Below are positions 1 to 64,000 of a DNA stretch of 64,000 nucleotides, piece after piece (positions within the stretch are counted from its first letter, which is position 1; the number at the start of each line of letters is the position of its first letter). Under the pieces are notes generated by a model. It had not been told where the DNA came from, did not search any database, and was given only the letters and a program-made list of their open reading frames with translations. The translations under genes were made by a program, and so were the position numbers. Location of the stretch: positions 248,001 through 312,000 of the IMG/VR virus record IMGVR_UViG_3300012931_000759. One strand, 5' to 3'.

Positions 1-1
1 C

Positions 2-1327
2 GGCATAGCGGTGAGCCAGATCCAGGCTGCGAGCCAGCCGCTGGCCATCTTTGGAACCAAAATCACCGAAGCACAGAGCATCTGGACGACATTCACGAAA
101 TCCCTGAAGGGCATCGCGCCGGAGGAGGTTGGCAGCCTCACGCGGCAGATTACCAGCAACATCGCAACCATGAGTCTTGGCGCGCAGGGTTTTGTGGCGC
201 AGATGAGCGGCATGGTCCATGGCGTGACCGCGCTCGGGGGTGCGCTGCGGATGGAGCTGGCGATGCGCGAGCCTGGCGGCATGGAGCGCAACCTCGAGCG
301 CGTCATGCAAACCATCTCGCGCATGGGCGGCGGGCGCATCATAACGCTCCAGGAGGCGTCCCAGACTCCGGCGCTAGAGATGCAGTTCCAGCTCCAGCGG
401 CAGATGGTCGGGCAGATGCTCGGGGTCCAGCAGGGTCCCCAACAGTCCCGCGTGCTGGAAGTGCTCCAGAACATGGAGAAGGGCGGGGCCTCCGGAGCAG
501 AAGCCACCAAAAATGTCCAGGAGCTGATGGCCGACGGGCAGAAGGCCCAGTCCGCGAGCACCACTGCCATGGAGAAGACGGCTATGGGCATCACCCGGAC
601 CAACTCTTTCCTACACGAGATTGTCGGCCTGGAGCAGACCGCCGGTCGCGAATTGGCCCAAATCGGGCGCGCGCTCGGCACCGCCGGGGTCGGCATGCGC
701 CCGAGGGAAAGCGATGTCGCGCGCGCCACGCTGGCGGGCATGCGGGCAGGCCCGGCGGTCGCTGCGGCCGCTCCGCGCGCTTTGGAGCGCATGGGCGGCC
801 TGGTCCGCACTGTTAGTAAAGGCGCCGAAAGAGGCTCGAAGGCCTTCGTCCTCGAGCGGCAATTCCGGGCAAAAATGACGCCGACAGGCGAGCCCATCGA
901 CCCCAGGCATCCCGAGCAGGCCGAGGCCGAACGCGGACTGGCAACAGTGCTGCCCACGGCCACCGGCAGGCGCCCGGAACTTGCGCCTGGTCTGCCCGTG
1001 TCCACCGGCAGGCGCCTGGAACTCGCGCCTGGGCCGCGCGAGAGGCGGGACAGGTTGGCGCGGACAGTGATGCCATTCGGGTTCGACCGCCCGGAGGAGA
1101 TGGCTCCAATGGGGCCCGACGAGACGGCGCCGGGGCGACCGGGCGCAAGGCGAGGTGCGGCGGCCATGGCGGCGGAGGGTGAGAGGCCAGAGGCCCTGAC
1201 GGTCACCCCTCTCGAGCCGCCCACTGTGGAGATCAAGGTCATATGTGAGAAGTGCCTCGAGAAGATCGTGGACAAGAAGCTACACCTTGGCAACCAGGGC
1301 GCGGCAGGCGAGGACTACGCCAGATAG
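2..1327 (+). CDS. Probable tape measure protein, C-terminal part (5' truncated by window edge)
   Basis: The frame is open from base 2. The protein is Ala/Gly/Gln/Met-rich and helical-looking, with a low-complexity Pro/Arg tail. It lies directly upstream of tube-initiator and hub genes, the usual tape-measure position. Confidence 0.5.
   Translation, partial: GIAVSQIQAASQPLAIFGTKITEAQSIWTTFTKSLKGIAPEEVGSLTRQITSNIATMSLGAQGFVAQMSGMVHGVTALGGALRMELAMREPGGMERNLERVMQTISRMGGGRIITLQEASQTPALEMQFQLQRQMVGQMLGVQQGPQQSRVLEVLQNMEKGGASGAEATKNVQELMADGQKAQSASTTAMEKTAMGITRTNSFLHEIVGLEQTAGRELAQIGRALGTAGVGMRPRESDVARATLAGMRAGPAVAAAAPRALERMGGLVRTVSKGAERGSKAFVLERQFRAKMTPTGEPIDPRHPEQAEAERGLATVLPTATGRRPELAPGLPVSTGRRLELAPGPRERRDRLARTVMPFGFDRPEEMAPMGPDETAPGRPGARRGAAAMAAEGERPEALTVTPLEPPTVEIKVICEKCLEKIVDKKLHLGNQGAAGEDYAR
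961..1032 (+). repeat. 30-nt direct repeat, 42-nt period, inside the tape-measure tail
   Basis: caccggcaggcgcccggaacttgcgcctgg (961-990) versus caccggcaggcgcctggaactcgcgcctgg (1003-1032); encodes TGRR(P/L)ELAPG twice. Confidence 0.85.
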
Positions 1328-1345
1328 CGTTTCCGGAGGACCGAC

Positions 1346-2176
1346 ATGGCCGAGCAGACGATAGGCAACCAGGTGTTTGTTGACCCGTCGCAGGATCCGG
1401 CGAACAATCCCCTGCGCGACAAGGGAACAAGCGCGGCAGAGGGCAACCCCCAGCAACCCGCTATTATCGCCAGCAACCCTCAGATGCCGACGGGCGTTCG
1501 GAGGCGCCAGCTTATGCGCTGGAAAGTGCCCGACCTCGGCTATATCGACATGTACATCAACCCGCAGCAGATGACTATCCAGGAGAAGAAGGTCATCACC
1601 AAGCGCAGGACCAAGGGAGGATACATCATCCAGTATTGGGGCGAGGAGCTTCCGACGATCAGTATCAGTGGATCGACCGGCGCCTCGGGCATTGAGGGCA
1701 TCAACATCCTGCGCGACGTGTATCGGTCCGAGCAGAAGGCTTTCGAGAAGGTAGCAAAATCACTGGTCGACAGGCTGGGTACCTTTTCCTTGGGAAGCGT
1801 CTCTGGCATCATGAACGCCGTCTCTAACCCTGGCCAGGCCATAGGGAGCGCGCTTTCCGGTCTTTTCGGCTCCGGTGCCAATCCGCCGTTGCTCCCCACG
1901 TTGGGCTCCTTGGCTCTCGGGGTTGAATTGTATTTCCAGGGGTGGGTTTTCAAAGGCTATTTTCTCGATTTCTCGGTAGAGGAGAGCGTAGCTCAGGGTG
2001 TCGGGGTGTTCAATTACAGGATGAATTTCCAGGTCACCGACAGGCGCGGCACCAGGAAAAACTTTATGCCGTGGCATAAATCACCAGCCGATACTGATCC
2101 AACAACCGGCAAACCAATCAATTATAGGCAATCCAACTATGAGACAACACCTCTCAATTTCAGCGGAGAAGAATAG
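1346..2176 (+). CDS. Tail tube initiator / baseplate hub-type protein
   Basis: SD GGAGG upstream. The motif MYINPQQM...KRRTKGGYIIQYWGEEL..ISISGSTG and GWVFKGYFLDFSVEES resemble tube-fold baseplate initiator proteins. It follows the tape measure. Confidence 0.55.
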   Translation: MAEQTIGNQVFVDPSQDPANNPLRDKGTSAAEGNPQQPAIIASNPQMPTGVRRRQLMRWKVPDLGYIDMYINPQQMTIQEKKVITKRRTKGGYIIQYWGEELPTISISGSTGASGIEGINILRDVYRSEQKAFEKVAKSLVDRLGTFSLGSVSGIMNAVSNPGQAIGSALSGLFGSGANPPLLPTLGSLALGVELYFQGWVFKGYFLDFSVEESVAQGVGVFNYRMNFQVTDRRGTRKNFMPWHKSPADTDPTTGKPINYRQSNYETTPLNFSGEE

Positions 2177-2914
2177 ATGCATCGATGCTCCGTATGTAAC
2201 AAAGCGGTCGAACATCCCGCTACGGTCAATCCGGTTCTATGTTTCCGATGCTATAACCACCTACATCCACCAAAAGTAGCCATATGCGACAACTGTGGAT
2301 GTCTAAAACCATCACATAGGACAAACAACAAAACACTTTGTAAACGATGCTATGAGGTCTTGTTCCTAACGGAGACCTGTGTCAAATGGAACCAGGAGCG
2401 AAGTGTAGTTTTCCGCGCACCAAACGGCGAGCCCTTCTGTGCGTCATGCTACTACAACATGCGCACGCCTGTTGAATGCGGGTTTTGCCATCGCATGAAA
2501 CCAAAACATACGGAACATGTCGTATATGGCAATTTGTGTAAGGTGTGTTATAACAAAACCCGCAGGTTGGAGGATCCGAACTTTGCGTTGATAGAGAGCC
2601 TGCGTTCTCGCGCACGTAGTGCTTTCAAGCGCTTCTGTCAAAGGGGAAAAGTCCGTTCGTCCAAAGAATATGGGATAGATTACGCAGCCATTGTGGCACA
2701 CATCGGGGCGTGTCCTTGTTGCCGCTCCGACTATCATGTCGACCATGTGTTTCCCTTGGTGGCTTTCGATTTTACCAGACCGGAGCATATTCGTGCCGCT
2801 TTCGCTCCGGACAATCATCAATGGCTGCCGAGCCGGGCCAACCTGAGCAAACAAGACACTTATGATCGCTGTGCGTTCGGAAGTTATCTTGAACGCCATG
2901 GAATCCAAGAATGA
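2177..2914 (+). CDS. HNH homing endonuclease with N-terminal CxxC zinc repeats
   Basis: Repeated CxxC..CxxCY units; C-terminal YHVDHVFPLVAFDFTRPEHIRAAFAPDNHQWLPSRANLSK (HNH); lower GC than the flanking genes. Confidence 0.8.
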   Translation: MHRCSVCNKAVEHPATVNPVLCFRCYNHLHPPKVAICDNCGCLKPSHRTNNKTLCKRCYEVLFLTETCVKWNQERSVVFRAPNGEPFCASCYYNMRTPVECGFCHRMKPKHTEHVVYGNLCKVCYNKTRRLEDPNFALIESLRSRARSAFKRFCQRGKVRSSKEYGIDYAAIVAHIGACPCCRSDYHVDHVFPLVAFDFTRPEHIRAAFAPDNHQWLPSRANLSKQDTYDRCAFGSYLERHGIQE

Positions 2915-5900
2915 CGATCCTCATCTCGTCCACGCAGTCTGACCTGACATCCGGGGACGGGTTCGGCTCACTGCTCCGCGATTTCGGCGGCATGCTTGGA
3001 CAACCCGACCTGTTCAGTTCGACCAATGGGGTCAAACTCCACGGGGGCGATCCCGACCTGGCGGCTTTCCAGAGCGCGGCCGGGAGCATCCTGGAGAGGC
3101 TGTACAGCGCCAATCAGGAGGTGTTTGACAAGAATTTCGTCGGCAGTGGGCGGCAGGTAATCGCGGGCGGGGCCACGGTGGCCGGGGGCAAGATCTCCCC
3201 GCTAGAGGATGCCGCAATCCTCCAAGTCACCAATCAGACCCCAAACTTGAGTGTATTAGTGAAGAAGCGGGCCTTCTCGTCCCTCAACCATTTGTATGAC
3301 CCCACGCTGATGGACGACGCGGAACTGTGGCTGTTCCGGGCGACTAAGCGCCTGTTCGCCAGAAAATGCGCCGAGGTGGCCGACTATGAGCGGCTGGCCA
3401 AAATCAAGCGCCTCCTGGAGGCCGGTAGTAATGCCTCGCAGGCGTCCATAGGCCTAGTGACCGGCCTCGCAGCCGCGTTTAGTGACACCGCGCAGGCATC
3501 CACGGGGGGCAGCCCTCTTGGCGCCGACTCCGGGGTGGGCTTCTTCTCGTCGATGCGAAACCTACAGAAAGCCATCAAGGATCGACAACCAGTGGATGTC
3601 ACCACCTGGTTCTACGATCCTGACGTGCCGTTCGACCCAGCAATGGGCAGCGGAAGTGGCGTGTTCGAGATCACGCTCGTGGCCTCGCTGAACACAAACC
3701 TGTCCATCGACGGAAGCGGAAACGGTAGTTTCTCCATGGATAACCCATACAACATCCTGCGGATCTCCGAGAATGACATCGAGATGGCTATTAGGGACAC
3801 TGCCCTATCCAAGCTTACGAATGTCCTGGACAAGGCCGCCGGCCTGGCCCTTTCGAGAGCGCAGGTGTCTGACGCACAGCTCACGCGGGCTCGTAAGGAA
3901 CGCAAACGCAGCCCCATAACTTTCACCGTGAGTGCCTCCGGACAAGGGGCCACTGGAACAATGGACGCCATCGGGATGACGCTCACGGCGGACAATCTCA
4001 ATCTGGTGCCGGAGCCGCATTCGCTCGACGACGCCGAGAAGACGCTGGTCAAGGGTGTGTTGGCTGGGCTCGAGGCCTATTCTATGTCCACCAGACGCAA
4101 CCTACTCGACGGATTGAGCGTGAGCGGAGGCGATAACGCGACGCTCCGGAACTCCATGTCCTATGCTAGGAGAATGCTGCGCAAGTTCCACGCGGGCAAA
4201 CTGCTAATACAGCCAATGGACACCGTCTATGTTTTCATCGACGGCAGCACGCGTCGCTCTGGGGAGGTAACCGGGCAGGCGGACAGCCACTCTCCGCTGA
4301 TGATCGGAGACAAGGAGATACCAGGATCCACGATGGAGGTCGTCGACAGCATAAGCGAGTCCATAGGCCTCCAGGACACTTGGCAGATCGACAAACCGTT
4401 GCTCAAGGCCGCTTGGGATAAGAGCGGAAAATGGCTTAGTCTCAGAGATTTCGAGAAGCTGTACGCGGTCTCCGGGGGCTCCGGCACACATGTGTTCGCT
4501 GGCCTTGTGAGCGACGCGACGAACACCTACAATGCCGAGGGTGGGCGCTACGAGGTGTCGGTGAGTGTCAACTCCAACATGGAGTGGCTGCGGCTATCCA
4601 GGTACAACCAGCAGCCTGCGCTCCAGCAGACCGAGGGTATTATCTGGGATCCCCTGACGCCCTTCGATTTCCAGGTCGACGAGGCTACGGGGCTTCCAAC
4701 CGGGCGCGCAAAGCTGACGGACACTAACAAGCGACTTCTGGATTCTGGTGCCTTGTTTATCCACCGTGGCAAGGATGCTGGAAAGCGCGCGACCGAAAGT
4801 CTGCTCCAGAAGCAGGATGTCCAGCCGTACGGTGGTAGTCTTCTACCGGTGTTCGAGATGCCTCCTGGCCTAAAGTACCGCTGGAAAGAGGGCATTATCA
4901 CGGCGGCCTATACAGCCTCGGCGGTGAACCCGCTCGACCCGACGATGACGAACGAGAACCAGCTGCGGCGCGACATTGGTTTTTTCGCATCTAACACAGC
5001 ATTCGACACGATGGATGCTGCGAACATTGTCAGCCTGCTAGTTACCGGCTACCCGCACAATACGGCGACGTTCATCGAGAGCGCCTTGAATTCTGGAGGT
5101 TTTCAGCTCGACACAACGCTCAACAGCGGGAAAGACTATTTTCACAGTTTCCTGGATGTCCAGAAGTCCGTCAACCTGGTCCAAGGGAATTTCTCACCCT
5201 TTAAGATCATTAACGCCAATCGCAAGGACCTGGCGCAGATGATCTCGACCCAGCAGCGTCTAACGCAGACCTCGGCGCAACTAAAGCAGCTTAAGAACCA
5301 GTATGCCCAGATGAGCGACCAGCTGACGAATCTCACGGCCTCCTATCCAGACGAAAACGACTCCCAATATCTGAGAAGCAAAAATATATTGTACAAGAAG
5401 AGGCTCGATATAGCGGCTGACCTCCAGAAGGCCGAGAAGACTTTCAACAATCTCCTAAACAACAGCAAAACATGGCGAATTGCTGGTGACGACATCGGTT
5501 TCGACCTGACAAACCCGTCGGACGAGGACGAGGCGCGGCTATTCGGGGACCGATTCCTCTTCGTAAGCCAACGGCGGCGCGAGGATGTGATCTATAACCG
5601 CGACAAGAATTTCCTGATCGTGTCGGAGGAGTACGACAAGGACTACGACATCCAAGCGTTCGCGCTGAAGATGCGGGACAGACTGCCGGACATGTGGAAG
5701 AACCGATGGGACAGTGTGGAGGGGCTCTGTAAACAGGCGGCCGAAATGCTCGACCTGGAATTTTTTTGTAACACCCAGGGTCATCTTGAGCTGCGGCCGC
5801 CGCTGTACAACCGGACACCCCTGAGCGTCCTATCGACGATGCTCTCGCTCAACCGGAATGTCGGCGTCAAGCTGTTCCCAGATTTCCTAACGAAACTGGT

Positions 5901-7668
5901 CTCGAGTCGCACGCAGAGTCTGATACTGGAGATTATGGAGGCGGAGTACGAGATGATGCGGTATGCGGCCCTGCTTGGCGCGACCGACGAGAACGGTGCC
6001 AGGAATCTGATTTTCCAGAAAGGCATCGCTGACAGCGTACTGATTATCCAGGAGACCGATATCCGGAAAGCCATCCTGAAGAACGAGGTTGTCAAAGAAA
6101 CGGAGCAGAAAAGGCTCCAGGAAATCATTGCGGGTAACACTGTCGCAACCCTCGGTTCGCAGAAGACGGGCATCTTCTCCGCTTCGGCGCAGGCTAACCT
6201 TTTCCTCAACAAGAAAGCGGTTACTGTCAGCCAAGGGAGCGCCATCTTCTATTCGGACATGGTACAACAGTTGGTGAAGCTGACCGGTCGGCCTTTGCGT
6301 AGCTACCCGTCGTTCGACGAGGCCAAGGTGGGTGCCAAAAAGAACGGTCAGTCGAATCCGGCCAGCGATGTCGCAGCAGCCATCGACCGCATTTCCGAGC
6401 AGGTGAGCCGCAGGTCCAAACTGCTCAGGGTGCTGGAGAAGGTCCTGGAGCAGAGTGTTGAGATAGCTTCGGTCAACGCTGAGGGAAAAACACAGACCGG
6501 GTTGGGATGGTTCAACTCAACAACCAAGCCCTCGGAGATGTTTGAGCGGTTGGTCGAGAATGACACCCAGCATGTGCTGGGGCACCTTTCGGGCCATCGC
6601 TTCATCATCGGTGACGAGAACCTTATATCGTACCGGATAACCGAGAAACCGCCCGCCCAGACGGTCTGTACCGTGAGCGGAAGCGCCGACGCCCTCGCCG
6701 GAGTACAGGAAGGCTTTTACAACGGGGCCTTACCGGCAGCCAGGGCCTTTGGCGCGGATTTCGATCTCTGGCGTCAGTACGGCTTCCGTGGAGAGCGTAA
6801 TTTCGACAAGCCGTACTTCTACGACTCGGAACTACAGTGTGCTCCCTATGCCAAGATGGTCCTGACCAGGCAGCACAAAGAAATCCTGAACGGCGAAGCG
6901 GAGGTCGTAGGCAACGAGTTCTACCAGTTGGGGGATGTGGTATACCTGTCGGACGCACAATTACTGTTCTACGTAAATGCTGTTAGACATTCGTTCACGT
7001 ACGAAAGCGGTTTCAGTACCACGTTGTCCCTGAGCTACGGCCATCCGGTCGGTGAATACATTCCCACGCCACTCGATGTCATAGGCAAAAGCCTGTCGAA
7101 CCAGGCAAATCTACACACCGGATTCCGCGTGCGTAGGCAACCGTCAAGGAGCGACAGGGTGCTTGGTGTCGTGCGGTTCGCGTCTGGCGAGACCGGTGAG
7201 AAGGGTCTGCTTGGGGGGCAGGACGGCCAGCGGAACTACGCGGTGCTTTCGAACGTCCTACAGATCGCCAACCGCGAACTCGATTTCAACAAACCCGACA
7301 CGAGTCCGCGCGTGTTCGTACTTGTGTTCGGTAACGCGTCCAACAAGGACGAACAACTCAAAAGGGCAAAGGCGGTTCAGAACTGGTTGGCCGTCCCCGT
7401 GGCGCCAGGTCAGAAAAGCGATGGCTTAGATTCCGCTATGGCAGTAGTTTCCGGCCAAAGCGATTTGGCGCACCAGGCGATTTCCAGCACCAGCCAGTTT
7501 CTGGCTCAGCTTGCCAAGGACACCGAACTAGGCAGCACGGACAAGGCTCTGCTAAAGGCTGGAGTGGTAGCCAGCGACCAGGCATGGACGCTAGATCCGG
7601 AGCTGGACCGCGTCGTGGAGATCAGACTGCGTCCAGCTCCGGCTGGCGGATGGCCACAGGGGGAATGA
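2911..7668 (+). CDS. Large baseplate hub (gp27/gpD-like) protein
   Basis: 1585 aa. The C-terminal region GEAEVVGNEFYQLGDVVYL..LFYVNAVRHSF..GFSTTLSLSYG is typical of hub/late-control-D folds. It lies upstream of the spike. Confidence 0.6.
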   Translation: MTILISSTQSDLTSGDGFGSLLRDFGGMLGQPDLFSSTNGVKLHGGDPDLAAFQSAAGSILERLYSANQEVFDKNFVGSGRQVIAGGATVAGGKISPLEDAAILQVTNQTPNLSVLVKKRAFSSLNHLYDPTLMDDAELWLFRATKRLFARKCAEVADYERLAKIKRLLEAGSNASQASIGLVTGLAAAFSDTAQASTGGSPLGADSGVGFFSSMRNLQKAIKDRQPVDVTTWFYDPDVPFDPAMGSGSGVFEITLVASLNTNLSIDGSGNGSFSMDNPYNILRISENDIEMAIRDTALSKLTNVLDKAAGLALSRAQVSDAQLTRARKERKRSPITFTVSASGQGATGTMDAIGMTLTADNLNLVPEPHSLDDAEKTLVKGVLAGLEAYSMSTRRNLLDGLSVSGGDNATLRNSMSYARRMLRKFHAGKLLIQPMDTVYVFIDGSTRRSGEVTGQADSHSPLMIGDKEIPGSTMEVVDSISESIGLQDTWQIDKPLLKAAWDKSGKWLSLRDFEKLYAVSGGSGTHVFAGLVSDATNTYNAEGGRYEVSVSVNSNMEWLRLSRYNQQPALQQTEGIIWDPLTPFDFQVDEATGLPTGRAKLTDTNKRLLDSGALFIHRGKDAGKRATESLLQKQDVQPYGGSLLPVFEMPPGLKYRWKEGIITAAYTASAVNPLDPTMTNENQLRRDIGFFASNTAFDTMDAANIVSLLVTGYPHNTATFIESALNSGGFQLDTTLNSGKDYFHSFLDVQKSVNLVQGNFSPFKIINANRKDLAQMISTQQRLTQTSAQLKQLKNQYAQMSDQLTNLTASYPDENDSQYLRSKNILYKKRLDIAADLQKAEKTFNNLLNNSKTWRIAGDDIGFDLTNPSDEDEARLFGDRFLFVSQRRREDVIYNRDKNFLIVSEEYDKDYDIQAFALKMRDRLPDMWKNRWDSVEGLCKQAAEMLDLEFFCNTQGHLELRPPLYNRTPLSVLSTMLSLNRNVGVKLFPDFLTKLVSSRTQSLILEIMEAEYEMMRYAALLGATDENGARNLIFQKGIADSVLIIQETDIRKAILKNEVVKETEQKRLQEIIAGNTVATLGSQKTGIFSASAQANLFLNKKAVTVSQGSAIFYSDMVQQLVKLTGRPLRSYPSFDEAKVGAKKNGQSNPASDVAAAIDRISEQVSRRSKLLRVLEKVLEQSVEIASVNAEGKTQTGLGWFNSTTKPSEMFERLVENDTQHVLGHLSGHRFIIGDENLISYRITEKPPAQTVCTVSGSADALAGVQEGFYNGALPAARAFGADFDLWRQYGFRGERNFDKPYFYDSELQCAPYAKMVLTRQHKEILNGEAEVVGNEFYQLGDVVYLSDAQLLFYVNAVRHSFTYESGFSTTLSLSYGHPVGEYIPTPLDVIGKSLSNQANLHTGFRVRRQPSRSDRVLGVVRFASGETGEKGLLGGQDGQRNYAVLSNVLQIANRELDFNKPDTSPRVFVLVFGNASNKDEQLKRAKAVQNWLAVPVAPGQKSDGLDSAMAVVSGQSDLAHQAISSTSQFLAQLAKDTELGSTDKALLKAGVVASDQAWTLDPELDRVVEIRLRPAPAGGWPQGE

Positions 7669-7671
7669 CAC

Positions 7672-9951
7672 ATGTCGACTGATAGGCCCGTCGGTTTACA
7701 GGCTCGTTTGGCCGAGGTCATCTCGGTCGACCATGCCACCGGCGTGGCCCAGACCAGGTGGGTCGACGACGACGAAATTGGGCCGCTGATCCCGGTGCCG
7801 CATCCATTCTCCGGAATCGGCGGCGAGGGAGTATACATCGGCCTCAGGGAGAGGGCACTAATCGTCTGTGTCAGGGGATCGTACGGGCGATACATACCGG
7901 TTGCCGTGGTCCCGCCGCGCGCATCGTTCGCTTCCGACCTGGCCGACATCCCGGAGATGGCTTTCGACGACTCTGGCGTTCCTCTGATCGACGATGGCGA
8001 AATCGTTGTTCGAGGACCGACCGGAGCCGTGTTTCGGCTCAATGCCGACGGATCTGTCGCCATGCGCAACAGCCTCGGAGAAGGTTGGGCAGTAGGAGGA
8101 GACAACGACGAGGCGCATCGATGCGCGATAGCAAATCCCCCACCTGTTACGTACATGGTCTCCCAGGCGGGCCTAGAGGCCCATGGGCTCGTGCGGCGAG
8201 ATGTTCGCCCGAACGAGGAGTCACTCGACGTCTCGATTTTCGACCCTATGTACGATCTCGAGGCTGAGCAACTGCTTGAGGAGGTTGGCCGCGATCCCAC
8301 AAAGGATGTGACGCACGGCACGCGGCGGTCCACCGCCGGTGACGAGACGGCGGCAGCTACGGCTTTCCGGAACCCGCCTTTTGTGGAAAAGCGCCATATC
8401 CTGTACGAGTTTGGTACCGGATGGAACGTGGGCACCCAGCAGGACGAGAAGGGTCTGCTGGACGGGGCCGAGCTGCCGGTCAGGATCTCGATGGACAGGA
8501 GGGAGCGCCGCAGCAATGTGTTAAGCCTGTCGCTGTCATACCCGAACGAACTGATGGAAGCCGTGGACGGCACCCTGGTCGACATTTTCGGTAACCTGCT
8601 TGACATCAATAGGAACATCATCCAGCCGCCCGTCGGTGAGGACACCATGTCCCTCCTGGAGAGCCTACAGGAGAACGCAAGGCACACAGTAGCGCTCCAT
8701 AGGGAGATCAACACCAGGAAAGGCTGGGCGTACACCGGAAACGCCATCCCGGATCCGGTGACGCCGGATGTCTCTAGTGCCGACAACAACGCGCGTGACC
8801 GCAGCCGCTGGTTCGTAGACGTGGATAAGGAGGGGTTGACCAAGATCAACATTCCGGCCACCTCCGAGACTGGTAATGTGCCGTGCCTGGTACGCTACGA
8901 AACTTCAAGCGTCGTCGATGTCGACAGTCACGGACAGGCCGGACCTGCTGCGCGCAAGGGGGACGACGACCCTAAGCGGCTTTTCCGCAGTGACCTAAAT
9001 GCCGGTCAGCGGCGGCAGGACGTGTTCCTGGATCAGTTTGGGCCCGGCGGCATTACAGTCAAGCGCGTGGAGTCGCGAAACAGCCAGGCCGTCGACCTGT
9101 CCCCGGACAACCGGCTGGCAGATTATCCTACCAGCTATGTCGAGGGGGAGCAGGACAAGGGGCAATGGGCCGAACTACCCTCGAAAGTACAAAGTGGCAC
9201 GGCATTCCACAGCATTGTGCGGACCGCAGCTAAGTTACTCGCAGTTTCGATGAACCAGATGTCCTATGACACCGTAAACAAAGACGCCGAACCACCAAAA
9301 GCGGACGGGGATGCGCTCAACAACCAAGTAATTCAGAGTTTTCTGGCGAGTGTTGGAATGCCGGTCGATCCAGACAAGGCTGGTTGCCCGAAAAACTACC
9401 CCAACGCCGGAGGTCGCAGCCTCCACGCCAACCTGGACGGAAGCGTCGAGCTGTCGGTCGGGGCGAACACGGTCGACCGCCTATCGTGGATCATGGACAC
9501 GGCTGGCGGGATTGTGGCCCGTATAGGCCGCGACCGTTACGGCAGGAGCGCGATAGTTCATATGGATGGTGCGCTGGCCTTGGAGGTCGGCGGATTCGAT
9601 TTTGTCGGACCGGAAGCCTCCGTCGCGGCCGACCGGCGCTTCTCGGACAGGGGCAAAACATTGCCCAAGGATGTCAATGTGTTCCGCGCCGGAAAGATCG
9701 TGATCCGCGTGAGGCGCGCGAATACGGCCGGAACCGGCCCGGACACGGACAATGACAACCTCGACCAGGTGATCATCGTCGACGAGAAAGGCGTGAGCAT
9801 CCAGGCGACCGGCCAGCTCAGCCTGAAATCCACGATGGACATGGTCCTACAGAGCGGCGGCCAGATCATCCTGGACGGGAAAGCAATCAAATTCTACACT
9901 GATCAATATCAAAGGCTTGTCCTAAAGCAGCCTAGCCGAAAGCAGATATAG
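7672..9951 (+). CDS. Central baseplate spike (gp5/gpV/VgrG-like)
   Basis: N-terminal OB-fold-like segment (AEVISVDHATGVAQTRW..IPVPHPF..GVYIGL). C-terminal short beta-strand repeats (IIVDEKGVSIQATGQLSLKSTMDMVLQSGGQIILDGKAIKF). Confidence 0.65.
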   Translation: MSTDRPVGLQARLAEVISVDHATGVAQTRWVDDDEIGPLIPVPHPFSGIGGEGVYIGLRERALIVCVRGSYGRYIPVAVVPPRASFASDLADIPEMAFDDSGVPLIDDGEIVVRGPTGAVFRLNADGSVAMRNSLGEGWAVGGDNDEAHRCAIANPPPVTYMVSQAGLEAHGLVRRDVRPNEESLDVSIFDPMYDLEAEQLLEEVGRDPTKDVTHGTRRSTAGDETAAATAFRNPPFVEKRHILYEFGTGWNVGTQQDEKGLLDGAELPVRISMDRRERRSNVLSLSLSYPNELMEAVDGTLVDIFGNLLDINRNIIQPPVGEDTMSLLESLQENARHTVALHREINTRKGWAYTGNAIPDPVTPDVSSADNNARDRSRWFVDVDKEGLTKINIPATSETGNVPCLVRYETSSVVDVDSHGQAGPAARKGDDDPKRLFRSDLNAGQRRQDVFLDQFGPGGITVKRVESRNSQAVDLSPDNRLADYPTSYVEGEQDKGQWAELPSKVQSGTAFHSIVRTAAKLLAVSMNQMSYDTVNKDAEPPKADGDALNNQVIQSFLASVGMPVDPDKAGCPKNYPNAGGRSLHANLDGSVELSVGANTVDRLSWIMDTAGGIVARIGRDRYGRSAIVHMDGALALEVGGFDFVGPEASVAADRRFSDRGKTLPKDVNVFRAGKIVIRVRRANTAGTGPDTDNDNLDQVIIVDEKGVSIQATGQLSLKSTMDMVLQSGGQIILDGKAIKFYTDQYQRLVLKQPSRKQI

Positions 9952-9961
9952 GAGCACGAGA

Positions 9962-12028
9962 ATGGCGGCACCAGTCATACCGATTCTTTTTCCATTGCCT
10001 ACCGACGGTGGGAGGGACAAGACATATCCGGAACTCGTGCGCTCGATGTCGTGTACCTGCCCGGCCGGAGCGATCATCAAGCCGAGCATCGCGCCGATCC
10101 CCGGGTTCAACCTTGGCGACATCATTGCCGACCAGTCCAAGCTGCTGGCCGCCTTGGCGGCGGGCTACAGCATGCTTACGGTGGTAATGAAGCTGGTCTC
10201 CTGTATCATCGACGTGCTCTGCGCCCTGATAAATCCCTTTTCGACCATCGCAGCTGTCGTGCGCCTGTTCGGCTCCTGCCTGCCGGACTTCATCCTGCTT
10301 CTCCCACAGCTGGCGATCCCGGCCATCATCCTCTGTATGATCAAGATCATCCTGGCCATCATTACCTACATCGTCACCGTGATTATACCCTTGATCCAGG
10401 ACATCATCGCCAACGTCCAGGACCTCATCGATGCCATCTCCACGGGGAACCAGCACGCCATCCAGGCGGTGGCCTTCAAGATCGTGTCCATCCTAAAGGA
10501 GCTGTACAACGTCGTGGGCATCCTGGCTGCGCTCGACGCCGTCCTGGCCATGGTGAAGGCTCTCCTCAGTCTAGGCATCGGCATCCCGTGCGGAGGAGGC
10601 GGGGGATCCTGTAGCGGATGCGGGGAGGCCCAGTGCCCCTCCGTGTTCGACAACTTCACCCTTTCCGGCGCAGACGGCATGTTGACGGCCACGGTGGTCT
10701 ACAGCGGCAGCCTGCTGAGCTACTTCCTGACCTTCACGTCGGCCGCGCACAACGAAGATTTCCTGGCCCTGCGGCCCTTCTTTCCGACCGGCGTCGACTA
10801 CAGCACGATAACCGACAGCACGAAGGTGCCCTATCTGCTGAATTGTAATGGATATTACACAGTTACCTCCGTGGACGAGGATGGGGCCCTGTCGCTTTTC
10901 CCGCTGCCGCAGCAGCAGCACAATGACGGATACCTGTCGAGTGTGTACTGCTCCAGTGCCATTTCAACCCCGGTTGACCCCACCGGCCGGTACGCCAGGT
11001 TCGGCACACGGGCGGCCAAGCCGCAGTTCTCCTCTGGCGACGTTGGCGTGTATCTGGAGCTTCTGGATTCCGACAGTACGGGAGCCGCGAAGAACAACGG
11101 CACATTCAGGATCTCCTCGGTTTACGACGGCTACAATGTCGTGCTCGATCACCTCAGCGCAAGCGCGTGGGATGCGCAGGCCTTGTACAACCCGTCGTTC
11201 GGCTCGGGCTGGAAAGTCGTGTGGCGCAAGGTCTACGTGCCGTCCACGGTTGGCCCGAGGCCCTACACGCTGGTTATTAACCACGAGGAGCTGATACGGC
11301 GCAATGTCATAAGTGTGGGCTGCCATCCGGACGTTCGAACAGCCGTGAAGGGGGCGAAGAATCGCAGCCCGTACCTGGATGTGCCCATTCCGCCGCTGCC
11401 CGACATCGAAGGGCTGGCGGCTGCGGCCACCGCGTGCCTCACCGCGATAGCGCCGATCGACGTCGACTCCCAGTATGTCATCGACAACTATGGTAGCATC
11501 GCGCAGGCGGCGGTTACCGCAGGCGACTGCCTCAACAGCGCGCTTGGCACCCTCGCGTCTAGCATGGTTTCGTACGCTTCGGATATCTACCCAAGGGTAT
11601 TCAGTCTTGACAAGTCGCTCCTGTCAGCGGACCGCTCGATCCAGATCGCCGGGGGAGACATCGTCGTAAGCGTCATCCCTATTGACATCAACGGCAACCG
11701 GCTCGCCGACGACCTGCCTCCCGGAGTGGTGGAGGTAAAAGTCTTCACCACCTTTGGTACACTGTCGGTGGTAGAGGAGATCCTGGACGATTCAGGTGTG
11801 TCGACCGGTGAATTCAGGGCTACTCTGACCAGTCGGATCATCGGAACGGCCGAGGTCACAGCTACCGTGGCCGACCAGTATGTCAGCAATTTCGACACCA
11901 CATTGAATCCGCCGGACTATGTGCCGCGAACGCTCGAATTGTCGTTCGTCGACGCGCGCCCGGCCGACACCAAGCCGCAGGACACGATGGAACCCCTTGG
12001 AATCGCGGGCACGGGCGGGGTGAAGTAG
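9962..12028 (+). CDS. Virion protein with hydrophobic Cys-rich helical N-terminus and C-terminal Ig-like (invasin/Big_1-like) domain
   Basis: SD GGAG. About 150 aa of hydrophobic helices at the N-terminus. The C-terminus VSVIPIDINGN..GEFRATLTSRIIGTAEVTATV resembles a bacterial Ig-like domain. Contains 2 DGY. Confidence 0.5.
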   Translation: MAAPVIPILFPLPTDGGRDKTYPELVRSMSCTCPAGAIIKPSIAPIPGFNLGDIIADQSKLLAALAAGYSMLTVVMKLVSCIIDVLCALINPFSTIAAVVRLFGSCLPDFILLLPQLAIPAIILCMIKIILAIITYIVTVIIPLIQDIIANVQDLIDAISTGNQHAIQAVAFKIVSILKELYNVVGILAALDAVLAMVKALLSLGIGIPCGGGGGSCSGCGEAQCPSVFDNFTLSGADGMLTATVVYSGSLLSYFLTFTSAAHNEDFLALRPFFPTGVDYSTITDSTKVPYLLNCNGYYTVTSVDEDGALSLFPLPQQQHNDGYLSSVYCSSAISTPVDPTGRYARFGTRAAKPQFSSGDVGVYLELLDSDSTGAAKNNGTFRISSVYDGYNVVLDHLSASAWDAQALYNPSFGSGWKVVWRKVYVPSTVGPRPYTLVINHEELIRRNVISVGCHPDVRTAVKGAKNRSPYLDVPIPPLPDIEGLAAAATACLTAIAPIDVDSQYVIDNYGSIAQAAVTAGDCLNSALGTLASSMVSYASDIYPRVFSLDKSLLSADRSIQIAGGDIVVSVIPIDINGNRLADDLPPGVVEVKVFTTFGTLSVVEEILDDSGVSTGEFRATLTSRIIGTAEVTATVADQYVSNFDTTLNPPDYVPRTLELSFVDARPADTKPQDTMEPLGIAGTGGVK

Positions 12029-12029
12029 A

Positions 12030-13643
12030 ATGGTCACATCCTCTTCTTCCGGCACCATTTTCAAACTGGATCTCGTGAAATTCGCGAGGGATGTTATGTC
12101 CGAGGTGGATAGTGTGCGATCGTACCTTCCGGATGTTGGAGGGGATTCACAGCAGGCCGACAACCGGCCCACCGAATCCAGGGTCAACGCCTTTTTTAGG
12201 CTGATCGGTTTGCCGATGATCGTGTCGATAGCACCCGAGAACGATAAGGATAAATCGACCACCAAAGCCTCGCAACAAACCTTGACACCAGGTTTTGCCA
12301 TGGGTGGCGAACCTCCCGGTGTCCTCGGAGACAGTAAGGACGCAAAGATGCCGGATCCGATCACCGGAAACGACACGGCCCTACAGACCCTTCTCCAGAG
12401 CCGGGAGAAAACACTTCTTGAGTTAGAGAGGGAGATAGGGACTGCTGACCGTGATCAGAGACGCGTGTGGGCCTTCTATACCCCGCTTAGTCTGTCGTTG
12501 GACGAGACAGATTTCGACGAGAAGGGTCTGCTGATGTTCAAGCGCATTTCTCCGTTCATTGTGTCCTATAGAAGGATATATCCGGCACAGAACGAGTTGT
12601 CGAAACCTTTCCTAGCGAATCCGGAAAGGGGAAGGACTCCGCTGGATTCTTCTCCGATCAGGCGTCCATTTATAGAGACGGTGATCAGAATACGCATTAG
12701 CGCGCTGGAGGGAGGTAACCAACAGCAGCAGGATTATCTGGCAAATGCCAGAGTGCGGATGCAGCAGCTGTCTTCGACAGCCGCCAATGCGCTGCCGGAG
12801 GAAGCCTCGGCATACGAATCATTCATCATAGACCAGATGTTGGGGTCGATCAACCAATTTGCCGACACCTGGGTTAATCTACAGCGGCGTCGCGAGTATA
12901 TAACCACGGACACAAGCATTATCCTGAAACCGAAAACATCGTCGGCAAAAGCGAATCCTTTCGGAAAACAAGGCAATGTTGCCACGACGTTGGAATCCAC
13001 CGGCAAATCGGATCGCGGCAAGCCGAATCTTATCCAGCGCCAGGCGATCCTGAACCGCAGTATTGCGGTGGACGAGGCCCTGATCAGCCTGCTGCCTACA
13101 CAAGACGCGACCAGCCTCACTGGGGAAGAGGTAAAGAACGTCATGCCGAACGCACTCACAAACCCGTTCGTGAGTATGCTTAGGCAGCCAATCGACTGGC
13201 AAAGGAAAAAGCTAGCCGAAGTGAGTGCGCAAATTGATGCCATAACGCAGCGGGCTGATAGACTGCGCCTGGAACTCGAGATGATGACAGGTGAGTTTAC
13301 TGGCCTCTCGTTACCAGATATCGTCTTTACCATACTGGCACTTTTCCTGATCAATAAGAATGATCTTATTGGTTTGCTGGATCAGGATACCAGGACGCAG
13401 ATGTCCTATGACCCTGTACTAAAAGCGGCATTAGAAGGATCGAGTCCAACTGCCACCATCACGGCGGCGAACAACCTGCGCAATAAAGTCAAGGAACTGT
13501 ATGCCGATCTGAACGAGGCGATCAAGCAACGCCTCGACAAAAGTAAGCGCACTTCGCGGAGCAGCTCGTCTCTGCCGAACGAAAAGAATTCAAGAACGCT
13601 CAACAACCAGGAAAACTACGAAGATTTCTTGAACGAGCAATAG
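12030..13643 (+). CDS. Hypothetical tail-region protein, helical/coiled-coil
   Basis: 537-aa ORF packed between structural genes (1-nt gap upstream); no recognisable motif. Confidence 0.7.
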   Translation: MVTSSSSGTIFKLDLVKFARDVMSEVDSVRSYLPDVGGDSQQADNRPTESRVNAFFRLIGLPMIVSIAPENDKDKSTTKASQQTLTPGFAMGGEPPGVLGDSKDAKMPDPITGNDTALQTLLQSREKTLLELEREIGTADRDQRRVWAFYTPLSLSLDETDFDEKGLLMFKRISPFIVSYRRIYPAQNELSKPFLANPERGRTPLDSSPIRRPFIETVIRIRISALEGGNQQQQDYLANARVRMQQLSSTAANALPEEASAYESFIIDQMLGSINQFADTWVNLQRRREYITTDTSIILKPKTSSAKANPFGKQGNVATTLESTGKSDRGKPNLIQRQAILNRSIAVDEALISLLPTQDATSLTGEEVKNVMPNALTNPFVSMLRQPIDWQRKKLAEVSAQIDAITQRADRLRLELEMMTGEFTGLSLPDIVFTILALFLINKNDLIGLLDQDTRTQMSYDPVLKAALEGSSPTATITAANNLRNKVKELYADLNEAIKQRLDKSKRTSRSSSSLPNEKNSRTLNNQENYEDFLNEQ

Positions 13644-13659
13644 GGAACGGGAGACTAGC

Positions 13660-14088
13660 ATGTCTTTTGACCTGAAGATAGTCGGCAATGACCTGGCCAT
13701 GAATCCGGACGGATCTATCCAGACCGTACGGGATAACGAGAAACTGAAACAGGACATCCTGAAAGCGATCCTGACGGCGCGTGGGAGTAACAGATTTCAT
13801 CAGTGGTATGGCAGCACTGTGTCCGAAAGGACCATAGGTCAGGTGCTGGAGGCCGGGCAACTCGATGCCGAAATCCAGATATCGATACAGGAGACACTTT
13901 CGAACCTGATGTCACTCCAAACGGCCCAGACCAGGGTCCAGTACGTCTCCCCAGGCGAGACGCTAGCTGGTCTTGTCGACGTGCGCGTCGCCAAGGATTC
14001 GACGGATCCACGACAGTGGTCTATAACAGTCATAGCCCTGACACGCCAACTGACGCCTGTAGAAGAGACCTTTGTGCTAAGAATATGA
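13660..14088 (+). CDS. gp25/GPW-like baseplate wedge protein
   Basis: 142 aa, MSFDLKIVGNDL..LKQDILKAILT..GSNRFHQWYGS; typical size and position immediately before baseplate J. Confidence 0.8.
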   Translation: MSFDLKIVGNDLAMNPDGSIQTVRDNEKLKQDILKAILTARGSNRFHQWYGSTVSERTIGQVLEAGQLDAEIQISIQETLSNLMSLQTAQTRVQYVSPGETLAGLVDVRVAKDSTDPRQWSITVIALTRQLTPVEETFVLRI

Positions 14089-14173
14089 ATGGAATTTTCC
14101 GTGTAAACATATACAGAGAAGGATATGGCGAAAAAGAAAGAGTATCTGCTCAAGTTTGACGGGGGTGTGATTA

Positions 14174-17100
14174 ATGGTCAGGTTTAAAAGCTTCAACGAG
14201 GTCGTGCTCTCCATGTTGGAGAGACTGCGACTCACACAGCCGCAATTGGACGACAAGCCGAACTCGGTGGCTAGGGACGTATTTGTCGACCCCCCGGCTT
14301 TCGAGATCGGCGAAGTTTACGAGGCCATGCGCGCCATTGCGCGCCTTCAGTCGCTAGCCAACCTGACCGGAAACGACCTGACCAATTTCGGTGCGAATTT
14401 TGGCGCTAGTCGTAAGACAGGCACAAAGGCAAGCGGGCAGGTCGTTTTCACGTTCCGTAAGATTGACACGAATCTGACCATACCGGTCGGCACCGTAGTG
14501 ACCACCCGCAATGGCTTGAGTTTCGTCACGATCTCCAGTACTACCGTGCGGGTATCCGACTCCAACGCACTCCGGGCAACCGCAACCAGGTTGCGTGATG
14601 AGCTGGACACAGCTGGGATCACCGACCAGTACGCCATCGAAACGAGTGTTCAGGCCCAGAGTATTGGCTCGTCCGGCAACATAGCCACCTACTCGATCGT
14701 TTCCCATTCTGCATCCGGCGTCAACAGCGTTACGAACGTTGTGTCATTTACAGGCGGAACGGACGTGGAGACAGACGCAGCCTTCCGGTCACGTATCCTG
14801 GCTACATTTGCCGGGGCCAACACCGGGACATCCCTTGGATACAGGAGTCTGATTCTGGCCTTGGCAGATGCCATCGACGCGCTGGTAGTCGAGCCGGGCG
14901 ATCCCCTCATGGTCAGGGACGGGACAACCACAACGACCGACAGCAGTGGAAACACCATCGTGGCGCAGCCAGGAACGGGCGGAAAAGTCGACATCTACGT
15001 ACTGGGGGAGAACCTCCAGGCCGCCACGGACAGCTTTATTTATAAGGACAAGAGCGGCAAAAACGATCCTACCAGCCCCAACAACGACCATGTGCTCGGG
15101 CAATCGTCACTAACTCCGAACACCGCCCTTTCTCTCAACAGCAGGCGGCTGGGCGTGCTCTCCGAGGGCGAGGCGATCCCAACGCAACCTATCTCCTCGA
15201 TTACATCGGTCATCGGCAGCTCCTCCGGGCCCAATTTTGTCGAGCAGTACACCGACAGCTCGGATCAACTTGTGGGGAACTATAAGCTTGTCGGCGACAC
15301 CGGCGTGGCCCAAGGAAGCCCGTTTGGCCTCGATAAAATAGTGTGGACCTCGGATCGCATTAACATGTTGGCTGAGAGTCGCACAAAAGGCGCTTTCAAC
15401 AGCGTCGATGGCCTAGCATACACTGATGTGCTCGGCATATCGGGGATTACGCAGGATGTACGTGTGACAAACGAGAACTCGTCCGTGTCGAGCGACCGCT
15501 TCTATGTCACGGTAAAACACAAGCCTGTCCGTACCGTGAGTCGTATTTTCAACCTCACCACAGGCGAGCGGTACACGATATCCGACCAGAACCCGGACGG
15601 GCAAAGCAGCGCACTGAATGAGACGGGACGCATCAAGATCTCGGGACGAACCCTGCCAACCGCAAGCGACACACTCCAGGTAGACTATACGTGGGTGATG
15701 TCTTTTGCGCCAACTGTCGAGTTCGACACGCTGGATCCTAAGGATCCGACCAACAACGCTCAGGACTCGATCGACTGGGGCTTCCCGAACTACATCAGGG
15801 ACGAGTTGTCGTCGGCCAATCTCGACGCTTACGGCAAGCTGACGGTTGCCACGGCCTACCCGGTTGGGCGCCTGCTTGCGGTGAGCACTTTCCATCAGGA
15901 GACCCTGACGGTCGGGGGTACCTCCTCCAGGAAAACGATCACGACAATCAACACGGTTCTGAACATACATAGTATCAAGGACACTTCGAAAAGCGGGGCA
16001 GAAGTGTACAATACCCTCACAGCCGATGGCACCTTCTCCAACAGACTGATTGCGCTGCCAAGCGACTCGCTGGCTGCCCTCGGAGATCAAGTTGTTGTCG
16101 TGTATAGCACCACGGATCTGATGGACTCGTACCAGTCGGCTTCGGCCGTCGGAAAAACCATCACACTGTTCCCGTCCACATTGGTTGCCTCCGGCACCGC
16201 CGTCATGGTAGACTATGCGACCAGCCTGCTGAACATCCTACCACAGACGAACTTCACCTCGTTGCCAGTGGCTGGGGACGGCTACAACTCCTTCACGGGC
16301 ATTGATGGATACCAGCCTATGCTCGACACCTTCGCGGGAAGCGTGGTTGTCGACAACAAGCGCAGGACCCCGACGCACCTGAAGGTGACGGCCGCCGCCA
16401 TACCGACGCAGGGTACGTTAGAGTTCATCGGCATCACTATGAACAAGATCACCGGGATCTTTACGACTACAGCTGCCTCCACCGGCAGCGCCAACATTGT
16501 CGACCTAGCTCCCCTGATCAGGACCGCCGAGGGTCTTGGGCGTACGGCAACGATCCCCTCGAACATCGCAGTAGCCAGGCTTCTTTCACTGGAGGCGGTC
16601 TCGCTGGATATTACAGGGAATGTCAAATCGGTGAATACCACGTACGATCTCACAAACTACGCGTTGAAGACATCGCGTTGGGACCTGGCATACGCTACCC
16701 AGAACACCTCGCTCGGCAACGCGTCAATCCAATTGGCAGCCGTTGCCGCGAACACCAGCAGCCCGATCACAACCGGCAAACACTTGCGCGCCACTTTCTA
16801 CTACGCGAAGGGCAACGACTCCGAACGAATGTTCTTCTCCAAGAATGGCTCACAGATCACGGACAAGGTTTTCGCAAAGGTGGCGTCCATCGGACGCGTG
16901 TCCGGTTTCACGAACTCCGCCGGAGCGGTCAGCGGGCGGTTTACCGTCGACACCGCGACACAGCCGGAGCAGAACGTCGCCTACGCGGTCGACTACAGCT
17001 ACACGGCCCCGAAGAACAACGAGCGCATCACGGTGAATTACGAATACAATAAGCTCATCGGGGATGCTACTTTTGCCGTCGAGGAAGGGAGGCCGATCAC

Positions 17101-17428
17101 GGCCGATGTCTTGGTAAAAGTAGCCGAGGAAGTCAAGATCGACGTAACCGCAGAAATCATCGTGCTCCCGTCGTACGCAACCTCGTCCGACACGGTCAAA
17201 CAGGACGTGGCCGACAATATCTCGTCCAGTCTAAACGCCACGGCATTGAATACGACGCTGGATGTGTCCGATATTGTAGCCAACGCGTACAACGTAGCTG
17301 GCCTGGACAAGATCACAATCACGCGGTTCAACCAACAGGGACAATCCGGTACCGTCACAACTGTGGTTGCCGGGAAGAACCAATACCTGGCCGCCGGTAC
17401 GGTGACCATAACAGTCAAGACGCGCTGA
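14174..17428 (+). CDS. Baseplate J-like (gp6) wedge protein with large insertions
   Basis: RKTGTKASGQVVF, AQSIGSSGNIA, FTGGTDVETDAAFRSRI, PGTGGKVDIYVLG are baseplate-J hallmarks; 1084 aa; contains 2 DGY. Confidence 0.9.
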   Translation: MVRFKSFNEVVLSMLERLRLTQPQLDDKPNSVARDVFVDPPAFEIGEVYEAMRAIARLQSLANLTGNDLTNFGANFGASRKTGTKASGQVVFTFRKIDTNLTIPVGTVVTTRNGLSFVTISSTTVRVSDSNALRATATRLRDELDTAGITDQYAIETSVQAQSIGSSGNIATYSIVSHSASGVNSVTNVVSFTGGTDVETDAAFRSRILATFAGANTGTSLGYRSLILALADAIDALVVEPGDPLMVRDGTTTTTDSSGNTIVAQPGTGGKVDIYVLGENLQAATDSFIYKDKSGKNDPTSPNNDHVLGQSSLTPNTALSLNSRRLGVLSEGEAIPTQPISSITSVIGSSSGPNFVEQYTDSSDQLVGNYKLVGDTGVAQGSPFGLDKIVWTSDRINMLAESRTKGAFNSVDGLAYTDVLGISGITQDVRVTNENSSVSSDRFYVTVKHKPVRTVSRIFNLTTGERYTISDQNPDGQSSALNETGRIKISGRTLPTASDTLQVDYTWVMSFAPTVEFDTLDPKDPTNNAQDSIDWGFPNYIRDELSSANLDAYGKLTVATAYPVGRLLAVSTFHQETLTVGGTSSRKTITTINTVLNIHSIKDTSKSGAEVYNTLTADGTFSNRLIALPSDSLAALGDQVVVVYSTTDLMDSYQSASAVGKTITLFPSTLVASGTAVMVDYATSLLNILPQTNFTSLPVAGDGYNSFTGIDGYQPMLDTFAGSVVVDNKRRTPTHLKVTAAAIPTQGTLEFIGITMNKITGIFTTTAASTGSANIVDLAPLIRTAEGLGRTATIPSNIAVARLLSLEAVSLDITGNVKSVNTTYDLTNYALKTSRWDLAYATQNTSLGNASIQLAAVAANTSSPITTGKHLRATFYYAKGNDSERMFFSKNGSQITDKVFAKVASIGRVSGFTNSAGAVSGRFTVDTATQPEQNVAYAVDYSYTAPKNNERITVNYEYNKLIGDATFAVEEGRPITADVLVKVAEEVKIDVTAEIIVLPSYATSSDTVKQDVADNISSSLNATALNTTLDVSDIVANAYNVAGLDKITITRFNQQGQSGTVTTVVAGKNQYLAAGTVTITVKTR

Positions 17429-17438
17429 GGACCATAAG

Positions 17439-20400
17439 ATGACAAACCTGCGAGCCAAACAGCTGATGGTGAGGAGCAGCACGACAATCGAGGTGACCTT
17501 CACGGCCAGCCTCGATCCTAACATCGCTCCGTCGAACATCACCATCGATGGGGTTGGTGGCACACCGTCCGATCTCGCGGTAAAGTCGGTCTCCGTGTCC
17601 GGAGCGAAGCTGACCGTTACGGTCAAGCCGATGATCTCCGGGGCTCTGTACGAGATGGTCCTGGCCTCGACGTCCACCCAGTTCTTTGTTGGCGCGCACG
17701 GGGAAAGGCTTGTCGAGGACGGCGCCACGAACCATCTGTTCTTCACAGGCATCGAGGAAGAGAGCGATGTCTTCCAGGCACTCAGGGATTCGCTGCCGCC
17801 CATCTACGATCCCAAGGGTGGCTCCCTGCTGCGCGACCTGATCATGCCGATCGCGCGGGAGATCGAGGCGGCACAGCACGCAGCGAACGAGATTGGAGCC
17901 GCCAACTACATCTCCGTAGAGGTGACGGACGAAGGGATCACAAGGGGTTCCGGGCCATACGACCGGTTCGCAAACGAAGGTGTCTTCAAAATCCTCAGGG
18001 TGGGCGCAACTGCTACCAGCGTCGGCACCAGCAAAACAATTACGTATACTTCGTTCCCGTCTGATCCTATTAGCCTCCAGCAAGATGTCGTGGCGGAAGA
18101 GACAGTATCGAACGCGTCCGGAAGTTTAAACAGTTTCGATGGTTTGTTGATCTCTCTGTCTAATGGACCTGTCATCAATGTGTCCTCTATCGTTCTGGTG
18201 CGAGGAACCTCACAGTATGTCTACGATATTACACTGTTCCGCTACGGCCTGGAGGAAAGTAAATACGACAGCGCGAATGCCTACTCAGCTTTCGACATAA
18301 AGAATAATCAGGTGCGCTTAAGCACTGCGGCTGTCGGCCCGAGTTTTCCTCTTCCCCAAGGAAACGATATCATCAAGATCGGGTACACATACAAGAGACT
18401 TGGCCGCATTCCGAGTGTGTCCTCTGTGTCTATCACGACAACCGTCAACGTGGTCAGGGAAAGTGTTCCTGCAGTTGCGACATCCTTTTTTCTTGGACAC
18501 GCTCCAATTGTGAACAGGACAGGGGATACTGTCACTACGGGCGGTATTCAATGGATCAACCCGGCCGCCAATTTCGATCCCACCCTGAAGCACCCGGCAT
18601 TCGTGACCGAAATACCTTTCAGCGAGTCCAGCCTACCCTCTAAGGCGGGAGAGTTTGCCGTCAACTACTCGACCGGGCAGGTGATTGTGTTTGGGGTGGA
18701 TGGTTCAGGAACCGACGGAACAACCGTTGTGCCGCCAGTCGCGACCTACTGGTTCAAGCGAACTTTCCAAGACGGCCTGGATTATAACCTCTTTAGCGAC
18801 CTGTGGGAAATAGCGGCTGTGCCAGGACGCGACCTGGAAGGATCCCCGGCTACAATTTCCTTCACCTATGAAGAAACCTTTGCCGAGGGTACCGATTTCC
18901 TGTTCGCCTCGCATGTCGAGCAGATCGACGAGCGCGTCAATAACAGGCTGATCGGGGATTTTGGGCTGACAACTGAGTACGGTCCTGTGAACGAGGTGTT
19001 CCGTATTTTCAACGAGACGACCGGCGAGTTGTATCGCGTGTCCCGAATCTCCGGAAACCAAGTGTTTTTCCAGGCTACAACTCCCCCGAGACTGGTCCAG
19101 ATGGCGCGGGAGGCGGCATCATTCAACGAGCATATCCAGGCGCAGATCGTGGTTTCCGAGGAAGTGGCGATTCCCTCGAAGTCCTTCGTGGCCTTTAGGG
19201 TCGAATTACAGGATGCGAACATCGCCACAGCGACTGCCGATTATATAGGTGCCAGCTTTAACTCTTCGCTGCTGTTTTCCGACACCTCCACATTCGCGCG
19301 GGAAATGTACTTCGACCCAGAGGACACCGAGGGCAACAACCTCCAACGCCTACAACAGGTCGGGGACTACATGGTTAACTACGCCAACGGGGTCGCGCAT
19401 GTAGCAGTACTTTCCGGCAGCAGCACCGACATCGGCGACGCCTCGTACCGTTTCGGCGAGATCCTGACGGCGAACAAGCACATCACCGAAGTGTCGAACC
19501 TGTACCGCAGCGCGAGCGCCAAAGCGGAGAACGTCAAAATCTTCACAATCGGTGCCATCGTGGACGAGACGGTCGAGATCGTGGACCTGGAGCAGGTCGG
19601 CGAATCCTCCGTGGACGGCAACGCCATCCAGGTCTCCAGCGGAACTGTCGAGGTTTCGCAGGACGCCATGAGGGTGCGGCACATTTTCCAGGTGACCGAC
19701 CTGCGAACCGCCTCCGCGCCCGTGGACTTCGTGGCGGGGGCCGTGATCTCCTCGTCGCAACCCACTACGATCACGCTCGACCCAGACGGCGTGCCGGTGA
19801 CCGACTCCGGAGCAAACGGCGTCGGCCTCGAAGTCCAGACGGACGGTTTCAGGAAATACATAGAAGTCTCAAGACTTTCCAACATTGTGTCCGGTCCAAC
19901 GCAGCTTGCGACGCTGGTCGATAAGGTGGCCGACCCGGATTTCTTGGCCAGGGAATACTGGGTCATCGACATGGCGACCGGCCAGAACTACTTCGCGTTG
20001 GGGAACGACAGCTACATCGATGCCTCGGCCAACAGGATCTACCTGCCGAGCAACGTGCCTGACAGCGCCATCGGCACCTTGGTCGAGGCGCAGTACAGAG
20101 CGGCACTTCTGGACGGGGCTGCGGTCTTGGTCGACTATACCCCCGGCGACATCTTCATAGACTACACATATGTGGCCGACGAGATCCTGGTTAGCTACGA
20201 GTATGGCGACAACGTGCTGGATTGGAGCGTGTCCGATAACCTGTCGGCTGGACAGACGTACTATGTCAGCTACCGCTACGGCGCGCTGCGTGACGCGTTG
20301 CGTGACAATTTTGGCGTGCTCACTGGAATAGAAGAGCTGGCCACGGCCCCGCTTAGCCTAGAGCGCGAGTTGTACCGCGCTGGTCTTGCTGGGTCGCTCC

Positions 20401-23400
20401 AGTCCTTTTTGAAGGGGCCTACGATCCCCGCCATCCAAGCGTTGGTGAAAGCATTCACGGCCATCAACCCAACTATTGAGGAGTCCGTGTTTTTCGAATG
20501 GCTTGTCGGCCGCGACTACCTCAACCTACTGCCCATGACTCTCACTACGGCGCCGGACTCCTCCGAGGATGCGATGTTTGCCCCTGGCAAGTTCGGGTAT
20601 GGACTGTTACTCGACAGCGCGGGCCAGACGGCCAAGTTACCAGCCACCTCCAACATGCGTTTCGCCGACGGTACGTGGGAATGCCAGCTGACGCCCCTTT
20701 GGATGGGGGTTGACAATGACGCCGCGCTTACTTTGGATCTTCTGTTCGACGGCTATAGGATGCCGTCCAAGGTGTTCATTGGCGCGGGCGGATACAGCCC
20801 GGACGCCATCCCGTTCACCATCGACCGCTCGGACAGCAGGGTGCTGGGTCGGCCGCTAGCGCTACACAGCGAGAACGGATATTTTATCTGGTACGACAGC
20901 ACGGCTAAGAAATGGCGGCTGCGGACTAGGGGGCCGATCGACGAGCAACGGCTTTTTGAGGGTCAAATCACGTCCTCGGGTCAGTTTGGAGAGGTAACGG
21001 TAGCTTCCTCGGCGGACGGATACCTACCAGCCGACGGCTACGGTCTGGACGAGACCAACGACTATGTGAGATCCACCGACGACCTGCTGGAATTCTCGTT
21101 CTCGGTGGACGGGTACGATCTACTGAACCTCCCCCTGGACGCCTATGGCGACGGCTATTACGCGGCTTTTGACGGTGTGGATTTCCAATCGGACAATGTG
21201 CGCTACCTGTTCGACACCGGCGTCGAGTCGGCCAGGAACAGGATGTCGCTCTACAAGGATGGCCGTGGTTTTCTCAGATACCGTGTCTACGACTCGAATG
21301 GCCGCATGAAGATGCTTAGCGCGAACATCCGCGACTGGGAAGCCGGAGCAACACATCCTGTGGCGGTCGCCTGGAAACTCGGTACCGTGGAGCAGCGGGA
21401 CGAGATGCACCTGTTCGTGGATGGCCGCGAGGTGCCGAACACCTACAGATTCACCGGATACTTGCCGGTTCCCGCGACAGGCGGCGTGAAGTACATGGAC
21501 TCGGTTGGCGAGACTCTTGTATCCGGCGTCCCGGTCCCCACCGTGGGCGGCAGCGACATGATCACGGTTATCGGCTCGGATACCGTTTACTCCGCCAGCG
21601 CGACCTTCGGATCGGACGGAGTCGGGATCGGGGATCCCTTCGTTATCCTGGACTCCACGACGGATGGCGCCAACACCCGAATGTCCCCCTACGTTTTCGT
21701 CGCGGAGATTGTCGACGAAAACAGGCTGCGTCTGGAGATAGGTCCGGCCGGATCTGGTATCCCGTACCTCATGATATCCAGCTTGACCGGTGTCAGGTAT
21801 TCCATCAACCGGTTAACGCTCGCCACGGTGGCCGATCCCCTCATAGAGAAAGTCCGCGTCTATACAGTTTCACCAACCGGCGAGGCGATGGAACTCAGAT
21901 CCCCGAACGCGCTCAATCCCGACTACTCGTTCGATCGCGACGGATACCAGGACTATATCCTGCTTGACAATGGCCTTCCCATCGGTTGGGATATCGTGCT
22001 GTACTCCTACGGATTAACCCAGCAGAGAAGCAGGCAGTTCGCATATGTGTGGCCGTACAGGAGGACAAACCTCCTCAAGACTATCATGCCGCAGCCGACG
22101 GCCGTGTCTAAGATTAGGATTACGAACATCATCAGCAGGCGTGCAAACATCGAGGCGGGGGCCTTCGCGCTCGTGGCCACCATCGTCGGCGGCCACCCGG
22201 TCCAGATGCTTGCCTCCAACCTGCCGTTCTGCCAGCCCAGCGAGTCCATACACGGGCGTCGATTGGCTGCCACGATCATGGGCGACAACTTCGACTTCGG
22301 TGGCTTCAACCAGGTGACCATCACCGGCGACACTTTCGATGGGTACGGGGGCGAGACCCTCGCTTTTACGAATGTCGGCACGCTCGAGACAACCAGGTAT
22401 TTCCTATCAATCACGAGCGTCTCGGCCGCCTTTACACCGCTCGACCTGTCCAGGTCGGCTGGGACGATAGAGATCCGCGAGGCCCTGCCGCTCACGCAGC
22501 AAGAGAACGGCGGTGACTACGCCCAGGTGCGGCTGTCGACCCTGGATCAGTACGGTTTGGACGGCACCCTGTCGGTGGGCGCAAACACCTTCAGTGACGG
22601 ATATGCCAGATTCGGGGTCGAGGATATCAACCGGTTGATCTACATCGAGGGCGCTCCTCCGTCGTGGCCTTCGCACGTGTTCACGATCACCGACGTACAA
22701 CTCGACCCGTCCGGAACAGTCAAGGACTCCGACACGGTGGTCGTATCTGGGCAGATGCCACCGGTCGGCACATATACAGGTCTGCGCTGGTCGGAACGGA
22801 ATCTGTCCTTCGCCGACTCCGGATTCGCCAACGGCCTGATCACGCTGGAGATCGTCGGCAGCGGAGGCTTACCTTTCCTGCTGAGTAACTGCTGGTACCT
22901 GGTGGATTTCCCGAGCTATGCAATCATTCCGCTGGAAACTGTTCCGGAGACATTGTATGTGGGCTCCGACATGTTTGGGGCAAACCAGGCAGGAGCTGTT
23001 ATCGACGAAATGCACAGTCTGGCCGAAATGCTGACCGACACCGGTGCCGGTGAGGTGTTGCCAAGCTCCGGTAGGAGTGTCACCTCCGAGGCGGAAAGTG
23101 TGCGCGAACTGACGCCGATCACACAGTCGTTGGCATTGTTCCACTTCAACGGATGCCTGAAAAACCGGGCGAGCTTCTACTCCAGCTTCTCGCGTTCGTT
23201 CTTCCAGAGTTCCAACAGTGTCAACAGCCTGTTCGGGCAGTCGGGTGTCTTCAATGGCCAAGGCGCGCTCTCGATGGACAATGCCGGAATATTCTTCAAT
23301 AATGCCGGAACCATAGAGTTCTGGGTGAGCCCGATACTCGACACGTACAACGACCCGACCCGCAGGTACTATATCGACTTGAGCGCAGAGCAAACAGTAG

Positions 23401-24347
23401 TCGGAGACCCCATCTCGGCCCTCGTGGTTAGGATGCCGGTCAGGGCGCGATCGGTCGTTTCGGTAACGCTGCCGGATAGCGACACGAACTTCTTCACAGG
23501 AGGTTCACTGGGCGCGGATGGTGTGACTGTCAGGCTAGGGCAGAGGATTCCGGTACAGAGCCAGCCCACGGTCACATATATCCCGATCACCAGCCAAGGG
23601 GATCGCTTCAGCGTCTTTAAGGATGACAACGGGATGCTGGTCCTGTCCGTTACGGCCTCCGGAGTCGACTACCAGATCTCTGCGCCTGTCTACTGGAAAA
23701 AGAACACCTGGCATCGCGTGTGGATCGGATGGAGCCTGAACAACCCAGACAACCAGGACCGCCTGGTGCTTATGGTGGATGGGGCCGAGCGTGGCGTCAT
23801 CAGGTACGGAACCGGCCTCAGATACGGCCTAGCCGGACGGTACGGTATGCCGACCGTCTGGGGACAAGCTCGCGCGGGAACGATTGCCTCGAGGAACATC
23901 CTGGCGGACATCAACATGACGGACTTCTTCAGCACCGTACAGATCGGTAACGACTTCTCCGGCCAGTCGCCCGCCATGGCTAGGATGGACAACCTGCGGT
24001 TCTCTAGCCAGATGAGGTCGATCCTCTACCTAGGCGGACGCGGGCCCGGCCAACTGATAGGGAACGACCTCCTGTACACAAGCAACGTGAACACGGCCCA
24101 GCCCGTGATCGAGGACGCATTGACTACGTTGCTTCTGGATTTCGACACGGATAGCAGCCTGGTCGAGTACCTTATTGCGGTACACGACAGCGCTGCAGGC
24201 ATTTTCGATTTCTTCGTTACCGTCATCGACTCATTCAAACTGATCCCGAACCAGGACGTCAGGGACCTGATTAAGAAGCTGATCAACAGGTTGAAGCCGG
24301 CGCACACCAGAGCGTTTGTGGACTTCGGGGACACGGAAGATTGTTAA
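17439..24347 (+). CDS. Giant baseplate wedge protein (gp7/P2 gpI-like) with N-terminal Ig-like and two LamG-like domains
   Basis: 2302 aa. C-terminal LINRLKPAHT motif of wedge proteins; LKGPTIPAIQALV wedge core; LamG-like strands GTIEFWVSP, WHRVWIGW, LMVDG, MDNLRFS. Contains 8 DGY. Confidence 0.75.
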   Translation: MTNLRAKQLMVRSSTTIEVTFTASLDPNIAPSNITIDGVGGTPSDLAVKSVSVSGAKLTVTVKPMISGALYEMVLASTSTQFFVGAHGERLVEDGATNHLFFTGIEEESDVFQALRDSLPPIYDPKGGSLLRDLIMPIAREIEAAQHAANEIGAANYISVEVTDEGITRGSGPYDRFANEGVFKILRVGATATSVGTSKTITYTSFPSDPISLQQDVVAEETVSNASGSLNSFDGLLISLSNGPVINVSSIVLVRGTSQYVYDITLFRYGLEESKYDSANAYSAFDIKNNQVRLSTAAVGPSFPLPQGNDIIKIGYTYKRLGRIPSVSSVSITTTVNVVRESVPAVATSFFLGHAPIVNRTGDTVTTGGIQWINPAANFDPTLKHPAFVTEIPFSESSLPSKAGEFAVNYSTGQVIVFGVDGSGTDGTTVVPPVATYWFKRTFQDGLDYNLFSDLWEIAAVPGRDLEGSPATISFTYEETFAEGTDFLFASHVEQIDERVNNRLIGDFGLTTEYGPVNEVFRIFNETTGELYRVSRISGNQVFFQATTPPRLVQMAREAASFNEHIQAQIVVSEEVAIPSKSFVAFRVELQDANIATATADYIGASFNSSLLFSDTSTFAREMYFDPEDTEGNNLQRLQQVGDYMVNYANGVAHVAVLSGSSTDIGDASYRFGEILTANKHITEVSNLYRSASAKAENVKIFTIGAIVDETVEIVDLEQVGESSVDGNAIQVSSGTVEVSQDAMRVRHIFQVTDLRTASAPVDFVAGAVISSSQPTTITLDPDGVPVTDSGANGVGLEVQTDGFRKYIEVSRLSNIVSGPTQLATLVDKVADPDFLAREYWVIDMATGQNYFALGNDSYIDASANRIYLPSNVPDSAIGTLVEAQYRAALLDGAAVLVDYTPGDIFIDYTYVADEILVSYEYGDNVLDWSVSDNLSAGQTYYVSYRYGALRDALRDNFGVLTGIEELATAPLSLERELYRAGLAGSLQSFLKGPTIPAIQALVKAFTAINPTIEESVFFEWLVGRDYLNLLPMTLTTAPDSSEDAMFAPGKFGYGLLLDSAGQTAKLPATSNMRFADGTWECQLTPLWMGVDNDAALTLDLLFDGYRMPSKVFIGAGGYSPDAIPFTIDRSDSRVLGRPLALHSENGYFIWYDSTAKKWRLRTRGPIDEQRLFEGQITSSGQFGEVTVASSADGYLPADGYGLDETNDYVRSTDDLLEFSFSVDGYDLLNLPLDAYGDGYYAAFDGVDFQSDNVRYLFDTGVESARNRMSLYKDGRGFLRYRVYDSNGRMKMLSANIRDWEAGATHPVAVAWKLGTVEQRDEMHLFVDGREVPNTYRFTGYLPVPATGGVKYMDSVGETLVSGVPVPTVGGSDMITVIGSDTVYSASATFGSDGVGIGDPFVILDSTTDGANTRMSPYVFVAEIVDENRLRLEIGPAGSGIPYLMISSLTGVRYSINRLTLATVADPLIEKVRVYTVSPTGEAMELRSPNALNPDYSFDRDGYQDYILLDNGLPIGWDIVLYSYGLTQQRSRQFAYVWPYRRTNLLKTIMPQPTAVSKIRITNIISRRANIEAGAFALVATIVGGHPVQMLASNLPFCQPSESIHGRRLAATIMGDNFDFGGFNQVTITGDTFDGYGGETLAFTNVGTLETTRYFLSITSVSAAFTPLDLSRSAGTIEIREALPLTQQENGGDYAQVRLSTLDQYGLDGTLSVGANTFSDGYARFGVEDINRLIYIEGAPPSWPSHVFTITDVQLDPSGTVKDSDTVVVSGQMPPVGTYTGLRWSERNLSFADSGFANGLITLEIVGSGGLPFLLSNCWYLVDFPSYAIIPLETVPETLYVGSDMFGANQAGAVIDEMHSLAEMLTDTGAGEVLPSSGRSVTSEAESVRELTPITQSLALFHFNGCLKNRASFYSSFSRSFFQSSNSVNSLFGQSGVFNGQGALSMDNAGIFFNNAGTIEFWVSPILDTYNDPTRRYYIDLSAEQTVVGDPISALVVRMPVRARSVVSVTLPDSDTNFFTGGSLGADGVTVRLGQRIPVQSQPTVTYIPITSQGDRFSVFKDDNGMLVLSVTASGVDYQISAPVYWKKNTWHRVWIGWSLNNPDNQDRLVLMVDGAERGVIRYGTGLRYGLAGRYGMPTVWGQARAGTIASRNILADINMTDFFSTVQIGNDFSGQSPAMARMDNLRFSSQMRSILYLGGRGPGQLIGNDLLYTSNVNTAQPVIEDALTTLLLDFDTDSSLVEYLIAVHDSAAGIFDFFVTVIDSFKLIPNQDVRDLIKKLINRLKPAHTRAFVDFGDTEDC

Positions 24348-24673
24348 TGGAACTTATAGAACTATTGGCGTGTATGTTTTACATGGGCTCGAAACCAATG
24401 ATGTGGCGATACGCTCTCCAGAGAAACAGACACGACTGTCATACACACGAAATATCCCGATGTCTCGCCACTTTAAAAGTGTTTTGTGGGCAACGGCACA
24501 ATTGGTCGACAATGTAGTTTTTCTGTACCAATTGTTTTACGAACCGAGAAGTTGAGTGTTTTTAAAGATCTGAATCATCTTTTTTGATATTTTTTTCGCA
24601 ACCTGTGCGACGCAGAAACCCAAATGGCAAAGATGTTTCTAAAATCTATTTGCCTAGGGGCTTCCTTGACTAA
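24347..24673 (+). pseudogene. Decayed CxxC zinc-repeat (endonuclease-associated) gene
   Basis: ATG overlaps the upstream stop (TAATG). The single frame reads ..ACMFYMGSKPMMWR..FCGQR..*FFCTNCFTNREVECF*..PVRRRNPNGKDVSKIY..*, resembling the repeats of 2177-2914 and 62145-62726. In-frame stops at 24515, 24563 and 24671; AT-rich. Confidence 0.5.
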
Positions 24674-24745
24674 GATGTTAAAATCCATCGGACTGCCTCC
24701 TTTGAAGTGTCTGGCTTACCGGTGGAAAATCGATGGAGGGCTGTC

Positions 24746-27574
24746 ATGAGTACAACACGTCTGCCTGTGGATTTAAAAAGGGTGGCATATTACGACGGGC
24801 AGCAGCTCACGCGCGATGACCTGCGCGACGAGCAGAACCGGCACGTCGGCATCGACGCGGCCACGGTCGCTAACTTCCTCGGAAGCGGGGTAGTGAGCGA
24901 CTCGGCAATTCCGCAGGTCCTTCTGGACACGGCGGAACTGAATCCCCAGCAGCAGGCGTTGCTCGACGCTTACTCGTTCGATGGGCAGAATGTCTACATC
25001 GGAACCGGACTGAAGCAGGTGTCGGATCCCGTGAATGGCGTGCTGCTAGCAGTCACGCTAACTGGCGTGGATCTCGTCGGCTCGATGGCGACCAAGGTAG
25101 CCATTATTGGCGAAACTTTCGGCGGGGGCCTTGTACACGACGAGCTTGTGTTCGAGGAGAATGGCACACAAGTTACGCGGGGGCGGTACAAAGAGGTGTT
25201 TGGCATCCTCCTCAATGACTTCGCAGGCAATCTATTCGGAAGTCTCTCCCCGGCAACCATCTATGTCGGCGGATATCAACTCGTGGGACGCTGTGTCGTC
25301 AGAGAGGCGGAGGCCTTGGAGGTCTCCATGGACACCCTGATAGCTTCGCAAACGGCTCAACCCAACCAGTTCTTCGGGAATTTCAAGCTCGGCAGCCCGT
25401 CATACACGCTGACTTCGTTATTCCAGGAGATCATTGGACCCTCGCATTCGCCCTCCGACCTTGGCATTAGTATTGCCTCGGTCGCCCAGCGGCAGATCGA
25501 CCCGGACGACGTGACAACCAGGATAGGGCAGAAGTTCCTGGCCACAGGGACGAACATCCAAAAGATCTCGATACTCGCGTCAGTGCTAAGGGACGAAAGC
25601 ACCCTGCCGGGAAACGAATACAATTGGTCGGGCCAGATCGTACTCAATCTCCTGGCGCTCCAGACGACAGTCGATTGTCCGGTGAAGCCGGTGCCCGATA
25701 ACCTCGAGGATTTCGATCCGGATCCCACAGTGGTAGCCCAGCTGTCGCTGGATGCGACGGATCTCGTGCGGCAAGGTGTCGTGCTGGATGGTTACGCTAG
25801 AAAAATCGATTTCGTGCTGACAGAGACCTCGATCGCCGATCCGCTGATTTCCCCCATTGAGCAGGGGCGTCACTATGTGTTCACCATCGGGCGCGCAGGC
25901 AATGCCAACGTCGGCACCCTGCTGTTCGAGGAAGCGGTCCACTCCACCCTGAATGGCTACATGGTAATCTACGACGGTACCCAATGGGTCAACATCTATG
26001 AGAGCGACATGTGGTTCGAGGTCTACGGCGATTATGTGAAGATCGCCGACGGCATCGCCTATCAGGAGGGCGTCGGTGTGGAGATCCCACGCTTGGCAGA
26101 GGATGCCAGCGGCGTCGAGTCCCCGAACTACGTGGGCCTGGTTCCATTCGCAACCACTGCCAAGGACGCCAAGAACTTCGTCCTCATGGAGGTGGAGACA
26201 ACCTACAGCGACACGCAGCAGGATCCACGAACGGGCAATCCGGTGTCCTCCAGGCTAGCGCCCTCCGCAGCCGTATCCATGGTTAAAGAGACGGATTTCC
26301 AGACGCAGCTTGCGGCGGACTTGGTGCCGCTCGCGCTGGCGCGTGCCACGGACGAGAACCCGAGGGGAAATCCCGTGTCCATATTGGGCACAACTACATT
26401 GGCTGGTGCTGTGTATGGCAACCACATACATGTTATCGCGCCGAACGCCGATCTGCTGTCGAACAACATCGTTGGCTCCATGTTGCTGCCGGACTCTGCC
26501 GAGAACAAGGAGTACCGCATTGTCTCTGTGTTGCTTAGCATGGACGCCTACGGCGATGTGGACGGTGACGGCGAGATCACATTCGCCGACCTTGCCATCG
26601 TGAACACTTGGCTACCCGACGGCTACGACCTCTCGGACCCCGTAGACCAGCAAAAGCTGATCGACGGCAAAGTCCCCCTGGACCGCGTCCTGCGGGCCGA
26701 CGTAAACGGGGACGGGAAAGTGGATATCACTGACGCGACGCTCATCCAGGCCTTCCTGGACAAGAGCATTTCGACGTTCCCGGCCGGTTCCTCTTTCCAG
26801 CGTATACTTATCAGGGTGGAGAACAAGTTGAATCCGCTGGCGGCCCAGGCCGACATGGCGGCGGACAACCCAGATTTCACCACTGTTCCGTTCGTCTCGA
26901 TTCCGTGGACGGTTGGCTACTTTAGGACATGGCTGCCTGACCGGATTGACCTGTGTGACATGCGTCGGTTGGTGCCGACCACGTTCACCGCTTTGCCAGA
27001 TGGCGATACCTGCTACGGTGGCCGGAACGACTTCTTTATTCCCGGTAACCAGCTATTGGACGGCTATGTTATGGACAAGTTCGGCGACCCGCATCGGCTC
27101 GACTTCGAGGTTGCCCATCTGTCCCTGAGGATCCCTGTGACCGACACGCTGGGTAACCCTACAATCCTCGACGGCTATGTGGGATTCCTACTATTCGACT
27201 CCTTCGTGGCCGAATCCTCGCTCGGCAAAACTTCGGCAGGTTTCCAGGCCATGAAGTACAGTGACCGGAGTTTCGTCCAGATCGGCGATTTCGGGGCCGG
27301 GCGTGTGCGCATCACAGCCTCACTACAGTCGCTAGCGAACGCCTGGCCGTCCCCGTTTGGTGGGAATGTGGACGACCTGGTCGGAATGTACTACGACCCA
27401 ACCACTTCGCTCCTGGTGCTACAAACCAGGAACCTGCTGAACGACGGCTATGGCAACCTACTGCCGTCCCAATGTATGCGGATCCTGGTAACTGTCTACC
27501 TGAAGAAGGCAGGATTCGCGAATACGACGCAAGATGTGACGGATGGCCAGATGCGCACCCTGTTGGGTATTTGA
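24746..27574 (+). CDS. Tail fibre / baseplate-attached protein with a dockerin-like domain
   Basis: Start moved to ATG 24746 (SD GGAGG). N-terminal RVAYYDGQQLTRDDLRDEQ is typical of baseplate-attached fibre proteins of contractile systems. Paired GDVDGDGEITFADL / ADVNGDGKVDITDA repeats. Contains 5 DGY. Confidence 0.7.
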   Translation: MSTTRLPVDLKRVAYYDGQQLTRDDLRDEQNRHVGIDAATVANFLGSGVVSDSAIPQVLLDTAELNPQQQALLDAYSFDGQNVYIGTGLKQVSDPVNGVLLAVTLTGVDLVGSMATKVAIIGETFGGGLVHDELVFEENGTQVTRGRYKEVFGILLNDFAGNLFGSLSPATIYVGGYQLVGRCVVREAEALEVSMDTLIASQTAQPNQFFGNFKLGSPSYTLTSLFQEIIGPSHSPSDLGISIASVAQRQIDPDDVTTRIGQKFLATGTNIQKISILASVLRDESTLPGNEYNWSGQIVLNLLALQTTVDCPVKPVPDNLEDFDPDPTVVAQLSLDATDLVRQGVVLDGYARKIDFVLTETSIADPLISPIEQGRHYVFTIGRAGNANVGTLLFEEAVHSTLNGYMVIYDGTQWVNIYESDMWFEVYGDYVKIADGIAYQEGVGVEIPRLAEDASGVESPNYVGLVPFATTAKDAKNFVLMEVETTYSDTQQDPRTGNPVSSRLAPSAAVSMVKETDFQTQLAADLVPLALARATDENPRGNPVSILGTTTLAGAVYGNHIHVIAPNADLLSNNIVGSMLLPDSAENKEYRIVSVLLSMDAYGDVDGDGEITFADLAIVNTWLPDGYDLSDPVDQQKLIDGKVPLDRVLRADVNGDGKVDITDATLIQAFLDKSISTFPAGSSFQRILIRVENKLNPLAAQADMAADNPDFTTVPFVSIPWTVGYFRTWLPDRIDLCDMRRLVPTTFTALPDGDTCYGGRNDFFIPGNQLLDGYVMDKFGDPHRLDFEVAHLSLRIPVTDTLGNPTILDGYVGFLLFDSFVAESSLGKTSAGFQAMKYSDRSFVQIGDFGAGRVRITASLQSLANAWPSPFGGNVDDLVGMYYDPTTSLLVLQTRNLLNDGYGNLLPSQCMRILVTVYLKKAGFANTTQDVTDGQMRTLLGI

Positions 27575-27590
27575 GATGGAGGAATGAGTC

Positions 27591-28388
27591 ATGGCAACCG
27601 CTAACATCATCATCAACCAGACGGGCAGGCCGCCGGGCCTGCCAGACCAAAGCCGCGACGATCTGGCACTCAGCGTCCCGGTGATCCTGACCAACGAGAA
27701 CAACTCAGGAGTAGTGGCCTGGAACTGGCGGCTGCTATCCAAGCCAGCCGGGTCGGGCACCGGCCTGGACACGCCAACTCTGTCATCCTGCCAATTTACG
27801 CCCGACCTGGCGGGGTCGTACCTGGTTCAGCTGGTCGTGAACGGTCAGACTCGGGCGACGGCGATCGCCGCCGTGAAGACGACATTCCTCGGACTGCGCA
27901 TTCCGGCGAAGGGGGAGACCACCGAGCTGGGCGGCTGGGAGGCCGCCTTCCAAGAGTTGTTCCGACAACTGGAGGACGGCATCCAGTCGGGCGGTGGTAC
28001 CAGTGACCGGACGTTGCTGTTTTCGGACGACACTCAGTTCACTGAGGTGGGCGACACGTTCATCACGAAGAAAACCTTCAGGGTTGTGCGCGACCCGGAC
28101 AAACCACCAACACAGTGGCGGATTCTGGTGTCACTGTGGGGATCGTCGTCGTACGGCCTTGTTGAGTGTCGAGTGAACGCGATCGGAGAAGGTGGTACTG
28201 ACACGGTTACGCTACCTTCCGTCTTCGGAAATGCCGAGATCGTGGTGGCTGCAAACCTCACCATTAGTAATGCCAACGAACCTGTAGGGTCGATCGTGAC
28301 AATCGAGATCCAGTTAAGGCTGGTCTCAGGGGGCGGGGCGGCCAGCCTCCAGTACACCGACGTGTTTGCTCTCTACGCGGCGGCCTGA
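27591..28388 (+). CDS. Virion protein with PKD/K319L-like Ig domain
   Basis: SD GGAGG; WNWRLLSKPAGS..FTPDLAGSYLVQLVVNG is a PKD-like signature. Confidence 0.65.
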   Translation: MATANIIINQTGRPPGLPDQSRDDLALSVPVILTNENNSGVVAWNWRLLSKPAGSGTGLDTPTLSSCQFTPDLAGSYLVQLVVNGQTRATAIAAVKTTFLGLRIPAKGETTELGGWEAAFQELFRQLEDGIQSGGGTSDRTLLFSDDTQFTEVGDTFITKKTFRVVRDPDKPPTQWRILVSLWGSSSYGLVECRVNAIGEGGTDTVTLPSVFGNAEIVVAANLTISNANEPVGSIVTIEIQLRLVSGGGAASLQYTDVFALYAAA

Positions 28389-28404
28389 CGGGCGCAGAAT
28401 CTTC

Positions 28405-29337
28405 ATGGATTTTGTGGTAATGTTCGACAAGAAATTTATGGTCGAGGGTCTTGTCTGCGTGTCTTCGATACTTGAGTATGGGCCGGACGCAAAGGTGTTC
28501 GTCCTATGCTTAGACCAGGAAGTGGACAAAATTGTCCAGCGGCATCTGTCGTCCGATCGCGTCGTTTGCATCCAACTCCTGGAGCTGGAGTACAAATACC
28601 CGGCCATAGCGGCCACCAAACCGTCAAGGCCGTGGGCTCCTTACACCCAGTCGCTGAAGCCCTTCCTGCCCGAGTACATCTTCAATACCCACGGAACCAA
28701 GGCGTTAACATACGTCGATTCGGACATGCTGTTCTGGGGCGATTGTAGTGAAATCGATCGCGAGATGGGTGACTGCTCCTTCATGGTGACCTCTAGGGGG
28801 CAGGACCCCCCTCCGGACTACGGGTATTTCAACGGGGGTTGCTTCTCTTGCCGCGACGACCGGAACTGCCGCTTGTTCCTAACCTGGTGGCAGGATCGGT
28901 GTGTGGAATGGTGCCTGTGGCAGACTGGCCCTAACGGAGCGTTTGGCGAGGAGGGGTACTTGAACATCATTGTTACTGAGCCGAATAGGTTTGGTGGCAT
29001 ACACGTGTCGAGGCATCCCGGCATTAATCTTGCTCCTTGGAACGTAAAAATGCATAAGCTTGAGAGTTGGAACGGAGGTTTTGTGGTAGATGGCCATTTC
29101 CCGCTAGTATGCTACCATTATCAGGGATTCGGCGGTATCAAATTTCCTTCCGCGATGCCGGTGGATATGATGTTCAAGAAACTCACTGCCCTATATGCCC
29201 CGTACCGCGACAAGCTGTCCGCTACAACCAAGGTGACGGCAGCCGTCCTGCCTCCGGAAAACATGGCACTCGATGGGCGGAAGATTTACCAGGAAGGCGG
29301 TGTTTACAGGAAAAGGATGAGGGCCAACCTCCTGTAA
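28405..29337 (+). CDS. Putative GT-A glycosyltransferase (paralog of 35941 and 36783)
   Basis: Start at ATG 28405. YVDSDMLFW (DxD), FNGG, WQDRCVEWC, HPGINLAPWN and YHYQG are shared with two downstream paralogs. Confidence 0.75.
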   Translation: MDFVVMFDKKFMVEGLVCVSSILEYGPDAKVFVLCLDQEVDKIVQRHLSSDRVVCIQLLELEYKYPAIAATKPSRPWAPYTQSLKPFLPEYIFNTHGTKALTYVDSDMLFWGDCSEIDREMGDCSFMVTSRGQDPPPDYGYFNGGCFSCRDDRNCRLFLTWWQDRCVEWCLWQTGPNGAFGEEGYLNIIVTEPNRFGGIHVSRHPGINLAPWNVKMHKLESWNGGFVVDGHFPLVCYHYQGFGGIKFPSAMPVDMMFKKLTALYAPYRDKLSATTKVTAAVLPPENMALDGRKIYQEGGVYRKRMRANLL

Positions 29338-29339
29338 AA

Positions 29340-29710
29340 ATAGGGAAAACACAAAGACTTCCAAATACACAACCGACCGTTTAAAAAGGAGTAATCTTCC
29401 CTTTTTTCTTTGTTTCTGCTGTCAAAAATCTATCAATAGATTGGCATTAAGGGCAAGATGCGACCTAGGATCAAACCACAGCTTGTAAACAAATGTATCC
29501 ATTGTACTTGCAAGGTTATCTCTTCGCGATGTGATGAATGCCTTAGATACCAGCAGTGCTGTAGTTTTTTTTTTGAGCGTTTGGGAGCGCAACGGGACGT
29601 TACAAAGGGAACGTGGAGCAGGCAGTTGCCCTGTCCAAATTGAATGATGTCTCGATTCCAAAGGCGATACAGTGGTGTCGAGAAAACCGTTTCAGGATCT
29701 ACATTCCTAG
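29340..29710 (+). pseudogene. Decayed zinc-ribbon + HTH gene (endonuclease-associated type)
   Basis: Three successive frames give CFCCQKSINRLALRARC / CIHCTCKVISSRCDEC / LSKLNDVSIPKAIQWCRENRF. AT-rich, with a T10 run at 29565-29574. Confidence 0.35.
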
Positions 29711-29783
29711 GGAATCCTTGGAGATTTGGTATTTCATGGGTTTTCTTGTCTGTGAAATGCTATTGCTACAAATGGGGCCCACA

Positions 29784-29969
29784 ATGAGCGAATTGTCTAA
29801 GTATGCGGAACGAAAGCAGATTAACATCCGGTTGGAATTAGAACTCCACGATTTTCTAGTAGAGTACGCCAGGCAGAACTACAAAACCGTCACGGCCGTC
29901 GTGCGTGAGATGATAGCCGCCCTCTACCGACAGCACCAGGCGGCACAGAAGACTGCGGACGATGAATAG
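29784..29969 (+). CDS. Ribbon-helix-helix (Arc/CopG-like) DNA-binding protein
   Basis: KQINIRLELELHDFLVEYARQNYKTVTAVVREMIAALY fits the beta-alpha-alpha RHH pattern. The start is more likely 29784 (or 29772) than 29613. Confidence 0.7.
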   Translation: MSELSKYAERKQINIRLELELHDFLVEYARQNYKTVTAVVREMIAALYRQHQAAQKTADDE

Positions 29970-30038
29970 GCGCATGGACGCGATGGCTATGCTGATGGGA
30001 TTTCATTGACGGTGCTTGCCGCCATGTACAATTGCGAT

Positions 30039-30201
30039 GCGGTTGCGGAGCAACCGTGGATCGAAATTTAAATGACGCGCGGAGAATTTATCTCCGTGCC
30101 TTGATGGCTATATCTGTTCCTGCGGATAGCAGGAATACAACCGTCTATCAGCTTTGCTCAACTATGGATAAATCCAGATAGGCGGAAAGGTAGCAGAAAG
30201 C
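30039..30201 (+). ncRNA. Putative structured RNA leader upstream of the glycan operon
   Basis: Four consecutive 7-9 bp stems plus a nested 4-bp stem in about 150 nt of non-coding DNA (see findings); no known family recognised. Confidence 0.4.
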
Positions 30202-30203
30202 AA

Positions 30204-32474
30204 ATGAAAGTAAGATGGCACACAATGGCCGGCACCAACCATTCGTGGGCGTTTGTAGCCCAGGCCTTGGCACGGGCGATGAAACAGAGTGGTCATTCTG
30301 TGTTCATCAAATCGACAAACGGTCTAGAGCATTTTCCCGAAGACCTGAAGCCTCTTCTTCTGCCGGGCTATCACAGCCACCCCTCGTTACCAGAGGTTGC
30401 CTTCCTTGGCGAAAAGGGCATCACCAACTCCTTGTCTGATATTCCCAGTTGTGACATAAGAGAGTCTCCAGACCAGAACAGGCCATACGACCTGGAACTC
30501 GCCTACACCATCCTCTACCAGATACCGCGTCGGTTCTATGCCGAATCGGCATGTAGAATGGTTATTTGGAACTTCGAGAGTTCAATCATGCCCCCTGGAT
30601 GGCAGATGTATCATCGCGGCGTGGATTACATCCTACCATCCAGCCAGTACTCCTCAGATATTTTCCTCCAGAATGGTGTACCGGCCTCGAAACTTGTAGT
30701 TGTGCCGCATGGCGTGTACCGTGAGATGTTCCACCCCGGCATTCCGCCGTTCAAACTTCACACACAGAAGCGGATCAAGTTCCTACACAACGCAATCCCA
30801 CACCACCGCAAGCTCCATGAACGCGTCATCGGGGCGTATCTTGACGCATTCACCGGGGACGACGACGTGTGCCTGGTGCTGAAGACCAAGTTCCTCCAGC
30901 CTTCCAAGGACAAGCCCTTCGAGGTCGACGTGCGCGAAATCCTGGAACGGAAACTGAAAGGCTGCCCGAATCCGCCCGAGATCGAGGTGATCACATCCTT
31001 CGTCCCCGATATCGGATCGCTCTACACTGCCTGCGATGCGGTCGTCAGTATGAGCTCGTGTGAGGGCTATTGTCTTCCTTTGCTTGAGGCCTTGGCTTGC
31101 GGAAGTGTAGTTATCGCGCCCCGGCATGGCGGCCAACTTGATTTCCTGGATGACAGGAATGCGCTACTCGTGGACACTGGCGAGATGAAGGCTCCCTTGA
31201 GTATGCAGTACTGGACGCATGCCCCGGAGGCCGTCGTGGGCGACCCTAGCGAGAGGCATTGCGCCGAACTCATGCGGCGCGTATACGCCGATCCGGCGGG
31301 GGAAAAGGCGCGCGTCGCCGAGGCAGCTCGCGTGACAACCGAGCGGTTCACGTGGGAGGCGGCAGCCAAACAGATCGTCGACCTGGCCGAGACTCGCATG
31401 ACCGAAAAGGCAATTTCTCCGTCGCCCCGCAAGAGAAGCGTCCTGTACGTGGTGCCCTACGACATGGCCGGTGGCGGCGAAATGTGGGTACGCGAGACCA
31501 TCAAACGCCTCGACAAGAGCCGGTACGAGCCGAGCGTTGTGTTTCCGCTGGGAGCGAGGCCCGAGCTGGTCGCCCTGTTCAGCGACCTCGGGGTGCCATG
31601 CGACGACCTGAGGAACCAAGGGACAGGCAATGCGCTGAAGTGTATGATCGAGTCCGGCAAACCTGACATCGTCCATTTCTACAACAGCCTACAGGTCTAC
31701 AGCCTCCTTATGCGCACGATCCAGGAGGGTGCGTGGGGAGGCAAGCTGGTCGAGACCGTACACAGCGAACTGATGTGGCCGGACTCGATGATGAAGGTCG
31801 CCGCACGACGCGGCGTCTCCATGATCGTCGGCGTCTCCGAGACCATCTGCGCGCGACTTGCGCGCCTCGGCAATCCGAATGTCAGGCACCTTCCGCAGCA
31901 GGTCGCATGGGACCGCTTCTCCGTCCCGAGGGGCAAGGAGGTTCTCGGAGAGATGGGGTTACCCACCGACAGGTTTACTGTGGGTACGGTGGCGCGCCTC
32001 TCGCCCGAGAAGAACATCCCGATGGTCCTGGCCTGCGCCAGGGCGATGCCCGACGCGCTGTTCGTGGTCGTGGGTGAGGGCCCGCAGGCCACAGTCCTGA
32101 ATGGAATGGCTTCCGGCCTCGCAAACGTGGTGTTCGCCGGACGGCGATCCGACGTCGAACGGTTCTATGCCGCCTTCGACGTCCTGCTTCTACCATCCAC
32201 CATGGAGGGTCTGCCGCTCACGATACTCGAGGCGATGGCGGCCGGGACACCGGTCGTTGCCTCCAAGGTCGGTGCCATTCCCGAGGTGGTGTCCGACGGA
32301 ACGAACGGTTTCCTGGCCTCCAAGGCGCAGGAGTACGTGGCGGCCTTGGAGAAGCTGCGCGACCCGGCATCCAGGGATAGCATGGGCAAAAATGCCATGG
32401 CGCTGGCTGACATCCTGAGAATGCGCGGCAACACCCAGAACATTAATACATTGTACGACTCGCTATTCAGGTAA
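30204..32474 (+). CDS. Double GT4-type (GT-B) glycosyltransferase
   Basis: Two GT-B units: SSCEGYCLPLLEALACG and PSTMEGLPLTILEAMAAGTPVVAS, each with the EX7E motif. Confidence 0.9.
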   Translation: MKVRWHTMAGTNHSWAFVAQALARAMKQSGHSVFIKSTNGLEHFPEDLKPLLLPGYHSHPSLPEVAFLGEKGITNSLSDIPSCDIRESPDQNRPYDLELAYTILYQIPRRFYAESACRMVIWNFESSIMPPGWQMYHRGVDYILPSSQYSSDIFLQNGVPASKLVVVPHGVYREMFHPGIPPFKLHTQKRIKFLHNAIPHHRKLHERVIGAYLDAFTGDDDVCLVLKTKFLQPSKDKPFEVDVREILERKLKGCPNPPEIEVITSFVPDIGSLYTACDAVVSMSSCEGYCLPLLEALACGSVVIAPRHGGQLDFLDDRNALLVDTGEMKAPLSMQYWTHAPEAVVGDPSERHCAELMRRVYADPAGEKARVAEAARVTTERFTWEAAAKQIVDLAETRMTEKAISPSPRKRSVLYVVPYDMAGGGEMWVRETIKRLDKSRYEPSVVFPLGARPELVALFSDLGVPCDDLRNQGTGNALKCMIESGKPDIVHFYNSLQVYSLLMRTIQEGAWGGKLVETVHSELMWPDSMMKVAARRGVSMIVGVSETICARLARLGNPNVRHLPQQVAWDRFSVPRGKEVLGEMGLPTDRFTVGTVARLSPEKNIPMVLACARAMPDALFVVVGEGPQATVLNGMASGLANVVFAGRRSDVERFYAAFDVLLLPSTMEGLPLTILEAMAAGTPVVASKVGAIPEVVSDGTNGFLASKAQEYVAALEKLRDPASRDSMGKNAMALADILRMRGNTQNINTLYDSLFR

Positions 32475-32488
32475 GGTGGCGCAGGGAC

Positions 32489-35400
32489 ATGGATGAGATT
32501 AACCCTAAGTTGTGGGACGGCGACTTCGGGGAATTGCGCGAAGGTGAGGGCGAGGGCCGTCAAGGTTGCCGCTTGGAGGGGTCGAGCGCTTCCGCGAACG
32601 TGCCACTTATCGGCATTGAGCCCTGGTCGGTGTACCGCTTCCAAGTAACCTTAAGGAACGCGGGTGGAAGCGGTCGGCTGTGCTTTAATCTGCGCGTCAA
32701 TGGCCAGGATTTTCCGCCCGCCATGCTCGACTGTCCAGCCGACCCGCTTTGGCGCGTGTTCGAGGTCGATGTGGCGACAGCCCGGTGCGTCAAGGGTACA
32801 CCGGGCATCTTTAGGATCCATCGTCTTCCCGTGGATTCGGGAACGATGCTCGTAGGGCGTATCGCCGCAGAAAAGTTGCCGCATGGCGTCGGGCCCACAC
32901 CTGAACCTAGGTTAGTGGCCACGGAAGGCAACATCGGCATCTGTGCGCCCGTCGCAAAATACGCTGTGTTGATGGAGGAAGGTATGGATGAGTTCGACCA
33001 GCAATTTTGGCGCGGTAAGAACCTTGTCGCCAAGAAGGACGATCGGGGCGCAAAATGTCTCTCCATGGAAGGCGACAGATCCATCATATTCGTGCCCGTC
33101 AAGGTAGAGCCGAACTCGGTGTACAGGTGCCAACTCGACCTAAGGCGCGAGACCGGGAATGGCAAAATCTACTGTAACCTCTACGCCAACCGAAGTTTTG
33201 ATTTCCCACACATCTCCCTCGCGTGCGAGCTGGGCAGCTGGGGAACCTACGACATCCAGGTCAGGACCGGGACTTTTCCGCCCAACCTCCCCATTGTGCT
33301 GAGGTTGTGGCGGTCGCCTGCGGGAACCGGATCCCTGCTCGTGAAGCGCATAGCGCTCGAGAAGCTGCCGCCGGACGCGCCTGCCGAGGAGCCGAAACTG
33401 GTGGTGTCCTCGTCTGTCGAACGGCTTATGGTGGTCCTTCCGCCGACGGTGGAAAAGACGATCCCTGCGCCCAAGGGGATACGCGTGCCGCGCGCAAACA
33501 AGCCGCCCCCGATCGAAGTACTTCCACACCGCAAAAGAGTGCCCGACCTGCCCAACAGGCTGTCCTACTCGCGTTTTGAGCGGGAACCCACAAAAGTCCT
33601 CGTTGTGTCAGAGATGGGGGACGAGACGGCTATGCGGGAGGCCTTCGAGGCCATAGGTATCTCATGCGAGGGCGCAGCCATGGCCGGAAATGTATCGCGG
33701 TTCCCCGACATGGCGCAGAGCGCCGCCGCGAACTGGATCCACTTTCACATCCGCAGAGGAACACTCTTAACTCCGGAGATTGTCGATGGGATCAGAAACG
33801 CCAGGCCGGGCATCGCAGTCACTATGTGGGCGCAACCCGGATGGCCGCTTTTCGACGCGGCATTGCTCCGGGTTCTCCGCGCCGCCGATCTTGCGCTGGT
33901 TGGTGGTGACATCGAGCTAGCCACCTGGCGCGCTGCTGGATGCTTTAACGTCGAACTGTGGGATCCGGGTGCTACAAACTTGTCCCCTTCCGGCGAGGAT
34001 TCTGGATACGATGTGGTAGCGGTGTCAGACGATCCGTCCGATCCACATTCAGATCTTGCTGCGGCGCTGGCCGGGAAGTTTGGCGCGCGTGCCGTCTTCG
34101 CGCCTAGGGAGGATGTTGGCAGGCGTGTTGCCCTGGGCGGAGTCGGTGTAGCAGTGTTCGCAGACCAATGGCCATCACGCAGCCTGTTCGGCCTCATGGC
34201 CACCGGAATCCCAGTGGTTGCTAGGCGGTCCCTTGGCACCATGGAGTGGTGTCGGAACGGAATCGACCTTCGCCTTTTCGACACCCCTGAGGAATGCGTA
34301 GCTATCGTTTCCCAGCTGCTAGACTGTCCCGAGGTCGCGCAGACTATTGGCGCGGAAGGGGCAGCCCTGGCTGCCACCCATTCGCGGATCGCACGCGCCA
34401 AGGAGCTAGCCACACGGCTCGGGTGCTTTGAGACAACCATGACCTGCTTTCCCAAGGACCGGACATCCTACACGTTCGGACATGTGCTCTGTGCCATGAA
34501 AGCGGCACCCCCGGAGCTGATGGGCCGCAGTGGCAACGGGGAGGTGGATGTTTCAACCGCTTCGTTCGCCGAATGCCGCGATCTTGAAGCCAAGATCATC
34601 AGATCCAACCCGGATCTATTACATATCCATCTGGAGGACGAGGACGACGGTCTGCCTTGGCGCGACCTGCTGATAGATCTCCGCAGGCGCATGCCGCATA
34701 TGCTGGTTACAGTGTGGCATCATGGTGGCCAGGGGGTCGACAGGAGGATGATGGATCTGCGTTTCCTGGTTGACCACATGTTTGTCGGGGATACAGAATC
34801 GCTGGCACGCTACCGCGCGGAGTCTATCGTAGGCGTCGCGGAATGGAGTGCCGGGGTAGCCCCTTCGGAAAATCCTATAGCTTTCCGCGAGGCCTTGTAC
34901 ACCCTTGCCAAGAGTATGGGGACGAGAAGGGACACTTTCCTCAGGGGCGCAGACGGACAAATGGTTGACCTAACAGTGTTTATCGGCACCTGTAACCGGT
35001 ACGACCAGCTACGGAGAGCGGTCGAGACAGCGCTTGCCTCGGCAGGCAATCGAACAATAGAAATCATCGTGAACGATGCCGGATCCACCGATGGAACACA
35101 GGATTGGATGCGCAAGATGGCAGTCACCGACAAACGGATTGTTCCAATCTTCTCCGGTAAACGCACAAGTTTCACACAGGCCTTCAACGAGGCTCTACAG
35201 ATTACAAAAGGTAAGTACATCTGCTGGCTCAGCGACGATATAGTATCAGAGGGTCAGTCCCTATCCGACATGTGCTCAATTATGGACGAGATCGAACCCA
35301 TGGACATGGGCGGGTTCTGCGTACGCAACTCCTGGGGCTACGAGTACACAGTCAGGAAGGACACCGGATTCTATTTCCCGCCAGTTGGGTGTGTATACAC

Positions 35401-35938
35401 GGAAACCATGCGCAAACTCAACGGTTTCAACATGGACTATCCGTACTACTCCCAGGACACCGACCTCGCCATGAGGATGTTAAGGCTTGGCGGGAGGATC
35501 GTGGCTTGCGTAGGCTGCCGCCTCCTACACAACTGCCAGAACGACGAGCTGCGTCGGAGCAATTCGGCAAACCACACAAACGCGATGACGGATGTCAAGT
35601 ATAACCTCGCGGCCTGGCGGCCTGGGGAATACGCCAAACTTCCCTATCCCAGCGTGCTTTTGGTTCCGACCGGCGGCTGCGGGCCAGAGGATATCCTCCG
35701 GATGGCAAGGGCTATCAGGGCCCAGTATTCACATTCGCACATGTCCGTAGGCGGCGAAGCCTCGGAACGTCTGGATACGCGCGGATCGAACTCCTTCCTG
35801 CGTAAAATCCCGACAGCCAATTGTCGGACGCCCTTCCTGTTCGACCTTGTGGTCGAGGTTGTGCCGGGCGGCGGCAATCTTGTGCGCCCATCCGACAGGT
35901 TAGATATACCTTTTGTGCGCAAACTCTTACAGGGATAA
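32489..35938 (+). CDS. Multidomain glycosyltransferase: two tandem beta-sandwich repeats + CgeB-like GT-B region + GT2 domain
   Basis: Residues 1-131 and 166-294 are homologous repeats. The central region resembles the spore-maturation CgeB/Glyco_trans_1_2 type. C-terminal GT2: TVFIGTCNR..IIVNDAGSTDGT..ICWLSDD. Confidence 0.75.
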   Translation: MDEINPKLWDGDFGELREGEGEGRQGCRLEGSSASANVPLIGIEPWSVYRFQVTLRNAGGSGRLCFNLRVNGQDFPPAMLDCPADPLWRVFEVDVATARCVKGTPGIFRIHRLPVDSGTMLVGRIAAEKLPHGVGPTPEPRLVATEGNIGICAPVAKYAVLMEEGMDEFDQQFWRGKNLVAKKDDRGAKCLSMEGDRSIIFVPVKVEPNSVYRCQLDLRRETGNGKIYCNLYANRSFDFPHISLACELGSWGTYDIQVRTGTFPPNLPIVLRLWRSPAGTGSLLVKRIALEKLPPDAPAEEPKLVVSSSVERLMVVLPPTVEKTIPAPKGIRVPRANKPPPIEVLPHRKRVPDLPNRLSYSRFEREPTKVLVVSEMGDETAMREAFEAIGISCEGAAMAGNVSRFPDMAQSAAANWIHFHIRRGTLLTPEIVDGIRNARPGIAVTMWAQPGWPLFDAALLRVLRAADLALVGGDIELATWRAAGCFNVELWDPGATNLSPSGEDSGYDVVAVSDDPSDPHSDLAAALAGKFGARAVFAPREDVGRRVALGGVGVAVFADQWPSRSLFGLMATGIPVVARRSLGTMEWCRNGIDLRLFDTPEECVAIVSQLLDCPEVAQTIGAEGAALAATHSRIARAKELATRLGCFETTMTCFPKDRTSYTFGHVLCAMKAAPPELMGRSGNGEVDVSTASFAECRDLEAKIIRSNPDLLHIHLEDEDDGLPWRDLLIDLRRRMPHMLVTVWHHGGQGVDRRMMDLRFLVDHMFVGDTESLARYRAESIVGVAEWSAGVAPSENPIAFREALYTLAKSMGTRRDTFLRGADGQMVDLTVFIGTCNRYDQLRRAVETALASAGNRTIEIIVNDAGSTDGTQDWMRKMAVTDKRIVPIFSGKRTSFTQAFNEALQITKGKYICWLSDDIVSEGQSLSDMCSIMDEIEPMDMGGFCVRNSWGYEYTVRKDTGFYFPPVGCVYTETMRKLNGFNMDYPYYSQDTDLAMRMLRLGGRIVACVGCRLLHNCQNDELRRSNSANHTNAMTDVKYNLAAWRPGEYAKLPYPSVLLVPTGGCGPEDILRMARAIRAQYSHSHMSVGGEASERLDTRGSNSFLRKIPTANCRTPFLFDLVVEVVPGGGNLVRPSDRLDIPFVRKLLQG

Positions 35939-35940
35939 AT

Positions 35941-36780
35941 ATGGACTTCTGTACATACTTCGACTCCGCGTATCTGATCAAGGCCAAGGTGTGCCGACAT
36001 ACGCTGATATCTAGGACTCCAGTCAGACTTTTCGTGCTATGCCTCGACGACAAGGTGGCAGAGGTCGTGTCACATTGGCCGGAGACCGTGGCCATATCAC
36101 TGTCTGATATCGAAACCTACCGCCCTGCCCTCTTAGGGGTAAAGAGCCGGAGGCAGTCCAAGGAATATTACGCAACGATTACGCCAATCCTGCCACAGTT
36201 CATCTTCGACCAGTTTGGCGTCCGAACACTGTTCTACACGGATGCAGACATGGCCTTCTGGTCACCAGCCGAGGAGATCGCCGAGGTCATGGGCGACAGG
36301 TCCCTGCTAGTGACGCCGCACGAAAACCCGATTGCTGTGGCTGGAGGGGCCGGCTTTTTTAATGTGGGCATCCTTGGATACCGAAACGACCACAACTGTC
36401 GGGTATTCTTGGAATGGTGGGAAGCTAAGTGCCTGGAGTGGTGCGAGTGGCGCGCCCTGCCTGACGGAAGATGTGCTGATCAGGGATATTTATCGATTCT
36501 CCATGCTCAACCGGACTGCTTCGCGGGTGTGGTAACCAATCCTTCTCCCGGAATCAACCTTGGTCCATGGAATCTAGCCCTCCACGGCACGGAAAAGAGG
36601 GATAGCATGATCATACTGGATTGTCGACATAACCTAGTATGTTACCATTACCATGGATATAAGAATATGGGGGGCACATGTGTAAATGACACGGGGTGGG
36701 AAGTGTCCTCCTGGAATATGAATCACATCTACCTCCCATACCATGACCTAATCTTAAGGGCACAGGCGGGGACATTATAG
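35941..36780 (+). CDS. Putative GT-A glycosyltransferase
   Basis: Start ATG 35941 (MDFCTYFDSAY); FYTDADMAFW, FNVG, ADQGYL, GINLGPWN. Confidence 0.75.
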   Translation: MDFCTYFDSAYLIKAKVCRHTLISRTPVRLFVLCLDDKVAEVVSHWPETVAISLSDIETYRPALLGVKSRRQSKEYYATITPILPQFIFDQFGVRTLFYTDADMAFWSPAEEIAEVMGDRSLLVTPHENPIAVAGGAGFFNVGILGYRNDHNCRVFLEWWEAKCLEWCEWRALPDGRCADQGYLSILHAQPDCFAGVVTNPSPGINLGPWNLALHGTEKRDSMIILDCRHNLVCYHYHGYKNMGGTCVNDTGWEVSSWNMNHIYLPYHDLILRAQAGTL

Positions 36781-36782
36781 AC

Positions 36783-37637
36783 ATGGACTTCTGTACATAT
36801 TTCGACAGCGCATATGCGACAAAGGGATGGGTCTGCCACAGGACACTGATCGACCGCAGCCCAGGATCCCGATTGTTTGTGCTCGCCTTGGACGATAAGA
36901 CTCTGGCGCAGGCCGAGGATCTTGTGGGCAGGAGGATTGTGCCGGTCAGGCTGGCGGACATCGAATCATACTGCCCAGCGCTATTGGCTATAAAGGAAAC
37001 TAGGCAGCTCAAGGAGTACTACGCGACGATCTCTCCGGTGCTGCCCTTGTTCCTGTTCGACCGGTTCGGGATGGAGACCGTATTCTACACCGATGCGGAC
37101 ATGGCCTTCTGGTCGGAACCGGAGGAGATCGCGGACGTGATGGGCGATAGTTCACTGATGGTCACCGACCACGGGTTCGAGCCGCCTAGGACAGGAGTGC
37201 GCTTTAATGTGGGAATCCTCGGCTACAGGAACGACGCGTACTGCCGAGAGTTCCTGGAATGGTGGCGCGACCGCTGCCTGGAGTGGTGCGAGTGGCGAAC
37301 CCTTCCGGATGGGAGGTGTGCAGATCAAGGATATCTAAACATCCTCCACGACCAGCCCGGAAGGTTCAAGGGCGTGCTGTCGTGCCCACAGCCAGGCATC
37401 AACCTTGGGCCATGGGGGATAGGCAGGCATACGATTGCGGCCGAGAGCGGGCACCTGAGAATCGACGGCAGGCACAATCTGGTCTGCTACCACTACCACG
37501 AGTTCAGGATGACTGGACCAGACTCGTATTACCCGACTGGCTGGAAACACACGGCAAGCGACAGACGACTTGTGTATGAACCGTATTTCGCGCTGACTCG
37601 CCAAGCTATGTTCGGCACCATATGGAGCAGCAAATGA
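36783..37637 (+). CDS. Putative GT-A glycosyltransferase (tandem duplicate of 35941)
   Basis: MDFCTYFDSAY start and the same motifs, with obvious DNA-level similarity to the upstream gene. Confidence 0.75.
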   Translation: MDFCTYFDSAYATKGWVCHRTLIDRSPGSRLFVLALDDKTLAQAEDLVGRRIVPVRLADIESYCPALLAIKETRQLKEYYATISPVLPLFLFDRFGMETVFYTDADMAFWSEPEEIADVMGDSSLMVTDHGFEPPRTGVRFNVGILGYRNDAYCREFLEWWRDRCLEWCEWRTLPDGRCADQGYLNILHDQPGRFKGVLSCPQPGINLGPWGIGRHTIAAESGHLRIDGRHNLVCYHYHEFRMTGPDSYYPTGWKHTASDRRLVYEPYFALTRQAMFGTIWSSK

Positions 37638-38293
37638 GTAAAGAGAAAGATTATCTCTGGTGGACTCTGCCTGAAGTTGCCGTCGAGCACGATAACATGA
37701 ACCGGGCCTATTTCGAGAAGGGGGAAGCGGGCAAGTATCCGTATTTCGATATCCTACAGCAGGCAATGCGACTTGTTGACCAGCAGGATGCGAGAACGCA
37801 TCCGCTGGCGTGCCTGGATGTCGGATGCGGCGCCGGGTGGCAGGCCGTATACCTGGCCAGCCTTGGCCTGGATGGTAGGTTTTTCTATGAGGGGATGGAC
37901 ATCTCGCAGCACATGTGCGAACGGGCGAAGCGGAACTATCCAGCTGGGACCTTCCACACGGCCGACATCATGGAGTTCGAGCCAAAACGCCAATGGGATG
38001 TTGTGATGGCCTGCGGCTCCATCGAGCACTTCTCGGACTGGAGGGCGTTCCTCGGACGCCTGGCCGGACTGTCGTCCGAATGGATCATCGTCCACAAGGT
38101 GTTTTTCCAGGACGGGGCCGACAAACCCACGGAGAGGATCACCTGCCCGACATATGCCGGCAGGACGCAGACCAGGATGGTGATAGACTACAGCGAGTTT
38201 GCGTGCGCCCTTGATGCGCTTGGCTACGCGGTTGCGCACCGGTTCGACTGGGACATGAGGGCCGTGAGCTGCGTGGTAGCGAGGAGGAAGTAA
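37634..38293 (+). CDS. Class I SAM-dependent methyltransferase
   Basis: LDVGCGAGW motif I, EGMDIS, DVVMACGSIEHF; ATGA overlap with the upstream gene. Confidence 0.9.
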   Translation: MSKEKDYLWWTLPEVAVEHDNMNRAYFEKGEAGKYPYFDILQQAMRLVDQQDARTHPLACLDVGCGAGWQAVYLASLGLDGRFFYEGMDISQHMCERAKRNYPAGTFHTADIMEFEPKRQWDVVMACGSIEHFSDWRAFLGRLAGLSSEWIIVHKVFFQDGADKPTERITCPTYAGRTQTRMVIDYSEFACALDALGYAVAHRFDWDMRAVSCVVARRK

Positions 38294-38298
38294 CCATC

Positions 38299-38721
38299 AT
38301 GGGCAGAAGTAGTCCCAAAAACAGGAGAGAATACAACAGGAAATACTGCCTTGAACACGGCGATGTGATCAGAGCGCAGAAAAAAGAGCATTATCTGCTC
38401 AACAAAGACAAAATCAAACAAAGCAGAAAAACCGTGCAAGGTCGATACAGCAGTTACAAAGAGAACGCCAAACGGCGCAAAGTGAAGATGGAGCTTACGT
38501 TTGAGCAGTTCGACTGTTTGACCAGCCAGCCCTGTGTGTACTGTGGTGGATGGTCGGAACTTGAACCCGCGCCATACACAGGCCTGGATCGTATCGCGAA
38601 TGATCAAGGATACACCGTGGATAACTGTGTTCCATGTTGCGAGACCCATAATATGATGCGCAAACGGCTGCCCATCATGGCATTCCTGGATGCTGTCGTT
38701 GCCGTATCTGACCGAATGTAG
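38299..38721 (+). CDS. HNH endonuclease (PCxYCG..GLDR..GY..DNCVPCC type)
   Basis: QPCVYCGG..TGLDRIANDQGYTVDNCVPCCETHNMMRK; basic N-terminus; lower GC. Confidence 0.8.
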   Translation: MGRSSPKNRREYNRKYCLEHGDVIRAQKKEHYLLNKDKIKQSRKTVQGRYSSYKENAKRRKVKMELTFEQFDCLTSQPCVYCGGWSELEPAPYTGLDRIANDQGYTVDNCVPCCETHNMMRKRLPIMAFLDAVVAVSDRM

Positions 38722-38732
38722 GAGTAGAGCCA

Positions 38733-39620
38733 ATGCCCAAAGTGGATTTTGCGATGATTGTTTTCAACAGTGATTATGTTCTGCGCGAAAACCTTGAGAC
38801 CATTTATCCATGGGCTAACAGGATCATCATCACCGAGGGTCCGGTCATCCACTACCAGCGGATGGGCTTCACGGGCTCCACGGACGGCACCATCGCGACC
38901 ATCCAGTCGTTCCCGGATCCCGAGAAGAAGATCGTCCTCATCCGAGGCCAATGGCCGGAGAAGGACGAGATGGTTAGCGCGCAGGATGCGCACTACACGG
39001 GGGACTTCGTCTGGCACGTGGACTGCGACGAGATCTACTGCCCCGAGGACATCGCCAAGGTCTTCGCGTATTTGGATTCGCATCCCGAGTGCTACTCGAT
39101 GGGATTCCGACTGCGCTCGTTTTTCGGCGGTTTCGACCGTTACATCAGCGGCTTTGAGGAAAGGTGGGATACCGTCAGGATCCAGCGCATCGTCCCGGGC
39201 GTGTCGCGGTGGAAGAACCACCGCCCGCCCACGATGGTCTGGCCGCCAACCGGCAGAACCTGTAAGGAGATGGGCCACGTCGACTTCATGGCCACGGATT
39301 CGTGGGGTATCCGAATCTACCACTACTGCTCGGTGTTCCCGAAGCAGGTCAAGGCGAAGTCGGACTACTACCGCGCCTGGGGTGGCGACGGCATCATCGA
39401 CCTCTGGGGCCTCTATGTGAATTGGATGCGCGCGCCGGATGACGCTGGTAGGATTGCCGCCGAGCAGCCAACCAAAGGGGTACAGGAGTGGATTCCGTCC
39501 CGCCGAGGTCCGGCGTTCACCGCGCCGTTCGTCGGCAAACATCCGGAAGCGATCCGGAAGGCCATGGACGCACTGAAGATGCGCATCCGCAGGGAAGGGG
39601 AAGAACTCGGCATCTGGTAA
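38733..39620 (+). CDS. GT2-like glycosyltransferase
   Basis: FAMIVFNSDY, GSTDGT, FVWHVDCDEIY (DxD). Confidence 0.8.
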   Translation: MPKVDFAMIVFNSDYVLRENLETIYPWANRIIITEGPVIHYQRMGFTGSTDGTIATIQSFPDPEKKIVLIRGQWPEKDEMVSAQDAHYTGDFVWHVDCDEIYCPEDIAKVFAYLDSHPECYSMGFRLRSFFGGFDRYISGFEERWDTVRIQRIVPGVSRWKNHRPPTMVWPPTGRTCKEMGHVDFMATDSWGIRIYHYCSVFPKQVKAKSDYYRAWGGDGIIDLWGLYVNWMRAPDDAGRIAAEQPTKGVQEWIPSRRGPAFTAPFVGKHPEAIRKAMDALKMRIRREGEELGIW

Positions 39621-39630
39621 AGAGGAAAAA

Positions 39631-39883
39631 ATGGACTACAATGACCTGAGAAGCAAGGTGATCTCCAAAGTGGGCAAGGGGAACGCGCAAGACATTCTAG
39701 AGCAACTACAGCAGTTCGAGCAGCGTGGGCTGCTGGCAAATGGCGTTGACCAGTGTATCGACTCGGTCAAGTTGGCGCCCCCCGTGGCCGGAGGACGCCG
39801 ACAAACTCGATCTCTGGGGCAAGGCCGCCTTGGCAGCCGAGATCCGAAAGAATCTTAATCGCGTGCTGGGGGTAACGGGATGA
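39631..39883 (+). pseudogene. Small hypothetical gene interrupted by a +1 frameshift at a C6 run
   Basis: SD GAGG. Removing one C at 39778-39783 gives an 83-aa ORF with GC3-rich codons whose TGA overlaps the next ATG (ATGA at 39880). Confidence 0.55.
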
Positions 39884-40821
39884 TCAGAGTCTTCTCCGAC
39901 AAGCGGTTCCTGCCGCCGGGCTTCTGTTGCCATATTCTTCTGCCCTTCTGGGACCAACAGAAGGAGGTAGGCGATCCCGACGCCGACAGGTTCGACCAGT
40001 ACATCTTGAAGGGCCAAGAGATTTTCCGGATGGAGTCACTGTTCGGGGCGGATCTTGCCGTCTACCCGGCTCCGCCCACGCGGGACCCGAGGGCCTTCCG
40101 GGAGTTCCAGGAGATGACATTCCCGAAACCGCTGGCCGTGTTTTTCAACGACGACTCCGACGAGATCCTGGAGTACCGCGAGGGGACGACAGTGTTCCGC
40201 ACCTCGTTCTACCGCTCGACGCGGCGGCCTACGGAGTTCGCAGTGCCCGGCTGGAGCATGGACCATGGAAAATTCATCGAGCGCCCTTGGGCGCCGATCC
40301 CGACCGTCGGCTTCTGCGGCCAAGTGTACCCGCTCGATGTCCGTAAGGTGGCCCTTGATGTCCTGGAGGGTGACCAGAGGATTGCGAAGCGTTTCATTAG
40401 GCGCGGCCAATTCTGGGGTGGCTGGATAGCCAGTGGGCGGCGCAGCGAGGTCGGGAAGCAAGTGAGGAACGAATTCCGGGTAAACATGATGGACAGCGAC
40501 TACATCCTGTGCGCAAGGGGTGGAGGCAACTTCTCCTACAGGATTTACGAGACCATGATGAGCGGGCGGATTCCCCTTCTGGTGGACACGGATTGCGTCC
40601 TGCCGTACGAGGCCGAGGTGGAGTGGCGCAAGCTATTCCCGACCGTGGACAAGGCGGACATCCCGCAGATCGGGGACGCGCTGCTTGATTACCACAACGG
40701 CATTGGCCCAAGGCATTTCGAGGAGCGCCAGCGGGAAATGCGACGGCTCTGGGAGGAGTGGATTTCCCCGGTGGGGTTCTTCTCCAACTTCCACAAGCAC
40801 TTCAAAGGAGTATTGGTATGA
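39880..40821 (+). CDS. Exostosin (GT47)-like glycosyltransferase
   Basis: SDYILCARGGGNFSYRIYETMMSGRIPLLVDTDCVLPYE matches the exostosin C-terminal signature. Confidence 0.8.
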   Translation: MIRVFSDKRFLPPGFCCHILLPFWDQQKEVGDPDADRFDQYILKGQEIFRMESLFGADLAVYPAPPTRDPRAFREFQEMTFPKPLAVFFNDDSDEILEYREGTTVFRTSFYRSTRRPTEFAVPGWSMDHGKFIERPWAPIPTVGFCGQVYPLDVRKVALDVLEGDQRIAKRFIRRGQFWGGWIASGRRSEVGKQVRNEFRVNMMDSDYILCARGGGNFSYRIYETMMSGRIPLLVDTDCVLPYEAEVEWRKLFPTVDKADIPQIGDALLDYHNGIGPRHFEERQREMRRLWEEWISPVGFFSNFHKHFKGVLV

Positions 40822-41486
40822 CTGGCTTCCATGGCAACAAGGTCCTCCAGTGCCTGGTGGACACGGTGATCGTACAGGGCGGCGTCACATCTTTCGTCGA
40901 GACGGGCACGCACTACGCCGCCACGGCGCTACATATGGCTAAACGGCACCCTTCGCTGCCGATCTTCACCTGCGAGATCGACGAAAACTACCACGCCGCC
41001 AGCCTGGCGACGCTACGGCCGCACGTGAACGCGCACCTTTCGAAAGAATCGTCGGAGAAGTTCATCGCGCGCCTGATCTCCGAGAAGGCGCTCGGGGACC
41101 TGCCGATGTTTTTCCTGGACGCGCACTGGTACGACTACTGGCCGCTGCCGGACGAGGTGGCCGCCATCGCGGCGCTGCCTCGCTTTGTCCTCCTGGTGGA
41201 CGACTTCGCGGTGCCGGGGCAGTCGCACTTCGAGACATCCGCCGGCGGCGGCGGAACCATCGGCGAACACAGGACAAAACCGGACACCCGTCCCTGCGGG
41301 ATGCCGCTGATCGAGTCGCTGCTTCCGCCGGATTGCGAGGTCGCCTATCCCGCATACGGGAAGCTAGAAGCCTACGGGACATCGAACACGCCGCACCTTG
41401 TGGGATACGTCGTAGTCGCAAGGGGGGTTTCCGGAATCGAAGCCGCCAAGGGCGACAAACTGCACACCTGGGGAGGCATCAGATGA
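40818..41486 (+). CDS. Putative SAM-dependent methyltransferase
   Basis: Start at 40818 (ATGA overlap); FVETGT, FTCEID, FFLDAH, LLVDDF. Confidence 0.7.
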   Translation: MTGFHGNKVLQCLVDTVIVQGGVTSFVETGTHYAATALHMAKRHPSLPIFTCEIDENYHAASLATLRPHVNAHLSKESSEKFIARLISEKALGDLPMFFLDAHWYDYWPLPDEVAAIAALPRFVLLVDDFAVPGQSHFETSAGGGGTIGEHRTKPDTRPCGMPLIESLLPPDCEVAYPAYGKLEAYGTSNTPHLVGYVVVARGVSGIEAAKGDKLHTWGGIR

Positions 41487-42220
41487 TGATCCCGGAGCAC
41501 CTGCCGACCGACGAGGGCGATGAACGCCGCACAGCCGTGGTCGTGGCCAGCTGCTCGCGTTTCGCCCAAGTCTGGATGCCATTTTTCGCGCTGTTCAAGC
41601 GGTACTGGCCGGACTGCCCGTACCGCGTCCTCTTCGTGTCGGACGAAGAGAAGGCGGCGATGCCGGTGATAGAGGGTGTCGAGAACATCTCCTTTCCGAA
41701 GGACTGCGGATGGTGTACCAACATGATCCTCGCGCTTTCGCGGATACAGGACGTGGACCGGATCATCCTGTTCCAGGAGGATTTCCTGGTGAACGCGCGA
41801 GTCGACACGCACGCTGTGCGCCAATTCGTAAGGTATGCGCACGACAGGGATGTGGGGTGCCTGCGCCTGTGCCCATGCCCAGGACCGAACAGTAGATGGG
41901 AGGTCCCATGGCTCGGTGAACTTGGCCGCGATGTCGAATACCGCGTCTCGCTCCAGCTCGCCATCTGGAAACGCCAGGTCTTCATCGGCCTAATGAGGCT
42001 TGGCGAGATCCCATGGGCCATCGAGGCGAACGGGGCCGCGAGGTCGGCCGCCGTGGCGGAACCGTTCTTGAGCGTGTGGCGCGAGTCGGACGACATGCCG
42101 GGCGGTCCGGTGCGGTACTTTATCACGGCCGTCACACGCGGCATGTGGGAACGCGGGGCGTTAGACCTCCTGGAGCGCGAGGGCATTCCCATGGACGGAA
42201 TAACGAGGGTGATTCCATGA
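41483..42220 (+). CDS. Putative GT-A glycosyltransferase
   Basis: Start at 41483; VVVASCSRF..WMPFFALFKRYWPDCPY, ILFQEDF; a family type seen in polysaccharide clusters. Confidence 0.6.
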   Translation: MMIPEHLPTDEGDERRTAVVVASCSRFAQVWMPFFALFKRYWPDCPYRVLFVSDEEKAAMPVIEGVENISFPKDCGWCTNMILALSRIQDVDRIILFQEDFLVNARVDTHAVRQFVRYAHDRDVGCLRLCPCPGPNSRWEVPWLGELGRDVEYRVSLQLAIWKRQVFIGLMRLGEIPWAIEANGAARSAAVAEPFLSVWRESDDMPGGPVRYFITAVTRGMWERGALDLLEREGIPMDGITRVIP

Positions 42221-42624
42221 TCGACATCGAAAAGATGGCCTGGAGCCTTCCGGGGATCTCGGACGAGCGCGGCAACCTGCGCTGGATCGAGGGTGGGGCC
42301 ACAATCCCGTTCGAAATCAGGAGGGTTTTCTACATGGCCGACGTGCCCTACATGGCAATGCGCGGTGGTCATGCCCACATAGCCGCCCACCAGTTCATTG
42401 TGTCGCTAGTCGGCGGATTCGATGTTGTATTGGACGACGGGAGCAGCCAAAAACAGACGAGGCTTAATCATCTTGGGGTTGGACTCTATGTCCCACCGAT
42501 GACCTGGTGCGAGATCACTCGTTTCGACCATGGCAGTATCTGCCTTGTGCTGACATCCGAGCACTATAACGAAGCGGATTACATCAGAGATCGCACCATG
42601 TTCCTGGAAAAGGTGAAGCAATGA
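42217..42624 (+). CDS. fdtA: FdtA/QdtA-family dTDP-4-keto-6-deoxyglucose 3,4-ketoisomerase (cupin)
   Basis: DERGNL..IPFEIRRVFY..RGGHAH..GLYVPPMTW..LVLTSEHYNEADYIRD. Confidence 0.9.
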   Translation: MIDIEKMAWSLPGISDERGNLRWIEGGATIPFEIRRVFYMADVPYMAMRGGHAHIAAHQFIVSLVGGFDVVLDDGSSQKQTRLNHLGVGLYVPPMTWCEITRFDHGSICLVLTSEHYNEADYIRDRTMFLEKVKQ

Positions 42625-43709
42625 ACGTTCCGTTCCTGAACCTGGACCGCGAGGCCCAGATGCTCATCGGCCTCGGCCTAATGGCCGACATCGAGGAGGT
42701 CATCCGGTCCGGGCGGTTCCTGTTCGGTCCGAAAGCCGCCGAACTCGAGATCCGGCTGTCCGAGATGTTCGGGCGGGAGGTAGTGCTGGTGGGCAGTGGC
42801 ACGGACGCCTTGGCCCTTTCCCTGAAGGCTGTCGGCGTGGGTCCGGGCGATCTGGTGGCCGTGCCGGCTATCTCCGCCATCCCCACGGCTGTCGCCATTC
42901 ATATGGTCGGGGCCGAGCCGCTCTACATCGACGTGGATGGCGGATTCACCATGGATCCGCGCAAGCTGGAGAAGATGGCGAACCACCCGCGCCTGAAAGC
43001 CGTCGTTCCGGTCCACCTGTACGGGAATCCCGCCGACATCGGCAGGATCCGTGTAATCTGCTGTGCCAACCGCCTGATCCTGGTCGAAGATTGCGCCCAG
43101 AGCCTTGGGGCCTACAGCCATGATCTGCCCTTGGGGACGCTGGGTTCGGCCGGAGCGTTGAGTTTCTACCCGACCAAGAACCTCGGCTGCATGGGTGACG
43201 GCGGCGCGGTGGTCGCGTGCGACGCCAACATGGCCAAGGCGATCCGGGAGCTGCGCTTCTACGGCCAGGAGACGAGCCACAAAATGGGGCGCTTCATCGG
43301 CATGAACAGCCGCATGGATGAGATCCAGTGCGCCATCCTGCTGAGGAAGCTCCAGCTTCTGCTGGCCCAGTTCGGCCGCAGGCGGGAGATGAAGGTAATG
43401 TACGACGCCGCCATGGCTGAGACCCGGTTCTGGACACCGGCATGGCGCGAGGGGGCGATGCCCCACCTGTACCCGATCATGGCCGAGGATCGCGCGAAAA
43501 CGATCGCGGCCTTGGCCGAGAGGGGCGTCGGGACGGCGATCCACTACCCGTTCCACCTGATGGAGGCCGTGGAGGGGGCGCCCGGCGCGGGCGAGCTTTC
43601 GCAGGCCAAGATGTACGTGGGCAAGGTGATCTCGCTGCCATTCAACCCATGGATGACGGACGACGAGATAAAGCATGTCCTACAGTCGGTCAAGGAGGTG
43701 GGGGAGTGA
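42621..43709 (+). CDS. DegT/DnrJ/EryC1/StrS PLP sugar aminotransferase (FdtB/QdtB-like)
   Basis: GSGTDAL, PVHLYGNPAD, EDCAQSLG, SFYPTKNLGCMGDGG (catalytic Lys), NSRMDEIQ. Confidence 0.92.
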   Translation: MNVPFLNLDREAQMLIGLGLMADIEEVIRSGRFLFGPKAAELEIRLSEMFGREVVLVGSGTDALALSLKAVGVGPGDLVAVPAISAIPTAVAIHMVGAEPLYIDVDGGFTMDPRKLEKMANHPRLKAVVPVHLYGNPADIGRIRVICCANRLILVEDCAQSLGAYSHDLPLGTLGSAGALSFYPTKNLGCMGDGGAVVACDANMAKAIRELRFYGQETSHKMGRFIGMNSRMDEIQCAILLRKLQLLLAQFGRRREMKVMYDAAMAETRFWTPAWREGAMPHLYPIMAEDRAKTIAALAERGVGTAIHYPFHLMEAVEGAPGAGELSQAKMYVGKVISLPFNPWMTDDEIKHVLQSVKEVGE

Positions 43710-44422
43710 TGTACTATGTGTACGAACTTGTGGATCCCAGAAACGGCAAAGTGTTCTATGTAGGGAAAGGAAGCAAGAGTAGAGCAACTGATCACCAGCG
43801 CTATGTGGTAACGGAGAACAAGGAATACAAAGAACAAAACCCAAAAAGATTCAATAAGATAGCAAGCATACTCCGCTGTGGCCTTTCCGTTGAAGTAAGA
43901 ATAGTACAGCGCTTTGATAACGAGGATGAAGCATATACCTTTGAAGAACAAAGGGTAGAGCACTACGGTCTAGCGAACCTTTGTAATCTTATGAAAGGTG
44001 GAAAAGCCGGTCCGGTCCTATTTGGCGAGAAAAATCCGATGTTTGGAAAGCAAAGACCGGATTACAGCAACATCCTAAAACAACGAAACTCGGAGAACAA
44101 TCCAGCCAAACGACCGGAAGTGCGCGAGAAAATGAGAAATAGTTGGAACGCTGATAGACGAAAAAGATTCGGACACGAAGTCAGTGAAAGGATGCGGGGG
44201 CAAAGTAACCCTGCTCATCAGTCTGGCGTGAGACAGAAGATGAGTGAGCGCATGCGTACGCATCATCCCAGTGCCAAAATCACGGCTGATCAGGTACGGG
44301 AAATTCGGCGCAAGCATCTGGAGGAAAATATCTCGCAGCAGGATTTGGCCGTTGAATATGGCCTAAGTAAATCGGCTGTTTGTAACATCATCAATCGCAA
44401 ACGATGGGGACATGTCCAATGA
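43709..44422 (+). CDS. GIY-YIG (LEM-3-like) free-standing homing endonuclease
   Basis: YYVYELVDPRNGKVFYVGKG; NLCNL..GG; NUMOD-like NPMFGK/NPAKRPEVREKM; C-terminal HTH; AT-rich. Confidence 0.85.
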   Translation: MYYVYELVDPRNGKVFYVGKGSKSRATDHQRYVVTENKEYKEQNPKRFNKIASILRCGLSVEVRIVQRFDNEDEAYTFEEQRVEHYGLANLCNLMKGGKAGPVLFGEKNPMFGKQRPDYSNILKQRNSENNPAKRPEVREKMRNSWNADRRKRFGHEVSERMRGQSNPAHQSGVRQKMSERMRTHHPSAKITADQVREIRRKHLEENISQQDLAVEYGLSKSAVCNIINRKRWGHVQ

Positions 44423-45357
44423 GACTCCTAGTGACTGGAAATTGTGGTTTCATCGGACAGAGTTTTGTCCGGATGTACAAGGACAAACACGAAATCGTGG
44501 GCATCGATGCGAAACTCTATGCCCACGATTGGCGGGCAGCTTTGCTTTGTCCAACTATGTTTGGGGATATAGCGGATCCTACCCATCTTGATGATCTTTT
44601 TAAGTATTATGGCCATTTTGACGCCATTGTGAATTTTGGTGCTGAGAGCCATGTGGACAACAGCATCAAGTCACCAGAACCATTCATACATAGCAACTTC
44701 ATGGGTGTGTTTCGCTTGCTTGAGTTTTCCAGGAAATACCGAGTTGGAAGGCTGGTACAGATATCTACGGACGAGGTGTACGGGGATCTGATGCCAGGCG
44801 ATCCGCCGTTCTCCAACCTCCATGAACTGAAACCTAGTTCTCCGTATTCGGCCTCCAAGGCGGCTGCCGACATGCTGGTTTTGTCGTATGGCAGGACTTA
44901 CGGAATGGATGTAGTTATAACCCGTTCATCAAATTGTTTTGGTCCATACCAATACAAAGAAAAGTTTCTCCCAGTTGTGATTCTGAACGCCCTAAGGAAC
45001 CACACAATACCAGTGTATGGAACTGGTACAAACCAACGAGAGTGGACCTATACGGATGACAACTGCCGCGGGATCATGGCCGCGCTGGAGCGCGGCAAGC
45101 CGATGGGCATCTACAACCTCGGCAGCGGGACGGAAGCCAGAAACATCGATATGGTTGGCAAGATCCTGGACATGATGGGTAAACCGCAGTCGCTTATCAA
45201 ATTCATCGAGGATAGGAAAGGTCATGACTTCAGGTACTTCCTCGACTCATCATTGGCGGCAGCTGAACTTGGATGGCAAGCCTCGACACCGCTGGACTAC
45301 GGTCTACAGCAAACGATCGACTGGTTCGCCGCGAATCCGACATATTGGGATGCCTAA
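44419..45357 (+). CDS. rmlB: dTDP-glucose 4,6-dehydratase
   Basis: GNCGFIG, AESHVDNSI, QISTDEVYG, SPYSASKA, DRKGHDFRY. Confidence 0.95.
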   Translation: MRLLVTGNCGFIGQSFVRMYKDKHEIVGIDAKLYAHDWRAALLCPTMFGDIADPTHLDDLFKYYGHFDAIVNFGAESHVDNSIKSPEPFIHSNFMGVFRLLEFSRKYRVGRLVQISTDEVYGDLMPGDPPFSNLHELKPSSPYSASKAAADMLVLSYGRTYGMDVVITRSSNCFGPYQYKEKFLPVVILNALRNHTIPVYGTGTNQREWTYTDDNCRGIMAALERGKPMGIYNLGSGTEARNIDMVGKILDMMGKPQSLIKFIEDRKGHDFRYFLDSSLAAAELGWQASTPLDYGLQQTIDWFAANPTYWDA

Positions 45358-46481
45358 TGGAAAATACAGGCGCAAGATACTATGTGTACGAGCTTACCGA
45401 TCCAAGGGATGGATCCATATTCTATGTCGGTAAAGGCAGCGGCAGGAGGATTCACATACATGCGCTCTCCGTGAAAAGACAGGACAGTAGGTACAAAAGG
45501 CATAATCCAAAGCTATTCAATAAGATATCGTCGATACTCTCCGATGGGGAAACTGTTGTAGAGATGATTGTTAGACGCTTTCATGACGAGGATGAAGCCT
45601 ATGTCTTCGAGACTAGAAGGATATTAGATATTGGTCTCAACAATCTCTGTAATATCCTTCCTGGAGGCAAAGGTGGTCCTTCTGGAGATGACAATCCCTC
45701 AAAAAGACCAGAATTTAGGGAATTTATGCGTTCACTATGGAAGAACGAAGCATATAGATGCCAAATTACCGAGGCTTTGAGCAGGTTTTGGAATGATCCG
45801 GACAATAAAAAAATGATGTCCGAAAGGCTCAAAGCGATATGGACAGAGGAAATGAGATTGGCGTGGAGTGCGGCAATGTCAGCTATGTGGGATCGTCTCC
45901 CGGAGAGAAGAGCTGAATTAGCCATCCGAATGAGAGAAAACAATCCCTCACAGACCGATGAGGTCCGGCGCAAATTAAGCATAGCATGGACGGACGACAG
46001 GCGTGAAAAGTTCAGGGCAAAGATATCCGGTCTACACCATCGCTCAAAGACGCCGGAGACCAGGGCAAAAATAAAAGCTTCCTGGACAGAGCAGAAGAGG
46101 CGCAACTTGTCGGAGAGGATCAGGGCAACATGGACAGAGGAGAGGCGGGCTGCGCTCGGTAACAGGTTTCGCGGAACAACTGGTCCTAAAAGGAAAATCT
46201 CTGTCAATGATTCCTTAAGAATAAAGGATATGTATGCCTCTGGTATAAGCAGGAAAATCCTAGCATCCACATTTGACGTTAGCGTAACCACAATACATAA
46301 AGTCATACATGGCAATTTCACAGACAAACCCTCGCGGATTTCAATAGATGCGTCAAATATCGGCGCCATACAAGAGATGAGAGAAAATGGAGCCTCGTAT
46401 AGGGAAATAGCCTTGGAATTCGGCACAAGTGTAGGAGCGGTAAGAAATTTCCTCAAACGTCATTTTGGAGGCATAATATGA
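45357..46481 (+). CDS. GIY-YIG (LEM-3-like) free-standing homing endonuclease with W-T-x-E helical repeats
   Basis: YYVYELTDPRDGSIFYVGKG; repeated WT(E/D)xxR units; two C-terminal HTH-like segments; AT-rich. Confidence 0.85.
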   Translation: MENTGARYYVYELTDPRDGSIFYVGKGSGRRIHIHALSVKRQDSRYKRHNPKLFNKISSILSDGETVVEMIVRRFHDEDEAYVFETRRILDIGLNNLCNILPGGKGGPSGDDNPSKRPEFREFMRSLWKNEAYRCQITEALSRFWNDPDNKKMMSERLKAIWTEEMRLAWSAAMSAMWDRLPERRAELAIRMRENNPSQTDEVRRKLSIAWTDDRREKFRAKISGLHHRSKTPETRAKIKASWTEQKRRNLSERIRATWTEERRAALGNRFRGTTGPKRKISVNDSLRIKDMYASGISRKILASTFDVSVTTIHKVIHGNFTDKPSRISIDASNIGAIQEMRENGASYREIALEFGTSVGAVRNFLKRHFGGII

Positions 46482-47239
46482 AGGGAATAGTTCTTGCTGG
46501 GGGCACAGGTTTGCGTTTGGGACCCTTGTCAAAGGTGACAAATAAGCACCTCCTTCCTGTCGGACCGGTTCCAATGCTATTTCATCCAATCAGCCAATTC
46601 CTCGAAAATGGTATCGAGGAAATCTGTGTAGTTTCAGGACTGTTTCACCTAGGATCTGTTGTGGAACTTCTTGGAAGTGGCAGCCGATACAGATGCCAAT
46701 TCACATACAAGGTCCAGGACGAGGCTGGAGGCATTGCTGAAGCCTTGCTACTTTGCCAAGATTTTGCGGGCGACAGCGATATTGCGGTTATTCTCGGTGA
46801 CAATATTTTCGGGGAATTGTTGGATTTCAATAGATCAGTTAAAGGAGGCGTCCTATACCTGAAAGAGGTTCCTGATCCTCACAGATTCGGCGTAGCGGAA
46901 GTCGACCACCTAAAGCGCCTGGTTGATATAGAGGAAAAGCCAGAGAATCCCAAAAGCAATCTTGCTATTACTGGAGCTTACCTATATTCGCCAGCTGTCT
47001 GGGAATTAGCTGGGCAAATTAGTAGGTCGGCGCGGGGCGAACTTGAAATTACGGATATCAATAAGGCATTGATTTGTAAAGGTATTGTCGACACATTTGA
47101 AATGGGAGGATGGTGGTCGGATGCTGGAACGCAAGAGTCGTTTCGCAAGGCCAACCAGGAGGTGTGGGACAACCTATGCCCACGGCTCATGGACAGGATT
47201 TTGGGCATGTCGAAGGCATGTCGGGAGGAAAAGCGATGA
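46478..47239 (+). CDS. rmlA: Glucose-1-phosphate thymidylyltransferase (short RmlA/SpsI type)
   Basis: MKGIVLAGGTGLRL, NKHLLPVG, ILGDNIF, SARGELEITD. Confidence 0.92.
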   Translation: MKGIVLAGGTGLRLGPLSKVTNKHLLPVGPVPMLFHPISQFLENGIEEICVVSGLFHLGSVVELLGSGSRYRCQFTYKVQDEAGGIAEALLLCQDFAGDSDIAVILGDNIFGELLDFNRSVKGGVLYLKEVPDPHRFGVAEVDHLKRLVDIEEKPENPKSNLAITGAYLYSPAVWELAGQISRSARGELEITDINKALICKGIVDTFEMGGWWSDAGTQESFRKANQEVWDNLCPRLMDRILGMSKACREEKR

Positions 47240-48111
47240 AAGTATCGGTGGTTATATCCGCATGCGACAACAGGGTCCACCTGTTTGAACGGGCTCTAGA
47301 CACCTGGGCGTCCCAGACAATGCCCAAGGATGAGTTCGAACTGTTGGTTGTAGACGACGCAGAACGCGAAAGCCTCCGCCAGCTGTGCCAAACTAAGGGT
47401 CCTGCCTGTGGGCTAAATATACGGTTCATTAGGATCGACAAGTCCAGGAGTGTGATCCCGGTAAAAAGCTTCATTCCGGTGCTGACGAACAACGTGGGTT
47501 TCCGCAAGGCGGCTGGGGAAGTTGTAGTCGTGACCGGCCCGGAGACGCTACAAGCATCCACCAACATGGAGATGGCCTGGACTATGCGCGATAGAACCGA
47601 ATGTGCCTATGGCCTCGTTTTCCGGGCGAACGCGTCCGCGACAGACTATATCGCTAAGGGATGGGACCGACTGAGGCGCCTTCCGATAGAGCACCTTCTC
47701 CAGATCCCCGGGGCGAAGGACAACTGCGTCACGATGTCACCTCACCCACCGGCCTATTGGTACTTTATGAGCGTTGCTAAAAAATATGTCGAGCAGATAG
47801 GTGGAGTTGATGAACGATTTCTTGGTGGCCTCTGTGCAGAGGACGACGACTTCTCCAATCGCATGAGGATGGCCGGAGTTGAGCCTGTGTTCGAGCACAG
47901 AATTGTGGGGATCCACCAGGATCACTCAAGAGAAGACCACAACGACGGCGTCCACATCAACCGGCGCGAAGGTCTAGGGTACAACCTCTGGGTTCATAAT
48001 TTCAGTCTAATGCAGGACAACTTGGTCAAAGGGGATCCAGTTGCGAACCAAGGGTATGATTGGGGAAGCTCTGACTTGACCATCATCGACGAGACGTACG
48101 GAGGCCGATGA
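47236..48111 (+). CDS. GT2 glycosyltransferase
   Basis: MKVSVVIS..ELLVVDD; GGVDERFLGGLCAEDDDFSNRM. Confidence 0.85.
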   Translation: MKVSVVISACDNRVHLFERALDTWASQTMPKDEFELLVVDDAERESLRQLCQTKGPACGLNIRFIRIDKSRSVIPVKSFIPVLTNNVGFRKAAGEVVVVTGPETLQASTNMEMAWTMRDRTECAYGLVFRANASATDYIAKGWDRLRRLPIEHLLQIPGAKDNCVTMSPHPPAYWYFMSVAKKYVEQIGGVDERFLGGLCAEDDDFSNRMRMAGVEPVFEHRIVGIHQDHSREDHNDGVHINRREGLGYNLWVHNFSLMQDNLVKGDPVANQGYDWGSSDLTIIDETYGGR

Positions 48112-48686
48112 TGAAGCTACACATGGGATGTGGGACAGTGTACCTCAAGGGGTACATAAATATAGACGGCGCCCCTGACTATCTTTCCGACGAGTGCCCT
48201 ACGGAACTTCTGACCCAGAATGCAACTGAGTTCGACCGGTACTATAAACAAGAGTTCTGTACACTTCCAGGGCATGTGGTTGCCGACCTGAAGCACAACC
48301 TGATGGAGCCACTGCCATTCCCCAATGGGTTCGTGGACGAGATCGTAATGTACCAGGTCTTGGAGCATATCCCAGTTTACGAGGTTGGGAAACTCGTGGC
48401 TGACATCGCGCGTGTGCTCAGGATCGGGGGCGCATTTATCGTGAGCGTTCCGGACATCAAAGAAACCGCGAAGTTGTTGGCGGCTGCCCAAACCGAGCAG
48501 GAAGAGGATTGGGCTATCAGACTCCTACACGGAACACAGAGAAACCAGTGGTCCCACCATTTCTGCGGATATGTAACTCGCACTCTCAAATCGCTCCTTG
48601 CGCAGCATGGCTTCTCGACCTTTGAGGATATGCCGAGCATCAACTTTTACCCAGTCATACACCTAAAGGCAATCAAGGGGGGATAA
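48108..48686 (+). CDS. SAM-dependent methyltransferase (type 11-like)
   Basis: KLHMGCG..GYINID, LPFPNGFVDEIVMYQVLEHI, RVLRIGG..VSVPD. Confidence 0.85.
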   Translation: MMKLHMGCGTVYLKGYINIDGAPDYLSDECPTELLTQNATEFDRYYKQEFCTLPGHVVADLKHNLMEPLPFPNGFVDEIVMYQVLEHIPVYEVGKLVADIARVLRIGGAFIVSVPDIKETAKLLAAAQTEQEEDWAIRLLHGTQRNQWSHHFCGYVTRTLKSLLAQHGFSTFEDMPSINFYPVIHLKAIKGG

Positions 48687-49655
48687 ATGAGAGTCATGGT
48701 AACAGGTGGAACAGGCTTTCTCGGCACGCATGTCGTCGCCGAACTTGAAAATCGTGGACATATAGTTGATGCTTTGCCAACTCCTAGTGAAAATTCCGGG
48801 TACGACCTTACAAATATGTGCGATGTCGTAGCTGCATTCTCGCTCCCGATACCGCCCGATGCCGTCATCCACCTGGCCGCCAAGTGCGGAGGCATTGGGG
48901 CAAACATGCGTCGGCCGGGGGAGTTCTTTAGGGACAACATCTTAATGGGTGTTAATACAATAGATGTTGCGAAAACCTGTGGCATCAGGAAGTTCGTGTG
49001 CGTGGGTACTATATGCGCTTATCCGGAGCACACACCGGTGCCGTTCAAGGAGACTGATCTTTGGAAAGGATATCCGGAGCCCACAAATGGAGCATACGGT
49101 ATCGCCAAGAAGGCACTTATGGTCATGCTACAGTCATACCGGCAGCAGTATGGCTTTAACGGGATCTACCTCCTACCGGTCAATCTCTATGGGCCTGGAG
49201 ATCATTTCTCCCTGGAGGACTCGCATGTCATCCCAGCAATGATCCGTAAATTCGACACGGCTAAGGACGAGGGAAGGCCCACCGTCTCCTTGTGGGGCAC
49301 TGGCAGTGCCTCCAGGGAATTCCTGTACGTCAAGGACGCAGCTAAAGGGATCGTTGACGCACTGGAACGCTACGATGGGCCGGAGCCGGTAAATCTCGGG
49401 AATGGGCACGAAATCTCGATCCGTAAACTGGCGGAGAAGATACAGGACACGGTCGGCTACAATGGGATCATCGAGTGGGATATCTCCAAGCCCGACGGCC
49501 AGCCGCGCCGGTGTCTCGACACGAGTCGCGCCAAGGAGCTGTTTGGTTTTGAGGCCAAGACGCCATTCCTGCTCGGGTTGATCGAGACATACGAATGGTG
49601 GCTGGCCAATAAGGCCGTCATCCTGGCGCAAGAAAATATGTCGCATAAGGAATAA
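48687..49655 (+). CDS. fcl: GDP-L-fucose synthase
   Basis: VTGGTGFLG, HLAAKCGGIGAN, GYPEPTNGAYGIAK, SHVIPAMIRKF, KPDGQPRR. Confidence 0.95.
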   Translation: MRVMVTGGTGFLGTHVVAELENRGHIVDALPTPSENSGYDLTNMCDVVAAFSLPIPPDAVIHLAAKCGGIGANMRRPGEFFRDNILMGVNTIDVAKTCGIRKFVCVGTICAYPEHTPVPFKETDLWKGYPEPTNGAYGIAKKALMVMLQSYRQQYGFNGIYLLPVNLYGPGDHFSLEDSHVIPAMIRKFDTAKDEGRPTVSLWGTGSASREFLYVKDAAKGIVDALERYDGPEPVNLGNGHEISIRKLAEKIQDTVGYNGIIEWDISKPDGQPRRCLDTSRAKELFGFEAKTPFLLGLIETYEWWLANKAVILAQENMSHKE

Positions 49656-49657
49656 TT

Positions 49658-50650
49658 ATGAAACATACAGCACTCATTACTGGAATAGGTGGACAAGATG
49701 CTAGTTTTATGGCCGAATTCCTTTTGGAAAAAGGGTATCGCGTCATTGGTTTGATTCGCCGTAACGCCATGCGCAGTCTGGGAAACGCGGCTCATCTTGA
49801 GAACGACATCGACATCGAGGAGGGAGACATCACGGATGCCACCTCGATGATGCGTATCATTCAGCGCTCTAGACCGCATGAGATCTATAATCTGGCGGCC
49901 CAGTCCCATGTAGGGACCAGTTTTGAGCAACCGGTGGCCACGGTGAACATCGACACCCTCGGGGTGGTTAATATCCTTGAGGCGATTAAGACCCTCGGGT
50001 TCTCAACCCGGATCTTCCAGGCCTCGACAAGCGAGTTGTGGGGTGACTCTCTTCCACCACAGAACGAAGAAACCGTCATGCGTCCGCGCAGTCCATATGC
50101 CATAGCAAAACTTGCGTCGCATTGGTTCATCAGGATGTATCGCGAGGCGTATAGGATGTACTGCTGCGCCGGTATTACCCATAACCATGAATCTGAGCGG
50201 CGCGGTCCGCTTTTCGTGACCAGGAAGATTTCGCTTGGGGTGGCCAACGTTCTGAAAGATCCATCGTACAGGATCAAACTGGGCAACATTGACGCCGCTA
50301 GGGACTGGGGCTACGCCCCGGATTTTGTAGAGGGGTTCTGGCTATCTCTACAGCAGCCAAAACCCGACGATTTTGTCTTCGCCACTGGCGAGATGCACAC
50401 AGTTGGGGAGTTTGTAGAGAAAGCCTTCGCTAGGGCTGGAATAGAGGACTGGGGCACGTACGTCGAGGTCGACCGTTTCATGATGCGCCCATTGGAGGTT
50501 GAGAGCTTGTGCGGGGATCCATCCAAGGCCAAAGCGACACTTGGGTGGGAGCCGAAAGTCAAGTTCGAGCAGCTCGTCAAGATCATGGTTGAGTACGACT
50601 GTAAGCTGCTCGGTGTCGAAGATAAATTGCCGAAAATAGAGGGAAAGTAA
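49658..50650 (+). CDS. gmd: GDP-mannose 4,6-dehydratase
   Basis: ALITGIGGQD, YNLAAQSHVGTSF, QASTSELWG, PRSPYAIAK, NHESERRG, RDWGYAPD. Confidence 0.96.
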   Translation: MKHTALITGIGGQDASFMAEFLLEKGYRVIGLIRRNAMRSLGNAAHLENDIDIEEGDITDATSMMRIIQRSRPHEIYNLAAQSHVGTSFEQPVATVNIDTLGVVNILEAIKTLGFSTRIFQASTSELWGDSLPPQNEETVMRPRSPYAIAKLASHWFIRMYREAYRMYCCAGITHNHESERRGPLFVTRKISLGVANVLKDPSYRIKLGNIDAARDWGYAPDFVEGFWLSLQQPKPDDFVFATGEMHTVGEFVEKAFARAGIEDWGTYVEVDRFMMRPLEVESLCGDPSKAKATLGWEPKVKFEQLVKIMVEYDCKLLGVEDKLPKIEGK

Positions 50651-51447
50651 TGAGCCAACGACACCATTCGACCGTCGGAGTGTATATGCCAGCGCACAAC
50701 GTTGTAGCATACATAGGCGACGCCATCAAGAGCATTATCGCCCAAGATTTCAAGGACTGGGAACTTGTGGTGCTGGATGACGCCTCGGATGACGGCACTT
50801 TCGAGGCGGCCATGAAGGTGGCAAACGACCATTGTTGTGTTCTGCGCAACGACACCCGTTGCGGCCTGATCGGAAAGCTGAAGAACGAGAGCATTGACCG
50901 CCTTTACAAACCTGAGTTTATCTGTCACGTGGGAGCGGACGATACGATCCCACCCGACTGCCTGTCATCGTTTGTGTCATTTATGCGTGTTAATCTAGAC
51001 CTGGTGGCGGCCTGTGGTACATTCGACTGTTTCGATGACGCAGGGAATAAGTGGATGATGCCGCACGTCCTGGCAGACAAGGGCTTCAGCAGAGAGAGAC
51101 TTTTGCGATACATGAATTTCTACCCACAAAGATTTTATAGGAAGGAAGCTGTTGAAATAGTTGGAGGATACTCTAACACCCTGTCGTCAGCGGTTGACTA
51201 CGATTTAGCTCTTAGGCTCGACGAAAAGTTCCCGGGCAGACTGGGACGACTTGAGGGAAAAATCACCTATCACTACCGGCAGCACCCCTTACAGATTTCG
51301 AGGGCAGCTAGGTTGGAGCAAGATCTGAATGCCAAGGTAGCGCTCCAAACGGCTCTTGATCGTCGCAAAACCGGACAGGAGGTAGTGAACGACAAGCCGC
51401 CTTTCCAGCTTAGGGAGCAAGAGGGGCACTTCATATGGGGAAAGTGA
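50650..51447 (+). CDS. GT2 glycosyltransferase
   Basis: VYMPAHNV..AIKSIIAQ..WELVVLDDASDDGT; HVGADD; AVDYDLALR. Confidence 0.9.
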   Translation: MSQRHHSTVGVYMPAHNVVAYIGDAIKSIIAQDFKDWELVVLDDASDDGTFEAAMKVANDHCCVLRNDTRCGLIGKLKNESIDRLYKPEFICHVGADDTIPPDCLSSFVSFMRVNLDLVAACGTFDCFDDAGNKWMMPHVLADKGFSRERLLRYMNFYPQRFYRKEAVEIVGGYSNTLSSAVDYDLALRLDEKFPGRLGRLEGKITYHYRQHPLQISRAARLEQDLNAKVALQTALDRRKTGQEVVNDKPPFQLREQEGHFIWGK

Positions 51448-52343
51448 TGAGGAAAATCCTTGTTTGCGGTTCAGCTGGATTTCTGATGTCGAACATGATG
51501 CGGTACATGTTATATCGCACAAAGGATTACGAGTTCGCCAGCATCGACCCATTGCGGAACAAGGAGGACCAGCGCAATATCTACATGCACAAGAGGCATT
51601 CATTCCATGTGGGTGATGTCGGCAATCCCGAACTTCTGGATAGGGTAGTACGCATCGAGAATCCGGACATTGTGGTTATAGGTACCGGAACGCCGCAACC
51701 TATTTACTCTAATGGTGCGGCTGTCGAGGATATTGTTCTCCCGACAGCCTCTGTATGCGACCTTTCCAAGATCTACGGCTTCCGTGTTGTGCGGCTAGTA
51801 CCAGATGTGGATATTACAGATATGGGTAGCAGATCCCTGTGGAATCATGTCGAGACCATGGTGTTTGATGTGAGGGGCACAGTTTTACGTATGCCAGTAT
51901 GTTTTGGAAGGAGGGGTCGTGGCTTGTTCGAACAGGCGTTGTGTACAATCCTCTCAGGGCATGCTTGTTCAGGATGGAAACTAGATACTAGGAAAAGATG
52001 GTACGCCTATGCAGAGGATGTGGCTTCTATGCTCTGGTTTATTATGGAGAATCCAACTGTGCGCATTCCTGGACCACCTCCGATCCCAAACATAGTCAGG
52101 ATGCCAGCCCTTGGATGCGCCAATACAGCGGATATGATTGCTATGGCGCATCCTGTGTTGGGGTGGGGACAACCCTTTACATATAATATATATATGGGAA
52201 AGGAAGAGCCAATATTACCAGGCTGGATGCCAGACTCTAAAGATCTTATTGATGCTGTTTTAAAAACAGCAAAATGGTATACAATGAATAAGTGGATTTT
52301 TGATACAGAAGGCTACATATCCCCTCTATCCGGAGGACGTTAA
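51447..52343 (+). CDS. Degenerate NAD-dependent epimerase/dehydratase (RmlB-like fold)
   Basis: KILVCGSAGFL, FHVGDVGN, KRWYAYAEDVA; the catalytic YxxxK motif is not found. Confidence 0.65.
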   Translation: MRKILVCGSAGFLMSNMMRYMLYRTKDYEFASIDPLRNKEDQRNIYMHKRHSFHVGDVGNPELLDRVVRIENPDIVVIGTGTPQPIYSNGAAVEDIVLPTASVCDLSKIYGFRVVRLVPDVDITDMGSRSLWNHVETMVFDVRGTVLRMPVCFGRRGRGLFEQALCTILSGHACSGWKLDTRKRWYAYAEDVASMLWFIMENPTVRIPGPPPIPNIVRMPALGCANTADMIAMAHPVLGWGQPFTYNIYMGKEEPILPGWMPDSKDLIDAVLKTAKWYTMNKWIFDTEGYISPLSGGR

Positions 52344-52395
52344 AGAAATATCCGCGTGCGCGAGCACTGTCAAGCGGAAAATGGAGAATACCAAG

Positions 52396-53790
52396 ATGAC
52401 CGAGGAAAAAACGAATCACGTCGTTGTGGAGGAAAGCACACGACCCGGCGCCCAGGCCGATGATGAATTGGAGCGCCACCTTGCGGAGCCCCCGCTGGAT
52501 CCGGCAGTCCTGGAGCGTCTTCGCGCCAAGCAAAACACAGCAAAGGAGGCTACTGTACCGGCACCTGTGGTGCCGACGAAAACGGACCGTAGCCTGAACT
52601 TTGGAGTCGTCGGCCTAGGACAGGCCGGCTCCAGGATTGCTGAGGCTTTCCATGATCTCGGATACGATGCCTGCGTTATCAACACAGCAACGCAGGACCT
52701 GGAATTCATCGGTATGCCCGAGAACAGGAAACTATTTCTGCCCTTCGCTCTTGGAGGTGCGGGTAAGGAACTCGACAACGGGCGGCAGGCCGTCGAGCAG
52801 AATGCCGAGGCTATCATGACCAAACTACACGCGATGTTTGGTGACAAGAATCAGATGATGCTGCTTGCCGTCAGTGGCGGCGGCGGCACTGGGAGCGGCG
52901 GTGCTGAGGCCATCATTGGGCTCATGAGTACGCTTGGTAAACCAGTTGGTGTGATCTACGTTCTACCCATGGACACCGAAGATTCACTAACAAAGCATAA
53001 TGCCGTCACGACATTGGGTAGGCTGGCCAAAATGACTAGCGCCGACACAATCTCTACTTTGATCGTGGTCGACAATGCGAAGATCGAACTACTGTACCCA
53101 GGATTGAGCAAGGCGGCCTTCTGGCCAGCAGCTAATCGGGCGATCGTTGAGCCACTTCATCTGTTCAACAGTCTGTCGGCTATGGCTACGCCGTACGATA
53201 GTCTAGATTCGATGGACTTCGGACGTATCTTCACGGCTGGCGACTGTCTGATCTACGGGATGATGGAGGTTCCAAACTACAGGGAGACAACCGCCATCGC
53301 CGAGGCTGTCATGAGCCAACTTGAAGGAAGTCTCTTGGCGGGGGATTTCAATTTGAAAGAGGCTAGATTCGGCGGACTTCTTGTAGTAGGAAGCCCGCAG
53401 TCAATGGCAAGTTTGCCAGCGGAAAACATCCATTACGCGGCCCATATGGTGAGTGAGGCCTGCGATTATGCGCAACTGACTCGTGGAGTGTATGAAATCC
53501 CAGACATTGGGGATGATGTTGTGCGCGTCTACACAATGTTTAGTGGTCTCGGACTTCCGGCGGCCAGGATCGACATCCTCAAGCAGGAGGCTGAGGACCA
53601 AATGCGGCAGATCCACGAGAAGGAGAAGACACGCGCCTCGCGGATGGAGGTTGATTACGGGGCTGGGGGCGGAACTGTTGCGAAGGCTCAGGAAATCCGC
53701 CGACTTATACAGAAGGACAAGAGTAGTTTCGGCAAGCTGACATCGAACGCCAACAGGCGTCCCGACATCATTGATCGCCGGAGGCGCTAA
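52396..53790 (+). CDS. Tubulin/FtsZ-family GTPase (phage PhuZ/TubZ-like)
   Basis: VVGLGQAGSRIA, VINTA, tubulin signature GGGGGTGSG, VVDN; basic C-terminal tail. Start at 52396 (SD GGAG) or 52381. Confidence 0.9.
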   Translation: MTEEKTNHVVVEESTRPGAQADDELERHLAEPPLDPAVLERLRAKQNTAKEATVPAPVVPTKTDRSLNFGVVGLGQAGSRIAEAFHDLGYDACVINTATQDLEFIGMPENRKLFLPFALGGAGKELDNGRQAVEQNAEAIMTKLHAMFGDKNQMMLLAVSGGGGTGSGGAEAIIGLMSTLGKPVGVIYVLPMDTEDSLTKHNAVTTLGRLAKMTSADTISTLIVVDNAKIELLYPGLSKAAFWPAANRAIVEPLHLFNSLSAMATPYDSLDSMDFGRIFTAGDCLIYGMMEVPNYRETTAIAEAVMSQLEGSLLAGDFNLKEARFGGLLVVGSPQSMASLPAENIHYAAHMVSEACDYAQLTRGVYEIPDIGDDVVRVYTMFSGLGLPAARIDILKQEAEDQMRQIHEKEKTRASRMEVDYGAGGGTVAKAQEIRRLIQKDKSSFGKLTSNANRRPDIIDRRRR

Positions 53791-53802
53791 GCAGGAGTTC
53801 CT

Positions 53803-55341
53803 GTGCCGGTTCGGATCATCATCAATAATATTTGGTCGCGTATTAGCGGTTTGTCCGAGGCTGGCATAGGGCTCGTCGACGATCTTGACCTACAGCTGAG
53901 TTTCCATATTGAAGGCTATCAGTATATGCGGGCTTTCAAGCAGGGTTGGTATGACAAGGAGAGCGGCCAATGGCGACACTGGGATGGTCGCAGACATCTG
54001 CTCAACCAGAAGATGGTGTTCCCCACCGGGCTTCTGACTAGGGTCACGGCGTTCCTCGATCGGCGTAAGGTCGCGTACGAGTTGAGCGACCAGCGCGCGC
54101 CCGTCGTGGGTGGTGGGCGTTTCGATGTGGCCGGGCGCACCCCTTGGCCGCACCAGAAGGCCGCAGTCGAAGCGGCGCTGAAGGCCGAGCGTGGAATTAT
54201 CCGCATTGGGACAGGTGGTGGTAAAACATACATGGCGGCAATGATGATTGCCGAGTACAATATACCGACGATGATATACGTCGTCGGTAAAGACCTACTC
54301 CACCAGTTTCACCGCGAGATGAGCAAGGCCCTTGGACGCAATAGTGTCGGTATCGTGGGAGATGGATACTGCGATGTGCGCAGATTTACTGTGTGTTCTG
54401 TATGGACTGCCGCCACAGCATTTGGACTGAAGTCTCATGTTTCATTGGATGACGAGGACTGGGCACCAGATATTGTGTCCATAGGCCCCAAAAGCAAGCG
54501 GGCCATTCAGAGTGCTGTGGAGAACGCCAACCTGGCCATTTTCGACGAGGCGCATTTTCTGGCGTGCGAAACAATCCAGGAGATCTTCAAGGCAAGCAAA
54601 TGTTGTCGGTACATGTTTGGCATGACCGGCACGGATTGGAGGGATGATGGGGCAGATCTACTCCTAGAGGCCTCGTGCGGCGGGCGCATCTTCAATATGC
54701 CTGCGTCTAAACTTATAGAAATGGGGTACTTGGTCACGCCCAAGATAGCGCTGGTGGAGATGCCGCCGCTCGATGAGCCCTGCCCGAACAGCTGGAGCGC
54801 GGTGTACAGCCGCTACGTGACGCACAACGAAGTCCGGAACCAGGCGATTATTGATGGGGCGCGAAGGCTCATCAACATGGGAAGAAAGGTTCTGATCCTC
54901 GTGCGTTATCTTCCACATGGCCAAAAACTTGTCGACATGCTACAGGATTTGCCCGTATTCTTCGTCAATGGGAGATTGGACGGCGAAACCCGGCAGGCGG
55001 TCAAGGAGCGGTTCGAAAGGGGTGAACTGCGCTGCCTAGTGGCGTCGTCGGTTTTCGACATCGGCGTCGACATTCCGAGCCTAGACGCGCTAGTACTGGC
55101 CGGGGCGGGAAAGTCGACAGTACGCGTCCTACAGCGCATTGGCCGCGTTATACGGGCGGCGGAAGGCAAGAAGGACGCCATTGTGATGGACTTTATCGAC
55201 AATGCCAAATATCTCGATAAGCACTCCGCAATCCGTATCGCCGTCTACGAGGCAGAGCCAGGGTTCAGGCTCAAGTTTCCGAAGGGGTTTGACCACGACT
55301 CGCTCAAACGGATCAAAAAGCTCAAGGCGAAAATCGGCTGA
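53803..55341 (+). CDS. Superfamily 2 DNA helicase (UvsW/XPB-like)
   Basis: GTGGGKT, DEAH, GMTGT, FDIGVDIP, QRIGRVIR; GTG start after SD GGAG. Confidence 0.92.
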   Translation: MPVRIIINNIWSRISGLSEAGIGLVDDLDLQLSFHIEGYQYMRAFKQGWYDKESGQWRHWDGRRHLLNQKMVFPTGLLTRVTAFLDRRKVAYELSDQRAPVVGGGRFDVAGRTPWPHQKAAVEAALKAERGIIRIGTGGGKTYMAAMMIAEYNIPTMIYVVGKDLLHQFHREMSKALGRNSVGIVGDGYCDVRRFTVCSVWTAATAFGLKSHVSLDDEDWAPDIVSIGPKSKRAIQSAVENANLAIFDEAHFLACETIQEIFKASKCCRYMFGMTGTDWRDDGADLLLEASCGGRIFNMPASKLIEMGYLVTPKIALVEMPPLDEPCPNSWSAVYSRYVTHNEVRNQAIIDGARRLINMGRKVLILVRYLPHGQKLVDMLQDLPVFFVNGRLDGETRQAVKERFERGELRCLVASSVFDIGVDIPSLDALVLAGAGKSTVRVLQRIGRVIRAAEGKKDAIVMDFIDNAKYLDKHSAIRIAVYEAEPGFRLKFPKGFDHDSLKRIKKLKAKIG

Positions 55342-56023
55342 GTGTACGTGCGGCGCACGCAAGCAGGTGTCGTATGCCGGAGACGGGGTTGAATACCCTG
55401 TTTTCTTTTGTCCGTCGTGCGGCCCGGACAAGCGCAACGAGTGGGAGCTTTGGTGGAGTGAGTACAGACTCCTGTGGCAGGATAACAGTAAATGGGAAGA
55501 ACCCAAACATCGCCTTCCGTGTCTGCTTGGGTTCTTCTGCGCAAAATACGCGGATCTGTACGGAAATCCGTTCCGCTTTACCTACGCTAGTCCAAATCCA
55601 TACACAAGCAAGGATTTCATCATGGGCCGCCGCCTGCTCGCTATGTTCGATGGCGACGCCAAGGCGGCCAGGACCTATCTCAAGTGGGTTTTTGCGTTCA
55701 AGATCCGGAATACAAACTATGTGGTGAGCAGCCTTGGCTTCTTCGTGTCACAGAAATTTGTGGCTGAGTATATGCACGCCAAGGCGCGGTCGCGGGTGCT
55801 GCGGAGATCGAGCCCGCTTCCGACGGATTTCGTGGAGTGGTGCCTGGCCAACGAGCCGGAAATATTCGACCGCCAGGAGTTGGAGACATGGAATGACCTG
55901 AACGGCCTGGTAACGCACGTAAAGCACTACGGGAAGGATGACACCGAAAGCAGGGTGGTAACTGAGGCGGTCCGCAGGGGAATGCTGCCGCGCGGTCCAG
56001 ATTATGTTAGGCTGGAGGACTGA
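55202..56023 (+). CDS. Hypothetical replication-region protein with N-terminal zinc ribbon (start uncertain)
   Basis: Protein-like from about 55337 (ECTCG..FFCPSCG). The true start codon is unclear because the upstream part overlaps the helicase. Confidence 0.6.
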   Translation: MPNISISTPQSVSPSTRQSQGSGSSFRRGLTTTRSNGSKSSRRKSAECTCGARKQVSYAGDGVEYPVFFCPSCGPDKRNEWELWWSEYRLLWQDNSKWEEPKHRLPCLLGFFCAKYADLYGNPFRFTYASPNPYTSKDFIMGRRLLAMFDGDAKAARTYLKWVFAFKIRNTNYVVSSLGFFVSQKFVAEYMHAKARSRVLRRSSPLPTDFVEWCLANEPEIFDRQELETWNDLNGLVTHVKHYGKDDTESRVVTEAVRRGMLPRGPDYVRLED

Positions 56024-56027
56024 GAAG

Positions 56028-56528
56028 ATGGACATGATCGAAACGATGCGGCGAAGTGAAGCCGTGGAGATTTCGTTGAGGAACGGCCATGTGGTGTATG
56101 GGCGTTTCCTTGGGGTTTCGGGCAAGAATCTCATCTTGTGTGATCCGGACGGGGCGGTATTATTTGTGCCGTTTGCCGAGGAGAACGTGGCCTATATTAA
56201 GGTAGTTTCGGCCGATCCCGAGATCAGCCGGATGCTCGACCGTCTGTACGGAGACCGCCCATCCCACCAGCCGGTCGAGCCGCCAGAGGCCCAACCTGGT
56301 CGGCGGCTCCAGGATGAGCTGTCGCTGCGCCGTGTAGATCCGCCCGATCCTGAGCCGGGGAGAGTTGACGTACAGCCGGTCATCCTTGGCGGACTGCCTG
56401 CCAACCGGCACGCCGCGATCGAAGAGGTCAAGGAGAGGCATCGCCACTCCAATACATTCGGGTCGAGTCAGACTGCGCCCAGGCCCGCATATAGGCCGCG
56501 CATCCAGAGGGAAGACAAGGAAGAATGA
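56028..56528 (+). CDS. Sm/LSm-fold-like protein with Pro-rich tail
   Basis: SD GGAGG; EAVEISLRNGHVVYGRFLGVSGKNLILCD resembles the Sm1 motif. Confidence 0.5.
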   Translation: MDMIETMRRSEAVEISLRNGHVVYGRFLGVSGKNLILCDPDGAVLFVPFAEENVAYIKVVSADPEISRMLDRLYGDRPSHQPVEPPEAQPGRRLQDELSLRRVDPPDPEPGRVDVQPVILGGLPANRHAAIEEVKERHRHSNTFGSSQTAPRPAYRPRIQREDKEE

Positions 56529-57205
56529 TTTCACAACGCAAGACTGAGGCCGAGAAGGCCCGCATAGTGGCGAACTGCGGCAGGTGTGGAGGGGTCGGCT
56601 GCGCGTACTGTCAGAAGTACTGTTCCTTCATAGACCGTATGTCCGAGGCGGGGATCCCGGTTGATTACTGGTTCCGCGACATGGAAAAATGGTACGGCGA
56701 CCCCGATTTCGCAGAAGAATTCAAGGTTTCCTACCTATCCAGGATAGAGGCGGCCTACGCAGATGGTCGGGTTCTCTGCCTCCTTGGGCATAGGGGCGTC
56801 GGCAAGACTATGGCGGCGTGCTCGGCACTAAAGAAGGCTATCCTCTCCGGGTATTCGGCGCATTACACGTCGCTTGTCGACGCCGTTGATTTCCTCGTCT
56901 CCGGAGACGCCCACGACTACCGGCAGCTCCTGAAGTCTGTAGATTTCCTGGTGATGGACGAGGTTGACCAGCGGTTCTTTGACCACGTCAACAGCCGCGC
57001 GCTGTATGGGAACCAGTTCGAGTATATTCTTAGGACCAGGACGCAGAACCGGCTTCCGATGATTATGTGCTCGAACTCTGAACGGGTTGAGGACATCTTT
57101 TTCAACGACCAGGCGCAGGCGTCTTTTGTGTCCCTTGGGACACAGTTCTTCGCAACAATGCGCGTGGGTGGCCGGGATGCCAGACCCAAGGAGGGTGGGC
57201 AATGA
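56525..57205 (+). CDS. DnaC/IstB-like AAA+ ATPase (helicase loader)
   Basis: N-terminal CGRCGGVGC; Walker A GHRGVGKT; Walker B FLVMDEV; adjacent to DnaB. Confidence 0.85.
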   Translation: MISQRKTEAEKARIVANCGRCGGVGCAYCQKYCSFIDRMSEAGIPVDYWFRDMEKWYGDPDFAEEFKVSYLSRIEAAYADGRVLCLLGHRGVGKTMAACSALKKAILSGYSAHYTSLVDAVDFLVSGDAHDYRQLLKSVDFLVMDEVDQRFFDHVNSRALYGNQFEYILRTRTQNRLPMIMCSNSERVEDIFFNDQAQASFVSLGTQFFATMRVGGRDARPKEGGQ

Positions 57206-58608
57206 GCGAGATTTCGCTGGACCTGAGGATGCTGGCGTACGCTCTTTCTGACAAAAGGATCCTCCTTGCCATGGCGACCACTGTGCGTGGAGAGCACTTC
57301 AATCCGGAATTTCGGGTACTGTGGGAGTTGGTCTCCAGGTGCTTTGCGAAGTACAAGGACATCCCCACGGCCAACGTACTTGAACATGTTGCCGACCTGG
57401 CGTGGGAGCAGCTAGTCGAGACATACCGCCGGGTTCTTGAGGCTATTCCATTGATCGACAGGCGGGAATATCCGGTCGACCTGGAGAAACTCAAGGCAAG
57501 GGCAAACGACAATATTCTCCGTAGGATGGGACAGCACGTCTACCAGAAGAACTGGAATGGACACGGGTTCGATAACCTACATGAGGCGAACAAGGCGTTA
57601 CGTGAAACGGTCTCTAAGCTGGATCAGCTGTACAAGACGGAATCCTACAAGGAAGGCTCTTTGGCAGGGACTGCCTCCGAGGCCTGGGGTAAGTACCAGC
57701 GCACGAAACGTGATCCGGCCTCTGCCGCCGGGATTCATCTTGGATTTGCCGAGTTCGATCGCATCACTAACGGGATCAGGGAAGGCGAGCTTCTGCTCAT
57801 TGGCGGCGAGTCCGGCACGGGCAAGTCGGCGCTCTCGATGAACATGGCTGTCAACGCGTGGCTTGGGGCCAACAAGGTGCCGACCGATCCGGACGCGGAT
57901 CCTAAAAACTTCGCTCCCGGCCGTGCGGTGGTGTACTTCTCGATCGAGATGCCCTACGAAGCCCTTGAGAGGCGGCTCCACGCGTGCGTTGCAGGGGTGC
58001 CACTTTACGGCATACGTGACGGCACGCTAGATGTAGCAGAGGAGGCCCGCTACCTGGCCGCCCTTCGGTTTATACAAAAGTACCCGCACCAGTTCCACAT
58101 CATCGACATACCGCGCGGCGCGACCATGCGGTACATCGAGACCAAGTACCTGGAGCTATGCCAAGACAATACCGATGATCCCATCCATCTGTCTGTGGTC
58201 GATTACCTGAACCTGATGTCCATGGACGGCGAGGATGAGGGCGGCCCTGATTGGCTAAAAATCGGGAAACTGGGCGAGCAAGCGCATGAGTTCACCCGCG
58301 TCCATGGTACGCCCATGATCTCTCCGGTTCAACTAAACCGCCCGCCCAAGGAGGAGGCAGCAAGGGCCGCGAGGCCGGATCAGGATCGGATAGCGCGCAG
58401 CCTGATGCTGGTCCAGAACGCTAATATGGTTCTAAACATCGAGAAGCGCAAGGATGAGCATTTGACAAAAGACATGAGAGTTCACATAGTGAAGATGCGC
58501 GACGGCGAACAGGGCCTTTTCACCCTACAGAAGAGGCTGGATGCCATGCGGCTGTTCGATGACCCCACGGACTGGACACCCGGATCGTATGAGGCTGGAA
58601 ACAATTAG
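57202..58608 (+). CDS. dnaB: Replicative DNA helicase
   Basis: GGESGTGKS, FSIEMP, VVDYLNLM, SPVQLNR, VKMRDGE. Confidence 0.92.
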   Translation: MSEISLDLRMLAYALSDKRILLAMATTVRGEHFNPEFRVLWELVSRCFAKYKDIPTANVLEHVADLAWEQLVETYRRVLEAIPLIDRREYPVDLEKLKARANDNILRRMGQHVYQKNWNGHGFDNLHEANKALRETVSKLDQLYKTESYKEGSLAGTASEAWGKYQRTKRDPASAAGIHLGFAEFDRITNGIREGELLLIGGESGTGKSALSMNMAVNAWLGANKVPTDPDADPKNFAPGRAVVYFSIEMPYEALERRLHACVAGVPLYGIRDGTLDVAEEARYLAALRFIQKYPHQFHIIDIPRGATMRYIETKYLELCQDNTDDPIHLSVVDYLNLMSMDGEDEGGPDWLKIGKLGEQAHEFTRVHGTPMISPVQLNRPPKEEAARAARPDQDRIARSLMLVQNANMVLNIEKRKDEHLTKDMRVHIVKMRDGEQGLFTLQKRLDAMRLFDDPTDWTPGSYEAGNN

Positions 58609-58623
58609 GCGGGGAAAAAGGCC

Positions 58624-58911
58624 ATGCCGATATATGACTACATTTGCGAGGAATGCGGCCACGTCTTCGAGGAGTTTGCGCGTATCACGGATCCTCCGAT
58701 TAATAAATGTCCGGCCTGCGGCCTAACGGGACGCGTATGTCGCCTAATCTCGAGCGGCACAGTTGGCACAGTAGAGATGAACGGTCGGGAGTACTTCAAT
58801 CGTGTCTTAGAACCGGAGGCCAAGCGGATCGCCGAGAAGATTAAGCACGGGGATGATGCCGCAATCGCTGATGTTTTTGGCGAGGGCCCTCCTGCAAAAA
58901 AAGTCGGTTGA
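58624..58911 (+). CDS. FmdB-family zinc-ribbon protein
   Basis: MPIYDYICEECGHVFE..CPACG..RLIS. Confidence 0.9.
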   Translation: MPIYDYICEECGHVFEEFARITDPPINKCPACGLTGRVCRLISSGTVGTVEMNGREYFNRVLEPEAKRIAEKIKHGDDAAIADVFGEGPPAKKVG

Positions 58912-58936
58912 ATTCCGGCTGCCCTGTGCGTATAAT
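58908..58936 (+). promoter_or_regulatory. sigma70/sigmaA-type promoter for the prkA operon
   Basis: TTGAAT (58908-58913), 17-nt spacer, TATAAT (58931-58936), about 70 nt upstream of ATG 59007. Confidence 0.65.
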
Positions 58937-59006
58937 CTCTTTAAACAGGGGAAGGATTGCGTCCCGCTCCGGCCAAAGGCCGGGAAAAACCGCGAAAGGA
59001 TGGAGC

Positions 59007-62000
59007 ATGGAAGTGATCAACACCGGCAAAAAGGGCAAGAAGACCAAGGATCAGGAAGAGACGGCGGAGAACGGGGCGCTCGACCTTGTTGCCCTCATTG
59101 AGCAATGTGCGGCCGAAGAGGATCTTGAGCCATGGGAGGGCACGCTTCGCGATTATCTCCCGATGGTACAGGATGATTGTACACTGGCGGACACGGCCCA
59201 CGCAAGGCTGTGGCGCATGATTGAGACAGTCGGCATCAAGTTCGACGACAAGGATGAGCGGAAAGAGCATCCCGAGTACAGCTTTTTCACCAACGAGTTG
59301 TTCGGCATCAATGACACGCTGGCCAGCGTCATGGAATATCTCAGGGCTGCCGCAGCTGGATCCGACGTCGCCCGGCGAATCCTGCTCCTATACGGGCCCA
59401 CGAGTTCCGGTAAATCGCAGTTCGCAATCCTCCTTAAGGAGGGTCTGGAGAAGTTCTCGCGCACCAAGGCCGGGCGCATGTTTGCCCTCAAAGATTGCCC
59501 GATGCACGAGAACCCCTTGAACGCGGTGCCCAAGGCTGCGAGGGAGCAATTGAAGGCTAAGTATGGCCTCAATATTGAAGGTGACTTGTGTCCGCGCTGT
59601 GCCTACAGGCTCAAGACCGAGTTCAACGGCGACTTCATGGCTCTGCCGGTCGAGCGCGTGCTCCTGTCCGAGGCCAACCGAGTGGGTATCGGCACGTTCC
59701 AGCCGGCCGATCCCAAGTCGCAGAACCAGTCCGAGCTGACGGGCTCCGTCAACTTCGCCAAGCTGGCCGAGCTGGGCTCGGAGTCGCACCCGCTGGCTTT
59801 CGACTTCAACGGCGAGCTGAACAAGGCCAACCGCGGCATGATGGAGTTCATCGAGCTCCTGAAGGTGGACCGCAAGTTCAGGCACATCCTCCTGACGCTG
59901 GCGCAGGAGAAGCGCATCAAGGCACAGAATTTTCCGCTCATTTTCGCGGACCTAGTAGTAATCAGCCATAGCGTGTCTGGCGATATGCCTGTTCCCTATA
60001 GAGAGAATGGGTTGGTTCGATTTACCACAATGAGGCAACTGTGTGATGCCAACAACACCAACATCGAGGTTCTTGCTGCCGATGCCAATGGCAAGCCCGC
60101 ATGGACGAAAGTGAAAGGATTCTATCGTCACCAGTTCTCTGGCAAAATGGTGAAGACCGTACAGGTTGATGGTGTTGTCAACACTACTTGGCATCATTCT
60201 TTGATTGGCAAGGCGGACAATGCGCCTTTTCTGCCCGAAACGCTTCAAGATGTCCTGGCATTCAGGAATGTTCCTGAACAAACCGAACTTGGGACATTCG
60301 ATGTTCCGGTTCCCGATTCGTTGTCCTATTTACCCGTTAATACCCCAGGTATCTTGTCCACGGATTGCTGTGTTCCCGAGCAATCCTTTGCTCGTGTTAA
60401 ACCAACTGGCAACAAGAAAAGTGATGGAGAATACGGCAAATATTGGATCAAAACTCGCTACGATTCTTGTTCCGAGGAAGCGAAAGACATTGTTGCTCTT
60501 CTGTGTTGGTATGCTACAGAGGGTCATGTCTCGAATGAGCATGCGATCATTTCCCAAGCCAACCTGGAAACTCTATTTTCCCTGAAGAAGAGAGCGGAGA
60601 GGGTTTCTTCAGCCATAGGGTCTGTGTTTGATCGATCGGATGAGGAGGATCACACTAGCCGCCTTCACCTTTCGGCAAGGGTGTGGCGGGAAATTCTTGA
60701 GCACAATTGCGGAAGATATAGCGAAAACAAGCGTTTGCCAGATTTTGTGTTCAATTTGCCTCGTGAGTTGCGTGAATTCGCTTTACGAGAACTCATAAAG
60801 GGAGATGGTCAGACTATGCCATCGTTCGCATCCTGCGAGGAATATGCCAAAAAGTACTTTGCCTTCAAAACGACAAGCATTATTCTGGCAGCCCAATTCT
60901 GCTATTTGGCAAGTTCGCTTGGGTACGATTTTGGCGTACATCATGGATATACGAAAAAGGGAAAGGATTTCTTTGGCATCAATTATCGGGAACGAACGAA
61001 GCCCATACTAAGGAAAAACAGGATCGAGACCGTTGAGGTGTCCGACAGCGAAGTATTCGATATCGAATGCGTGGACAATCATTCTTTTGTGGCTGGCGTT
61101 GGCAACCTTGTTTGCCACAATACGAATGAGACCGAGTACCTCAAGTTCCTCGCCCAGAAGGAGGAGGAAGCGCTCCACGACCGCCTGTGGGTCATCAAGT
61201 TCCCCTACAACCTGCGCCTCGAGGACGAGATCAAGATCTACGAGAAGCTCATTTCCAGGGCGGCCGGGTTCCAAGGTATCCACATCGCGCCACACACCCT
61301 GCGCGTGGCGGCGATGTTCGCCATCCTGAGCAGGCTGGAGGAGTCCAAGGACCAGAAGTTCACCCTGCTGACCAAGATGCGCCTGTACAACGGCGAGAAG
61401 GTCGACGGGGCCGGCAAGGAGGACGAGAAGAGGCTGCGCGAGGCTGCCGAGCGCGAGGGCATGGACGGCATCAGCCCCCGCTACATCGTGAACCGCATCT
61501 CGGCCTGCTTCACCAAGCACGGTCGGACCTACATCACCCCGATGGACATCGTCCGCAGCATCAAGGAGGGGTTCTCCACCAACGCCAAGCTGTCGAAAGA
61601 GGACATCTCGCGGTTCGAGAACATTATCACGACGGTGATGGAGGAGTACAACAAGATCGCAACAAACGAGGTTCAGAAGGCTTTCTTCCTGAATTTCGAG
61701 CACGAGATCAAGGATCTGCTCAATAACTACATCGACAACGTTGGTGCCTATCTGGACGATGACAAGATCCAAAACCACTGGGGCGAAATGGAGGAGCCGA
61801 ACCACCGCCTCATGAGGAGTGTCGAGGAGAAAATTGGCATCACCGACGGCGGCAAGGATGCTTTCCGCCAAGAGGTGTACCGCAAGATGATCAAGAGCAA
61901 GAGCGAGACGGGCGACTACGACTACCAGAACCATCCGCGCCTGAAGGAGGCGCTACAGAAGCAGTTGTTCGAGGAGCGCAGCGACATCATCAGGCTGACG

Positions 62001-62144
62001 GTGTCCGTGCGGAATCCTGATGCCGATGCGCTCAAGCGGCTGAACGAGGTCATCAAGACCTTGAGCGAAAAATGCGGTTACACTCCGGAGAGCGCCAATG
62101 ATTTGCTGCGTTATGTCAGCAGCATATTGGCGAAAAACAGCTAG
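59007..62144 (+). CDS. prkA: PrkA/YeaG-family AAA serine kinase, intein-containing
   Basis: ILLLYGPTSSGKS, CPMHENPL, GIGTFQPADPKSQ, FNGELNKANRGMMEFIELLK, MDGISPRY; start at 59007 (SD GGAG). Confidence 0.93.
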   Translation: MEVINTGKKGKKTKDQEETAENGALDLVALIEQCAAEEDLEPWEGTLRDYLPMVQDDCTLADTAHARLWRMIETVGIKFDDKDERKEHPEYSFFTNELFGINDTLASVMEYLRAAAAGSDVARRILLLYGPTSSGKSQFAILLKEGLEKFSRTKAGRMFALKDCPMHENPLNAVPKAAREQLKAKYGLNIEGDLCPRCAYRLKTEFNGDFMALPVERVLLSEANRVGIGTFQPADPKSQNQSELTGSVNFAKLAELGSESHPLAFDFNGELNKANRGMMEFIELLKVDRKFRHILLTLAQEKRIKAQNFPLIFADLVVISHSVSGDMPVPYRENGLVRFTTMRQLCDANNTNIEVLAADANGKPAWTKVKGFYRHQFSGKMVKTVQVDGVVNTTWHHSLIGKADNAPFLPETLQDVLAFRNVPEQTELGTFDVPVPDSLSYLPVNTPGILSTDCCVPEQSFARVKPTGNKKSDGEYGKYWIKTRYDSCSEEAKDIVALLCWYATEGHVSNEHAIISQANLETLFSLKKRAERVSSAIGSVFDRSDEEDHTSRLHLSARVWREILEHNCGRYSENKRLPDFVFNLPRELREFALRELIKGDGQTMPSFASCEEYAKKYFAFKTTSIILAAQFCYLASSLGYDFGVHHGYTKKGKDFFGINYRERTKPILRKNRIETVEVSDSEVFDIECVDNHSFVAGVGNLVCHNTNETEYLKFLAQKEEEALHDRLWVIKFPYNLRLEDEIKIYEKLISRAAGFQGIHIAPHTLRVAAMFAILSRLEESKDQKFTLLTKMRLYNGEKVDGAGKEDEKRLREAAEREGMDGISPRYIVNRISACFTKHGRTYITPMDIVRSIKEGFSTNAKLSKEDISRFENIITTVMEEYNKIATNEVQKAFFLNFEHEIKDLLNNYIDNVGAYLDDDKIQNHWGEMEEPNHRLMRSVEEKIGITDGGKDAFRQEVYRKMIKSKSETGDYDYQNHPRLKEALQKQLFEERSDIIRLTVSVRNPDADALKRLNEVIKTLSEKCGYTPESANDLLRYVSSILAKNS
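59970..61121 (+). mobile_element. Intein (384 aa) with LAGLIDADG homing endonuclease in PrkA
   Basis: Exteins ..VVISH | TNETEY rejoin the conserved HTNE motif. The intein starts SVSGD and ends VFDIEC..NHSF..LVCHN. Endonuclease blocks LLCWYATEG and LRELIKGDG; lower GC than the flanks. Confidence 0.93.
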
Positions 62145-62726
62145 ATGGCCAATGAGATTTGTGCCAGATGCGGCAGACCGAGAAAAGTGGCCGAAAGAAC
62201 GCCAGATGGTCCAATTTGCCACAACTGCTACAAAAAAGAGCACATTGAGCCATGCCGGTTCTGTGGGAAACAGAAAGCAGTTGCTGCCCGAGATGATAAC
62301 GGCGCGGCCATCTGCGACAACTGTAACAAAGAACACAACAAATGTTCGTGTTACGTGTGCCATGAAGTTAGACAAGTTCGTGCGCGTGCGGAAAACGGAC
62401 AGCCACTGTGTCTTGCTTGTCATCGTTTGACTAATCTTGGACAGTTTTTCGCATCGTACAAGAGAGGAGCCAGCCTGCGCGGTCATATATTCGAACTCAC
62501 GTTGGATGAGTTTGAACAATTGGTGCGCAGGCCATGCTGGTACTGTGGACGCTACAACCGGGGAGAAATTTTCAGCGGCGTGGACAGAATCGACAGTTCA
62601 TGCGGCTATGTTCGAACCAATGTGCTACCGTGCTGCGGCGAGTGTAACCTGATGAAAGGTTCCTTGTCCAAGGACGCGTTCCTTGCTAGCATTGTGCGCA
62701 TAGCCAGACATTTGGAAAACAAATGA
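62145..62726 (+). CDS. HNH homing endonuclease with N-terminal CxxC zinc repeats
   Basis: CxxCG..G.(I/L)CxxC repeats; RPCWYCG..GVDRIDSSCGYVRTNVLPCCGECNLMK. Confidence 0.85.
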   Translation: MANEICARCGRPRKVAERTPDGPICHNCYKKEHIEPCRFCGKQKAVAARDDNGAAICDNCNKEHNKCSCYVCHEVRQVRARAENGQPLCLACHRLTNLGQFFASYKRGASLRGHIFELTLDEFEQLVRRPCWYCGRYNRGEIFSGVDRIDSSCGYVRTNVLPCCGECNLMKGSLSKDAFLASIVRIARHLENK

Positions 62727-63892
62727 ACGACTCCTACAAGGACATCTGGGAACTCCGACAGCCCGGTCGACGCGACTCAGAACGCCATAAGGTGCGTATC
62801 AGAAAGGCTATCAAGGAGAACCTACGGGAGCTGATCGCGGAGGAGAATATCATCTCCTCCGACGGCAAACGCAAGGTCAAGGTTCCGGTGCGCTACCTTG
62901 ATATGTGGCGATTTAAATTCGGTCCTAATTCTAAGTCCAAGGATGTTGGTCATGGCGAAGGTGATCCTGGCGACATCATTGCCAAGGAAGGCAAGGGGAA
63001 AGGTAATAAGGCAGGTGACCAGCCGGGTGAGGAGTTGTACGACGAGGAGGTCGAACTAGCCGAAATCGTGGACATGATGCTGGAAGACCTCGGCCTCCCA
63101 TGGTTAAAGCGGAAAGAGAATCAGGTCGAGATCGAGACAGAAGAGATGGTTTTCCACGACATCGCCGAGAAGGGTCTTCCCCCGAACGTCGACCTGAAGC
63201 GGACACTCATCGAGAACCTGAAGCGGAACTCTATCGCCGGGAAGCCCTCGTTCGGCAAGATTGTGCCGGACGATCTGCGGTACAGGGTGTGGGAGAATGT
63301 GGTAGAGAAGCACTCTAACGCATCTGTAATCCTAATCATGGACCGCTCCGGGAGCATGACGGACGATAAAAAGTATATCGTGAAGTCTTTCTTCTTCTGG
63401 ATGGTTAGTTTCCTGCGCATGAAATACGGGAATGTGGAGGTCGTCTTCATCGCGCACGACACCGAGGCCAGGGAGGTGGGGGAGGAGAACTTCTTTGCCA
63501 TCTCTGATGGGGGAGGCACGCGCATCAGTTCCGGGCTGGAGCTGGCCAAGACGATCATCGAGACTAGGTTCCCCACAAACATCTGGAATAACTACGTCTT
63601 CTCGTTCTCGGACGGCGAGAATTGGGATACGGACAACGAGCGCTGTATAGCCATGTTCAGAGAGTTACTTGGGATGTGCCAGGCGGTTGGATATGGGGAG
63701 GTGTCGTATACCGATCAGTTCTACAGCTGGTCCTCGTGGCGCGGCCACTGGTCGACCCTCCACGATGCCATTAAGGAGGCGGACGACCTAGTTGGGGAAC
63801 CGAGATTCCTACAGGCGGCAATCGTGAAGCGCGAGGACCTATACGACTGCCTGCGTCAGTTTCTGGATGTCGACGGGAAGGAGAAGCCATGA
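62723..63892 (+). CDS. yeaH: YeaH/YhbH-family vWA protein
   Basis: DSERH..KAIKENL, KVKVPVRYL..FKFG, IMDRSGSM, DGGGTRISSG, FSDGENW. Confidence 0.92.
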   Translation: MNDSYKDIWELRQPGRRDSERHKVRIRKAIKENLRELIAEENIISSDGKRKVKVPVRYLDMWRFKFGPNSKSKDVGHGEGDPGDIIAKEGKGKGNKAGDQPGEELYDEEVELAEIVDMMLEDLGLPWLKRKENQVEIETEEMVFHDIAEKGLPPNVDLKRTLIENLKRNSIAGKPSFGKIVPDDLRYRVWENVVEKHSNASVILIMDRSGSMTDDKKYIVKSFFFWMVSFLRMKYGNVEVVFIAHDTEAREVGEENFFAISDGGGTRISSGLELAKTIIETRFPTNIWNNYVFSFSDGENWDTDNERCIAMFRELLGMCQAVGYGEVSYTDQFYSWSSWRGHWSTLHDAIKEADDLVGEPRFLQAAIVKREDLYDCLRQFLDVDGKEKP

Positions 63893-64000
63893 GGGACAGT
63901 CGCATCGTTGACTTGGAGCAGCTGGCGCGCAAGAACGGGCTCGATTTTTTCCCGGTGGTATTCGAGGTCGTAAGCGAGAATACGATGAACAACGTGTGCG
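63889..64000 (+). CDS. spoVR: SpoVR/YcgB-family protein (5' end only)
   Basis: MRDSRIVDLEQLARKNGLDFFPVVFEVV matches the SpoVR N-terminus; ATGA overlap with yeaH; canonical prkA-yeaH-spoVR order. Confidence 0.8.
   Translation, partial: MRDSRIVDLEQLARKNGLDFFPVVFEVVSENTMNNVC

What the first reader, a model, noticed from the sequence alone, without database searches (positions are those of the whole stretch)
59007..64000. Complete PrkA-YeaH-SpoVR triad carried by a phage
Seen in sequence: prkA, yeaH and the start of spoVR lie in canonical order right after the DnaC/DnaB replication module, with their own promoter. Established: this triad is a conserved bacterial stress/dormancy module (E. coli yeaG-yeaH-ycgB in nitrogen starvation; B. 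subtilis prkA, yhbH, spoVR in sporulation). Inference: the phage may use it to control host dormancy, proteolysis or phosphorylation. An intein and a free-standing HNH in the operon suggest long residence in a recombining phage population rather than recent capture.
Basis: partly seen in the sequence, partly recalled or inferred. Interest (0 to 1): 0.75.

Follow-up and report, generated by a model that had tools for sequence, protein, structure and literature searches.

The report
Huge-phage PrkA-YeaH-SpoVR module with intein
A 340-kb tailed phage from a wetland metagenome carries the bacterial starvation/sporulation gene trio PrkA-YeaH-SpoVR as an old, inherited part of its genome, with an intein and a homing-nuclease gene lodged in it; similar trios were already on record in other phages, and what they do for a virus is still untested.

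Summary
prkA (59007-62144), an HNH-like gene (62145-62726), yeaH (62723-63892) and spoVR (from 63889; complete, 489 aa, just past the window) follow DnaC, DnaB and a zinc-ribbon gene. The record is a 340,392-bp virus contig with a terminase, baseplate, tubulin and 15 tRNAs.

prkA holds a 384-aa LAGLIDADG intein (59970-61121; Ser1...His-Asn/Thr+1). Removing it leaves a 661-aa PrkA.

This is neither a chimera nor a recent capture. A second assembler's 38-kb contig spans the junction without a difference. All 25 related IMG/VR loci with downstream DNA show dnaB...prkA-yeaH-spoVR. The three proteins give congruent trees in which this huge-phage clade is monophyletic, with Bacillus-type PrkA/YhbH as nearest cellular relatives.

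Phage triads are already known (Thermus phiYS40, Ralstonia RsoM2USA, PHROGs), so this is a new member of a known kind. What looks new:
- the triad is core to the clade;
- inteins recur at two sites in PrkA and two in SpoVR;
- the SpoVR model has a zincin-peptidase-like fold.

Most likely function (inferred): a portable version of the YeaG-dependent starvation proteolysis programme, feeding phage synthesis in starved hosts.

The parts
52300..53790 (+). Tubulin/FtsZ-family (PhuZ-like) gene; a marker of the phage clade that carries the triad
   Evidence: Pfam Tubulin E 3e-13, PHROG PhuZ E 9e-8. Used for an independent survey.
56525..57205 (+). DnaC-like helicase loader
   Evidence: IstB_IS21 E 9.5e-7; phrog_50 DnaC-like E 3e-14.
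57202..58608 (+). DnaB-like replicative helicase
   Evidence: DnaB_C E 5e-29; phrog_19 E 8e-52. Found upstream of prkA in all related loci.
58624..58911 (+). FmdB-family zinc-ribbon protein (95 aa)
   Evidence: Zn_ribbon_8 E 3e-15; TIGR02605 E 1e-15. Conserved between dnaB and prkA in the closer relatives.
58908..58936 (+). Sigma-70-like promoter candidate, TTGAAT-17-TATAAT, about 70 nt before the prkA start
   Evidence: Both hexamers are conserved in L003, L004 and L006 within otherwise diverged spacers. Not enriched genome-wide.
59007..62144 (+). prkA precursor gene (1045 aa), an AAA+ PrkA/YeaG-family protein interrupted by an intein
   Evidence: Walker A G-P-T-S-S-G-K-S is present. Solved homolog 9xip, E 9e-127 for the intein-free allele P0008.
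59007..59969 (+). prkA N-extein (321 aa)
   Evidence: Boundary set by alignment to intein-free alleles that are 90-92% identical.
59970..61121 (+). Intein with LAGLIDADG homing endonuclease (384 aa), inserted between His321 and Thr322 of the invariant H-T-N-E motif
   Evidence: Ser1, block-B T-x-x-H, terminal H-N and Thr+1 read from the sequence. PI-PkoII E 3e-9. Homologous inteins at the same site in L027 and L029 (45-51% identity). GC 47% against 58%.
61122..62144 (+). prkA C-extein (340 aa plus stop), including the PrkA C-terminal domain
62145..62726 (+). Free-standing HNH/endonuclease-VII-like gene (193 aa: four CxxC repeats plus a nuclease-like domain with D-R-I-D where D-H is expected); probably a mobile homing-endonuclease gene
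   Evidence: PHROG 1035 and 3118. Absent at this spot in most relatives, intact in L029, truncated in L003. At least four paralogs elsewhere in the genome.
62723..63892 (+). yeaH/yhbH (389 aa), a DUF444 vWA protein
   Evidence: PF04285 E 2.5e-91. Best NCBIfam model is spore_yhbH, 399 bits, below its 468-bit cut-off. The D-x-S-x-S motif is intact.
63889..64000 (+). Start of spoVR; the whole gene is 489 aa and ends at G000:C1:313358
   Evidence: PF04293 E 6e-111 on L001:1480-2949.

Best explanation
SHOWN. This is a genuine, contiguous operon of a roughly 340-kb tailed phage. The order is promoter-like site, prkA (with intein), an HNH-like gene, yeaH, spoVR. The triad is not a recent pick-up. It is a vertically inherited core block of a widespread clade of tubulin-encoding huge phages, always placed after dnaB. 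The intein and the HNH gene are selfish mobile elements lodged in it.

INFERRED FROM SEQUENCE. PrkA is made as a 1045-aa precursor. The intein splices itself out and restores the invariant H-T-N-E motif, giving a 661-aa AAA+ protein.

INFERRED FUNCTION. The three proteins act together as they do in bacteria. In E. coli, YeaG is required for starvation-induced, largely non-specific breakdown of cytoplasmic proteins, which supplies amino acids and ATP. I propose the phage brings its own copy of this programme so that it can turn the proteome of a nutrient-starved host into building blocks and energy for a large, slow infection.

A possible division of labour: PrkA as the AAA+ unfoldase, YeaH as a vWA adaptor, and SpoVR as a zincin-peptidase-like partner, which would resemble FtsH or YME1 with the peptidase supplied in trans.
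For: Identity and anatomy.

Phage context: baseplate wedge E 1e-45, terminase, 15 tRNAs, virus record with CheckV completeness 84%.

Continuity: a Logan contig of 38,227 bp covers window 57000-62800 with no differences at even depth. The same dnaB, zinc-ribbon, prkA junction occurs in a 305,730-bp NCBI contig and a 441,904-bp JGI contig.

Core status:
- 25 of 25 IMG/VR loci with downstream DNA have prkA-yeaH-spoVR after dnaB.
- All 22 contigs found independently through a tubulin at least 43% identical also carry prkA.
- The clade is monophyletic in PrkA (100/99), YeaH (98) and SpoVR (97), with the same inner groups.

Selfish elements: intein-free alleles 90-92% identical exist, and the clade has two intein sites in PrkA. 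The HNH gene is patchy.

Function:
- yeaG, yeaH and ycgB show strong cofitness in six bacteria (bioRxiv 10.1101/072470).
- YeaG-dependent bulk proteolysis in starvation (PMC13684143).
- PrkA is a clade III AAA+ protein like YME1 (PMC13001217).
- The SpoVR model (pLDDT 77.6) matches dozens of zincin metallopeptidase domains, Z 12.2 down to 7.
- The SpoVR alignment has invariant His97-x3-His101 on a helix.
- Relatives' SpoVR inteins sit exactly in that motif.
- The promoter hexamers are conserved.
Against: - There are no expression, biochemical or host data. The host is unknown.
- Whether PrkA has protease activity is disputed: reported for B. subtilis (PMC9512850), not detected for purified B. 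anthracis PrkA (PMC13001217).
- The zincin likeness rests on Z scores in a range where helical folds can match by chance. Foldseek gave nothing significant. The general-base Glu of H-E-x-x-H is Cys or another residue in SpoVR.
- The PrkA-YeaH complex prediction gave no verdict.
- The promoter match is no better than chance sites elsewhere in the genome.
- Strict conservation next to replication genes would also suit a role in the phage's own replication or assembly. In Thermus phage Lalka8 the triad lies between the portal gene and terL.
Confidence: 0.55

Rival explanations
1. The triad serves the phage's own cycle rather than host physiology, for example as an AAA+/vWA chaperone or maturation system for replication, nucleotide metabolism or virion assembly.
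For: It is a strictly conserved core block placed between dnaB and a sigma factor plus ribonucleotide reductase. Auxiliary host-manipulation genes are usually patchy. In Thermus phage Lalka8 the three genes lie between portal/minor head protein and TerL. AAA+/vWA pairs often act as maturation chaperones (established knowledge of the MoxR-vWA systems).
Against: The cellular homologs act in starvation and sporulation physiology. No structural-protein signal was found. The operon has a host-type promoter candidate of its own.
Confidence: 0.22
2. One reading: the triad is a signalling device (kinase or regulator) that pushes the host into or out of dormancy or sporulation.
For: PrkA and YeaH are closest to the Bacillus/Paenibacillus type (45-46% identity; best NCBIfam model spore_yhbH; sister position in the trees). 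PrkA, YhbH and SpoVR affect sporulation in Bacillus (PMC9512850, PMC13001217). The Thr and Ser of the L-T-G-S segment, which PrkC phosphorylates in B. subtilis, are kept.
Against: Kinase activity was not detected for the Bacillus proteins. The neighbouring phage sigma factor is RpoD/RpoS-like, not clearly a sporulation sigma. The clade's members come from many different JGI metagenome samples. There is no evidence that the hosts form spores.
Confidence: 0.15
3. A recently captured host gene cluster (a moron), kept only in this phage.
For: The genes are of cellular type, and phages pick up such clusters. RsoM2USA and LR756502 nest inside the proteobacterial YeaG type, which shows that separate captures do happen.
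Against: The block is conserved with the same neighbours across a deep clade (39-90% identity). The clade is monophyletic with congruent trees. The nearest cellular PrkA found is only 45-46% identical.
Confidence: 0.04
4. An assembly chimera of a phage and a bacterial chromosome at the dnaB/prkA junction.
For: None found. The only gap in coding is the 95-nt spacer at 58912-59006.
Against: A second assembler's contig spans the junction without a difference at even depth. The same junction occurs in independent assemblies from other samples. Phage-type genes continue after spoVR: YpsA-like, sigma factor, NrdJ with inteins, PhoH.
Confidence: 0.01

Closest known systems
E. coli YeaG(SpdA)-YeaH-YcgB and the proteobacterial prkA-yeaH-spoVR operon
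   Same: The same three families in the same order (seen here in Sinorhizobium, Legionella and Cupriavidus loci). They act together, as shown by cofitness. YeaG is needed for starvation-induced proteolysis.
   Different: Only 26-30% identity in PrkA. The phage YeaH is the short (about 390 aa) YhbH type. The phage copy is encoded by a virus and is interrupted by an intein and an HNH gene.
Bacillus PrkA-YhbH (plus SpoVR elsewhere in the genome)
   Same: Nearest named cellular relatives: PrkA 45-46% identity, sister group in the PrkA and YeaH trees, and best NCBIfam model spore_yhbH. Walker A and the L-T-G-S segment are conserved.
   Different: Sister support is below the star level (90/92 and 91). 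NCBIfam equivalog cut-offs are not reached. In the Bacillus locus fetched here, spoVR is not next to prkA-yhbH (I recall the same for B. subtilis); in the phage it is.
Triads in isolated phages: Thermus phiYS40/TMA/phiLo/Lalka/MN1 and Ralstonia jumbo phage RsoM2USA
   Same: Complete PrkA, YeaH-like and SpoVR genes in cultured phages.
   Different: These are different lineages. RsoM2USA has the proteobacterial type (25% identity). The Thermus phages form a separate long-branched group with the order yeaH-spoVR-prkA. None of those fetched has an intein in prkA.
Uncultured huge-phage contigs of the same clade (NCBI GCA_902730225.1, 305,730 bp; IMG/VR 3300029288_005873, 441,904 bp)
   Same: The same gene order from tubulin to ribonucleotide reductase, with 85-90% identity in PrkA.
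   Different: Their prkA has no intein. The JGI contig has no HNH gene. The NCBI contig keeps only a 110-aa remnant of it.
LAGLIDADG inteins of the PI-PkoII type
   Same: Hint splicing blocks, terminal His-Asn, a nested LAGLIDADG endonuclease, and insertion in an invariant motif of an ATPase.
   Different: Ser rather than Cys as the first residue. The host protein is PrkA. The Pfam intein model scores below its threshold.
FtsH/YME1 AAA+ zincin proteases (comparison of mechanism only)
   Same: PrkA is described as a clade III AAA+ protein like YME1. The SpoVR model resembles zincin peptidase domains.
   Different: The ATPase and the peptidase-like part are separate proteins. The catalytic Glu of H-E-x-x-H is missing. 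No membrane anchor was looked for. No activity has been shown.

Membership tests
PrkA/YeaG family | Both Pfam domains (AAA_PrkA PF08298 and PrkA C-terminal PF06798) above the gathering score | tested here: met
   338.9 and 229.8 bits against cut-offs of 25.
PrkA/YeaG family | Colinear full-length protein of about 630-690 aa with a Walker A lysine | tested here: met
   661 aa once the intein is removed. G-P-T-S-S-G-K-S starts at extein residue 130. Colinear with intein-free alleles and with solved 9xip.
PrkA/YeaG family | NCBIfam equivalog PRK15455 cut-off (576 bits) | tested here: not met
   252.6 bits for the intein-free allele P0008. It is a family member, not an equivalog of enterobacterial YeaG.
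PrkA/YeaG family | ATPase activity and a role in proteolysis | not testable with these tools
   Needs biochemistry. The published data conflict.
YeaH/YhbH (DUF444 vWA) | PF04285 above the gathering score and an intact MIDAS D-x-S-x-S | tested here: met
   307.3 bits against 27. D-R-S-G-S is present and invariant in the clade.
YeaH/YhbH (DUF444 vWA) | TIGR02877 spore_yhbH equivalog cut-off (467.95 bits) | tested here: not met
   399.2 bits. It is the best model but falls below the cut-off.
SpoVR/YcgB | PF04293 above the gathering score over the full length | tested here: met
   371.5 bits, profile positions 13-401 of 407.
prkA-yeaH-spoVR operon | Three genes adjacent, on the same strand, in this order | tested here: met
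   The only departure is the HNH gene between prkA and yeaH.
Intein (class 1, with homing endonuclease) | N-terminal Cys/Ser, block-B T-x-x-H, C-terminal His-Asn, and +1 Cys/Ser/Thr | tested here: met
   Ser1, T-T-W-H, H-N and Thr+1 read from the translation. The C-terminal block aligns to PI-PkoII.
Intein (class 1, with homing endonuclease) | Precise insertion relative to intein-free alleles of the same gene | tested here: met
   Alleles 90-92% identical read straight through ...S-H-T-N-E....
Intein (class 1, with homing endonuclease) | Pfam Intein_splicing above the gathering score | tested here: not met
   14 bits against 35.8. Homologous inteins at this site in other PrkA proteins do carry PF14890.
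Intein (class 1, with homing endonuclease) | Protein splicing and DNA cleavage activity | not testable with these tools
   Needs expression and an assay.
HNH / endonuclease VII homing endonucleases | Beta-beta-alpha-metal nuclease motif with its catalytic His | tested here: inconclusive
   PHROG 1035 and 3118 hit (E 2e-12 and 7e-11), but Pfam, NCBIfam and the PDB give nothing. The expected D-H is D-R in this protein and its homologs.
Jumbo (huge) tailed phage | Genome over 200 kb with phage hallmark genes | tested here: met
   340,392 bp; terminase, baseplate wedge, virion protein, 15 tRNAs. No tail sheath or Terminase_6C match.
Zincin metallopeptidases (for SpoVR) | Zincin fold with an H-E-x-x-H helix and a third metal ligand | tested here: inconclusive
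   Fold likeness Z 12.2 to 7 to many zincins. His97-x3-His101 lies on helix 88-107. The Glu is absent, Foldseek is not significant, and the third ligand is not identified.

The most novel reading that the evidence does not exclude
A cosmopolitan clade of tubulin-encoding huge phages carries, as a core inherited module, its own three-part ATP-dependent protein-degradation machine: PrkA as AAA+ unfoldase, YeaH as vWA adaptor, and SpoVR as a zincin-like peptidase. The phage switches it on in starved hosts to recycle the host proteome into amino acids and ATP for virion production, a virus-imposed autophagy-like programme. The inteins that recur at H|TNE in PrkA and at AH|C.GH in SpoVR mark the active sites of proteins whose biochemistry is still open.
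Probability: 0.3. Interest if true: 0.75.

Novelty: new member of a known kind. Interest (0 to 1): 0.45.

Why it matters
The PrkA-YeaH-SpoVR trio is one of the most widely conserved bacterial gene sets whose biochemistry is still unsettled. In 2026 its first member was tied to bulk protein recycling in starved E. coli.

Finding the trio as a fixed, inherited part of a whole clade of huge phages suggests that large viruses of starved environmental bacteria bring their own recycling or stress machinery. That would change how we think about infection of non-growing cells.

The phage copies also give practical handles on the problem:
- compact, diverse sequences for alignment and expression;
- natural intein insertions that point to functional motifs;
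- a testable idea that SpoVR is the peptidase-like partner of the PrkA ATPase.

Tried and rejected
- A viral-contig scan with the single YeaH protein found nothing. An alignment-based PrkA scan was needed.
- The genome-contig scan with phage-clade patterns found only two loci. One is an 8-kb 'Pacearchaeota' MAG contig that sits inside the phage clade. It therefore gave no cellular sampling, and the cellular sequences had to come from PLSDB records.
- Names for the nearest 50%-identity clusters were almost all missing, so the host or donor could not be narrowed beyond 'Bacillus-type'.
- Terminase_6C and Phage_sheath_1 gave no match. Terminase_6N did.
- No PADLOC defence family matches any of the proteins.
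- The HNH protein has no Pfam, NCBIfam or PDB sequence match.
- The PrkA (P0008 residues 46-660) plus YeaH complex prediction scored 0.00, which gives no verdict and is not evidence either way.
- A genome-wide scan showed no excess of sigma-70-like promoters. My first impression that the prkA promoter is unique holds only for one narrow pattern, and I dropped it as an argument.
- Foldseek against the PDB gave no significant match for SpoVR.
It was rerun without them.
- Literature searches found no paper on inteins in PrkA, on SpoVR as a zincin, or on the triad in huge-phage clades. The library is limited, so this is not proof that none exists.


Full report
WHAT IS THERE

The window is bases 248,001-312,000 of a single 340,392-bp IMG/VR virus record, linear, with a CheckV completeness of 84%. 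In the last 8 kb nearly every long ORF is on the + strand. The genes, in order:
- a DnaC-like loader, 56525-57205;
- DnaB, 57202-58608;
- an FmdB zinc-ribbon protein, 58624-58911;
- a 95-nt spacer;
- prkA, 59007-62144;
- an HNH-like gene, 62145-62726;
- yeaH, 62723-63892;
- the start of spoVR at 63889.

spoVR is complete just beyond the window: 489 aa, PF04293 E 6e-111. After it come a YpsA/SLOG-like gene, a 214-aa RpoD/RpoS-like sigma factor, a class II ribonucleotide reductase and a PhoH2-like helicase.

THE INTEIN

The Pfam AAA_PrkA match is split in two. The insert runs from window 59970 to 61121 (384 aa). It starts with Ser, has a T-x-x-H block B, and ends His-Asn. Thr follows it.

It matches the solved intein PI-PkoII over the LAGLIDADG endonuclease domain and the C-terminal splicing block, E 3e-9. 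Its GC is 47%, against 58% for both exteins.

Removing it joins ...V-I-S-H to T-N-E-T-E-Y..., an invariant PrkA motif. The result is a 661-aa protein colinear with intein-free alleles that are 90-92% identical.

Within this PrkA clade there are two intein sites. Site a lies at K237|S238, just before the L-T-G-S segment. Site b is the window's, at H321|T322. Some proteins carry both and reach about 1,430 aa.

THE HNH GENE

The 193-aa product has four CxxC repeats followed by a nuclease-like domain. PHROGs places it with endonuclease VII and HNH endonucleases. Pfam, NCBIfam and the PDB give nothing. The expected Asp-His is Asp-Arg, so nuclease activity is uncertain.

The gene is packed tightly: it abuts the prkA stop and overlaps the yeaH start. 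At this position relatives show three states. There is an intact 231-aa homolog in L029, a 110-aa remnant in L003, and nothing in L004 and most other loci. At least four paralogs lie elsewhere in the genome. This is the pattern of a mobile free-standing homing-endonuclease gene.

IS IT A PHAGE, AND IS THE JUNCTION REAL?

Phage hallmarks:
- a baseplate wedge protein, E 1e-45, and a tail-lysin-like giant protein;
- a virion structural protein;
- a terminase large subunit at G000:162560-163099;
- a tubulin/PhuZ-like gene;
- 15 tRNA genes.

Two wetland-metagenome runs hold the stretch. In one, a contig of 38,227 bp made by another assembler covers 57000-62800 with no difference and even depth. That run may be the source sample, so it tests the assembly, not the biology.

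Independent support comes from other samples. A 305,730-bp NCBI contig and a 441,904-bp JGI contig have the same order: tubulin, helicase, two small genes, dnaC, dnaB, zinc ribbon (a called gene in the JGI contig; a tblastn match in the NCBI contig), prkA, yeaH, spoVR, the YpsA-like gene, sigma, ribonucleotide reductase. A chimera or a bacterial chromosome is excluded.

HOW OLD IS THE TRIAD IN THIS LINEAGE?

A pattern scan of IMG/VR with a PrkA alignment gave 26 loci, many on contigs of 200-440 kb. All 25 that have downstream DNA show prkA, yeaH, spoVR in that order, with dnaB upstream.

To avoid ascertainment through PrkA, I searched again with the tubulin. All 22 contigs whose tubulin is at least 43% identical to the window's are contigs that also carry prkA. 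More distant tubulin phages (40% or less) show no dnaB or prkA within 10 kb.

Maximum-likelihood trees of PrkA, YeaH and SpoVR each recover this clade as one branch, with support 100/99, 98 and 97. The inner groups are the same in all three, so the genes have travelled together.

The nearest named cellular relatives are Bacillus and Paenibacillus PrkA (45-46% identity) and Bacillus YhbH. Their sister position has support of 90/92 and 91, below the star level. The best NCBIfam model for YeaH is spore_yhbH.

Ralstonia phage RsoM2USA and the uncultured phage LR756502 fall inside the proteobacterial YeaG type. The Thermus phages form a separate long-branched group. Phages have therefore acquired the triad more than once. 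Cellular sampling in these trees is thin, with six genomes, and this limits what can be said about the donor.

WHAT WAS ALREADY KNOWN

- Thermus phage phiYS40 is annotated with a 'conserved bacterial protein' (YeaH-like), SpoVR and a serine kinase.
- RsoM2USA ORF28-30 are SpoVR, a YeaH-like protein and PrkA.
- PHROGs has families for PrkA (22605) and YeaH (19072, 10856).
- JGI's pipeline already labels some of these proteins 'Ser/Thr protein kinase/intein/homing endonuclease'.

In the library I could search, no paper discusses the triad as a feature of a huge-phage clade, inteins in PrkA or SpoVR, or SpoVR's fold.

HOW IT MAY WORK

The facts about the cellular system:
- The three genes show strong cofitness in six bacteria.
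- B. subtilis PrkA was reported to be an ATP-dependent protease that PrkC regulates at T217/S219.
- Purified B. anthracis PrkA is a clade III AAA+ protein, YME1-like, with no detectable protease or kinase activity.
- E. coli YeaG is required for starvation-induced, largely non-specific degradation of cytoplasmic proteins, which supplies amino acids and ATP.
- A PrkA homolog has a solved structure, 9xip.

In the phage proteins the Walker A motif, the L-T-G-S segment, the H-T-N-E motif (after splicing) and the YeaH MIDAS motif are intact.

An AlphaFold model of the window's SpoVR (pLDDT 77.6) was compared with about 48,000 solved chains. It matched almost only zincin metallopeptidase catalytic domains: DUF885 at Z 12.2, and M1, M3, M32, M4 and ACE-like enzymes at Z 7-10. 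Foldseek was not significant.

The invariant pair His97-x3-His101 lies on helix 88-107, as in the zincin active-site helix. The Glu of H-E-x-x-H is not there.

In relatives, SpoVR itself carries LAGLIDADG inteins at two sites. One is exactly A-H|C-x-G-H. The other lies just before W-H-A-E-L. Inteins favour active-site motifs, which fits these being functional centres.

Putting this together, my best reading is that the phage carries a portable version of the starvation proteolysis and stress module. It is possibly an AAA+ unfoldase with a peptidase-like partner and a vWA adaptor. It would be expressed from a conserved host-type promoter candidate to feed a large infection in nutrient-poor cells. 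All of this is inference. The main rival is a role in the phage's own replication or assembly.

VERDICT

The title claim (a phage carries the complete triad) is right, but it describes a known kind. The reasoning from the intein and the HNH gene to 'long residence' is weak on its own, because this genome is full of such elements: NrdJ has two inteins, other large ORFs carry more, and the HNH gene has several paralogs. The conclusion is nevertheless borne out by synteny and phylogeny.

The added value found here is threefold: the triad's core status in the clade, the recurrent intein sites in PrkA and SpoVR, and the zincin-like model of SpoVR.

Noticed in passing
L006:11143-13848, L012:12845-15466, L015:11922-14498, L027:10222-12708, L030:10459-14346: spoVR genes of related huge phages carry LAGLIDADG inteins at two sites, inside A-H|C-x-G-H and just before W-H-A-E-L. 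L030 has both (1296 aa). Inteins in SpoVR were not mentioned in any paper I could find.
   Followed up: partly
L001:1480-2949 (window 63889 onward): The AlphaFold model of SpoVR resembles zincin metallopeptidase catalytic domains (Z up to 12.2), with invariant His97-x3-His101 on a helix but no catalytic Glu. This is a lead on the unknown biochemistry of the SpoVR/YcgB family.
   Followed up: partly
L034:2577-6983 (G000:C1:314577-318983): The class II ribonucleotide reductase (NrdJ) is 1468 aa and holds two LAGLIDADG inteins; the relative L004 has a 774-aa intein-free gene. Further LAGLIDADG domains lie in large ORFs near G000 112 kb, 151 kb and 165-167 kb.
   Followed up: partly
window 38299-38721; G000:C1:10529-11098, 63796-64014, 86891-87133: Paralogs of the HNH-like protein (35-44% identity) are scattered through the genome, forming a multi-copy family of free-standing nuclease-like genes.
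   Followed up: no
L001:2961-3521 and L034:1923-2567: Directly after spoVR come a YpsA/SLOG-like protein and a short (214 aa) RpoD/RpoS-like sigma factor. Both are conserved at this place in the closer relatives, so they may belong to the same functional block.
   Followed up: partly
L044 (Thermus phage Lalka8) 2516-6731; L002; L045: In Thermus phages the order is yeaH-like, spoVR-like, prkA-like. In Lalka8 the three lie between portal/minor head protein and TerL, which hints at a role linked to head assembly in that lineage.
   Followed up: no
L031 (NZCX01000035.1); proteins P0006, P0096, P0133: Contigs labelled as Pacearchaeota, Patescibacteria or Gammaproteobacteria MAGs carry triad genes. 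L031 falls inside the huge-phage clade in the trees; the others are close PrkA homologs (P0096 on a 246,754-bp contig) but were not placed in a tree. They are probably mis-binned phage DNA.
   Followed up: partly
window 61122 (run X3, record 20): A freshwater-metagenome contig about 97% identical covers 61122-62292 and stops matching exactly at the intein/C-extein boundary, with 92 more letters that do not match. This suggests a close relative with no intein, or a different one, at this site. The HNH gene is present in that relative.
   Followed up: no
window 58969-58983: A small hairpin (CCGGCC-AAA-GGCCGG) lies in the prkA leader between the promoter-like site and the ribosome-binding site. 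A similar GC-rich inverted repeat is present in L003.
   Followed up: no
G000:C1:1-165: The contig begins with 5.5 copies of a 30-bp tandem repeat (94% match). It could be a terminal repeat or an assembly end effect.
   Followed up: no
G000:C1:55850-78217: A cluster of 14 tRNA genes, with a 15th at 234178. Two are read as tRNA-His with anticodon ATG, which is unusual and may be a mis-call.
   Followed up: no
window 45273-46481: A 402-aa ORF matches homing-endonuclease and DNA-invertase/HTH PHROGs in a low-GC stretch (48-50%). It is another likely mobile element.
   Followed up: no
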